Counted from the stretch's first letter, positions 1-64,000 are shown. The stretch is 64,000 nucleotides of DNA from Podarcis cretensis (GCA_951804945.1 OX638150.1:20522001-20586000), one strand, 5' to 3'. The notes: a model not told the origin generated them from the letters alone. Made by a program: numbers and translations.

Positions 1-164
1 ACCTCTGGTCTGCACAAAAGTTATGCTAGGGAGCTGATCAAATAGCACAAGGAATTAGGGGTCTAATGGTCAGTGCCTAAAGCAAACTACACCAACTTAT
101 TGCTCTCCATATGGTGCTGATGGGCGTTGTAGTCCAAAACATCTGGAGGGCATCAGGTTGGAAA

Positions 165-170
165 AGACTG

Positions 171-205
<35 letters not shown>

Positions 206-330
206 GCCATCCATTTGACTGGATTGCACCAGCCAACCACTATGGGTGGCTCCCAAAAGTATATTAAAAACAAGATAAAATGTCAAACATTAAAAACTTC
301 CCTATACAGGGCTACCTTCAGGTGTCTTCT
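165..330 (-). mobile_element. L2-like LINE/SINE 3' end with (TAA)n tail
   Basis: Reverse complement of the GGGAGCCGCCCAGAGTGGCTGGGGAAACCCAGCCAGATGGG + (TAA)n family; approximate bounds. Confidence 0.65.
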
Positions 331-899
331 AAAAGTCCTGAGATTTATCAAGAAAAGCGAAATGCCAAAGCAACTTTGTTTGACCTCTTGGAGGTTTTTA
401 GAATATATCTTTTGATGCTGCTTTTTACTTTATAATTCCAAGAGTCGTAGCTCTACAAATGATAAACATAAAGCCAATTTAACAAAATTATTGAGGCTGA
501 CCTCCTTTGCAATCTTATGTTCACTTTTTTATAGTTTACATATGCAGGAGGATAGTAAGAACTTTGCAGGGTTCAGACACACTTTGTAGAGATGATAAAG
601 TCTAGAATGTGGGTCAAGAATAAATGAAGGTATATTAATGTTTGGGGTTCTTTTATATAATATCGTTCTGCTTTTTTATGTTCGCTGGCTGTTTTGTAGA
701 ATTTTACAATAAAATTGTGAAACACGAGGCATCCAAAATAACTTTCTAAAATTCTCTAATAAAATGGCTTTATTTTTTAGCACACAAGACTTTCTCTTGT
801 GCTGTTTCTATAAACCATTTCTGTTTGGATGACGGCACCCCACCAGCTTTGCTCCGTGCTGTATCTCTTAAAACAACCATACAAATACTTGTTGTGAAG

Positions 900-1035
900 C
901 AGTGATGGCCAAACTTGGCCCTCCAGCTGTTTTGGGACTACAACTCCCATCATCCCTAGCTAACAGGACCAGTGGTCAGGGATGATGGGAATTGTAGTCC
1001 CAAAACAGCTGGAGGGCCAAGTTTGGCCATAACTG
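900..1035. mobile_element. Fold-back MITE-like element
   Basis: Near-perfect inverted arms of ~58 bp (CAGTGATGGCCAAACTTGGCCCTCCAGCTGTTTTGGGACTACAA...). Decayed relatives at ~110, 3690, 9970, 16200, 44580, 57950, 58890. Confidence 0.8.
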
Positions 1036-1502
1036 AAGGAAAGTTTTGTTTCTGCACATCAGAAAACATTGCATTCTGACTCGTTCTTAGTCTGACCTGT
1101 TCTTAGTGCTTGGTTGACCACATTTACAAATGAATGCTGTATATTAATCACCGAGTAATTGTTTAAGTCTTGCCATATTAACCACTAGTAATAGTTTAAC
1201 AAGGAGGTTTTCACGCCTGTCCAATTCTGTGTTCCCTTTCCCAGCCTTTGGTCTATTGATGATTAATGCCTATATGCAACCCTTGTATTGTATTTGTGTT
1301 GACCAATCAGCAATAAGCACATATGTGGCAATGCTGTAATATTCAATAAAAGAGACTCCTCGAGACATGCTCGAGAGGATGCCTCCCAGATGACACCTGC
1401 TACTCGTCTGTCATTTATTCCAACCCAACACATAACTGTTGTGGAGACTGCATTGGGAAACAACCAAAGTGCATCATATTGAACACAACAGGGCTGAAGC
1501 AC

Positions 1503-1800
1503 AGCCCATTAGGTAGAGCATGAGACTCTTATCTCTGGGTTATGGGTTCAAGCCCCGACGTTGGTCAGAAGTAGGGCTGCCACATGTCCTGTATAATACA
1601 GTACAGAGTTGTCCCTTATTTCAATTTAAAATGCTACATCCTGTATTGACAGTTTTGTCCTGTATTTCATGTTGTCTCTCTGTCTCTCCCAGGGTTGTGG
1701 GTTCTAGCCTGACGTTGGCCGAAAAGGTTCTTGCATTGCAGAGGGTTGGACTAGATGACCCTCGTGGTCCCTTTCGAATTTTACAGTTTTGTGATTCTGA
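1503..1800 (+). mobile_element. Rearranged tRNA-Lys-derived SINE pieces with CR1-like tail
   Basis: GGTAGAGCATGAGACTCTTA...GGTTCAAGCCCCGACGTTGG head; second B-box plus GGACTAGATGACC...GGTCCCTT tail; the two are separated by a TAGGGCTGCCA-type fragment. Confidence 0.65.
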
Positions 1801-1853
1801 GACAGCACACTTCCAAGCTAACAGCACACAGGGAATGAATGGATAGAAAACTG

Positions 1854-2024
1854 CAGTGCTTTTTTCTGGGTGGACGCGGGGGTACGCATACCCCTAAACA
1901 TTTTGTGAAACTTTGTACTTTTGTCCATTTACTGTATTTATTTTCCCCAATTTGAAATGTAAAATGGTGATTTTCTTGAGTCAAAATGAGAGTACCCCTA
2001 AACATTTTTAGAAAAAAAGCATTG
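1854..2024. mobile_element. hAT-type MITE
   Basis: TIR CAGTGCTTTTTTTCT / AGAAAAAAAGCATTG; perfect 8-bp TSD GAAAACTG (1846-1853, 2025-2032). Confidence 0.85.
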
Positions 2025-2099
2025 GAAAACTGGAGGATGGTGTGTGTTAGTGACCCTCTTAATTCAGCCTTTGTGTTTCTCTGTAAGAAGAATATTTCA

Positions 2100-2900
2100 G
2101 ACTGGGGAGCCGTTCCACATCCAAATCTCAATGGCGCCCCTTCCTATTTCTTCGCACGGGTTACCTCTCTCGTTCAACTGACAACCGGAAGTGCCCCTCT
2201 AATCCCCTCGCGCCCGTAACCCTTTGGGTGCAGCTTCCCGCGCTGAATTCATTCCCACTCCCGTCGCGAAAACGAAGCGGGGTACTGCCGCTCTAGGCTC
2301 ATAAGACTTGAAGGCGCCCGACGGCAACATACTGCACAAGGCCTTTCACCATAGAGCTCGGCATGGCTAGAGCGGCGACGCTCCCTCACGGCCCTCGGCC
2401 GAGGCATTGCGGCGGCCTCCAATGGCGGCCACCGGAAGCTCGGCCCCCTTTTCCTCCCCTCCGCCCAGTCACTCTAGCCTGGCCGCCGGCGCCCCTCCCC
2501 ATCTCTATGGGCCGCGGAGGGGGGGAAGGTTGCGAGCGGGGCGGCGGAGTCGACGAGGAGCCGGTTGCTCGCTGAGGCGAGAGAGGGCGGGAGGTTTCGG
2601 CAGGCCGCGGGGCTCTCCGCCTTTCCCTTTCCCTCCCTTCGCCCTCATGTGAGCGGGGCCCCCGGCTTGCGAGGGCCCGGCGGGAGAGAGAGAGAGGAGC
2701 GGGGCGATGAAGAAGGACGTGAGGATCCTGCTGGTGGGAGAACGTGAGTTGAGGGGAGAGGGAAGGTCAAGGCTGTGAGGGGAGGGGGCGCGAGGGGGGG
2801 AGGGGCGCAGGTCAACGGCCAGATAAACGGGGGGGGGGAGGATGCTGGTGGGGGGGGAGGGGGCGAAGGAGGGAGGGAGTTTGGGGCGCACGTGGCTTTT
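2100..2900. promoter_or_regulatory. CpG island / RHOT1 promoter
   Basis: Sharp rise in GC and CpG around exon 1. ETS/GABPA motif CCGGAAGTG at 2185-2193, YY1-like AATGGCGGC at 2421-2429 next to CCGGAAG at 2432-2438, and GC boxes (GGGCGG). Boundaries approximate. Confidence 0.85.
2707..2743 (+). CDS. RHOT1: RHOT1 coding exon 1 (MKKDVRILLVGE-P)
   Basis: ATG at 2707 in good context (GCGATGA); donor GTGAGT at 2744. Confidence 0.97.
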
Positions 2901-5829
2901 TTATTTTTCCAAAAATCGTTTTCATGGAAGATTTTCCTGTCTTTCTGGGCATGGGAAAGGCTTACCTGGGCTCACTTAAAAGGGAGTCCAGGAAAACAGG
3001 CGCCTGGGACAAACAGGGATATGTGTGTGTGTGTGTGTGTGTTTGGGGTGTGTGGGGATATCTAAAAGAGGACGGGAGGTGGATTGGAAAGAGCACGAAG
3101 GGAGGAGGCTGAAGATGCAAAAAAAGAAAGTTTTGCAGGACACAGGCAAGGACAGGAGGAGGAGAGGCTGGTCAAATGGGCAGTGGGGGTGGGGTGGGAA
3201 TGATGGCTGAGGAACAGAGCAGAAAAGTGGGTGGCACATAAGGAACATGGGCACAGCCGGCGCCCCGCTAAATCAAGTAAATAAGTGAATAAAATACTTA
3301 TCCAAAAGTAGGAACCGTAGAAAGATGTTGGCGGGTTTTTCTGAGTGCTTGGGGTCGGAAGAAATTTTAAAACAACTGCTGTTGAGACGTTTCATTCCGA
3401 ATGTGCTAGACAGAGCCAGACAGAGGAGGATGACAGGTGGGTGTCCTGCCCCCCCCAACATAAATCCTGGAAGGAGAGGTAAATAAAACAGTTGCTTTAC
3501 AGAATAGGAAGTTAGGGAATGATTTTCTAACTTTTTTTTTTGGTGGTTCACTCTTTTTGGAATTTCCATGGCCTCAGCACAACTGCTTTGCACACAGAAG
3601 ATTGCAGGTTCAACTCCCAGTATCTTCTGGTACTGCTGGGAGGGGCTCCTGACTGATGTAGACCAGGTGTGGAGAGCCTTTAGCCCTCCAGATATTGCTG
3701 AAATACAACTCCCATCATCCCTTGCCATTTGCCATTGTTGCTAGGGCTGATGAGAGTTGTAGTTCAGCAACATCCCCTCACCCACCTTCCTGCTCCTGAC
3801 CTAGGTGGACCAATGGCTTGAATCTGTACAGGACAGCTTCCTATGTTCCTAAGTGGTTGGGAAGGGAAGTAACCCTTTTACAATCTGTTCTACTCGCTGA
3901 GGGGGAAAAGACTAGTGTTTCAATTTTTACTTTGGTGTGGTGGGGCATTGTATTTATTTGTGTATTCCAGCGCTTCTTCTGTCTTCATATTCTTGCTGTC
4001 AGACCAAGCACCTTCAGTCAGTAATGTCTTGTGAGGAAGTCTGACAGCAGTAATTCTTCCCAAAATTCCTCACCAAGTTTCCTCTCCAATAGGTCAGCTG
4101 TCTCACACTGGGAAAGATTGCTATAGATAGTCTTTCATTCGTTATTTAAACTTAGCCATAGCTCAGTCTGTGATTTCTACCTGACACATTACTGACTCAT
4201 GCTGAATCAAAATGCAGGTGGTTATAAAGTTTGTTTGAAAGTGGCAGTCTGTTATGAGTATCCCTTCTGCTTAACAGCTGTCTTGAAAATTTGTGATTGA
4301 TGACTTTTAAAGCAGTTCCACAAACGTATGCAAATAATGTCGTGTTTCCCTGTGATAAAAAATATGTTATCTGCAAATAATGTATTCTTGTGAAGCTGTA
4401 TAAGATAAACAGGCAGCCTAACCAGTCTGTAGGCTAAACAGCTACTACCTAATGCAACTTTCCCTTAATGCAAGGGTTTCCTGACTAGTGCACTATTTTA
4501 ATTTGTTGCTTTTTGTGCTAATTTGTGAAGGATATTGGGAAAGTAAAAAATGGCACAACTATATATGACTTTGACTTACAATCCTCTGCATGTTTTCCAG
4601 GAAATAAACATGTCTGGCATTGTTCTGTGGGTGTTCCAGGGTGTGGGTGGGTGTATTGCCTTTGATTGTGAATTAATTCCTGAAATTTGATTTGAGGGAC
4701 TAATATCAGGCAGTATTGCCTTCAAATTGCATTGTTATTTGTAGAATTATTCTTGAATTGTAAAGTTTGGAGTGCTCCTTAGAGCTCTCCTACTGTGATC
4801 ATGTGTGGGATTTGTAGATATGTAAATGGCCTGCAGCTGCTGTGGATTCCAGTTACGCTGGATTTCTATAACACATTAAGTTGTACCATGGAAAAGTCAA
4901 AACTTGCAGTTCTGCAATAAGCAGGTATATCTTTTGATATGATTTCCCCCTTTTGAATAATATGTATGACATGCAGTACATTCTACCTCTTTCCCCCAGC
5001 TCTCCATATGCCCACACCGCATTTAAATATAACGTAACATTTTTTTTTTTTTCATTTTTAATGGCAACAATCTGTACTCATACTGAAGATAACTGAGATT
5101 CTGAGTTGTCTTGCTCGATATTTATTTGAATTCATATTGCACGCTATTCTGCAGACGTAAGATAAAAATGTAAATATAGCTCAAAATAATCTTGCACTGC
5201 TTCTTGACCAGTAGAAGCAGAGATGTAGAGCCCAGTCAGCTGAAGATAGTTGGCGTTTTAAGATTGTGAAAGGGCTGTGGGTGTGTTCCAGTTATTATTA
5301 TTAAACTATATGCTGCTTTATGTAGAACATGACGTCTACTTAAAATGAGTTCTGGCATCATTGTATAGATGTGCTCACTTTTGGATGCAGTCAAACCAGG
5401 CATCATATTATTTTCTTACAGCTGCTCTTTGGTTTTTACTTGAGGATTAAAGTCTGCCTTGCCAAAAAGTGTGTGTATTATGTATCTTGAGAACAGCATT
5501 ATGATACCCATCCGTCTAGAAAACAGTTTCCCCCCCCCCCAATTTCAGTGCAGTTGTAGCTAGTTAAAAGTTTTGAACAAATAAACTTGCCTTCATATAA
5601 ATGTACAAGCAACCTTTCTCTAAGTGAGACTTTAATGTACGGTTTCACCCCCTAAAGGCACCATTGGATTCAATCCCTGGTGTTTATGGCAGACAGTTAT
5701 GGGATAACTTTACTTAGTTTAAAGGCAACGGGATTTAGAAATGGAAAAGGAACTGAGATTTACTGGTTGTGTGCGGTATTAAGCCGAATAATTCTTTATT
5801 TCACTATTACTGTTTCCTGGATAGAGAAG

Positions 5830-6190
5830 TTTTTAATGTTTGTTGTTTTATTATGGTTTTAGATTTGTTGGAAGCTGCCCAGAGTGGCTTGGGCAACCCA
5901 GTCAGATGGGAGGGGTAAAAATAATAAAATTATGATGATTATTACTGAAATTGAGGTATTCAGCTATATTACTAATCCAGATTTGCAGGGACACCGTTTT
6001 TGTGTGTGTTGTGATTGAAATAAGTAGGAGTATGTATGAACTGTTAAAGATGGGTAGTTTCTAATGTCTGATGTTTTATTGTGTTCTTAATATTCTGTTG
6101 GGAGCCGCCCAGAGTGGCTGGGGAAACCCAGCCAGATGGGTGGGGTATAAATAATAATAATAGTAATAATAATTACTACTACTACTACTA
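5830..6190 (+). mobile_element. Two tandem L2-like 3' ends with (TAA/TAC)n tails
   Basis: GCCCAGAGTGGCT..CCCAG.CAGATGGG.GGGGTA + AAT repeats at ~5875 and ~6105. Confidence 0.65.
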
Positions 6191-6195
6191 TTAAC

Positions 6196-6556
6196 GGGAC
6201 GCGGGTGGCGCTGTGGGTAAAACCTTAGTGCCTAGGACTTGGCGATCGCATGGTCGGCGGTTCGAATCCCCGCGGCGGGGTGCGCTCCCGTCGTTCGGTC
6301 CCAGCGCCTGCCAACCTAGCAGTTCAAAAACACCCCCGGGTACAATTAGATAAATAGGGACCGCTTACTAGCGGGAAGGTAAACGGCGTTCCGTGTGCTG
6401 TGCTGGCTCGCCAGATGCAGCTTGTCACGCTGGCCACGTGATCCGGAGGTGTCTGCGGACAGCGCTGGCTCCCGGCCTCTTGAGTGAGATGAGCGCACAA
6501 CCCTAGAGTCTGTCAAGACTGGCCCGTACGGGCAGGGGTACCTTTACCTTTACCTT
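6196..6556 (+). mobile_element. Sauria SINE (subfamily A)
   Basis: GGGACGCGGGTGGCGCTGTGG head, B-box GGTTCGAATCC, (ACCTTT)n tail. Confidence 0.92.
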
Positions 6557-6940
6557 ACTACTATTATTTATACAAAACTGACATCAAGAGGAACTTGCCC
6601 AACTCTTAGCTACTGTTTTCCCATTGTAAGGAGTTTTAACATCCTACTGCAACAGTTTTGTTGATAGCACTCTGGACGGATCATATGCACTTTCAGCACA
6701 TCGGACCCTTGCATAGCATATAACTTCTATGGTGATCAGCCAGTATTGGCCCTGTATTCACCCGCAGTGCATTACAGATAGGAGCAGTTATGGGGTTGCT
6801 GTGGGTGGTGCTGTCTAACTACAACACATATGGTTTTTCAGGAACTTATTCCTGTTTTAATACTAAACCTTTAAAAAACAAACAAACCTTGCCTCACATC
6901 TCTGTAACCTGTCCTAAGGAGAGAAACCTCTGTCTGAATA

Positions 6941-7299
6941 CAGTGGTACCTCGCAAGACAAAATTAATTCGTTCTGCGAGTTTTTTCGTCTTGCGAAGCA
7001 CGGATTTTGGAAAAGCTTCAAAAATCACCAAAGTCTTCAAAAACCTCAAAAAAGGCTACCACACCGCGTGCTATGAGTTGCTCCTCGAAGTCAAGTCGCA
7101 ACTGCACCCCCTGAATGCACAGTTTCAAGAAAAAGGAAACAAACTTGCAAGACAAAGGAAACAAACTTGCAAGACGTTTTCGTCTTGCGAAGCAAGCCCA
7201 TAGGGAAATCCGTCTTGCGAAGCAACTCAAAAAATGAAAAACTCTTTCGTCTTGCGAGTTTTTCGTCTTACGAGGCATTCGTCTTGCGAGGTACCACTG
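6941..7299. mobile_element. Tc1/mariner (pogo/Tigger-like) MITE
   Basis: TIR CAGTGGTACCTCGCAAGAC, flanking TA dinucleotides, internal CGTCTTGCGA repeats. Confidence 0.88.
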
Positions 7300-8633
7300 T
7301 ACTCAAATGAATTCAGGCCCCCTGACCTGCACCATATTTTCACTTCAGGGACCTTCTCCTACTTCTTTTTTGGCGATAAAGTCTTTGTTTTGGTGGGGGA
7401 AGGGAGAACAAGATGGTCATTAAACTTCATTGATTTGCAGGAAAACTCCAGAATGCTATTTTAAGTGGCGTGATGGAACAGGCCTCTCTGCCGTACATGA
7501 AAACAGAGAAAGTAGGTTAAATAGCACACTGCCATGAAGCTCTGAGGTGTAACACTAATTGGTATATATAAAGCTGTTGCCCCAGAGTTAAAATAGAATC
7601 AAACATGCAAATTCTCAGTCCAGGTTTAAGAAGTAGTACTGGAGCTCTTCATGCATCAGACAAAAGTGTCCCAAAGTAACAGCCATAAAAGATCACCTGA
7701 ATTAAAACTGGTGGCATATATCAGCACAGGAGTATTGCCTCGATTATCCCTTGCCTTGCTTTCATCCTCTCCCTCATTTCCCCAAAACCACAGGAAAGCA
7801 TTCTGAACCAAATAAAAAATGATGCATTATGCAACATAGACAAACTGCGTTTGCCTGATGTTGCAAGCGCTTAAACCCTCTCCAAATCCGGCATAAAGGC
7901 AAAAGAAGCACTTTCTACACAGGGGATAATGTCCTATATGAGCCTGCTTTTGAGAAAACAAACAGCAAGAGATCCCCCCCCCCAGCAGCAGCAACAAGTT
8001 TTGTATGAAAAATCAGGGGGGGGGCAACAGTTAGAAATGCAGAAGTCTTGTTAAGTACTGCTTGTAATTCATCTTGAACACCTGAACACTTTTGGGCAGA
8101 ACAGCTAAAACATTTTTGGTGGGGTGGGGTGGGCAGCCATTCAGTTGCCTTCTTTCTGCTACTGAAGCACATCTCACTCTGTACCCTTCTGCCCTTCACG
8201 TTTGCCAGATCATGACTGGAGAGGGTTAAATTTGGTCTTTTTGGGTTTGTGTGTGAGAGCCTAGAGGCTTTCTACATAAAACACAGGCTTCTGTGGCCAA
8301 CTCCCATCAGGTAGACTCTTGTGCACTTGGCCTAAGTGCACATATTATTTCGTATCCTGGTGGTTCTCCTACTTTTCCAGTATTCTCTTAATAGCCATAG
8401 TTGAGGCTGAGCTTATTTCTGCAGCTGTGACGCATAGCATTGGTGGTGAACTCCATAAAATTCACACCGAGGCTTCATGACTACATGCTGCATTTGCTTA
8501 ACTTTTGCACGTTGCTGGATTTTGTTGAAATAGCATTTATAGAAACAGTAAATTCTACCAATATAAAGGGAGTTGGGCCCAAAAAGGGTGTAGTAAAAGT
8601 TTAGCTGAAGACCTCATCCTGCAAGTATTGTTA

Positions 8634-8984
8634 AAAGGTAAAGGGACCCCTGAACGTTAGGTCCAGTCACGGACGACTCTGGGGTTGCGGCGCTCATCTC
8701 GCTTTACTGGCCGAGGGAGCCAGCGTACAGCTTCCGGGTCATGTGGCCAGCATGACTAAGCCGCTTCTGGCGAACTAGAGCAGCACACGGAAATGCCGTT
8801 TACCTTCTCGCCGGAGCGGTACCTATTTATCTACTTGCACTTTGATGTGGTTTCGAACTGCTAGGTTGGCAGGAGCAGGGACCGAGCAACGGGAGCTCAC
8901 CCCATCGTGGGGATCCGAATCGCTGACCTTCTGATTGGCAAGTCCTAGGCTCAGTGGTTTAACCCACAGCGCCACCCGCGTCTC
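8634..8984 (-). mobile_element. Sauria SINE (subfamily B)
   Basis: Full length; TSD TGCAAGT(A/C)TTGTTA. Confidence 0.92.
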
Positions 8985-11792
8985 TGCAAGTCTTGTTACC
9001 AGCATTCAAAATAGGCCAGGCGTATTTTACACCTGACTATCTGCCACTTTGCAACCAAGTGAGGATGCATGCCTGGGGAACCTTGGATCTGGACTGTTTT
9101 CACACACTAGCAACACATCATGTAGTATTCTCTCCATTATATTTTATCTGCACAATCAGAATTAATTTCAGGAACCAAAAAGCCATATTGAAAAATGCAA
9201 CTTTCAAGGCATCTAGCCCCTAAATGGCAGCTAGGTGTTCCGTTTTGGCAACTATAAGCCTAGCTTAAGGAACCATTTGGCCGTTAGCTCATATATCTGA
9301 GTTTCTGACACTGCTTGTTATGTAGGCCTCTGTTGCTCCTTGTTCAAAATAAGGAACTACTGATTTGTGAAGAAAGCTCTCTATTCCTGACCTATTATAG
9401 TTCATGTTTGCAAATTTAAAGCAAATTTAAATTTTTTCCCAATAGTCTACCATTTTTCTGTGCTGCTACACCTTTTTTTAAAAAAATTAATGCAGCCTTT
9501 TTATTATAGCATCCTTTTTAAAACATGGATCAAATCAAATGTGTTCCAGAAACATGGCACATTTCCAGGCACAAAATCTGCTCATCCTTTTAGTGTTCTT
9601 GATAAGAATAATGTGCTGACCTGACTGAATAAGTACTTGAGAAACTAGCTGCCTTACTTGTCTGGGGATCTAACATCTGGTTCCTAATGGGTGTCTAGGA
9701 ATTTAATTTAATTGAAAGAAATTTGAGAAGATGTAGCTCTGAAGGAGACTGACATTGCTGAAGGAAGGAGAGCAGATTAGGCAGTAGTGTGAGAAGCAGT
9801 TGCATTCCCCATGCCTGAAGAGAGAGAGGATCAGATTTTAGGAAAGAGGGGTAAAAATGGTTAAGAAGCAGCAGGGCAGTTCTTTATTGGAGACCCAAGG
9901 TGGAAAAAGCTTTGTGAACAGGGATGGAGGCAGAGTAATGCCTTTCAAGAAGGGATGTGGAATTTGTAAGCCTCCAAATATTGTTGGACTACAACTCCCA
10001 TCATCCCTGACTAGTGGGCTTGCTGGGTGGGGCTGATGGAGTCCAACACAGGTTTCCCATCCCTGCTGAGAAACAATGGAGAAGATGCCTCCAAGGCATA
10101 GCTCTGCATTTGCCAGCAGTAAGGACAGCTGGAATGGGAGGTTTCAGGCAAAGTTCTGTGTTGTTTGATTTTCATAATTCTATATTGAAAAGTTTATGAA
10201 TTACTTTGAGTTGATTTTGTGGCGATTTTTGTAACCTAATACTTGGTTCAACGGGTCTTTGGATCAGGATATAATTAACTACCTAACTAGTCCTGATACT
10301 GTGATTCTAGCCAATCCCAAAACATAATGTAATTGATGCCAAAATTCATTGTGAAGATTTTGCTGAAAGAAGCTTTTATTTAAACTTGAAAGGCAGCATC
10401 AGCTGAGAGGCACGTGCTGTAGTCCTCTGGCCAAATATCACAGAGAGAGGATAACTGTTGGTAATAGAGAAGAATTGCACGAGATTCTTTAGAGGGGACA
10501 GTCCATACTGTACAAAGATATTACTCCCGAAAATATTATGAAGCTCCAAATATTTGTTGTCTTAAAAATTAAGATTAAATTAAAAGTATAGAAATCATAT
10601 AAAGGTCAAATGGGCCATGGAATTGTCTATGCTCTCTAGCTACCACTGTGTTTCCTACACTCAGAACGAAAACAAATAATAATACACCAAGAAATCTGAA
10701 TTCTGTTATTTGTTTGGATTGTGCAAATCATGCAAGCTGCACAATGTCTTGGTTAGCATGATTCTGAATTTGTATTTTTTAATTAATAGCTCTGCTGTTA
10801 GCTGGAGACAGAATGAGCTATCAAGGACATTGAAGCCCCACCATTGGAAAGCGTATTTTAGAACCCCTTTGCCTTCTGAGACTTCGTCAGGTGGTGTCCA
10901 CATACTTTCAAGCTTATTTTGGAAACTGCAAAGACTATAATAACGTTGTCACCTGCCCCCCCCCATTTCATTAAATGAAGACTGAGATGTTGAGGAAGCT
11001 GAATTCTGTACCTAAACCACATTTTGCCCTTTCTCTGCTTGTGCAAAATGCTGCAGAACCAGTTTTGTCCACAGCCCAATTAGACGTCCAGAAACTGGGA
11101 CTCATCCTGTCCTGGTTGTGTGGAAGTCTTTGCCTTGAAACGTGCATTGTGACATGACTAGGGCTTTCCAAGTATCTTCCTTACTGTCGTGTTCTAAAAA
11201 GAGTCAAAATTCTGGATGCTTAGCCTGGTGTATTTCTCACAGGATTTGGTACTGCTTATTGTTAAAGTTTAACTTTGCACCAAAATATAATAATTTGCCA
11301 TTTGTTGAAAAGCCGTTTAATCCGTTCTCTAGTGTAGAAGCAGGCAAAATGTAACTTCTGTAAACCTGAAGACAGGGCTGGTCACTATCCCTGAAGCCAA
11401 GTAGACTTCAAAATAGTCACTCAGTAAGACAAACTCTAATTTGTCAATTGTTAAATTAAACTCAGAACTTAGGGAATGTGAGGGTTTTGTTCTTGACAGA
11501 GTAGTGTTTGTTTTATACTCAAGCAGGAATGTTTCTTTCTTTCCCATGTGATGCTCTGTTTATGTGAATTGTGCTAAGGCACCTAGAAATCATCCATGCC
11601 CCCTGTTCATTTTATTTTTGTATCTGTCACTTAAAAAGAAGAAGAATCTTTTCTTCAAGCAGGGCTTGTCTACACTACAGATTTGTTGCTGGTCAGTTCA
11701 AATAAAACTTCATGTCACTCTGGCCGTCTGCCAAAATAAGATGTGTGATTATGGAAATCCTCTGCTAATTTGTGTGTGTTCAAATTTCACAG

Positions 11793-11851
11793 CCAGAGTT
11801 GGGAAGACGTCACTTATTATGTCTCTTGTCAGTGAAGAATTTCCCGAAGAG
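11793..11851 (+). CDS. RHOT1: RHOT1 exon 2 (PRVGKTSLIMSLVSEEFPEE; nGTPase P-loop)
   Basis: cacag| acceptor, |gtaag donor, 59 nt. Confidence 0.97.
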
Positions 11852-12015
11852 GTAAGATGTGTTCATTTCCTGAGCAACAGCATCCTCCAAGCGTTTTGCA
11901 GTTTCATGAACAGTTTGCATGATAATCAATAATTCTATTAGGGAAAGTGTTGTTTTTTTAAGTCCCATAAAAGAAGTAGAAAAATCATAAAATCAAACAA
12001 TGCATTATGCAGTTA

Positions 12016-12256
12016 CAGTGGTACACCGGGTTACATACGCTCCAGGTTACATACGCTTCAGGTTACAGACTCCACTAACCCAGAAATAGTGCTTCAGGTT
12101 AAGAATTTGCTTCAGGATGAGAACAGAAATCATGCTCCGGCGGCGTGGCAGCAGCGGGAGGCCCCATTACCTAAAGTGGTGCTTCAGGTTAAGAACAGTT
12201 TCAGGTTAAGAACAGACCTCCAGAACGAATTAAGTACTTAACCCGAGGTACCACTG
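12016..12256. mobile_element. Tc1/mariner MITE (family shared with 24241 and 42354)
   Basis: CAGTGGTAC...GTACCACTG TIRs, TA TSD. Confidence 0.88.
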
Positions 12257-13464
12257 TATTGTTTTTATGGAATTTGAAGGATTGAATCTGGAGATCTGCC
12301 CACACAACACAGTTGTGGCAGAAGCTGACATTTCCCCCAAGGGGCAGATGCACCTTGTTGATGAGGGGGGAGTTGGCATGGAAGACTGAACAGGTAAGGG
12401 GCAGGTGGCAGAAAACGAGGCAGAGACACCTTCAGCTCCACTCACGGATGATGATGTGAACAGCCTCTGCCTCCTTTTTTAGCCATCTTCCCCCTGTGCT
12501 GCAGCCAGGTACAAGGGGAAGGTTGTTTGGGAAGCTCTGAGGATGGGGCAAAAATGTCAGCTTCCACAAGCTCTGTTAGTCAGATACCCAGACCCAACTC
12601 TGCGTTTCTTCTCTCTCCTCTGCGAACACCTAAAACTCTAACATAGATATTAAAATATGTTTTAATAAATCAGTAGCTGTCGGAAGGATGTTTGCAAACA
12701 GAAAACAAAATAAAATGCAAAGGACTTTATGCCATTAGGGTGCACTGCTACTGTTTTATGCATTTCAAGTTGATCGTTTGTCTGCTGGGTTTGGCAATCG
12801 ATTTCATTCACCAGCCTGCACGGTGATACTAGTATAATTCCCATTAGGATAAGATCTGTCAGCATGCTGGGTTGAATGAGCGCCAGTTCACCCAAGCATT
12901 TGCTGAACTTTCACTACCCAGCTTTTAGTGATGACTTTTATTGACTGGTTTTTGCTATCATGGATGGGGGTTGCTGATGTAATTTGGTTTTTAAAAAAAT
13001 GTATCATACTTTGCTGTTTTAATGTGTTTTTGTTCTGATATTTTCTTGTACAGCACCCTGAGATTTCTTCAAAAGAAGGGCAGTATATAAATTCTGTAAA
13101 TAATAAATTCCATGGTGATATAGAGGTAGTGAAAGACTTGGAAGAGTCACTGACTGGTCTGAGAATAGCATTGTTGTGATCCATCCTGTTGCTCATTCCA
13201 GACTATTGAGGAAAACAGCCAATATGCTAAATATTTAGTGGGATTTCATTATCTTGAAATTCATTGATCAGGGAGATACATAGCAAAAATACTTCAAACT
13301 GATTCATAGCTGAAGTTTGTGTAGAAACCATGAAATGAATTTAAAATATATTGGACTATTCATTACAAAGTGTTCAATTTCAAAACCTGGCTTTGGCAAA
13401 ATATGCAAGTTTTTGGAATTTCCTTGATGGAGGCCGTAAAACCATACAAGTGTTAAGGATCTGA

Positions 13465-13683
<219 letters not shown>

Positions 13684-14542
13684 TAAAATAAAAAGCTGGT
13701 GGAGGGGAGAGAGAGAGAGATCACAATATAATTGACTGACACTATAAAGGAAGATGGTGAAAAGTACATTTACAAGACAGAGAACGCGCCTGGGGGAAAA
13801 AAATATTTCCCCCCCCCCTTTATTCCCTCTCCCCCCAATCTAGGTGCGTCCTAGTGTTTCCATTTTCATCATGGGAGTGTTTGAAGTGAGAGAATTTATG
13901 GAAAAAATCTGGAGCAGTTCAGCTCTCAGCCATCTTAGTAGGATTTCCACCCTTGCTTTTTGTCTGAGTGAAGCAAGCCCTTGCGTTTAGCTTAACTGTT
14001 TTGGCATTCCATTTGTAGGATCATTTGTACTCCGCTAACTATTGAATAGAGATGGATAATAATGTAATTTAGCAGGTTCTGAAAAGTGTGGATGTTGATG
14101 CAAAATTCAAAGCAGTGTCATCCATCAGAATGAATGTTGAGGTGCACATACAGAGTACCATCCTGTGAATCAAGGACTAGCTTGTTGTCAAGGAGGGCCA
14201 GCTATTTATATGTAAATGGAATGGAATAACTTTTTGGCTGTAGCTAAAATTCATTATCTGGCTACGTGCAAAAGTGTTCTCAAGCACTGTGGTTAGCTAG
14301 TTTTAAAGGTATAACCCTGCTATAGATAATCACAAGTTTCTGTGTCACCATCCCCAGCAGTACTTGGGGGCTCAAGTGTGAGGCTTACAGCCTAGCTAGG
14401 ATTGTATAGGACTAACTGAGATGCCTTAAAGCTATGGCTTTGCAAATCCCAGTGTCCAAACTTGTTCCAGTTAACCATGCAAACAGAGCTTTTGCCTGAC
14501 AGTTTTCTTGAACTTGTAAAGTTTTCGGTTGTCTTTCCTATA

Positions 14543-14790
14543 CGGTCATACCTCATGTTACGAACGCTTCAGGTTATGTGTTTTTGGGTTGCGGACCGCG
14601 GGAAACCCGGAAGTACCGGAACGGGTTACTTCCGGGTTTTGCCGCATGCGCAGAAGCGCTAAATCACGCTTTGCGCATGCGCATAAGCCCTAAATTGCAC
14701 TAGTGCAGACGCGGCGCTTCAGGATACGAACGCTGCGGGTTGCGGATGTGCCTCCGTCACAGATTATGTCCGCAACCCGAGGTTCCACTG
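14543..14790. mobile_element. Tc1/mariner MITE, CpG-rich
   Basis: Degenerate C(A/G)GT..TACCTC TIRs with TA flanks; internal GCGCATGCGC palindromes. Confidence 0.75.
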
Positions 14791-15551
14791 TACACTTCAT
14801 TTCCAAAACTCAGTGCCTTGTTCAAGCAAGAAAAACAGGCGATTCTTCCCCATCTGTATCAGCATTGCTCTTAAGATGGTATTCGGGAAAATACATCTTA
14901 GAAACTGCTTTGGAGACTGTGCTGCAAGAATTCTTTTCTCTGTGACATTCTTTCCTAATGACAGTATATACTTTTCATTCTCATCTAAATTATTTTCCAC
15001 TTCCATGTGATTTCCCTTGGGAGCTGAAGTCTAAAGAGCATGTAGCCAAGGATATTTCCACGTTTTTGGACGAAACCACACAGGAAGAGTGCACCCAAGT
15101 CTTTATTTTACCAGTGCAAAGAAGCTATGAGATAAAACATGCACATTTTAAATAGTAAAACTGTCATAAATTCACATATGTTCATGGCTGTGTTGGAAAA
15201 CAGTAGTAAAATGGCTAAATTCTCTGGATTGAAAATTGCTGTTGCTTTCTGAAAAAACCCTCTTGCATAATGTATCCACAAACATTGTGAAAACTACTAA
15301 AGAAAAAAAATGTAAGAAACCTGGTCTTTGATTAAAGAGGTCCTGAGGCGATGATGGTATCTGCTGGAGGTAAAACTTTTTAAGAAAGATGAATGTGTCA
15401 GCTTTAGACAGAATGCATTTTTAGCTGAAAACTTGATTCCGGTTGGCAAATGCTTCTCCACTTAATTAGCAGTTTTCATATACCTCATTGATTGAATCAT
15501 CACCACCACAGAGCAAACAAACAATAACCAAACTTTTCTTATTTCGCACAG

Positions 15552-15595
15552 AATCTGAACAAAGTGACGAACAGCTCCATAATGAAATATCGCAA
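15552..15595 (+). CDS. RHOT1: RHOT1 exon 4 (ESEQSDEQLHNEISQ)
   Basis: cacag| ... |gtgag, 44 nt. Confidence 0.96.
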
Positions 15596-15878
15596 GTGAG
15601 TCAAATGTGCATTTTGTGCCGAAATGCTTTGTTTTATATTTGCCTTGTAAAACAGTGTCAGGGTGAAATTATTTCCACCTAAGAAAGGCTAGACTGGCTT
15701 TAATTTACTCTGGAGTCATTCAAGGGCATAGCTCTCTGAGCACAAGTGTGGGGAATTGGTGCAGCCTGTAAAATAACAGGCGACTGTATTTTTTTGTATA
15801 TGTGTGGTGTAATGTTCATAAGATTGCATAAGTTGATTTCTGCAGAGAATGATCTAGTTACCTTGCAAACCCTCAGAC

Positions 15879-16179
15879 CATGGGTAGGCAGACTAAAGCC
15901 CGGGGACCAGATCTGGCCCAATCACCTTCTAAATCTGGCCCCTGGACTGTCCGGGAATCAGCATGTTTTTACATGAGTGGAATGTGTCCTTTTATTTAAA
16001 ATGCATCTCTGGGTTATTTGTGGGGCCTTCCTGGTGTTTTTACATGAGTAGAATGTGTGCTTTTATCTAAAATGCATCTCTGGGTTATTTGTGGGGCATA
16101 GGAATTCGTTCTTTTTTCAAAATATAGTCCGCACCCCCAAGGTCTGAGGGACCTTGCTGAAAACGTTTGCTGACCCCTG
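15879..16179. mobile_element. hAT MITE (family shared with 29999 and 45658)
   Basis: Perfect 8-bp TSD CCTCAGAC; imperfect TIRs CATGGGTAGGCA / TGCTGACCCCTG; internal tandem duplication. Confidence 0.88.
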
Positions 16180-16607
16180 CCTCAGACTGTAAAATGCTCT
16201 CCTTCACTATCTCCAGCCATTGGGTTAGATCATTGGTAACCAACATGGGGCCTTTGAGATGGCCAACAACATTGGCCATACAAGCTGGGGCTAGCAGGAG
16301 TTATATTCCAGCAATATCTGGAGAACACCATGTTGGCTGTGTCTAGGCTGAAAACTGAAATGCCTTGATTGAGGCCAGCTGTTGGATCAAGTCCTCAAAG
16401 CTCTATCTTTTATTTTTAAAAAATTCTTTCCTAACCTATAAGCCAGAACCATACAAGAAGTAATATTTGGCGTTTTCCATTTTTTACTGTGTGAACATAT
16501 TGGCTTGGATCCAACAAGCTGTGAGCAGAATTTTCTCACTGCCTGCCCACACTATTGCTCCTAAGGTTTGGGACACACCCCATGTGGCATAGGATATGAT
16601 GATAAAA

Positions 16608-16745
16608 TAGCTCAGTAGGTAGAGCATGAGACTCTTAATCTCAGGGTTGTGGGTTTGAGCACCACGTTGGGCCAAAGATTTCCTGTATTGCAGGGGGTTG
16701 GACTAGATGATCCTCGCGGTCCCTTCCAACTCTACAATTCTATGA
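16608..16745 (+). mobile_element. tRNA-Lys(CTT)-derived SINE with CR1 3' tail
   Basis: TAGCTCAGTAGGTAGAGCATGAGACTCTTAATCTCAGGGTTGTGGGTTTGAGCACCACGTTGGGC follows tRNA-Lys(CUU), fused to GGTCCCTTCCAACTCTACAATTCTATGA (CR1 end). Confidence 0.85.
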
Positions 16746-16868
16746 CACACCGATTAGGGCTGCCTTCTGCTTGAGCTATTGCTCTGTGTGATCCAAACCA
16801 ATAGGCATAAGAAGCAAGCCTTTTCTCTTAGTCACAGCTAACCCAGATGCTGGTGTAGAAAACACATA

Positions 16869-17417
16869 CCGTATTTTTTGCCCCATAGGACGCACCAAGT
16901 TTTTTTGGGGGGAAACAAAGAAAAAAAAATTTATTTCCCCCCCAGGCGCTTGTGGGGCCAGCAGCGGGGAGAAGCGCTCTTCTCCCCGCCGCCCGCCTGC
17001 AGATCAGGTCCGGGGACAGCGGGAGGACGCGCTGCGACTCCCAGCTGTCCCCGGAGCTTGCGGGGCTGGCGGCGGGGAGAAGAGCTCTTTTCCCCGCCGC
17101 CCGCCTGCAGACCAGGTCCGGGGACAGCGGGAGGACGCGCTGCGCCTCCCCGCTGTCCCCAGAGCTTGCCGTCAGCCTCCAAACCACATCGGGAGACAGC
17201 GGGATGGCGGGTTTCCGCCTCCCCACTGTCCCCCGGCCTTGTGGGACTGGCGCTGCGGCTCTCCTGAAGCCTGGAGAGCGAGAGAGGGTCAGTGCGCACC
17301 GACCCCTCTCGCTCTCCAGGCTTCAGCGAAAGCCTGCATTCGCCCCATAGGATGCACACGCATTTCCCCTTCATTTTTGGAGGGGAAAAAGTGCGTCCTA
17401 TAGGGCGAAAAATACGG
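16869..17417. mobile_element. Tc1/mariner-type MITE with GC-rich internal tandem hairpin repeats
   Basis: TIR CCGTATTTTT.GCCC.ATAGGACGCAC, TA TSD, two ~105-bp internal repeats. Confidence 0.85.
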
Positions 17418-17975
17418 TACTTTCCTCCTCCTTCATAGAACACCTTTTGGATAAATCTTTGCAAAACCCTTTGGAAGAAAACGTCCTTCCCATCAGCTTT
17501 TTTTGGTGCTGATTTAAGTGTTGAAGGAGGCACATGCTTGAGATCCATAAACAAAAGATAAATGCAATTAATGGTGTTTCTGGCCTAATTTAGGCAGAAT
17601 AATCTTGCTGCAGCAGAGTGCAAGATTCCTCCACCTCATCTTGGGTGATTCCCTACCTCTGGCTTTCTCTTCAGACTTTCTGGGGATATAAGGCATTGCA
17701 GGGGACTGGACAGGAAAGGAAAGATTGGTTTTGCAAACTGGTCTTCAACTCGCACAACATTCACTACAGCCCAGTATGCAGATAAATGCATATTGTCTAT
17801 TTGTGTCATCTTGATTTGAGTTGTCAACTGAATCATATTCATAAGTAAACATCTACTTACAGTTACACAGCTTTTACCATTTCCACCCCTAATGTATGCA
17901 AAGATTTGTTCTTCTAGGTGCTAAAATCTTGGAAAACCTTACTGTCCTCATCTGGCTATTTCTTCTCTGTTCCAG

Positions 17976-18029
17976 GCGAATGTAATTTGCATAGTATATG
18001 CAGTTAACAACAAGAACTCAATTGAAAAG
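17976..18029 (+). CDS. RHOT1: RHOT1 exon 5 (ANVICIVYAVNNKNSIEK)
   Basis: tccag| ... |gtatg, 54 nt. Confidence 0.97.
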
Positions 18030-18499
18030 GTATGAGGAAAGCATTTTTGTTGCGTTCTAGCTGGTGTTCATGATGAAGCCGACCCCTTGAATGTGCAAGT
18101 TTATATTTAAGGCGTCCAGATTCTCATTTGGAAAAGCTTTTAATGTCAAGACGTGGTTTATCTGCATATGCCAAATATCACCCCCCCCCCAATTCAGCAT
18201 TTTCAATCTTGCAAAGTACATTACAACTGCCTTCGTGCATTGGCCTCTTCCTCCTGTTCTTACATTTAAGGAAGAGTGTGGGAGATAGAAAAAGCTAGCA
18301 TTTTTGTAACCTGACTGCATGAACATTCTGCATTAGAAGGGAAGGACTCCCAACTTCCAAAACACTGAAATAATGATAAAATGCACTGAAACACAAGTTT
18401 CTCTGGGTGGAGATTAACTACGTTTCTGTGCTTCTTTGAGTTTCTGGTTGTTGGGGATGCTATTTGACTTGCTTTTCAATTCTTCTGGTGTTTCCATAG

Positions 18500-18790
18500 T
18501 ATTAATTCTGGAAAACTTTAGTAGTATTTATCATTTCTGTCAAAATTAAATTCCAAAAATCTTGCACCAGCTGGCATTCCCACCATAAATGATAATACGT
18601 ACCAAATTTATTGCAACCCCTCCTGCAACTGGGCGATGTAGAAGAAAACATTTTCGACATTTGCAGAGCAGTGTGATACCATCTGTATAATATTTTTAAA
18701 GCATTTTCCATTTCAAAACTGGAAACGGTTTTTTAGGGTCAGGATTCCCAAATTTTATTCCAATTCTTGGGAGGAATTTGTCTGCCAGTC
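18500..18790 (-). mobile_element. L1/Tx1 ORF2 C-terminal fragment
   Basis: Translation KILYRWYHT...CRRGC..GTYYHLWWEC..VQDFW is the L1-clade CCHC zinc-knuckle region. Confidence 0.8.
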
Positions 18791-18910
18791 TTTTCAAGGG
18801 GTTCCAATACTCATTGAATCCAGAAAGCATGTGGTAAAGCATTTGTTTCGGGTTGAATGTAAATAATGCCCAGTCTAATATTATTAATTAACACTAACTT
18901 TTTGATTTAG

Positions 18911-18963
18911 GTAACAAGTCGATGGATTCCTCTCATTAATGAAAGAACAGACAAAGACAGCAG
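18911..18963 (+). CDS. RHOT1: RHOT1 exon 6 (VTSRWIPLINERTDKDSR)
   Basis: tttag| ... |gtaca, 53 nt. Confidence 0.97.
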
Positions 18964-19844
18964 GTACATAAGTTAAAAACAATATAAATAGATTAATGCA
19001 AATCTGAGACTGTTTTACAAGCTTTGCTGAAGCAAAAAGTGTCAGTGTGAAATAAGGCCTAAACACTTACTGCTTAAACACTCATGATCTACTTTATGTG
19101 GCGTTTATACTGTATTTGTCTTTTATTATTTAGGCGGTTGTTGTTATGAGCGTAATATTTATAGTCTCTGGCGAGCTGCAGCGTTCTGACAATTATTTAT
19201 CTAAGGGCGATAGATGCTTCACAAAACACTATTTCTTTAAGCCCAAATAGTTAAACTGTTATGCTATCTGAAGAATAGTGTTGGAAGCTGAAATTGCAAT
19301 TGTGTTTCAGAAGAAGGTTGATGATAAATTCAAATTATCTTCTAAACATTTTTTCTTTGCTTGGCTTAAATCAGGTCATATTTTAGGCAAACACTTCAGG
19401 AAGCTGTTTTTAAGTTTCCTAAAGTTTTAAAAATGACATTTTCCAATTAGCTTGTACATTATATGGGGAGACTTTGTGAATATGCTTAGTACACTGGGTA
19501 CTTTAGTGAATGTATAGTACATGAATTTGTACAGAGGTTACTTGAAATTTCAAGGCTGCCTTGTTTTTAATTATTGTGCACTTAATTCATTTTTTGATAC
19601 ACACGAGGCCACCTGCTGTAAAGAACTTCAAAGTGAAGTCTTTTATGACTTAGGTTTAGCAGGCATTGTAATTTTCATTAGCTAACTGGTTTGCTAGTCA
19701 TAAATATTTTTCCAAGAGAAATCAGAATCTTCAATTTTGCAAATGCTTACTCTGGAAGAAGACCCAGTTTTACTCAGACTTGTTTCATTTTTACCAAATT
19801 GAAACACAAACCTGCTTATATTATAGTTCAGTGGACAGTCATAG

Positions 19845-20063
<219 letters not shown>

Positions 20064-20975
20064 TAATGGTTACATTGTTAACTTTAATAAGATTTGTTCA
20101 CTTTAATACAGTTTTATTAAAGTGGTTTCCCACGCTCCATAGCCAGTGCTCTCATCAAATTCTTATATTTCTGCAATTCATGTTATTGTTAACTTCAAGT
20201 TACGTTCCAATTCTTATAATAATCGCTTAGATAACAGCTGCATTCTTTATGATTTCTATTTGTGTTGTTACATTATTTAACTTTTGATAGGATTTCAAGT
20301 GAAAAGAGCTCTAACTTTTTTCAACCTGTGTGTGTCAGTCTAATATGTCCCACTTCTGTTTCTCTTGGCCTCTTGCAATGCCCTTGAAATTCTTCCACTG
20401 CTATTGTTGTCCTTCCAGTATAGCTCAGGGCTATACTCACATTTGACAATGCCAAAATGGAGCCTTAACTTCCTCTTTCCCACACCACTCCCCTTTCCCT
20501 GGGTGTCCTGTCACTTTTTTCTGTAAGCCGTGATAGAAGGGCCTGTGCATGACAGAACATTTACATGACGTTTAGCACATGCTAGTTTATTTCCATCAAT
20601 CACTCTGGGAAATTAAGACAGTTGTGTGACTGGGGCCTCACCAGCACTGGGCTTTGCAGTGCATCCAGGAGGCTTAAAAGCAGAATTAAAGAGTCATGTA
20701 GAATGGTACCTATGCAGGCCTGTACACAACTTCTCTCAGCTGCCCACCTCCAAAATCTGCTTGTGCGACCTTGGATTTCACCACCCCCTCAAAAAAAATT
20801 GTTTCCAAACGGGAGAAAGGGCCAGGAGATTTTGAGGACCATTTTAAAAGACCAGAGCCATCACCACCTCTGGGCCCTCATTTCAGTTTTTTTTATTGAT
20901 GTGAGCTGCTTTGGGGATGATATTGGCATTAAAATAATGTAGCGTGGAATTAAAGCTGCCTTGATGCTATGTTTA

Positions 20976-21333
20976 AAAGGTAAAGGTACCCCTGCCCGTA
21001 CGGGCCAGTCTTGACAGACTCTGGGGTTGTGCGCCCATCTCACTTAAGAGGCCAGGGGCCAGCGCTGTCCGGAGACACTTCCGGGTCACGTGGCCAGCGT
21101 GACATCGCTGCTCTGGCGAGCCAGAGCCGCACACGGAAACGCCGTTTACCTTCCCGCTGGTAAGCGGTCCCTATTTATCTACTTGCACCCGGAGGTGCTT
21201 TCGAACTGCTAGGTTGGCAGGCGCTGGGACTGAGCAGCGGGAGCGCACCCCACCGCAGGGATTCGAACCGCCGACCTTTCGATCGGCAAGTCCTAGGCAC
21301 TGAGGCTTTAACCCACAGCACCACCTGCGTCCC
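20976..21333 (-). mobile_element. Sauria SINE (subfamily A-like)
   Basis: Full length; TSD TGCTATGTTTA. Confidence 0.92.
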
Positions 21334-21711
21334 TGTGCTATGTTTAGTGTCTCTGTATTCTTACAAAGTCCGTTATTTATTTCAAGTATTTATAACCCAC
21401 TTTTCAATGTAAACTAACATTTTAAGCTGACAGTAAAACCATAACAGCTGGTTAAGGCATCTGTAAATAAATAAAACGGTGTAGATCAGTCAACTAATTT
21501 TAACAGCATGAAAGCAGCATTAGAACACACAAGATAAAACAGCAGTTAAAACCATTCAATGTAAAAAATAATCCCATCAGGACCTGAGTCAATAAAATGT
21601 AGAATATTCATTGCTTGGCCAAAAAAACCAGCCTGGTGCATATGGGCAAGGATTTTCCCCCTGCTTCTGTATTAAGCTGACAAGACTCATAAATTCATTT
21701 TCCCCCTCTAG

Positions 21712-22005
<294 letters not shown>

Positions 22006-22287
22006 TAGTGTGAAGTTGATATTGGGGTAGCCTGGGTCAAGGTATTCCAGGAAAAATTGTCAGAGGAGATACAGCAGTGGGAATTGGACAGGCCATTCTA
22101 AGAGAAGAAACATTAAATATCTTGGGGCTTTCTGGTTGCTCTCCCAATCCAAGGGAGATCCAGGTTGCTGTGACCCAGTTTTAGAGATTTTGTTCTCCTG
22201 CCCATATTTCTGCCCAACACTCTCCCCTCTTGAATTCAAGAATGCCCCAGATTGATAGTTCTTTCATGTCATAGTAGGTCGTGCTTG

Positions 22288-22290
<3 letters not shown>

Positions 22291-22338
<48 letters not shown>

Positions 22339-22339
22339 T
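22291..22339. repeat. (GT)n microsatellite
   Basis: Seen directly. Confidence 0.95.
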
Positions 22340-23665
22340 TTGGGGCAGGATGAAGGTGATCTGAAGGTGGAGGACAGAGCCACAACTTCGTAGGGTTTTA
22401 GACAGGCACTCAGTCTGTGGTAGATTGGCTAGAACGGCCTGCCCTCAGAGACTGATGGATCCAGCTGGTTTTCTGATGGCTCTTGGAGAGTTACATGCTG
22501 GGGCCATTCCCATTTGAAATCGTGTTTGATCGCTGAGATGGAGGAAAGCTCGCCTAGGTGACCAACACAACTGTCCTTAAATGCCTTCTCCCCTTTGATA
22601 GAGCTTGTCTGGCTTCTTGGTTTTCTGAAGAACTAGGTCTGATGAAATGACAGTAATGGATGGTAATAATACAACAGCAGTGAATACAAATATCCATATT
22701 TTCTGGGTGTTATTTTTAGGAGATCTGAATCCCTGAATAAGACATTCTACAGCTATCATTCTCAATATTCAGGTGCACCAGTGTTTCACAAATCTAAGGG
22801 CAGAATACAAACGTAGAAATAACTTTAAAATTGAAGATTGTAATTCCAAATGGGGCTTAAGTCAGTTTTGACAAAAAAAATTCAATTTTGGCCTGTAGTT
22901 GTTGCTGTGAGTCCTACCAATATGGGGGTGGGGGGGGCACTTGTATAATTTTGGGGCCTAAGTCACTGCGTTAGCAAGCCTTGAAAATTGTGTTTGCATT
23001 CAAAAAGGCCCTAGTCAGAAATAATTTTCTTCCAAATGGAATGTTACTCAAAATTGACTTAAGCCCCTTTAGGAATTAAACTCTTTAATTATAAAGCTTA
23101 TCTGTTTTAATCCTAACAAGGCTTAACACTGCCACCATGAAAGCTCCTACTGATCTTCGTTCTTGAGTTGATGAAGAACTTGGACGAAAGGGATGGATAA
23201 TGATCAGTCCTTGAGTTCTTCGGCATGTTTCTCAGTCCAAGCTTGTTACAGGCAAAACGTTCATTTACACACAGAGAAAATGCTCACATATTTATATTTA
23301 TTTGCCCAATCCTGAAGATTAATTAGTAGCTTTCCCCACCCTAAAGATGTGCTGCAAAAGACCCACAGCAAAACAGAATGACAGTTCCACCACTTTACAA
23401 GTCTGCTTTAAGATATCAAATGTTTGGGTTTAAAATAAAGTCTTGGGGGGGAAATACTTCCTGTCTCTTACACTGCTCTCTGTCCCTCCTTTCCTTTTCC
23501 TAGCATACACAAACAGAAAAGAAACAGGGTGTGCAGAGTTTTGTTAGAATTCTGTTCCATTAAAAAAAAAGGGGGGGTTTAGGGTTTTCCTATTGAATAA
23601 AAAAAATGGCAGGCTTGCCAGAATAAAAAGAAACCCCACTTCTCGCTTTTTTTCTTGATCTGTAG

Positions 23666-23959
<294 letters not shown>

Positions 23960-24240
23960 TGATCCAGAGGGTCCCTCCAGCCTTACAGAGGAAAGCTTTT
24001 GCCACGAGGCAGAGCAGGTCTGCAGCAGGACAGGAGAGAGGAGAAGCCTGCGGCATTTGGGATCCTGTCCGCTGCTTTCTCTTCTGGCAGAGAGAGAGAG
24101 AGAGAGATGGGGGGACGGACGGCGATACGATAGCGAAGAGAGGTGTCATTCTTCCATTTCCTAAGCCCGCTTCTCCAGCAAAAATTTCAGCCTGTGTGAG
24201 GGGATTGTTTAGCAGCAGCCAGATTGGGAGAAAAGCAGTA

Positions 24241-24466
24241 CAGTGGTACCTCTGGTTAAGTACTTAATTCGTTCCGGAGGTCCGTACTTAACCTGAAACT
24301 GTTCTTAACCTGAAGCACCACTTTAGCTAATGGGGCCTCCCGCTGCTGTCGCGCAGCCAGAGCACGATTTCTGTTCTCATCCTGAAGCAAAGTTCTTAAC
24401 CCGAGGTACTATTTCTGGGTTAGCGGAGTCTGTAACCTGAAGCGTATGTAACCTGAGGTACCACTG
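24241..24466. mobile_element. Tc1/mariner MITE (inverted relative to 12016 and 42354)
   Basis: CAGTGGTACCTC TIRs, TA TSD. Confidence 0.88.
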
Positions 24467-24829
24467 TAGATGTGGAAAATGTAGAGTCGCACCTCGGGTG
24501 TCTGGACTGAGAGCTTTTGGGTTCTTTTGGCGTCGTTTTTGTTTCCCCCACTGCCCATATGAAGGAAAGGAGGAAATGCAGAATCTAGGGGTTTTGTATA
24601 CCTGTGATTGGGCAGGAGCCTATCCGGCAAAAACAAAAAGTAGCATCAAAGGAAGATTTCTCTCCATCTGCTTTCCCACCTATGGGATCTCTGCTTTCTA
24701 CCTCTGGGAGAAAACGACTGTAAGACCATAAAAATGGTCCATCTGGAAAACGTTAATCACCCCCTTTCCCAGTACTACTGCTATCAAACTTATAGCCTTC
24801 CCCCAACTCAGATACTGTACCCCACCTTC

Positions 24830-24978
24830 AAATATGTTTTATCCTGTTGATGTTTTATTGTGTTTTTAATATTCTATTGGGAGCCACTCAGAGTGGCTGG
24901 GGAAACCCAGCCAGATGGATGGGGTAGTAATAATAATAATAATAATAACAACAACAACAACCACCACCACCACCACCA
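24830..24978 (+). mobile_element. L2-like 3' end with compound (AAT)n(AAC)n(CAC)n tail
   Basis: Same family as ~6105; the tail has mutated stepwise. Confidence 0.7.
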
Positions 24979-25957
24979 CGAAAAATGGGGAAAGCCATTC
25001 AGCGCCCCAGGATTTCTGTGTCTCCGGAAACAGAGCTGCACACTCTGACTTTGCTTCTGTTGCCTCTGCATGAAAATGACAAGCTTTGCCTGCCCTCAGT
25101 ATTGTGTATGTTCATGCTTCCTCCTACGGAGAGGCAGGGAGAAAATAACAGGGCTCTGGGTGTGCCTAATTTGAGTGCTTTCTGCTGGGAGACAGAGACA
25201 GAGAGAGATTGAGAGAGAGAGAAACAATACATAGGTGTCCAACTGCAACAGAATGCCATGGGGCAGAATCCATTCACATGCAGAACTCTGAGCTCATGCA
25301 CATTACCTTGGATTCAAACTACCATCCATAGACAGAATGGCATCTTCAGTCTATGAAGGGTTTATGATGTATCTGAGGAATGCCGGGAAGGGAGAAGAGT
25401 TTTTTGTTTTTTTTTACTGATCCTCTCTCACCCTGCAACTCCACCCACACTGCCCTGGAGGATTGGGGGCCCCCCTGGAACTGTGTGGGAGGCCATGCTG
25501 GTGGGATGGTGAACTGGCAAGTCTTTTCCCTCTCTGCCAGCAGGAGCATCCCTTGAACAGAACTGCCTTTAGGAATGGAGTCTGGATCCCACCAAATAAG
25601 CTATTTTATCTTGTGAATTGCTCTGAGGCCCACGGGTATAGGGCAGTAATTAAATTATAAATATAGATATAGATAGTTCACATGGTCATTGAATGAAATT
25701 TTATTTGCCCCCAAGCCGCTGCTTAACTACAAGACTGGCTTAGAAACCGTGATCTTGTTTCTGAGCCTGTAGCCATTGTTGGCACTATGCATTCAAACAC
25801 CTTCTGCTACTGCGGGATCTGGTAGCTTGCTAGTTAGTATGAAAGTTGGGGTTCTAACATGAGATCATGGGCTGTAGTGAAATGTTCCAGGCCATTGAGT
25901 CTGTATTACCAAGCCTTGGTTTGAAATAGTTCTAATATTCCTCCTCCTCCTTTTTAG

Positions 25958-26089
<132 letters not shown>

Positions 26090-26603
26090 TGAAATATGAA
26101 GATGGGATGGACCCTGAAGATGACACAAAGATAACGACAAGAATGCATTACTTAACCTCTTGCTATTTTTGAAGCCACACAAAACTGCATGTTTTAAAGT
26201 GTTGATCCACCGAAGTGTAGTACCCATTATGTTATAGATATATTGAATTGTAGATAATAGGCTTGACCACAAAACCTGTCACTCCAAAATGGCAGCGTCT
26301 TAAATTAGCTTCATCTGTGCATTTCTCTGCCTTTCTGGATATTTTCAAGGTTGAGATAAACTTGCAAGCAAAAGTACATGGAGCACTTCTTTTAATTTTA
26401 ATCCCCTCCCCCCAAATTCACTATATTACCTGCCACCAAGAGGTGAGCTGGAGGAATCGCAATTACTATTTTCTTGGAGGTGGAGGCAGTTTTCAGTGTG
26501 CTGTCACTACAGCTGTGACTTGGAAAACTGCAAGCTTAACGCAACAGTTTTTACAGGAGATTCTTGGGTAACATTTTTTTGGGAGTAGGGGATTTTACTC
26601 TGA

Positions 26604-26822
<219 letters not shown>

Positions 26823-26927
26823 TAGGTATCAGTAGGTTGTGTTTTTTTTTTTTAAGTCTAAATGCAAATAATTTTTTTACATTTGAAAGGTAGATTCCTT
26901 AATCCAATGCAACATCTTCATACTTAA

Positions 26928-27152
<225 letters not shown>

Positions 27153-27585
27153 TAATCTGACTTGGGCTATTTGCGTAAGGAATATTCATTGCATCCTTCT
27201 AGCAGTGTCTGCACTGTTGAAAGTATTGGGTGGGTGGGCAGTGGGGAGAACACTCTGAGACCCATAGAAATCTCCTTTACCCTAGGCAATAAATCGAAAG
27301 TGTTTATTTCAAGGGCTCACAGGTCAAGCGACTGTGTTACATAACAGGTGTTTCTCTGTCCAGGAGGTTGATGATCTAAGCCAATAGAGGCGAGGCTTAA
27401 AGAATTATGGAAAAGCAAGGGCATTATGGGGAGTTATTCGACTGGCTTAGTTAATTATTTTCTGCTTTTCGTGATTACCATTCACTTCTGTTCTTCTATA
27501 CATTGCTTGCAAGCCCATATTTGTTTCTTACATAGAACACATCTTTGTAAATAATGAATAAATAAAAAGCACCAGTGTTTCCTAA

Positions 27586-27744
<159 letters not shown>

Positions 27745-27807
27745 TAAGTGCAATACTCAAACTGTGAAACTCCCGTATTTATTTTGCTTTTTGAAAGGGC
27801 TACCAGA

Positions 27808-28135
27808 GTTTTTTTTTTTTAATAATTTTTTATTAATTTTCACATAAAAATACATAACACATCAAATTGCAACTTTAACAGATTTTTCACTTTTGGACTT
27901 CCTTCAGCCTCTCTGATAATCATCCAAATTTAATTTTTTAATTACACATTTCTTAAATTCACTATTGCCTTTTAGTATACCCTTTAATACCTGTTTTTCT
28001 TTTTTGCAATATTTCTTCAACTTTTACAGAGCTTCTTTAAATGCCACCAACGTTATTTCTCTATCACTTATACCTTCCCAATACTCCACCAACTTTCCCC
28101 AGTCCTCGATAAACTGCCAGAGTTTGATGGGTGGG
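27808..28135 (-). mobile_element. L1-like 3' end with poly(A) tail
   Basis: Plus-strand poly(T) then TTTATT, AT-rich UTR and a degenerate Trp-rich ORF2 end; approximate bounds. Confidence 0.55.
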
Positions 28136-28344
28136 CAATGGATGACTCCTCATAATCAGTCCAACCAGTTCAGCTTTAAGGGCACAAAGTGATTTGACAA
28201 AGTCCATTCTGGGTTTGAAAGGCTCAAAGCTAATTTGTACAATCACCAGAAGCGGCTAGTAATGTTTTTCCTGCTTCCTGCTGCAGGTAACAATCTCAGG
28301 TGACTGAAGGCTCTCCTTACCTTCTAAAAAAACAACAACCTGTA

Positions 28345-28814
28345 CAGTGGTACCTTGGTACCTTGGTTCTCAAACTTAATCTAATCCGGAAGTCCATTTC
28401 AAAACCAAAGCATTCCAAAACCAAGGCGTGCTTTCCCATAGATAGTAATGCAAAATGGATTAATCTGTTCCAGACTTTTAAAAACAACCCCTAAAACAGC
28501 CATTTGACATGAATTTTACTATTCATGGAGACCATTGATCCATAAAATGAAAGCAATAAATAATGTACTGCAGTCACACAATCAATCAATCAGTAGCTGA
28601 ACTGGGTTCCACACAGTCACAAAAACAAAACAAAAAGAACCGCAAAAATGCAAAATAAATAGCAAAAATGGGCAGACCTCAGCATAACACACAAAACGGA
28701 GCATGTTTGGCTTCCGAAAAATATTCGTAAACCGAAAAACTTACTTCTGGGTTTGCAGTGTTTGGGTTCCAAGTTGTTTGATTACCAAGGCGTTTGAGAA
28801 CCAAGGTACCACTG
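28345..28814. mobile_element. Tc1/mariner MITE
   Basis: TIR CAGTGGTACCTTGGTTCTCAAAC (left copy has a small duplication), TA TSD. Confidence 0.85.
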
Positions 28815-29438
28815 TACACTGACAACAAGCACATTTGGAAGAAAGGGGTAGGATTTCAGTCTAGCCTAACATGTTATTTTTCTATCTGTAGGGAGCTTTT
28901 TGGTGGGGGGAGGGTGTGTGTGGAGCTTGTAGCTCTAAGTAGCTCTAATGTTTAAATATTTTAATGTTGTATTTTAATTTTGTTTTTAAGTTGTAATCAT
29001 TCAATTTGTTTTTATTATTGCTTGTAAGCCGCTCTGAGCCCGGCCTTGGCTGGGGAGGGCGGGGTATAAATAAAAAAATATTATTATTATTATTATTATT
29101 AAGTTTGCAGTCCATGAAAAGCTTTGCCAGTTGATTCTGCCATAGCTGAAAGCTAGCAAGTCTCCCAGAAAATGCCTTCTGAGTTTGCTTGCTAAAACTT
29201 CTTGCAACGGCAGTTTGACCAGGAGACACTTAATTACCGTGACTAGAAGTGGAATGGAATGGCTTTGCTTTCTGCAGACAGAATGAATGCCCTTCTCTGT
29301 CCCTCCTTTCCATTCCCTGTTTTTTGACAACTTCTTGCCTTTTTGAGATAATGCATGTGAAAAGAAATTTGTCAATTACGTTGGTTTCTTTACAAGTCTT
29401 TGTAAATGTATACAAAAAATGAAGTGCCTTATCTTTGA

Positions 29439-29726
<288 letters not shown>

Positions 29727-29998
29727 TGATATACATGACACAAAAGGAGGGGGGAGGCATCTACCTGTCTAGTAATGTGTAGTTCAAAAAACATATGATT
29801 TTGTCCCATTCATCTTCTCCCCATCCCACCAAATCCACTTCATTGGCTACCATTTCTGGAGTGTTGAGTAAATAATGGTGCCAGTAATGCTGTATCAAAG
29901 TTTTTTCAGTTTGTTCTTCAGGAGACTTTGTTCAGCACCACCCATGAACCCCTCTGTCAAGTGGGGGCTAGAGGAAAGGGTCGTTGGAACAGAGTAAC

Positions 29999-30323
29999 CA
30001 GGGTCAGCAAACTTTTTCATCAGGGGGCTGGTCCACTGTCCCTCAGACCTTGTGGGGGGGGGGCCCGGACTATATTTTTTGGGGGGAAATGAATGAATTC
30101 CTATGCCCCACAAATAACCTAGAGATGCATTTTAAATAAAAGCACACATTCTATTCATGTAAAAACACCAGGTAGGCCCCACAAATAACCCAGAGGTGCA
30201 TTTTCAATCAAAGGACACATTCTACTCATGTAAAAACATGCTGATTCCTGGACCGTCCGCGGGCCGGATTTTGGAGGCGATTGGGCCAGATCCGGCCCCC
30301 GGGCCTTAGTTTGCCTATCCATG
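29999..30323. mobile_element. hAT MITE (inverted relative to 15879)
   Basis: CAGGGTCAGCAAAC...GTTTGCCTATCCATG; internal homology to 15879 and 45658. Confidence 0.82.
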
Positions 30324-30891
30324 GAATAGAGAATTCTGCACAAAAAATGTTGGATAGTTGGCTAGTGAGCCAAGAGGGGCAAAGTGTTGCCAGGTCTAGA
30401 GCCTAAGCTGGCCGCTTGCCTTTAAGGGATATTTCTGCCAGTTGTTGCTTTGACCATGACGGCAACATTGTGACTGTGTTAGAAGTTAGCAGTGAGCAAA
30501 GAGGTAGGGGACTGGGTATTGAATTTTGCATATCAAATAGCTAATCGTAGAACTGCAGAGTTGGAAGGGACCCTGAGGATGATGTAGTCCAACCCTGCAA
30601 GGAAGGAAAAAGCAACTGTCCCGTGCGAGGATCACCATCCATTCTTCTCCCCTGTTGCTAGCTAGACCCATCCAGGGTACCTTTAGGGTATTGATAGTCC
30701 TGTGTCCATATAATAAATGATTGATTGTACTTTTACGGTAGAGTATTTGGACAAATGTTTCCACTGTCACTTTAAAGCACGAGGACAGCAGGCTCCGGGA
30801 AGTTCTGAAGAATTTAATTTAATCTCTTCTTAAGATTGTTACCTAGGAAATATTTGGTTATAATCCAGTTGGCTGCCAACTCTGTAACAAT

Positions 30892-31018
30892 AAAGGTAAA
30901 GCTAAATGACCCCTAGATGATTAATTAAGTCCAGTCAAAGGCGACTATGGGGTTGTGGTGCTCATCTTTCTTTCAGGCCGAGGGAGCTGGCGTTTTTCAG
31001 CAGACAGCTTTCCGGGTC
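30892..31018 (-). mobile_element. 5'-truncated Sauria SINE (subfamily C)
   Basis: AAAGGTAAAG tail plus 3' body homologous to the 51981 copy. Confidence 0.75.
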
Positions 31019-31291
31019 CCTTTGCAGAAGTGAAACTAATCCAATGGAAGGAGGGGAAGAGACTTTTTTTGCCATTTCGCTCCTTCACCCCCCAGTACCA
31101 TTTCTCACACTGTTTTTGACCTCCCCCATCCTACAGATGTCCATGAAGCATCCAGTTAGCTAAGTTCCCTGGATCCCAAACTCTTGATTCTTTTATGGTT
31201 GTGCACATTGTTACAAAGCATAGTATTCCTGTGTCTGTAAGATGTACATCTGTGTGAAATCTTCTCTCTCTCTCCCCCCCTTTCTTTTTAA

Positions 31292-31486
<195 letters not shown>

Positions 31487-32123
31487 TAGGCAGTGACTGC
31501 TGCCTTGCAAACATACTCCTAAACTCTTTCCCCAATCTATCCCTTCTTTTGCTGCTTCTCTTTCATTCTCCCCCTGTTTGTCTGCTCCCTCTTTCTGAGG
31601 TGATGGAGAACTGGTCAGTATTGAGGCTGTTTCTCAAAGGCTAGAAGGAGTGTCTAGGGTACTTCCTCGGGACTTATTCTCTGGGTTTGGATTATGGCCA
31701 AGAGAGAAAGCGACAGATTTTCTCTAGAGTGCTCCATCTGGACCAAAGAAGGAGCACTGCAGAGCTGCTGCTGCGGTGTGTGTTTGTCAGAGTTCCCACA
31801 GTATCTTCTGAGAGAATCCCGGAGCCCGGCAAACAGTTCTGAGAGCTCGAAAGCTCTTTCCACACCAGGAAAACGCAGCGCAAAAAGAGCGTTTAAACTC
31901 TCTGCCTTGCATGCAGTTGATTTGCGGGATTTCAACTGGCCGGCTTTCAGCCACATAAGGTTGAAATTGTGCAAGTTAATTGTGCACAAAATGAGTTTGT
32001 ACTCATTTTTTTAACACAGTTTTCTGCTGAGACACTCCTGATTTATCATTTGGCAATATAGGATTTGTTCTGTTCTGATTAAGCGTAAATTAGTTTGTTC
32101 GTGAGAGAAGCATTTGCTTTTAA

Positions 32124-32267
<144 letters not shown>

Positions 32268-32534
32268 TGATGCATTATTCTTTTATGCCTCTTTTCAGAG
32301 TATCAGTGGAATTCTATAAAAGTTTTGCAATCCATTTAGTATATAAAAAAAATGCAGTGTTTACTTCTGACACCATACAAACGCATCAATTGTGAAATAT
32401 CTTGCTATTTAGAAATTGAAAGCTGAAACTGCTTTCTTCCATGAGACTTGTTTTTAATGCACTGGTTTTTGGCTTTGTCCAGTTCGGGCTTTGATTTGTA
32501 ATACAGTATTTCACAGGTGAAATTGTATCTATAA

Positions 32535-32693
32535 TAGGGCTGCCATAGTCCAGAATTTCCAGAAATCAGAAAAAAATATTTGGGAAAGCCCGGACATATG
32601 GCAGTGTCAGAAGTGTTGGTTTGGGGGCGAATTTCCTATTAAAAAAACACCTTTTGTGTCGGGATTTTTACTTTTTGAAATATGGCAACCCTA
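32535..32693. mobile_element. MITE with TAGGG(C/T)TGCCATA TIRs (hAT-like)
   Basis: TAGGGCTGCCATA ... TATGGCAACCCTA. Confidence 0.7.
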
Positions 32694-33409
32694 AATTCTA
32701 TATTATGCTGAGCTGATTTATGGTGGTGAAATTTTCAGGCACAGATCTATGAAGTCTGGGTCATATTGTGCATTCACTATCCCTGCTTCTTTAGCACTGC
32801 ACCTATTTTTCCATTGCCACATGCCTTCCTTTATACAGCAGCCTTAAGGGCTATCAAGTACACACACGATTCATTTCTGCCACCTAACCCTTAACTGCTT
32901 AAGCATTTGCCTGCTGCCTTAGGATTGGATAGGCTATGAAGAAATGGTTGAACAATGATATGCTACATATGATATGACTTTTGATCTACTAGGATGTTTA
33001 AGTACAGGCAGTTATATGCCAGCAAGTCTGCATCTTACACAGTATTCCGAATAGTGATGTGTGCAGATGTATCCCATAGGTCATTTGCAATGGTAACTCT
33101 TGATTTGTGGCTTCTTTATGCAGCATGTATGTATGTATGTCCTGTTGAATTCATAGGAAAAGATCACTGACTGCATTTAAAATACACACATATAGGCATG
33201 CAGGCACATTCGCTCCAAGAAATCTTCCTCTCCTACTAAAGAGTGGCCGATCTCTATAAGTAGATGCTGTCTACATCCATGTTAGTTGCATTTGGGTACA
33301 TTTAAAAGACAAAAATGAGGGGACCTGAATGTGAAAGCAAAGAAGTATGCTTGATGCTTGCAAAGTATATTTCATAATTTTTTATCTCTTCCCCCCCCCC
33401 ACCCCTTAG

Positions 33410-33619
<210 letters not shown>

Positions 33620-34369
33620 TAGCAAATAAATGTTGCAGAAACATGCAGGTATTGTAAATAATATGTCAAATGCATTTGACTCACGATAGTTTGTCTCCGC
33701 CCCCTGCCCTCTAATCTCTCTGTCCTATGTTACAAGAGGGAGGGGAATCAGTTTTATAACCTGAACTCCATGGAAGAAGGGCAGTATAAAAAAAATGGAT
33801 TAAAAACAGGTTACTATCATCAGGGATGTATCGGCAGGAGATTTGGACTAGATGGCATTTTTAGGTACCTGTGATTCTCACCTGTACTTGGCAAAGGCAA
33901 GTATGATAGTTTTCCTCTTAAGGCTGCTTCACATGCAACAGGATTCCTACAGGAATAACATCTACATTGAAATTTGCAATAATTGTGCATGTAGATTTAT
34001 TCTGTGTGATTCTCCTTCACTTGCGTGGATGCTCTGGGAAGCTTTTATTGACTGAACCTTCTTAACAAATGTATACACACTGATTTATAGTGTTCAGGAT
34101 AATTCCATATGGAGTCTAATTTGGTACTTTATTTTGCGGGGGAAGCATTTATCATAAAAGTAAAGAGATTTCAGGCACTGTTCACAATATTTCCCCCAAA
34201 AATAGTTTCTTGTGTAACTTCAAACATTTCAGAATATCAAAGATTTCACCAAATTTGATTCAGATAACAACTTCAGATTAAAAAGAATCATATACCTCAA
34301 CATGGCATTTTCAGCATAGCTGCTCCCAAAAACTATCTTCATTGGAGAAATGCTATGGAGTATAATATA

Positions 34370-34586
34370 CAGTCGTACTTGGCTCCTGAACGCCACAAAC
34401 CCAGAAGTGACTGCTCTGGTTTGCAAGCTATTTTTGGAAGTTGAACATTCAACGGGGCTTCTGCAGCTTCTGATTGGCTGCCGGAGCTTTCTGCAGACAA
34501 TCAGAAGCTGCACTTTGGTTTCCGAACATTTTGGAAGTCGAATGGACTTCCAAAATGGATTCCATTTGACTTCCAAGGTATGACTG
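34370..34586. mobile_element. Tc1/mariner MITE (CAGTCATACCTTGG family)
   Basis: TIRs with TA flanks; homologous to 36934, 42060, 46632, 56309. Confidence 0.82.
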
Positions 34587-34973
34587 TACTGGATTTTTTA
34601 ATTTTTTTGCTGGATCAGCCTCAATTTCATATCTAAAGAAGCAGTACATATAGATTATTTTCATTCCTTAGGCTGAATGATGCATTCTAGTCCACACTTC
34701 TCTAAGTTTCCGAACTTCTATGTCACATTAAGCATTTGTATACAACAGTTTTGGGTTTAACTCTCTGTAAGAATCCAAAAGCAGTCTTGCTTTGTGATTG
34801 TGGGACATGGGTCGTGAGATTATTGTTTGAGGAAAAGCTTATAGAAAGCCTTTTTGGATTTGCATAAGGACAGTCCGTGTGAATAAGTAGATTCTATGAA
34901 TTTCCCCCATTTGTATATATTTTCTATTTTGTGTCTGTTTGTGTTTTGCTTTGTTTTTTATTTAAATATTTAG

Positions 34974-35177
<204 letters not shown>

Positions 35178-35593
35178 TAAGTACCCAAAGAACCCCAATA
35201 TTCATAACTGCATGGATCATGACAACTTTGCATGTTGTTGTTGTTGATGTTGCCATAAGGATGGAACTCTGTGCCTCACTGAAATTTGTGTTTAGCAACA
35301 GAGGGAGATGTTGGTGATGCAACTTAAGCAAAGAATTTTAACGCTGAATTGGCCAATACATGCAAGTAATCTAAATTAACTGCAGAAAGCTCCTGCGTAC
35401 CAACTGTTGCACGTAATGTGATTTTGAGAAGTTTGTCTGAATACATTGCAGAATCGCATCTAGCTTAAAGACATTGGGTTCTATTCTCTCCATAAATGCA
35501 TGCACTGCCTTGCTCATTGTCATTACTCATTCATTAACGAAGAGTGTTGAGCATGTCCCAAGGAGACTGGACCCTCGTTTACTGGGAACCAAA

Positions 35594-36184
35594 TCAAATC
35601 AAAACTTTACTGCGCTCCAAACACCCACCCACCAATTTCAAAACTAGATACAGTTAAAACGACCAGACAGACAGATGGAAGAAACCAAGGCAGTCATTTT
35701 GTTTTATCTAGGGCATAATGATCTTTGTTTCTTATAACCTCCAAAAGAAACTTTGCCACGGCCAGTGTAATATCATTTGACCTGTCTTCCAAAAGATATT
35801 TAATGTGGGAGGCGTGGGATTTTCCCGGCTAATTTGCCAGTAAGGGTTTGATCAGTTGATCCCTTGCTTGGCTCATATTGCCCACAATGCAGTAGGATAT
35901 TCTTCATGCAGTCGACCTCCTGGGAACATAAACAAAGCCTATTCTGATAGGGGTTGCCTCTCAGTCTGCCATTTAGAACTTCCGAGGGAAATACATTTAG
36001 TCTGGCTTTGGTAAATAAACGCCGATAGGTAGGTACAGACAAATTCCTAAGGTATGAGGATATCTGAAAGTCGTACCAGTATTGGATTCCAGCTGCGACC
36101 AGGCTACAAATTACATAAGATTGGGATCGCAGGTCGCTATGTGAGATGTCCCAAAGCCTTTGCCTCAGGGATTCAAGGGCAGTG
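35594..36184 (-). mobile_element. 5'-truncated non-LTR retrotransposon (clade uncertain)
   Basis: 15-bp TSD TTACTGGGAACCAAA (35579-35593, 36185-36199); (ATTTG)n-like tail; ORF2-like end RRLFTKARLN...RLCLCSQEVDCMKNILLHCGQY. Confidence 0.8.
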
Positions 36185-36933
36185 TTACTGGGAACCAAAA
36201 CAGGTATATTTACATGGGGGAGGGGGGGGACAAAACACAAGGCTTCAGGTAAAACATTAGTATTTGCTTTTTTGAAGTCCCCAACACTATATTTTCACAG
36301 ATGAAGAAGAGCCCAACCTCAAAATATAGACTTGAGAGAATTTGGCTCTCTTGGTGGTATCTGGTTTATCAGTGTACCGTATTAGCACATTTCCTCAGTA
36401 GGCCTTCATAAATATATGGGCCAAGCTCCAAAGAATTGTGAAACTAGTTCCAGGTGTCCAAGGTGGCTCTGGGTTCAAGAGCAGCTCTCTGTGCCACATG
36501 GCAAAACACTTCCAAAATGGAAGGGAATTGGAAACAGATTTTGAAACGTGACATGGTAGTCTGCTATTCAAAGAAAATTCCCCAAATACTGCTAGATGTA
36601 GCCAAGCTCTTAGGCATATGTAAACTCATTTTTTGGATCACAGTTATGTTTCACCACAGTGTTGCGGGGGGCAGCATGTTTCTCAAATCCTTTTTATTTA
36701 TTTATTAGATTTATATACCTCCCTTCATCATAAGATGTCAGGGTTAGGGTAAAATACAGGATAAAAACATGGAAAGAAGTAAAACAAAACAGCAAAGCAG
36801 TAACCTGACCTTCCCACAGACACATTTAAAAGGCTGTAGAATATTAATCAGCCAAAGGCTTGGTTGAAGAGGAATGTTTGCCTGGCACCTAGAAATATAT
36901 AAAATACACACAATCATAAACATATTAGATATA

Positions 36934-37174
36934 CAGTTGTACCTCGGAAGTCGAACGGAATCTGTTCCGGAAGTCTGTTTGACTTCCAAAATGTTTAGAA
37001 ACCAAGGCGCGGCTTCCGATTGGCTGCAGGTAGCTCCTGCAGCCAATCGGAAGCTGTGTCAGACATTGGGGTTCCAAAGAACGTTTGCAAACCGGAACAG
37101 TCACTTCCTGGTTTGCGGCATTTGGGAGCCAAAACGTTCGACTCGTAAGGCGTTGGGAATCCAAGGTATGACTG
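36934..37174. mobile_element. Tc1/mariner MITE (CAGTCATACCTTGG family)
   Basis: TIRs; homology to 34370 in inverted orientation. Confidence 0.82.
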
Positions 37175-37534
37175 TGATATAATGAGGAACCACTACAGAG
37201 AAGGCCCATTCTTCTCTGTACAGAGAAGAACTACAGAGAAGACTACTTCTAGAGTAAAAAAAAAAAGGTTCAGTTTTCTAGGGTGGGGTATAGATATTGG
37301 TGCACATACAGGACAGAGCAAAGACTTGTCAAGTAAGAAGTACACAGTTTCAGCTTGGGACACTGGCGCAGTTCCAGTTGCCTTTCGGAATTGGAGCTCC
37401 TGGCAAGCTGGAAGCAAAGCAACTTGAAAGTATTTTTAACTCTCCTCTTTTTAAATAGTCACACTACTGCAAGTTACACGACACAAATCCTAATTACAAT
37501 ACTTATTTACAGCAGTAGTAAGCTCTATAGTGTT

Positions 37535-37870
37535 GGGACACGGGTGGCTCTGTGGGTTAAACCACAGAGCCTAGGACTTGCCAATCAGAAGGTCGGCGGT
37601 TTGAACCCCCGCGATGGGGTGAGTTCCTGTTGCTCGGTCCCTGCTCCTGCCAACCTAGCAGTTCGAAAGCACATGAAAGTGCAAGTAGATCAATAGGTAC
37701 CTCTCCAGGGGGAAGGTAAATGGCATTTCTGTGCGCTGCTCTGGTTCGCCAGAAGTGGCTTAGTCATGCTGTACGCCGGCTCCCTCGGCCAGTAAAACGA
37801 GATGAGCGCCACAACCCCAGAGTCGGCCACGACTGGACCTAATGGTCAGGGGTCCCTTTACCTTTACCTT
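37535..37870 (+). mobile_element. Sauria SINE (subfamily B, internal deletion)
   Basis: TSD TAAGCTCTATAG; (ACCTTT)n tail. Confidence 0.9.
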
Positions 37871-37882
37871 TAAGCTCTATAG

Positions 37883-38052
37883 CAGAACTTTCCAGACTTT
37901 TCATGTTGGTGACACACTTTTTAGACACGCATCATTTCGTAACACAGTAATTTAGTTTTACTAGCAAGGAGCGTGGGAAGCATGTGCGTGAGGCACCTAC
38001 ACAAGGCGGCCGACACACTAGCATGTCGCGACACACAGTTTGGAAAGCTCTG
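37883..38052. mobile_element. hAT MITE
   Basis: TIR CAGA(A/G)CTTTCCA; 8-bp TSD CTCTAT(A/G)G. Confidence 0.78.
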
Positions 38053-39413
38053 CTCTATGGAAAGGTAGATATTGATGTGAAAAAATGTGATACCCTCAGG
38101 AGGTTTCAAGCTGCACATTTGCTAAAGCAAGGTGGCCTACAGTCATTGTTAATATTGTCATTATTTTCCTCGATTCTTGCACCTTATTTTCTCTAGCAGC
38201 ACCATAGGAGTTCTCTTGCTTTCGTTTATCTCTCTTTTGGACCACACTTGTTGCTACTCAAATTTAATAGCTATCCTACATTTCATGTAGATGCTTGTGA
38301 GCCCAGAGATTGAATACTTCTCAAAGTTGCTGTTTCTCACTACGCATCTTGCTCTGTTGCCAAACAAGTTCAGTCTGCAGACTTTGTTAGTCTGGTAGGT
38401 CTAACCTTCTCTGCGTTGTTGGTTTAGACATCGCTTAAAATGACAGGTTCATTATAGTACAATAGTGGATATTCAGTGCAATCCAAGACTTCACTGGAAC
38501 AGGAACTTTTTGTTTTAGTTTTATTTTTCATTTTTTTCTGTGACCATGTGTTTGCCACAGGGACTGACCCTCCAGGGCTAACTACATGCCCCGTAAATCT
38601 TTCAATAAAGTTGGCAATAACCTTGTCCTCACATCTAGTAATCAAATGTAGAATACCTTCAAACATTCATTTTCCATTTTTCGGTCTTGGAGACCGAATC
38701 AATTAATTCTTCCCCCCCCCCAAACCACTTTTATGTTCCTGTGCTCCTGTGCACTTGAACATCATTGCTGAAGGGTTATGGCTGTCACTTGTTCAAATGG
38801 GTTAATTTGATTGCTTTCATCAGGAAGTCCAGATTTTTGGGGGGTGGGGTGCAGAGGACATCTTAAGTTCAGGCTCCTTTTTTAAAAAGTCTTCTTCAAT
38901 GCATTTGGCCCAGCTGGAATAGTCAAATGTTTTGAGAAATATATGCAACAGTGTATTGACTTTCTTACCTTCCCTTTCTCTTTCCCCAATTCTTAAGCAT
39001 GTGTGTGTTGGTTGGGATGGAAGAGGTAAGGGTAGCTGTTGGCTTCATGAAGTTGTTCAGTTTCAGTAGCAGGAGAAAGGAACCGAATTCCGTTCTTTCT
39101 ATGGATTGTGGAGGAGTTGCCTCTTGTTAAACAAGAGCATATTACATTCTGCTTCTCCTTCTAAGCTGTGTATAAAATAAAAGTTGAATCCCCCCTCCCT
39201 TCTCTCTCTCTTCCTCTTGTTGGGGATGCAGGCATGTGGGCACAATGCACTTTTCTAAAATAGTCTCCTCCTGGAAATCTGTACAACTTTAGTCTACCCT
39301 TGCCTCACTTTTCCCCAGAATGTAACCAGTTTTATCCTCACCGCTCTTGGTTTTGGCTCAGCCCTGGTTTCTGCCTGAGATCTCAATTCCTATCCTTCTG
39401 TGTGTTTTTGCAG

Positions 39414-39536
39414 CCATGCCCGATTACGCTGTATGTGCACCTGCAACAGGTGTACATTTTGCATCTGTCAGAACCTCCTCAACTCAGACTTGCTGCAATC
39501 TGTAAAGAACAAACTCTTCACCGCAGTTCTTAACAG
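39414..39536 (+). CDS. RHOT1: RHOT1 alternative Cys-rich cassette exon (HARLRCMCTCNRCTFCICQNLLNSDLLQSVKNKLFTAVLNR, 41 aa)
   Basis: tttttgcag| acceptor, AG|gtctt donor, 123 nt, phase 2-2, open. Matches my recollection of the 41-aa insertion in mammalian Miro1 splice variants. Confidence 0.92.
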
Positions 39537-42059
39537 GTCTTTGATTTTTATTTACTAGGTACCAGGCGTGCTTTAAAAGTACTTTTATTAAAACAAATGG
39601 TTGAACTTTGTAACTGAGACACAGGCACTTTGCTCCATATCCATTGAGCAGGCAAATGTACCCGATATACAAGCTTTTCTCTTCAGGTAGTGCTTATCCT
39701 AATTGGCATTTTGAATCTCAGCCATTTAGCAAGTACAAAAATGTGAGTAACTTAATGTAGCTTGCTAGAGAGCTTGGGGGGATGGGGACAAGCCCTTGCT
39801 AGTCATTTCATACAAAATAGCTGTACTATTAAATTTATATGCAACTTTGATGTAGATTTTAAAATTTCTATGTGCAGGCAAGTTAAGACATGAGAAACAC
39901 TGTACAGCCCTGGTCAGCAACTAAGTTTCCCACAAGGCAATTTGGACAAGGGAGTGGACCAGTGGTACCCTCGACCATAAAAGTGACTTGCCATTGGGTT
40001 CTGTTACCTCTGAAACCATTTTCACCATGATTTTGCCTCTTGTTCAGCAACCAGGTGGCAAATTAACATCTTTTAGGAGTCTAGATTTGACCGAGAGCTT
40101 CCGGTTGCTGACCCCCACGCCCACCGTACAGTCTAAATGTGTGTATATTTTGGTTTATTGATACGAGTCAAAAGCACTTCCAGAGTTTAGAGCACAAATG
40201 CTCGGTCCCTGCAAATGGATATGGTGCGATGAGATCTGTGGCATTAACAACAAATTCCTCCTTTAGAAAATAATCCCTACTTACATAAGTTTTACGAATG
40301 CAGCTGGGGCAAATCGTTCTCTGTTCAAGACATTCAGATATTTTCTTTAGAAAGTTACTAGCAACAAACTAACACTGGCTGAATACTTTTTTAGTACAGT
40401 AAGCCCGCAACTTGGATGCATTCAGCTTTATGTGCATGGCAAAAATAATAATAATAATAAAGGGGCGGAAAGGTTCCAGAAAAAAGGACTTTGGCAATCC
40501 CACCCGCCATTAAACCCAATGGCTTTTGGGGCACGATCCTTGGAACGTGAGTTGCAGGCCTACTGTATTACGAACAGTCACGCAGCTTATCTACGCTGCT
40601 CCTTGCGTCTGCTAAATCCTTTTTTTCTTTTTGTGAACATAGAACAGGATTTGCCAGCGTTCACTAGTGTCAGATCAGACCCAGCAGATGAATGGGAGTT
40701 AAAAATCAAAGTATATCTCCATGGCGTAATACAGGGTTGGAGTTGCTGGGGCTGGAGCTGGGTCCCCCACCCCTGCAGCTAGGGGGAACTTGTTTAATAG
40801 ACAACAGTATAGGATAATTATAATTCTTATATGCACTGGGAACCCCCCCCCCAAAAAAAAAAAAAAAAATCGTGAATTGCTTTACTGTGACATTCGCTCT
40901 ATTGCGGTGGTCTGGAACAGAACTCGCAACATCTCCGAGGTATACCTGTGTACTCCCTTAGCTGGTAGCCTTGTTTTAGTTGCCTGTGGTTGGAAAGCAA
41001 AGTTTAAAATGCATTATGTAGCTTGATTTGTAGAACGTCGGCTAGCAACACACACAGGGTGCATGAAGGCAGTTCTGTTTTCCAACGAACATTTCACCAC
41101 AGCTTTTCATTAACTGTCTATTAGGAAGATCTGTAAGGAACATGAAAGTATTCATGCGGGGGGGGGGTGTCCTTCCATAGTCTGAACCCCTCACCCCATA
41201 CCTATGCCGCTTGTTCCTTCCAGCTGCAGAGCTAGCTATTAACTGCAGCTGGAAAACTTAAATAGGAAGCCAGTCTCTCAGTTGTTTTTCAGAAGACTCC
41301 TGGATAGCTTAAGTGCTCATACCCAGCCTCCCTGCAACCCAGGCAAGAAGAATGAGGTCATTACCCTGACCTCTGTTTAGATTAGAGCATGGTACTGTGC
41401 CAGCAACAGGTCTCAAATCTTACAGTTCTCCTCATTCATCAAGACGGGCCCTCAAAAGAAAATACAATCTCCTCTTGAGGGCAAGAGGGGACAGCAAGGT
41501 TGGGGGGCGGTTGTTCAGCCAGAGCTGGGTAGGCAGAATCTGAACTCGGAGCGAGAGTTTAAGGATCTTTCCCCTCAATCCCCAGATAACGTTCTGTCTT
41601 CATTGTTTGAGACCTGGGCCTGTCGGCCTCTTTTTTTTGTACCCACGGCTCTTCCACAAAATAAGCGTTGCTACACATAGACATTAGCAAGTCAGGGAGA
41701 AGGCTTGGCTAGATGATTTCATTCTGAACCTAATCTTTCAGATGTTTTGGGTGTGGGTGTGTTTGCACGGAACAGCATTCAGTCATGTGAGCTCCCACCC
41801 ATAGACTGAAGTGGCACAATGCAGACACCCAGTTTTTCACCTCGGCCACTGTTTATGAGAACCTTGGCTTGAGAAGTTGTTGGACACCAGCTCCCATCAG
41901 CCCCAGACAGCATGACCAATTGTTATGGATGATAGACACACCAGAACTATGAGAATCTTAGGTTCTTTGGCTGAGAGAGACCTGCACCTGAAATTTGGGA
42001 AGGCTACAGGCAATGTCATCTAACTTTGTTAAAATCTGGTTCAGAATAAGAACAGAGTA

Positions 42060-42309
42060 CAGTCATATCTTGGTTGTCGAACACCCTGGAACTCGGACAT
42101 TTTGGCTCCCCAACGCCACAAACCCGGAAGAGATTGTTTTGGTTTGCGAACGTTCTTTTGGAACCCGAACGTCCAATAGGGCTTCCACGGCTCTAATTGC
42201 TCTAATAAGCTCCTGCAGCCAATCAGAAGCCATGATTTGGTTTTCGAACATTTTAGAAGTCGGAACAGACTTCCAAAACGGATTCTGTTTGACTTCCAAG
42301 GTATGACTG
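42060..42309. mobile_element. Tc1/mariner MITE (CAGTCATACCTTGG family)
   Basis: TIRs, TA TSD. Confidence 0.82.
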
Positions 42310-42353
42310 TATTCTAAACCTCCACTTCTTTGACTCCTTATTTGTGTGCAGTA

Positions 42354-42595
42354 CAGTGGTACCTCAGGTTACATACGCTTCAGGTTACATACGCTTCAGG
42401 TTATAGACTCCGCTAACCCAGAAATAGTACCTCGGGTTAAGAACTTTGCTTCAGGATGAGAACAGAAATCGTGCTCCGGCGGCGCGGTGGTAGCAGGAGG
42501 CCCCATTAGCTAAAGTGGTGCTTCAGGTTAAGAACACTTTCAGGTTAAGAATGGACCTCTGGAACGAATTAAGTACTTAACCCAAGGTACCACTG
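42354..42595. mobile_element. Tc1/mariner MITE (family of 12016)
   Basis: CAGTGGTACC TIRs, TA TSD. Confidence 0.88.
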
Positions 42596-43722
42596 TATCT
42601 GCTTTGCATATATGCACTCAGAACAAAAAAAAAGGGGGGGGTCTGTCACTTCTTGAGTGCATATGCAAAACTGCCTGCAGGTTTTCAGGATGTGAGCATA
42701 GCCTATCTGGGCTTTGCTATTTCCCCCACTGCCCCCATTTTACTAGGTAGCACACCTGTGGGAGGTTTATGTGCGAGTCCCATAGAAAGAACAGTGTGAT
42801 ATGTGGTTCTGCAGTTTCAGAGAAGAGCAATAGTTCTCTTCTCAGGAAACTTCAGAATATTCGTGCCTCTCCTCTGTACATCTCACTGATCTCAGTGGGA
42901 CTCTTTGAGGTAAAGGAGGAGAGCATTGCAGCCTTGAATTAGAGCTGACACACTTTTAGACACACTTCTAATCTTTGTGATGGAACTGTTCCCAAAAAGA
43001 AAGTGCATTCCGTTAATTGAGGTCTTGAGAAAATGAATTTCTGGACCACAAGCCTGGAAGTTTAATGATACTTTCTTCTAGCTGGTAAGCGGGGAGCTAC
43101 AAGACTGAAGTTGTAAGCCTCATGTCACCCTTGTGGGTGGAGTGGGCAGCGGTGTGGGGAGCAGGGGCAAAAAGCCTACAGGATGCTTCACAGGAACTTT
43201 TAACGTGCTCTGGATCCACAGACCTTTTCAAAAGAAATTATAAAGATGGAAAATCACTGCAATGCTGAAGTATATCCTGTAGTGCAGGGGTGTGGAGTCT
43301 TTATCAGCCGAAAGGCTGCGCTCTTTTCTGGGGCCCCTTTTGAGGACTGTCACCATTGGTGGGCGGGGCCAGAGGCAAAAGTGGGAGGGGCAACAAATTA
43401 TTACCGGCTATTCTTTATTGTTTCTTCTGAACAAGCAAGAAACATTGACATATTCAAGGACAGATTCCAGGAAGGCAAAAATGCCCAAGGTGTAAAGCAG
43501 ACTGTGTGGCCTGGGGAAGTTTTTGGGGCAAAATAAAGGGTCTGTTATTTGGCTGTAGGTTCATCAACCCTGACACAGTTGAATGCAGTAGTCTTGGTTT
43601 GAGCTTTCCAGGAATTCTGACTTTAAAGAGTTGATTAGGAACAAATACTGTACACCACATGCCTTCGATAAAACAGTTGAGCCATGCTGGATTATTTTTG
43701 TTTCATTCATTTTCTCCTTTAG

Positions 43723-43789
43723 GTGTTCATTTTCATTTGTCTGGCTGGCATTGACTCTCCTCTTGCTGCATTCTTGTGCCTCTCTTTGA
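43723..43789 (+). CDS. RHOT1: Candidate alternative terminal or poison RHOT1 exon encoding a hydrophobic tail (CSFSFVWLALTLLLLHSCASL*)
   Basis: Very strong acceptor TTTTTGTTTCATTCATTTTCTCCTTTAG|G; the phase-2 frame gives a 21-aa hydrophobic tail then TGA. Confidence 0.35.
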
Positions 43790-44289
43790 AAATGACGTTT
43801 CTGTGTGTGCCTTCTAATTCCGTGTGTGTGTTTCTAATCCATCAGCTTGGCAGTTTCCATTTGGTTCTCTGCATGTCTTGTGTATATTGGAGGCTGATGT
43901 TCTGTGTCTGCCTTGTTGCCTTGTTCCTCTGGTATGATTAGTGTTTTACTCTGGCCTGAATCCCTTCATGGGTAAAGTTGAAGCTCAATATGATGGTGGA
44001 AATTTCCATCTGAGAGGTCACCCCCCCCCCCCCCGATCTTGATTCTTTGAAGCTGAAAGCCTATTGGAAAGGCTTTTTCTTAAAATAAATATAGATTGGC
44101 CATTGTGTTAAAAAGAGAAGAGGCAAAAACCCAAGTGTTTTCATTTTTGTGAGTTTCATAAATGGAAAAGAGGTACGCATCTCCAGTTACATGGAATCAA
44201 GATCTTGGCATGTTGCGTTGATTATGCGCTGAGTCAAGAATGATTCCAACTACTGTTGGAGAGCCATCTTTATCTCTCACTTTAAATTA

Positions 44290-44443
44290 CTGTATTTTTC
44301 CGTGTATAAGACTTAGGTGTTTTTTACCCAAATAAAGAGGTTTGAAATTGGGGGTCGCCTTATACACGGGTAGTGCTGAGGGGTGTTTTCTTAATTTGGA
44401 GTCCCCAAAAAATAGGAGACGTCTTATACATGGAAAAATACGG
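44290..44443. mobile_element. Tc1/mariner-type MITE
   Basis: TIR C(T/C)GTATTTTTCC.TGTATAAGAC. Confidence 0.78.
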
Positions 44444-45446
44444 CATATCCTCACTTTATAGTCTCTACCACCCTGAAGATTTTTTTTAAAAGGTCACAAT
44501 TCTTTGGCTTGTTTCCCTTCTGATGCTGTGGGAAATGATTGTGCTTCCCAGTTTCTTTGCCCCCTTCCAAAGGTCTGGCATTGGGACTACAAAGATCAGG
44601 AAAAAACCCAACATGGTGCCCTTCACATTTTGTCGGACTCCAACTCCCAACTGGTCTGGGATCATAGGAATTGTAGTCCAGCAACCATAGTGACTAGCCT
44701 TGGCACACATGGCCTTTTAATTTACCAGTGCCTGTCATTGTTGTGTGTGGCAGGGCCCTCATTTCTTCTCTCCAAACTCCTATACCTCTCCACCCGCAAT
44801 GTTGCCTTCATTTGAGGGTTGTCTTTGATGTGCTTCATTCATCTTTCCTCCATCTTCATGAATGGCCAATTGGTATTTGCAAGTGTGACGCTTGATTGGA
44901 CAAGAGGTTGGATTATCAATTCAGCACTCAGTATTGATGGCAAGATGAGCTGTATCCTTCTTTGTATGAAGTAATGTGTAACTGGGGGCTTATGAAGCCT
45001 CCCCACATTTTATAAGCCTTACTGTATGTCCTCCTGAGTTCTTAAGAGTAGATTTAAGTCTGTTCATTCCTGATCCTGATTATTCATTTGGTTTGTCTTT
45101 GGAAGAAGCTTGTCAATATTGTGCTAACTCTTTACCCTGTCAGGCCCATTATAACTCAGTAGTAGACATACAACTGTAGGCAGGTAAAAATAAATAATTA
45201 GTCCAAATGAAATACTTGCCACCTATTTTCTTTTTCTTTTATTTAGGAGGATCTCCCCCGTCTTGTCGCCAAAAAGAAGCTCCCAAATTTCTTTTTAAAC
45301 TCTCTTGAATTCAGAGAATTATGGGAAAGTGTGGTTGAGGAGAATAAAAGATCTGCTTGACAGAGTTTCAAAAGTGCAACAGGTTAGGGTAGGCTTTTGA
45401 AAAGGAATCTAGGAAGAAAAAATAGTGGATGTGTATCTCTGCATTA

Positions 45447-45501
45447 GGGACGCAGGTGGCACTGTGGGTTAAACCACAGAGCCTAGGACTTGCCGATCAG
45501 A
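45447..45501 (+). mobile_element. Sauria SINE 5' stub
   Basis: Only the first ~55 nt of the SINE are present. Confidence 0.75.
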
Positions 45502-45657
45502 CACCGATCTGGGCGTTTAAAGGCAGGTTAGTGATGTGCTAAAGCTTTCCTCATATTTAGCATGCAGGAAGTCCTGAGTCTTGTCATAACTCTTCCCAGT
45601 TTTCTAGTTAAGGCTACTAAAACTTTGAGGGAGCGAGGATTGAACAATGCGTTAGAC

Positions 45658-45899
45658 CATTGGTCAGCAAACTTTTTCAGCAGGGGGCCAGTCCACTGTC
45701 CCTCAGACCTTGAGGACTATATCTTGAAAAAAAATATGAACGAATTCCTATGTCCCACAAATAACCCAGAGATGCATTTTAAATAAAAGGACACACTCTA
45801 CTTATGTAAAAGCATGCTGATTCCTGGAACTTCCGCGGGTTGGATTTAGATGGCGATTGGGCCTGATCCAGTCCCCGGGCCTTAGTTTGCTTACTCATG
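45658..45899. mobile_element. hAT MITE
   Basis: 8-bp TSD (C/T)GTTAGAC; homologous to 29999. Confidence 0.85.
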
Positions 45900-46631
45900 T
45901 GTTAGACAGTCATCTTGACTTCTGCATGTTCCTGGCTTGTTGAGTAGCATCACATTCCCAGGCAAAACTAATGGTTCTGCTCAGTTAATTCTGCTGGTGT
46001 GTTAACTTGTCCTATGACTGCTGGTTAGCCCAGTTACTGTGTTGAAATTGACAGTGTACACTCTGCTTACAAAATAGAATATCTGTTGCTTTTGTTTGGA
46101 AAGCACAGGCTGCATTTATTAACATAAAATGCTTGTTTTGTTGATTAAATAAAAATGGTCTTTCTGAAACATTGGTAAACCCTTGTGCATATGCTCTTTA
46201 AAAAGGAACGTAAAGGCTTAATGCACTGCTAATACTGTACCTGTATGATCTAAAGAGATTTTATAGGGTATTAAAGTTGCACTGTAAATGGCTTTGTAAA
46301 ACTTTCCTGCTTATTCGAAACAAGTTGAAGCCACTGTTCCATAATCACATAGGGTACTAATACATAATCCAGCTATTGCTTTACACCCCCCCTTGAAATC
46401 TTTTGAAATGAAGGAAAATAATCTGTGCTTTAATCCTGGAGGCACTGTGTGCGAGTGACTCCCATGTTTTGAGAAATTGGTTGATTACCTGCCCTGGATG
46501 GGGCTACATTTCCTTTGTAGGAGCAGGTACGCAGCCTTGGGGGGCTTCTGGACCCTCTTTTGTCACTGGAGCCCCAGGGAGCCTCAGTAGCTAGAAGCAC
46601 CTTTTACCAGGTGTGCCTGGTACAACACATA

Positions 46632-46878
46632 CGGTGGTACCTTGGATCCAGACCACCCTGGAACTCGGACGTTTTGGCTCCTGAATGCCGCAAACCCGGA
46701 AGTGATTGTTCCGGTTTGCGAACGTTCTTTTAGAACCCGAACATCCGATGGGGCTTCCATGGCTTCCAATTGGCTGCAGGAGCTTCAGCCAATCAGAAGC
46801 CACAGTTTGGTTTGCGAACATTTTGGAAGTCGAACAGACTTCCGGAATGGATTCCCTTTGACTTCCAAGGTACAACTA
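46632..46878. mobile_element. Tc1/mariner MITE inserted in a decayed L2-like fragment (~46430-47250)
   Basis: Homology to the 42060 family; flanks resemble the L2-like fragment at 51350-52600. Confidence 0.75.
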
Positions 46879-48031
46879 CACAACTGTTCTGAACCAAGAG
46901 AGCCTAACCACAGTGGTTTGGGCATCAGTGACTTAAAAATTGGATTACTTCAATGCACTCTATGTGGGGCTTCCCTTGTGCTTGATCCAGAAACCGCAGT
47001 TAGTACAGCAGCTGATAGGAGTGAGACCCTGTCAGCAGATAACGCCTATGCTTAGAGATCTGCAGTGGTTGCCGATTTGTTACTAGGCCAAGTTATGATG
47101 GGTATATAAAGCCCTTGACACCCTGTGTACTTGCAGGATTGCCTTCCTCGACCGCTTTGATACGTTTTCAATTACTTGTTCTTTAACTCTTATTGATCAT
47201 TTTAATATGGTTGCTATCAAGCAGTATATAAATTTTGTGAAATAAATAAGATAAATGAAATATATCTGCTTGTGCTGGCACATGTTGTGTGCTTGTTCTC
47301 AGACCATCTCTGCTAGCATGGTAATTTTTTGGATGAAATTGTTAGGGTTCAGTTCTTAGAGGCTAAAACTAAACTTGAGACTGGCTATTCTAACAGTTAA
47401 GTAGTGCAGAAGTACACTAAGCACCCTTCAAAGTCAGCACAGATATATTCTGGTCTTAGGAAAATATGTTTGAAGTGGCCCAAACTTAGGTTTTTAGAAA
47501 ATGCATTTGGTGAAACTTCTATCTTTGGGTAAACAGATGCTTTCTTGGCTGTTTTCCTACATCACCATCCCTAGTTCTCAAATACGTTTCAAAATAAAGA
47601 GCTTTGCTTATGGGTGGCATTTAGCTGGCTGGGAGTGGCTATTCTTCCCTTCTTTCATTTTGTACTTTGAGGGCACGAATACCTGAATACAGATATTATA
47701 CACATGAAGTGCACAGCAATGTGTAGAATTAGATTGACACCTTTTTAAAAACGGGGGGGGGGGGGTCCTTTGCCAGCTGCTGCTTCTGAGGTGTTTTAGA
47801 TGCACCTTAATTCTGTGTGTGACTTTATGGGGCATGCTTCTGAATATAAGAAGTAAACAGTGAGAATCTGCTCCCAACACACTGTTAAGAAAGCTATTTG
47901 CTTTCTTTCTTTTTCTTTATGAATATTTCCTATGAACGAGTATGTATGCCTTGAGTATGTTTGCCTTGCCTAGCGAATGGGGATCTTAAGGTAGCTTCCT
48001 GTATATTTAAACCACAGTAGAATAGACAGTA

Positions 48032-48376
48032 GGGATGCTGGTGGCGCTGTGGGTTAAACCAGAGCCTAGGAGTTGCCGATCAGAAGGTCGGCGGTTCAAA
48101 TCCCCGCGACGGGGTGAGCTCCCGTTGCTCGGTCCCTGCTCCTGCCAACCTAGCAGTTCGAAAGCACGTCAAAGTGCAAGTAGATAAATAGGTACCGCTC
48201 CAGTAAACAGCGTTTCCGTGCACTGCTCTGGTTTGCAAGAAGCGGCTTAGTCATGCTGGCCACATGACCTGGAAGCTGTACGCCGGCTCCCTCGGCCAAT
48301 AAAGCAAGATGAGCGCCGCAACCCCAGAGTCGGCCACAACTGGACCTAACGGTCAGGGGTCCCTTTACCTTTACCT
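48032..48376 (+). mobile_element. Sauria SINE (subfamily B)
   Basis: TSD TAGAATAGACAGT. Confidence 0.92.
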
Positions 48377-49343
48377 TAGAATAGACAGTGGCACACTCAC
48401 ACAATAGACAGTGGTACACTTAGAATGAAACCAGGTTTTGTGAGGAAAACAGGCAGTTCCAGGCTCATGTACCCCTCTTAATGCTAATGAGGGACCAAGG
48501 GGACATTTGGTTAACAGCTGATTCTCCTCTGTGCATGTCCCAATTGCTATTTTTGCTTTGTTGCTCCAGCTAGTCTAGAAGACCCTGGGAGCATTTGTAG
48601 GGTGAGAATTAGTTGGCAGAAGAAGCACCAAGCACCTCGATCCAAATGCCCTCTCCTCATTTTCATTTAGTGGCAGGCACATTTTGGAAACCTGTTTTGT
48701 GGCGTAACGTTCTGCCCTTATGATGGCACCACTTGACCTTGCACAGTAATTCTATGCTTTATTCAAAAAAGCAGTGTTTCCATGCATAGTGTAAAACTAA
48801 ACAAAGCAAGCATACAGAAGCACAACACAAAATCAGGAATAATGAGTGAGTGTGGATCCTTTTAATACTGGATCATGCATTTGAGAACCTTAAATCTCTA
48901 CGCAAGCGGAAGGAAAACAAATAAAATACGGAACATTCGAGTTTGGAAGCAAAAAGCAATCCATGTGATCTAACTTCAAATTTTCCCAACAGCCCTTCTG
49001 TAAAATTAAGGCACATTTCAGAGATAACAAACAAAAAGTTTTTTTTGTGAGTTAAAAATATCTCTGAGGAATATCACCTGTTCTTTGGCAAGAATGCTGG
49101 ATCAATTTCCGTGTCACCTGGCAATTCTTTTGCTTGGGATGGCTGTAAAAAAAAAAGTAAAAATACTTTCCTTCCACTTTGATAATTAATTTTTACGTGC
49201 CACTTTAATAACCTGCACACAAAGCAAAGGCTCTCCTTGTTAAAAAACAGAGTGATAGCTGACTTGTAAGCTGTGTTGGTGCGTAACTTGACTGTTTCTC
49301 GCCATGCTATGAACTGCCCACTGTGTGCATGTGTGTAAAAAAG

Positions 49344-49487
49344 GTTAAGAGCCGCTGTAGCTGAATTGGGTGCCATGCTGTTATCAGACGAGGAGAGCAG
49401 TATTGTTCACCAGGTGCACGCCGTCCGCTCTGTAGAGGATTCCATCTTCATGGAGTCATCCCTTGATCCTCAGTTACTTGAAGACAG
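49344..49487 (+). CDS. RHOT1: Candidate unannotated RHOT1 cassette exon (LRAAVAELGAMLLSDEESSIVHQVHAVRSVEDSIFMESSLDPQLLEDR; +48 aa)
   Basis: Open frame bounded by AAG|G at 49343/4 and CAG|GTAACA at 49487/8; 144 nt, phase 2-2; CpG-retaining; acceptor is weak. Confidence 0.6.
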
Positions 49488-51349
49488 GTAACACAATCTT
49501 AACTTAATCTCTCCCTAGAGGAGAAACTTAGACAATGCCTTGCTCTAAAATACTTAGAACTAACCCCATGCTAGAAACAATTGCCATTAATCCGTTTGAA
49601 GTTCACCCCTGCCCAAAAAAAGATTTGGAGTTTGTCTGTAGGTGGTTTTGTACGTGGCTTCACTGATCACCTGCAATAAATAGTCAAAGCACTTAATTTG
49701 CATGGGATTTCGAGATGTGCCTAAATCCCTGGAGAATCTGGTTTGGCCTCCTTGTGTAACAGTGTGTAGCAGTTGTATAATCCCTGCTTTTATTGAAGGA
49801 GCCCTGGTCATTTTTGAATTTGCACTCCGAAACCTGCTCTGTCTGTTAGGGTGTACGTGCACTTGGATGTCTGCCTCGTGTACTTTAGAAGTTTCCCCAT
49901 TATTTCTAATTTTGATTTTAAAACGCCTAGGCCAGAAAATTCTTTCTAGCCTTTTGTTCTATAGGGCAGTTCTAAATCAGTTCCGTAACACTCAATTTGA
50001 GAATCGCTGTGCCTTGAACTAAGGTCGCTGCAGTGACCTTTTTGCTTGAGACCGTGTCTGTCGCATTGTGGTAAGCCACCTTATTTTAGCCAGGCTAGCT
50101 GAGCATGCTCACAAAATGGTGCGTGTTGGGAGCTTCCAGGTCACTGGTTGTGTGTTTTCCTTTGGTCTTGTCAAGCTCATCGTGGCTTCCTTTCATCTAC
50201 CATACCCATGCTCTTCTGTTGCATTTTGTTTTCCTCGTTTGATATCAAGGCCTGGCTCACTAACCTCTTAGCTCACATTACCGTTTTTACAGCATTATGA
50301 GTCCTCCAGTTGTGCCATTACTACACATGGGCCAAAAATGAAGAGGAGGAGGGAGGGCGATAATTTTGTAGTTGTCTACTGTACTAAGAAAATGCTGTTA
50401 ACAATTTTTTTTGAAAGACGACTTTGATTGAAGTTTTAAGGAAACATGCAAGAACATAAAAATATAATGCAGTCCCAGCAAACCAGGAAGCAAATGGGAA
50501 TATTGCAGTTATAAAATAGGAAAATAAAATAAAAAAACTGCTCTTAACAACAACCATATGAAAGCCACCCAAGAGCAATTTTCCAGCACCCCTCTCTAGG
50601 TGTTTTGCGAAGCTGATGATTACTGTAGCCTGGGAATCACCAGCGTGGGTTTGTGCTTATGTTAGCTAAACCAGTCCTTGGTATCCGTAGAGACAGCTCC
50701 AAAGGGGAAGGGGTGGGCGCTAGGGAGAAGAGGGTAGACCTAGGAGGTTAAAATACCTATAGCCGGCCCTGATTGTGTGTTGTTTTGATATGATAAATAC
50801 ATTTATAGGCATTTTGCTGCTCTAGCTGTTGGAAAGTATTACACTTGTCAGTTCAAAACGGCCCATTTCATTGCATGAGAAAATAACAGGTTAAATTGTC
50901 AAAAGTCCCCCCAAAATGGGAGTTCAAGCATTTGAAATGATAGCAAGACACATTGACTGCAACTCTGATCCTCTTGAGCCCAGAGCACCAGGAGATAATT
51001 ATTGGTTATATCTTAGTGTGTAATTCTGCATCAACTTTCTATAGCCAAAGTATTTCCGCGAGTCTGGTTTTCCCAGACTTCATCCCGTTTTGAGAATTTT
51101 CTTGTAGCCCCAATCAGTGGAGGCTTTCGCCAGTGGTGGAGGGGCAAGCAGGCACTGCCAGTTCCCCTCTTGAAGCCCCCTGCCACTTGCACTGTTCCAG
51201 AGGGTCTCTCGACCCCGTGGAACAGATTTCTAAGGCTTAATGGGGGCAGTCTGCAAAAATACTTCCAGCTCCACCCCTTTAAGCCAGCAATAGCTTCTGC
51301 TGGATTAGAGTCTGTGCCCTATATTGGCCTCTGAAATAAATGCATGAAT

Positions 51350-52600
51350 CTTACTATCTTACGTTTGATTATTTATCACTTCTTTCTAGACTGCTTTGGG
51401 ATCTCAGGGCTGTTCACATTAACAGAACAGCAAACAGTACAAGAAAATCACTGAAACCAACATATGCATTGAACCCCAGAAGTTCAAACACACATTGAAA
51501 GTGTCCATCAGCAGATCTGTATTAATGATCCAGCACAAAACATCGAACCTGGATACATGAAATATATCTAAAGTTTTCTGTGGAAACTCCGCAGTGAGGG
51601 TGACTGGCACTTCTCCAAGTGAAGGGAGTTCCACAGATGGAGCACCACCATAGACAAGACCCTATCCCATGTCACGGTGCAACAAGCAATGCTCATTGGC
51701 AGGACTGCAAAAACAGCCTCCCCTGTATATCTTAAGGCCTGAGCCAACAGATACAGGGGCAGGTCCTTCCTGTGTTTGGGCACTAAGTTCTTCAGGGCTT
51801 TATAAGTTGATATCAACACTCTGAATTGAGCCAAATTTGAGAATAGGTGTAATATGATTCCACCTAGAACTCTAGCTGAAGCTTCTAGACCATTTTCAAT
51901 GGAAGTCCTACACACATCCAGGCATGAGGCTACCAAAGCGTGGGTCACAGTGGCAAGACGGTCCTGCTGCTGGAATATCTGGATGCAGGTGGCGCTGTGG
52001 TCTAAACCACTGAGCCTCTTGGGCTTGCCAATCAGAAGGTCGGTGGTTCGAATCCCTGTGATGGAGTGAGCTCCCGTTGCTATGTCCCAGCTCCTGCCAA
52101 CCTAGCAGTTTGAAAGCACGCCAGCGCAAGTAGATAAATAGGTACCACTGTGGTGGGAAGGTAAACGGTGTTTCCGTGCGCTCTGACTTCCGTCACTGTG
52201 TTCTGTTGCACCAGAAGCGGTTTAGTCATTCTGGCCGCATGACCCGGAAAGTTGTCTGTGGACAAGCGCCAGCTCCCTCGGCCTGAAAGCAAGAAGAGCA
52301 CCGCAACCCCATAGTCCCCTTTGAGTGGACTTAACCGTCCACGGTTCCTTTACTTTTACCTTTACCTGTTCCTGGAATAGCTGGAGCAGGAAATAGCCAC
52401 TTATTGCCACTGAGGCCAGCTGATCTTCCAGTGACACTATTGGATCCACAAGTACCTCCAAGCAACATACCTGCTCCTTGAGAAGGATCATGATTTTGTC
52501 CAGGCAGTTCATCTCCACATTTCCTGGACGCAGGAACTACTCATAAGTTCTTCCGCCTTATCAGTATTCAGTCTCCGTTTACTCACCCTCGTTGAGCCCT
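51350..52600 (-). mobile_element. Decayed L2-like LINE fragment, interrupted by a SINE
   Basis: Minus-strand peptides HALVASCLD, FRVLISTYKAL, FS..LHLWNSL are typical of the L2 ORF2 C-terminus; approximate bounds. Confidence 0.65.
51981..52367 (+). mobile_element. Sauria SINE (subfamily C)
   Basis: Full body and (ACCTTT)n tail; degenerate TSD CCTG.T.CTGGAATA. Confidence 0.88.
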
Positions 52601-52735
52601 TTACTGTCTCCACGCAATAAGTTTGATTCATCAAACAATAATTTCAATTATATCAAATTGGGTTTTCCTGTAGCTGAGCAGTGCTTTGAAAAGTTGGAAC
52701 AAAAGCATCGACTCCTAAGATTTTACAAGAAATAA

Positions 52736-52984
<249 letters not shown>

Positions 52985-54071
52985 TCTGGAAGAAAAGCAC
53001 GTTTCTCGCAGGGGAGGGGCCTACCAAAAGGGAAAGAGAAAGAAACTTTTATGTACATTCTAAATCCGCTAGAAATATTTATATATGCAAGTTACTTTAT
53101 TACTTGTAATTCATGGATAAGATTATTTTAAATGATAGCTCTAAACTTGCAGTATTGCGATGGTTGTGAAAGATGTTTTTGCATTACAGTGGCTAACAGA
53201 AAACGGCTACATTTGTTAAGGCCCAAAGGGAATTATTGTAAATATAACTTGTATATATTAAGGCAGCGAGCCGTAATGTCCCCCAAAGTTATTATAATTG
53301 GCATTAATAGATGTTTCAAATGGAGTGAGTGAGAGTGTAATTAGAATTTGTTTTAAGCAATGTAGGTTCAAGTCCAGGATCACCATTCATTTATTTATTT
53401 CACAGGTGTATGACGTTCTATCTTTGGGCTCACAGTGCTTGGGGGAGAGTTGAGTTCTCTCCTCTTTCAGTAGCTGAACTGCTCCTTTACCCACAGATCT
53501 TATTTCACAAGTGTTTCATTCCCACTGCAGCTTTTATTGGACTTGGATTAATTATTTTTACATCCTAGGTTAAGCAGCAAAATGTGCCGCAGGTCAAGAA
53601 TGGGGGGGTGGGGGTGGGAGAGAAGGAGAGCTGTGCATTCCCTCCGACAGAAGAGCAGCAAGCATCATCCGTGTGTTTGTCAGAATCTTGACTCTTGTGT
53701 GCCATTCCGCAACTCTCTCGTTTCCCACTCTGTTGTGTTTTGCACACTTTTCAAAGGGGGGGGGGGCGGTGGCAATCAATTTGTATATTACAACTGTTTA
53801 TAATTCCAAAGTGTTTTGTTTCATCCTCACTTCCGCAAGCCATTCTCCCAAAAGCTGGGCGTATGGGGTAGAGCCGAAATATTACACAGTGCTTTACTCT
53901 CTACTTGGTAGATTAGTTGCATGGTTTGCACTGCGTCCTATACTTCGCTGGAATTACCTGTAGGTGGCATTTTTGAACAAAAAAGAAGGTCAGGAAACCT
54001 CATAAGCGGAAATTCCTCACTGTCGAACCTATTTCCCCCCCCCCCCCATCACTGGCCTTTTCAAGTATTTC

Positions 54072-54077
54072 AATAAA
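54072..54077 (+). terminator. Polyadenylation signal (proximal candidate)
   Basis: AATAAA followed by GU-rich CTGTGCTGTGTTTT. Confidence 0.65.
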
Positions 54078-54195
54078 TAACTCTACTGTGCTGTGTTTTG
54101 AACACTCATTCTTGTACTTTTCTAAGCGGTATTGATTCAGTGTGCACAGCAATGATCACGGTTCCCCGGCACTATAGCACAATCCAAAGGCTTAA

Positions 54196-54201
54196 AATAA
54201 A
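54196..54201 (+). terminator. Polyadenylation signal (distal candidate)
   Basis: AATAAA. Confidence 0.45.
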
Positions 54202-55701
54202 TGTTTAAACCTGTCTAAGAAATGCTGAACTCTCGCTTAGTTCAAATCTCTGCTCAGTCACAACTCTCGCTGGTTGATGTTGGGTAATCATCTCCTAGGG
54301 CTGTTAACATAAAAATGGGGAAAATTCAAGAGGGCCCAGGAGGAGGAGCAGAACTGCTTGTAGGCCTAGAATAGTTAGCAGCAGTAGTGCTCAGTGGGTA
54401 GATATCAGTCCCTGGCATTGCCAGGTAGGGCTCCACCTGGAAAGCTACTGCCAGGCAGTACTGAGCTAGGCAGACCAATGATCTGACTCTGTAAAAGGCA
54501 ACTTTCTGTGTTCCTGTTCATGCATTACACAGTTTCCACTGGGAAATTTCCCATGAACAATAGAGGAGTTTTGGCCATACTGTGCAAACTGAGAAGAACG
54601 CAGTTCTAGCAGCGCAGTGACTGGCCTGGGCTTTCAGGCATTAGAAACCCCCAGAATGCTTGCTAGGCACACATGAGAACTGGAAGACCCTTGTGAATAA
54701 CTTTCGGCCTTTTATCTGTTTAACCCCCTCCCCATTTCATGTGGCTGTAGTTCCATTTCAAAAGATGTAAATGGACAACTTGCAGCTAATGTTTCAGGCA
54801 GCTGGCTCCTTGAAAAGGTGGGCACCACTGCCATTACCTTAGTTCAGAGTGTTCGAAAAGGTGGCTTTGGGGACTCCTTTTAGCTTCCATTTTGTTCACA
54901 GTGAACAGCATGGTTTCAGAAAGCCAATTAAGCACTACTTTGCTCCTATAGTTTAGGTTGGATTGTGTCTTCCCACATATCAGCGGTTAGGAATGCCATG
55001 AGATTTTGAGGTTGATACTCAGAAAACATCGTTTAAGACTTAGCTCGGATTTCTAAACCATTACCATAATTACCAGGAAGCTGCTGCTTGTAGCACTGCT
55101 CTTTGGAGAACTTGGTTTTGTAAAACGTGGGAGTTCCCCTTTCATGTCTTTTCATTATGGGTACAAATGGATCTGTAGAATTTCCACAGAATTGTTGAAG
55201 CTGGCTTATAAGAGGAAACTTGGTTGCCAGGAAGGAAGAAAAAGCACTAGACATTAGCAATGAGAATTCTAGCTGTACATCCTAATTGCAGATTGCTGAG
55301 TATTGGACAACTTGAACATGAGGGTATATATATATATCCCCTACTGTAATACTGTGCTTGTATGACTAGTGGCTGCTATCATGGGAATGGAATCATTCTT
55401 GTGCATGAAGGAATGGGAAGTACGGTAGCTGATTTCTGCATAAATGCAAATGCTTTTGCAAGGAGCGAAGTGAATTCTGCTTGTGGAAGGCAGAATGATA
55501 AGTAGGTTCATGCCATGAGGTGTGGGGAACATGGTGCAAGAGGAATTAATACAATTCTGTTCCCACAGTGAGACACACAAATGTCCTTTGCAGCGAGTGC
55601 CTTATTCTGGTTCCAACCCAAGCATGGTCTGCCCTGAAAAGTAGAGGTCCTTCCTAGGCCTACTGCAGCTGCTGGGAAATTAATTTAAAATAGGGTTTCA
55701 G

Positions 55702-56048
55702 TGCGCTGTGGGTAAAACCTCAGCGCCTAGGACTTGCCGACCGCATGGTCAGCAGTTCGAATCCCCGCAGCGGGGTGCGCTCCCGTCGTTCGGTCCCAGC
55801 GCCTGCCAACCTAGCAGTTCGAAAGCACCCTTAAGTGCAAGTAGATAAATAGGGACTGCTTACCAGCGGGAAGGTAAACGGCGTTCCGTGTGCTGCGCTG
55901 GCTCACAAGATGCAGCTTGTCACACTGGCCACGTGACCCGGAAGTGTCTGCGGACAGCGCTGGCTCCCGGCCTCTAGAGTGAGATGAGCGCACAACCCTA
56001 GAGTCTGTCAAGACTGGCCCGTACGGGCAGGGGTACCTTTACCTTTAC
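55702..56048 (+). mobile_element. Sauria SINE (subfamily A)
   Basis: Very similar to the 6196 copy; 5' end slightly clipped. Confidence 0.9.
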
Positions 56049-56308
56049 TTATTAATAAAATCATCAGCTGAAAATCTCAAACTCTGTTAAGATCTGGGGC
56101 CTAACTGGGCCTTGCCTCCATGTCGATTCCCATGCCAAACCTGTTACATTTATCTTGTGGGGAACTCACTAATCTTGTACAGGAAGCTTCCTTACTACCT
56201 CAGTTGCTGTGTTATAAAATAATTTCCCATGCAGTTTCAAGTACCATGAGAATAGTTACATTTGATTATGGGGTGGGGGGAGTAACACCCAGTAAGATAT
56301 CTATGATA

Positions 56309-56512
56309 CAGTCATACCTTGGAAATCAAATGGAATCTGTTCTGGAAGTCTGTTCGACTTGCAAAATGTTCAAAAACCAATGCGCAGCTTCTGATTGGCT
56401 GCAGAAAGCTCCCAAAAAAAGTTCAAAAACCGGAACGCTCACTTCCAGGTTTTGATTGTTCGGGAGCCGAAACGTTTGAGAACTAGGCTGTTCAACTTCC
56501 AAGGTATGACTG
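56309..56512. mobile_element. Tc1/mariner MITE (CAGTCATACCTTGGAA family)
   Basis: Perfect terminal CAGTCATACCTTGGAA inverted repeat, TA TSD. Confidence 0.85.
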
Positions 56513-58398
56513 TATAAATAAGTGCAAAAGTACAAGCTGAATGTGAGTGGCCTTGCTACATCTGTTTTTAGTCAACATGGGAAAATGCCATGTACCCATC
56601 TGGATAGATGTGTTTCCCCATTAGGTTTTCTACTTTAAAAAAACCCCACCAACCGTTTTTCTTGCTTCTCTGCTTAAAACATTTGCTGCAATTTTGTACG
56701 CTTGGTGCTGGCTGACTTTGCTTTCAACAAGAATCGAGATAGGATGCAGATTGCCATGGCAATGTGTGAAAATAGCTTTTCACATCACCCAGTTGCTATA
56801 TCTGGTTTTTGGCAGATGGGAGTGCAGTAGCTGATTGGTGCTTGAGAAAGACTGTGTGAAGGAGCCAGCCGAAAGACAGTACGTAGCAAGCAGAACATGC
56901 AGGTCTACCCGTTAGGTGGAACAGACTTCCAAATATAGGTTCATGTTGCTTCGGGAGCTCTGTAAACATTTCCCCTAATTGGTATCGTATTTGGGCTTTA
57001 AGGACCATGCCACAGCCTGTTAGAGTAGCAAGATGAAGTATAGATTACTTGCAATTAAACAAGAATACGAATAGAACTGGCTCTTAGGGATGTGGGATGT
57101 AAGTTACTGTAGTGTGAAACCTGGCTCTTGGTACCATTTTCATTTCACACTGGCAATGCAACCTCCTTCCATCTTGCACTTTCTCCTCTCCACCTTATAC
57201 CAGCTACCTAGAGAAAGCTGGCAGAGTGCCATGTGCTGTGCCCCCCCCCCCCCGGCTGATCTGGCATGACAAGTTTCTCAGAAAGAGACATGGTTGCAAT
57301 GATAGCAAATCACCACAAGCCCACATGATGCTCTGTCGTTTTGCTTTGAAACCACCTGCACCGTTTCTGCTTCAGGTGTTGAAACTGAGAATAAACATCC
57401 CTGTTGGAGTTTCACCTAAGGAGAGAGGCCACTTAATGCTTTAGCGGTCCAGATTTAATGCCGGATATGGATAGGGTTTTGAAAGTTGACTAGGAGCTAC
57501 TATGCATGGCCCTCCATTGGGTGGTCCTTGATGATTTCAGCTGCTGCAGAACACCACGGCCTGCCTTTTCTGCTGCTTGCATTGGTTCCTTGTTTTCTAC
57601 ACACAACAATAGGTACCGTTTTTGACCTACCTTGTTCTTGATGACTCGGCCCTTGATGGTCTTGGATAACAAGTCTTCTATCAACGTGACCTTGACTCTT
57701 TGTTGAGACTTCTCTTCACCCATCAACTTCAGAAGCAAAATGCACTCTTGGCAGACAGCTATCCCAAATCCCATTTTCTCAGAGGACCACCCAAATGGCC
57801 TTTTGTTGTTCTTGGTTTGGGTATTCCATAGCCAGGATTAATTAAGCAGCTTCTTGCAGTTTTCTGCATTTCACAAACCTGGTCCAATTTCTCTTACCAC
57901 AGAATGCCTCTAATGCAGAGATAGCCCACATTGCTGCTCCCCAGATGTTAAAAGTACATCTCCCATCTTTCCTTGCCATTGGGTGTGCTGATTGAGACTG
58001 AGGGGGGTCCACTGACTTGGAGGGCACCACCTTGCCTACTGCTGCTCTTGGGTATGCTTTGTCTGCAGCTACCAGGAGACAAGGTGAAAAGGTGTGGGTT
58101 TTTTTTGTCCTGTGACACGTGAGTAAGTTTCTCTTGGCAGGCAACAGAGCAGGGACAGCCTATAAGTATATAGACTTTTGGTCAAACCTTGAGAATTTCC
58201 CATCATTCAAGCCTGCTCAACCTCAATTACAGGTAAGCAACTGATTAATCATAATCATCATCATAATCATAATAATTATTATTATTTGAATTGATATACT
58301 GCCCTATGCCCGAAGATCTACAAAATTTACAAAACATGCAGTACATATAAAGCTTGCGGTGGATTTTTAAAAAATTAGCTTATGTAGTAGTGCCTGGT

Positions 58399-58413
58399 TG
58401 CCACCTGGTGGCA
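58399..58413. promoter_or_regulatory. Palindromic CTCF-like motif
   Basis: TGCCACCTGGTGGCA; the minus strand reads CCACCAGGTGGCA, matching the CCASYAGRKGGC consensus. Confidence 0.55.
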
Positions 58414-59314
58414 GTGTGGCTTCGAAATATCTATGCTTTTCAGCTTCTGCCTTGGTCCTATTGGTTTGCGTAAGAAACCTGGTTTAATTGCACATTCTTT
58501 TCTCCCTCTGATATCTTCTGCTAATTATGCATTTGCTTTATTTTTTAAAAACTTCCATAGCAAGTCTTACGGCACAGGAAGGTGAACTTTGGTCATCATG
58601 GTTATTTCTTTATTTATTTGTTCCTGTTATTGCTTCGTTAGCCAGAAATGGGACTCTTGACACACACACAATGCCTCCAGCTACAGTGGAAAAACTCTTT
58701 TCCCCAGAACACAGTGGCATCAGATCTATTTTTAGCATTTTTCCTGTGCTCTAAACCCCAAAGGTTTTCCCCCTTGGGGCAGAAGAGGCGCTGCAGAATT
58801 CCATCACAGAGTTAAAAATTACTTTTAAGATCACCCAATACCATTCTTTCCTGCCACTTTGCTTTTGTTAGAATGAGGGTGGGAAACTTGTGGCCTCGCC
58901 TGATGTCGGACTCCATTCAACCCCAGCCAGAATGATCAAGGATGCCAGGAGCTGGTTAGAGCATGGTGCTGATAACACCAGACTTGCAGGTTTGACCCCT
59001 GTATGGGACAGCTGTGTATTTCTGCATTGCAGGGGGGTTGGACTACATGATCCTCAGGATCCCTTCCAATTCTATGATTTGTATGGAAATGAGTTGCACT
59101 TTTTCTTTGACAACGCATGGAGGGCCTGCAGGTCCCTCTTCCTTGAATAAGGGACACCATCTAATCCACTTTATGGATGCAGGTGTGCTGCTGAAGGAGG
59201 GAAACACATTATCAGAAGTGAGCCAAGCAGCCTGTGTTCAAACTCTGCCTTTGAATCCCAATATTGACTATAGCAGGATCATGCCTCCTCTTTTGTATTA
59301 TTAGATTTAGAATA

Positions 59315-59679
59315 GTAAAGGTAAAGGGACCCCTGACCATTAGGTCCAGTCATGACCGACTTTGGGGTTGTGGCACTCATCTCGCTTTACTGGCCGAGGG
59401 AGCCGACATTTGTCCGCAGACAGTTTTTCCAGGTCATGTGGCCAGCATGACTAAGCCGCTTCTGGTGAACCAGAGCAGCACACAGAAATGCCATTTACCT
59501 TCCCGCCGGAGCGGTACCTATTTATCTACTTGCACTTTGACATGCTTTCGAACTGCTAGGGTGGCAGGAGCAGGGACCGAGCAACGGGAGCTCACCCCGT
59601 CGCGGGAATTCGAACCGCCAACCTTCTGATTGGCAAGTCCTAGGCTCTGTGGTTTAACCCACAGCGCCAGTCGCGTCCC
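59315..59679 (-). mobile_element. Sauria SINE (subfamily B)
   Basis: TSD TAGATTT(A/G)GAATA. Confidence 0.92.
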
Positions 59680-60476
59680 TAGATTTGGAATAAACCTGGT
59701 TTATTACTGAGGAAAAATTAGAAACTCCCTTGAATCATTTTGGGAAAGATAAGATACGGCGTGCAGTGGTTTCTCTGCTAGCTGCTAATATGCGCTCTGA
59801 TCTGCCTCCAGATTGAATCAGTATTTTTCTTAAAAACCAACTTCCTCTTGATTCCTGGACCGACGTCCACTTTAATAAATGTTCTGTTCTAACGGAACAA
59901 CTGTAAACTCAGCAACATCCATTGCAGTTTCCACTTCTTTCCTGATTTACAGCCCATTCTGTAATGTACATTGCTTAGGATGGTGTGGGGAGTCTTTTGA
60001 AGAAAAGAAAAGGGGGGGAAAGCCTGCTTTATCAATCCTTGTGTCTCTCACATGCTCATGCAAATTCCACCAACCAATAAGACGGAGCTGTATTAAAGCA
60101 ATGTCACACTGCATTGGATTATTATTTTTTAAAGTGCTCTGCTGCATCAGTTTTGTTCCAGTTCTCTGCAGTTGCTATTTCAATTAATGAGGCTACTCCA
60201 AGGAAGGCGGGTGGGAAATTAATTTTGGAACTGAACTAAAGCCGAGGCTGGCAAAAGGAAGACGGTTCTCAATAACAAGTTGTCCTTAACCAAGGGGAAG
60301 AGGAGGCTGACATGCTCTGCAAAGGACTTGGTTTGCCCTCAGAGGAGCATGAGCTGTAAAAATAGTTACAGGTCTCACAAATCGTGCAGCTAGCTGTCTT
60401 AGTTCGTTTGGGGGGGGGGGGGGATCCAAGCAGCGACAGCAGCGTATTATATTTGGGTGCTTCCAGACTCTTGTTA

Positions 60477-60843
60477 GGGACGCAGGTGGCACTGTGAGTT
60501 AAACCACAGAGCCTAGGGCTTGCCGATCAGAAGGTCGGCAGTTCGAATCCCCGTGACAGGGTGAGCTCCCGTTGCTCGGTCCCTGCTCCTGCCAACCTAG
60601 CAGTTCGAAAGCACGTCAAAGTGCAAGTAGATAAATAGGTACCGCTCCGGCGGAAAGGTAAACAGCGTTTCTGTGCGCTGCTCTGGTTCACCAGAAGCGG
60701 CTTGGTCATGCTGGCCACATGACCTGGAAGCTGTCTGCGGACAAACGCCAGCTCCCTCAGCCAATAAAGCGAGATGAGCGCCGCAACCCCAGAGTCGGTC
60801 ACAACTGGACCTAATGGTCAGGGGTCCTTTTACCTTTACCTTT
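60477..60843 (+). mobile_element. Sauria SINE (subfamily B)
   Basis: TSD AGACTCTTGTTA. Confidence 0.92.
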
Positions 60844-62124
60844 AGACTCTTGTTAATTTCAAGTGGGATTCAATCACATGCTATCAAATTCAGGGCTGTA
60901 GGAGATGGGTCATGCGCAACAAACTCACTCCCCCCCCCCCAAGACTGCATTTTGCAAAATGGTGCAAAAATGGCAGTGGAAAGTTTTGGGTAACACTGCA
61001 AACCAATCGGGATGAATGCTCAATAACAGGTCATCTGGGGGAAATGCCTTTTATTAGGGCCAAACAGAATAGTCACAAAGTAGGGAGCAAGCTTTTTTTT
61101 GCAATCTCTTGGATGTTGTCTTCAGCCTGGATGTTAAAGTGACTTGAACAGCAAAAGGAAGGAAGAGCAAAATGCCTTGTTCGGCCTCCCAAAATGTCCC
61201 AAGTTCTTAAAAGTGGAATGGAGGAGAAGGAGGGATTTTGCAGATTTAGTGAGGTTAGACCATGCCTGCGGCAACAATCTTCAGTCCTGGCAAGGCATAC
61301 TGGGGCAGAGGAACAATAGTGACTTCCCTTTCGAACCAGAATGTGGTGTATCTAACATTTATGGATGTTGCATTTTTTAAGTGTTTCAGAGAATTTCCGC
61401 ACTCGGTCATCAAGGGGTTGGTGCGGAATATCTCTATTTACTAGGTAACACACACACTACTCACTTTTGGCTTCTATTGACTTTAAACGATGCAACATAA
61501 CTTTTAACCTAGCTTAAATAAGTATTAGAACATCAAACCAACCCTTCAAAAAATAAATAATAAATCCCACCGTATTTTATTGATCTTAATTGCATCAGTT
61601 TATTGCTCAGTCATTAACTGACCACCACTATATGTTCAAATAGGCACCACATAATTAACTACCTTTCATAATTGTGCTACATGCTTAGAACTGCTTAATC
61701 GTATATATGTTATTTGTTGTTTGATTACATTCACATTGTTTCTTTGCCCTCATTTAATGTTAACTTATCAATATGTCACTAGTAATTGTGAACGAACCTA
61801 TTGCATCTTGCACACACCATTTCTCAACAAATTTATTCTCCAGCTGCTTTCTTTATTTGTTAACTTAATATATTTCCCAGATTCTTATTAACCAGGCTAC
61901 TATTGTGGGAGCATCTAGCTTTTCTTCCATTTTTGGCAAATGGCCATTCAAGCATCTGTTAGCAGATTCATTGCCATATCTAGGTCTTCGGATACCATTC
62001 TTTTAAGATGTCCAAAACATGCAATTAAAGGACCTTTTGGTAGTTAACATCCAATGTTGCTGTTGTTGTTGTTGTTGTTGTTGTATCCAATGATTATATT
62101 ATTTTTATCGCTGTCAAGAGAAAA

Positions 62125-62622
62125 GCAATGACAAACCAGTATCTTAAAAAGCAGAGACATCACCTTGCCGACAAAAGTCCGTATAGTGAAAGATATGGTT
62201 TTCCCAGTAGTGATGTCTGGAAGTGAGAGCTGGACCATAAAGAAGGCTGATCGCCGAAGAATTGATGCTTTTGAATTATGGTGCTGGAGGAGACTCTTGA
62301 GAGTCCCATGGACTGCAAGAAAATCAAACCTATCCATTCTTAAGGAAATCAGCCCTGAGTGCTCACTGGAAGGACAGATCCAATACTTTGGCCACCTCAT
62401 GAGAAGAGAAGACTCCCTGGAAAAGACCCTGATGTTGGGAAAGATGGAGGGCACAAGGAGAAGGGACGACAGAGGACGAGATGGTTGGACAGTGTTCTTG
62501 AAGCTACCAGCATGAGTTTGACCAAACTGTGGGAGGCAGTGGAAGACAGGAGTGCCTGGTGTGCTCTGGTCCATGGGGTCATAAAGAGTCGGACATGACT
62601 AAACGACTGAACAATAACAACA
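62125..62622 (+). mobile_element. BovB (RTE clade) LINE 3' fragment
   Basis: TKVRIVK.MVFPVVM.G.ESWTIKKADRRRIDAFELWCWRRLLRVPWTA is the BovB ORF C-terminus; 3' UTR and (CAA)n tail present. Confidence 0.93.
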
Positions 62623-63484
62623 ATTTCTGTCAAGACTGCATCTCAGTATTCTACAATTTTTGGACCTATCCAAAGAATATGTAGTGCATGAATTGCCAAT
62701 GTGTAATCACTATGGCTTTTCCTGGTACCCACAGGGTTCCATCCATCACCCTGCCCTTCTTCCATACTCTGAAAGAAGTCTTCTTCACCCAATAGAAGCC
62801 GTTCCCCCTCAAATTCTCACAAGAGTAAAGTGTAAAGAGACTGGTTATTTCTGCCCCTGCTGCAAACTCACAGCAACCAGTGTCCAGAGAAACCTGGAGT
62901 GAGCACACAGACATGAATTTTTTTGGTGCTGATTTGTGGAGAAAGATAAACAAGATACATTGTGAATAGAAGGACCACATTTTGATCTTCCACATCCCAA
63001 GACATAGCATTTAAAGATGGATGGTCCCTGCCCCGCCACTTGTTTCACCTTCCTTCTCACGCTGTCATCGTTCCTCCCAGAATCTGACTTGACTGATGTT
63101 GCTAAGAGAAAAGTGTTTCCTTCCTCTGTCTCTGACAAACACGATGCACAATGCCACAGATCAAACACAGGGAACACTTAGGGTCTTATTTGAAAGGAGA
63201 AAATCTATCGCAGGCCAAATGCAGCCAATTTCTATAGCATTTGCCCTGCCTTGCACATAAACACACACCTCTCTCATCCAAAATGGTGGGCATTTGGCTG
63301 GGGAAATCTTTTTTTAAAAAAGAAGTAATTGTGAAATATTTTTAGTGTCTAGATCCTAGATTTGCAGGTGAGGAAAAAAATGTATTTGACCTTAAATAGC
63401 TGCGGCAGGCAAGGTCCAGATCTTGCTAGTTTCCAATTCCTACTAATCCTACATTTCTCTGACTAAAATAGGGGTGCCCTATTC

Positions 63485-63518
<34 letters not shown>

Positions 63519-63650
63519 GTATTATTTATACCCCGCCCATCTGACTGGGTTGCCCCAGCCACTCTGGGCAGCTTCCAACATATATAAAAACATAATAAAA
63601 CAACATTTTTAAAAAACCCTATACAGGGTTGCCTTCAGAAGTCTTCTAAA
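63485..63650 (-). mobile_element. L2-like 3' end with adjacent (AAT)n
   Basis: Reverse complement of the ~6105 family; second (AAT)n tract at 63735-63774. Confidence 0.7.
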
Positions 63651-63733
63651 GGTTGTGTAATTACTTATCTGCTTGGCTTTGGGGGGTCATATAACTCTAT
63701 ACCCTCCAACATTTCTCTGATGAAAATAGGGGA

Positions 63734-63775
<42 letters not shown>

Positions 63776-64000
63776 TTGTCTCTGGAAAATAGGGACACTT
63801 AGAAGGTCTGCCATCCCTCTCTTATGGGAAAGACGGCATTCATTGTGTGTAGTAATCTTCTCTTTAGATCTACCGAGAATGCTTTCTGGATTCTTCCATT
63901 GGTGGGCAAAGGCGGACCTTTGTGTTTTACATCACTAAATAAAAGGGTGTTTCTGCAGGTGCTATATGTCATATCACAGAGCTCCTACCAGATGTCAAGG

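Follow-up and report, generated by a model that had tools for sequence, protein, structure and literature searches.

An annotated but uncharacterized third in-frame insert of Miro1, conserved in predicted RHOT1 isoforms across jawed vertebrates

Miro1, encoded by RHOT1, is the main scaffold for mitochondrial transport and binds Parkin, TRAK, MYO19, and VPS13D. In the accessible text of the papers cited in this paragraph, the two published inserts of Miro1, which give rise to four splice forms, decide whether the protein is directed to mitochondria or to peroxisomes, and two inserts or four isoforms are described throughout (PMC5800816, PMC7001505, PMC8077184, and PMC11402688). Insert 1 binds Pex19 (PMC5800816), and inserts at exactly the site of the exon described here alter Pex19 binding and organelle sorting (PMC5800816 and PMC7001505). 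The two studies disagree on exon 20 alone, which raised the peroxisomal pool in PMC7001505 but not in PMC5800816. PMC5063418 and PMC8775431 (one supplement row) concern the 123-nt exon, and PMC9251440 involves a Rhot1 exon that is not named in the portion of its text examined. As far as the accessible full texts extend, no paper on the exon described here was found among those turned up, which include PMC4143580; an entry for it may exist in subscription papers, splicing databases, or supplementary exon tables.

The window analysed here, a stretch of 64,000 nt from Podarcis cretensis (GCA_951804945.1 OX638150.1:20522001-20586000), contains the entire RHOT1/Miro1 gene, which starts with an ATG near position 2707, ends with a stop at 52984, and lies on the + strand, as located by tblastn with two database isoforms. 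The last intron of this gene carries a cassette exon that is a real, ancient, annotated but uncharacterized third insert of Miro1.

Position and reading frame of the cassette exon

The exon order obtained by tblastn on the + strand is as follows: the last constitutive exon of the cGTPase domain (34974-35176, with a phase-2 donor); insert 2, equivalent to mammalian exon 20 (39414-39536; 123 nt encoding 41 aa with six invariant Cys residues and a net charge of +5), which is the usual upstream partner exon; the cassette exon (49344-49487); and the terminal coding exon (52867-52984), which supplies the transmembrane anchor and the stop and whose acceptor at 52867 matches in phase. The cassette exon thus resides between the cGTPase and transmembrane exons. 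No trace of mammalian exon 19 was detected by tblastn at 35177-39413 of the window. An alternative hydrophobic last exon is a further candidate feature of this region, at 43723. An origin of the cassette exon by duplication of exon 20 is not favoured, the exon-20 peptide giving no tblastn match near 49300.

The coordinates that a sequence-only reading of the window had assigned to this exon were all confirmed in the sequence and its translation, as were most of the features. The 144-nt segment is open and in phase 2 at both ends, the phase shared by the two upstream donors (35176 and 39536) and by the acceptor at 52867, and its coding content corresponds to 48 codons (47 whole codons plus two split Arg codons). 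The acceptor (AAAAAAG/G, with the slash marking the splice site) lies just past an in-frame TAA (49336-49338), the donor reads CAG/GTAACA, and a second compatible AG located 6 nt downstream of the acceptor provides an alternative in-frame exon of 138 nt (49350-49487, + strand), which is unused in two full-length P. muralis models (P0001 and P0309). The letters AGG TAA span the donor (49486-49491, + strand), and an unused donor would therefore yield a protein ending after the insert without the membrane anchor. The description of the exon as GC- and CpG-rich was accurate only in part: it has 51% GC and five CpG compared with 40-44% GC in the flanking introns, but the contrast is modest, the terminal exon having 50% GC.

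Between 35177 and 52866, open AG..GT segments with a length of 60-300 nt number 491; in 21 of these the donor agrees with the consensus at 7 or more of 9 positions, and 4 of the 21 are 144 nt or longer. Because these 491 segments share its introns, sequence alone does not single out the cassette exon, which is raised above chance by homology. That 49344-49487 is a real coding cassette exon is considered very probable.

Orthologous inserts in predicted vertebrate isoforms

The exon had been regarded as hidden, which proved incorrect: RefSeq and UniRef models already include it, those of P. muralis among them, and its presence is thus no surprise to annotation pipelines. The encoded peptide is 100% identical, letter for letter, to the P. 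muralis insert in RefSeq isoform X1 (XP_077780096.1; P0309) and in UniRef A0A670HR36, and the 47 whole codons match the P. muralis UniRef entry P0001 at 100%. A pair with and without the exon is available for P. muralis at the level of annotation, namely XP_077780096.1, which has the exon (1035 aa), and XP_028567395.2, which lacks it (987 aa), isoform X1 exceeding isoform X2 by 48 residues. Alternative isoform models of NCBI generally require transcript support.

Of 234 candidates in a search with the peptide, 24 proteins matched, of which 23 are long RHOT1-containing models and the other is a short read-through ORF. A profile built from nine inserts yielded 40 among 7993, the new groups being bats, camel, coelacanth, teleosts, and rays. 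Through cluster look-ups, the carriers were extended to primates (chimpanzee, XP_063655711.1, and New and Old World monkeys) and other mammals (rodents, carnivores, ruminants, and whale), as well as to caecilian, frogs, and snakes. Orthologous inserts at the equivalent site were identified in non-tetrapods (sharks, rays, sturgeon, gar, bowfin, teleosts, and coelacanth), in amphibians and sauropsids (caecilian, frogs, snakes, turtles, crocodile, and birds), and in mammals (bats, rodents, carnivores, ruminants, whale, and primates), with Callorhinchus XP_042198291.1 and Danio aesculapii XP_056309478.1 as further named carriers. In the 10 species compared, 26-38 of 47 residues are identical to the lizard insert. 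The range from sharks to chimpanzee spans approximately 450 million years.

The exon was found in 117 of 285 proteins of at least 200 aa with the upstream anchor motif, a proportion that is no frequency, given that searches for the exon enriched this set, which also includes many close relatives; every carrier is an automatic gene model, and a protein database can show only open frames. The insert length, measurable in 108 of the 117 carriers, is 48 aa in 78, 49 aa in 19, 46 aa in 6, 50 aa in 2, and 44 aa in 1, with two outliers of 88 and 110 aa; it thus varies by whole codons, within 44-50 aa in 106 of the 108.

Two further expectations of the sequence-only reading held: the peptide has predicted orthologues from shark to chimpanzee that rejoin the anchor exon in frame, and it is distinct from the two known mammalian inserts, being 48 aa long and unrelated in sequence, with both known inserts located upstream in the same proteins. 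Its site, its frame, and the orthologous proteins identify it as a third Miro1 stalk insert. As judged from these proteins, the cassette is in frame and conserved in predicted isoforms across jawed vertebrates, and it is neither hidden from annotation nor specific to reptiles, mammalian models including that of chimpanzee also carrying it. The single protein labelled human among the matches listed (X1, 722 aa) is without the cassette, and its presence in humans is suggested by the other primates. The tunicate Miro and RHOT2 proteins inspected contain neither exon 20 nor the cassette.

No Pfam family and no PDB sequence matched the insert, the best hits of an ESM Atlas search (0.82 and 0.77) were at chance level, and an insert-profile scan of metagenomes revealed no relative among 596 stretches. 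A search of 1.84 billion representatives returned nine matches, all of which are short read-through ORFs of the cassette exon.

Exon 20 is present in 111 of the 117 carriers, and the remaining six are UniRef or genome-submitter predictions rather than RefSeq isoform models. For this reason, 39536>49344 is the likely upstream junction, and 35176>49344, which had been proposed as well, is not favoured. The annotated isoforms of non-mammals form a series of 618, 659, and 707 aa, to which exon 19, where added, contributes 32 aa more; the corresponding isoforms of Callorhinchus are 619, 660, and 709 aa long. Cassette-free isoforms are annotated in the same species as cassette-bearing ones. A third insert that is kept from shark to chimpanzee and is tied to exon 20 implies that the described isoform set of Miro1 is incomplete and that non-mammalian vertebrates, which are without exon 19, still have a long form.

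In an alignment of 59 sequences, the mean modal frequency of the cassette was 0.77, lower than that of exon 20 (0.92) and of the terminal exon (0.96). Conservation of the cassette reaches 0.90 in a 15-residue core (643-657), which is located inside the exon rather than at its edges, and the invariant residues (eagle numbering) are G630, L633, Q644, V645, H646, E652, D653, S654, and S660. Frogs, which are outside this alignment, change several of these residues. When compared with a neutral nucleotide simulation, substitutions were more conservative in 0 of 10 pairs (fraction reaching the observed score, 0.07-0.81).

Splice signals and RNA evidence

The acceptor of the cassette exon is indeed pyrimidine-poor, with 12 pyrimidines in 25 nt compared with 15-24 at 20 other scored sites, a range that is biased upward because, for 17 of the 20 sites, an automatic choice took the AG with the most pyrimidines near an exon start. 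The acceptor is preceded by an AG-free zone of 71 nt (49271-49341, + strand), in which a branch-point-like TTGAC, with its A at 49291 (-53), precedes a short run of pyrimidines. AG-to-AG gaps as long as 71 nt account for 0.8% of those in 39538-52866, and long AG-free zones (81 and 97 nt) precede two other acceptors of the gene. The TTGAC is likely a displaced branch point that compensates for the weak tract, and the AG-free zone together with this element at -53 is likely how the weak acceptor is found.

The motif TGCATG, which we take to be an RBFOX-type element, occurs at 49326-49331 (+ strand), 13-18 nt ahead of the cassette exon, in the interval from the likely branch point to the acceptor, and again downstream at 49699-49704 (+ strand), where no difference is listed in the contigs of runs X1 and X13. 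ACTAAC, presumably a QKI-type element, is located downstream of the exon at 49559-49564 (+ strand). All three motifs were found where they had been reported, and the chance of each occurring within 250 nt of any point is approximately 7-10%. RBFOX binding between a branch point and an acceptor usually represses inclusion; by this rule, the placement of the upstream TGCATG argues against the inclusion in neurons or muscle that had been guessed from these motifs. The downstream TGCATG could have the opposite effect. Among 12 read-through ORFs of other vertebrates, 11 show CM or VHV at the position of the upstream TGCATG, and both readings correspond to frames of this motif in the window, suggesting, from translated ORFs rather than aligned DNA, that the upstream site is conserved across vertebrates.

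RNA evidence was sought in seven distinct runs. The check was shallow: 6-12% of the raw runs were read, and four of the seven are contig sets (X1, X5, X7, and X13), the RNA status of which was guessed and which drop rare forms. The predicted 49487>52867 joint was absent from X1, X7, X22, and X20 in 48400-53100; five joints were listed for this region, none of which is an exon junction, and the loose ends of this comparison were dominated by a repeat at 51975-52362. Neither a joint nor a loose end was found at either cassette border in X1, X5, X13, and X23 in 48900-50400, where the single loose end seen (49859) matches nothing in the window. Contigs of X1, X5, X7, and X13 cross at least one cassette border unspliced at depths of 4-8, and the depth of the terminal exon is 99-110 in X1 and X7. 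In the raw RNA run X22, the depth is 1.8 on the cassette, 0 and 0.13 in the flanking bins, and 9-15 on the terminal exon, and other intron bins reach 1.75, which is about equal to the cassette depth. The raw RNA runs X20 and X23 have no depth on the cassette exon. Differences in the contigs numbered 0 in the cassette compared with 8-17 in the flanking intron and were not significant (p values of 0.07, 0.15, and 0.21). Since no junction was found in the seven runs, inclusion of the cassette is low or absent in those samples; the case for its splicing rests on many automatic annotations.

This low inclusion would fit a reading in which the cassette is mainly a conserved splicing-control element, its occasional inclusion yielding a tolerated protein without a special role. 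The outcome of the neutral simulation agrees with that reading, as does the intron just upstream, which appears conserved among vertebrates although its reading frame changes and thus points to a constraint at the nucleotide level near the cassette. However, from sharks to primates, length differences among the inserts are in whole codons and the frame is kept into the anchor exon, conservation peaks in the 15-residue core instead of at the exon edges, and the cassette exon contains neither a signal of RNA structure (z of 0.08) nor an Rfam match. A mainly regulatory element is therefore considered unlikely.

Predicted anatomy and possible roles of the insert

An AlphaFold2 model of the long isoform of eagle was built on an alignment of 114 rows; the first fold, based on the vertebrate alignment of 59 rows, had a mean pLDDT of 39 and was discarded. 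The core of the eagle model is confident (mean pLDDT of 81), and its best structural match is the MIRO1-TRAK1 cryo-EM chain. A single helix (605-635) spans the junction between exon 20 and the cassette with low confidence (pLDDT of 55-63 over 601-630), and residues 632-679 are predicted to be disordered (pLDDT below 50, at 23-39). The hydrophobic moments on either side of the junction point to 302 and 282 degrees and are small (0.22-0.31); hydrophobic faces that are in phase across the junction would fit the dependence of the cassette on exon 20. In five species, the net charge of the cassette is -5 to -8, compared with +5 or +6 for exon 20. The N-terminal helix and acidic remainder anticipated from the sequence are thus supported as a prediction by the eagle model and the net charge.

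We propose that approximately the first 14 residues of the cassette extend the amphipathic helix of exon 20 and that the rest forms a disordered acidic spacer, which would set the basic helix of exon 20 at a distance of 48 residues from the anchor. In the MIRO1 cryo-EM dimer, as given in the accessible part of PMC12227652, the last visible residues are less than 20 A apart and near the anchors, and the 89 added residues would therefore place the catalytic core at a considerable distance from the membrane. Because inserts at the same site alter sorting, the cassette is, by analogy, likely to act as a stalk module. The mitochondria-versus-peroxisome sorting of Miro1 would likely shift with the cassette, and the conserved short motif within it would be exposed and probably binds a partner. 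The isoform may be a minor one that specific tissues produce; the weak acceptor and the RBFOX-type site ahead of the exon likely keep its inclusion low. A conserved stalk module that depends on exon 20 and shifts sorting or partner binding is the best explanation overall, and we give it somewhat better than an even chance; that this mechanism is the main role of the cassette is about evenly balanced.

A different role for the conserved motif would be that of a client of Miro itself, in which Leu633 and Leu634 (G-x-x-L-L-A-D) plug the ELF pocket of Miro1 and the QVHAV strand pairs with the first GTPase domain, of the same chain or of a dimer partner, in competition with TRAK, MYO19, VPS13D, and Parkin. 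In the eagle model, the Leu motif sits at the end of the low-confidence predicted helix (pLDDT of about 39). Several features are compatible with such docking. G630 and L633 are invariant, L634 is found in 55, A635 in 57, and D636 in 48 of the 59 sequences (with Asn in 10); Q644-V645-H646, invariant in the 59 sequences, lies 10-12 residues past L634, and QVHAV is strand-like 10-14 residues on. Clients of Miro, according to the accessible text of PMC10897228, have a Leu or Phe beside an acidic residue (FADI, FADV, or LADI) and a strand approximately 12-17 residues on, and a stalk of approximately 100 residues should be long enough to reach back. However, the monomer model has neither strand pairing nor docking at 632-679 (pLDDT of 23-39, on a shallow alignment). 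Frogs read LMTD, LITD, LMAD, LIAD, or MFAD at this position, and 12 carriers read LLAN; moreover, the same portion of PMC10897228 describes the client motifs as too divergent for prediction from sequence, and its own motif search was neither sensitive nor specific. This reading is considered quite unlikely. If it were true, the choice of splice form would determine whether Miro1 is an open adaptor or is self-blocked or self-tethering, and this would apply to all jawed vertebrates, very likely including humans.

It is also very unlikely that the main product is a soluble Miro1 without the anchor, made by using the acceptor, skipping the donor, and stopping at AGG TAA. The in-frame stop across the donor, an AATAAA at 49675, two of the 117 carriers (P0076 and P0104) that stop right after the insert, and a contig of X1 that starts exactly at 49344 and reads through the donor to 49859 would be in line with such a product. 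However, 114 of the 117 carriers run on into the anchor exon, any phase-2 AG/GTAA donor creates a stop of this type, and the X1 contig, which is without letters of an upstream exon, may derive from pre-mRNA or DNA. Least probable is an FFAT-like motif in the EDS-IFMESS stretch that would bind VAP and make the isoform a direct ER tether: core position 2, which must be aromatic in every FFAT motif (PMC8077184, accessible part), is aromatic in 59 of 59 sequences (Phe in 53 and Tyr in 6) and the upstream E-D-S is present in all 59, but core position 4 is Glu in only 52 of the 59, with Gly (6 sequences) or Ala (1 sequence) in the others, and thus does not provide the conserved acid or phosphosite, the best phospho-FFAT scores are 5-10 in seven species against a cut-off of 3 in the paper (PMC7705450, Table EV4, accessible part), the scores are 4-7.5 by a rough conventional adaptation of that phospho-FFAT table rather than by the published conventional matrix, and the Asp is lost in frogs.

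The stalk-module reading can be set against the known systems as follows. Predicted long RHOT1 isoforms of RefSeq and UniRef contain the same exon at the same position, and the insert in them has no name or assigned function. In the accessible parts of PMC10897228 and PMC12227652, the clients of the Miro ELF pocket (CENPF, TRAK1/2, MTFR1/2/1L, and VPS13D) share with the cassette a Leu with an acidic neighbour and a strand; their motifs reside in other proteins and are validated by mutation, whereas the motif of the cassette is inside Miro itself and is undocked in the monomer model. Insertion 1 of Miro1 (exon 19; 32 aa; var2 and var4) is mammal-specific and contains a tested Pex19 site, as described in the accessible text of PMC5800816, and the cassette differs from it in having no tested Pex19 site. 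Insertion 2 (exon 20; 41 aa; var3 and var4), as described in the accessible texts of PMC5800816 and PMC7001505, occupies the same stalk site as the cassette. Exon 20 is Cys-rich and basic (+5 or +6), whereas the cassette is acidic (-5 to -8) and has no sequence likeness to it, and exon 20 can be included alone, whereas the cassette is almost always included with exon 20.

An alternative last exon of RHOT1

A second, alternative last exon of RHOT1, consisting of an acceptor, open codons, and a stop, was found at 43723-43789 on the forward strand. The acceptor is strong and in phase 2 (pyrimidines at 22 of 25 positions), and the exon encodes 21 hydrophobic codons followed by the stop. AATAAA motifs are located downstream at 44084 and 44331, and a TGCATG motif lies nearby at 43870. 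A similar C-terminal tail is present in seven of the retrieved proteins, namely those of turtle, chicken, python, bowfin, two loaches, and Denticeps. The hydrophobicity of the best 18-mer is 1.81 in this tail versus 0.95 in the normal anchor, and no Lys or Arg follows the hydrophobic stretch; from these sequence properties, the exon would likely supply a tail anchor distinct from the normal one and directed to another membrane, or act as a poison exon.

Exon 20 cysteines

In exon 20 (39414-39536, forward strand), which encodes the known Miro1 insert 2, six Cys and one His are invariant in all 59 vertebrate Miro1 sequences aligned. These residues may form a metal site or an S-acylation cluster near the membrane. 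The confidence of the AlphaFold2 model (eagle long isoform) is low across this region.

Gene models and intronic repeats

The RefSeq RHOT1 models of P. muralis span 936-1035 aa. RING-type Pfam matches precede Miro1 in the database protein P0240 and in bird and camel models (P0024, P0081, and P0089), and these long proteins are likely read-through models joining Miro1 to an upstream RING gene, which would lie 5' of the RHOT1 ATG near 2707. Two P. muralis UniRef models (P0025 and P0026) carry an added 14-residue stretch behind the cGTPase exon, which maps to about 35658-35693 (forward strand) and is absent from the retrieved proteins of other species; it is probably a prediction artefact.

Two dispersed repeat families have copies in the 3' introns of RHOT1, one at 37530-37870, 45442-45501, 48027-48377, and 51975-52362 and the other at 42058-42308 and 46630-46877. 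Read depth on the 51975 copy was very high in the sequencing runs compared, as would be expected of a common mobile repeat.

A tunicate-like Miro

The metagenome contig L001 encodes a Miro of about 620 aa in a single reading frame free of introns (2492-4360, forward strand). This Miro shares 77% identity with a Phallusia protein and 58-69% with other tunicate Miros, and it served solely for deepening the alignment.
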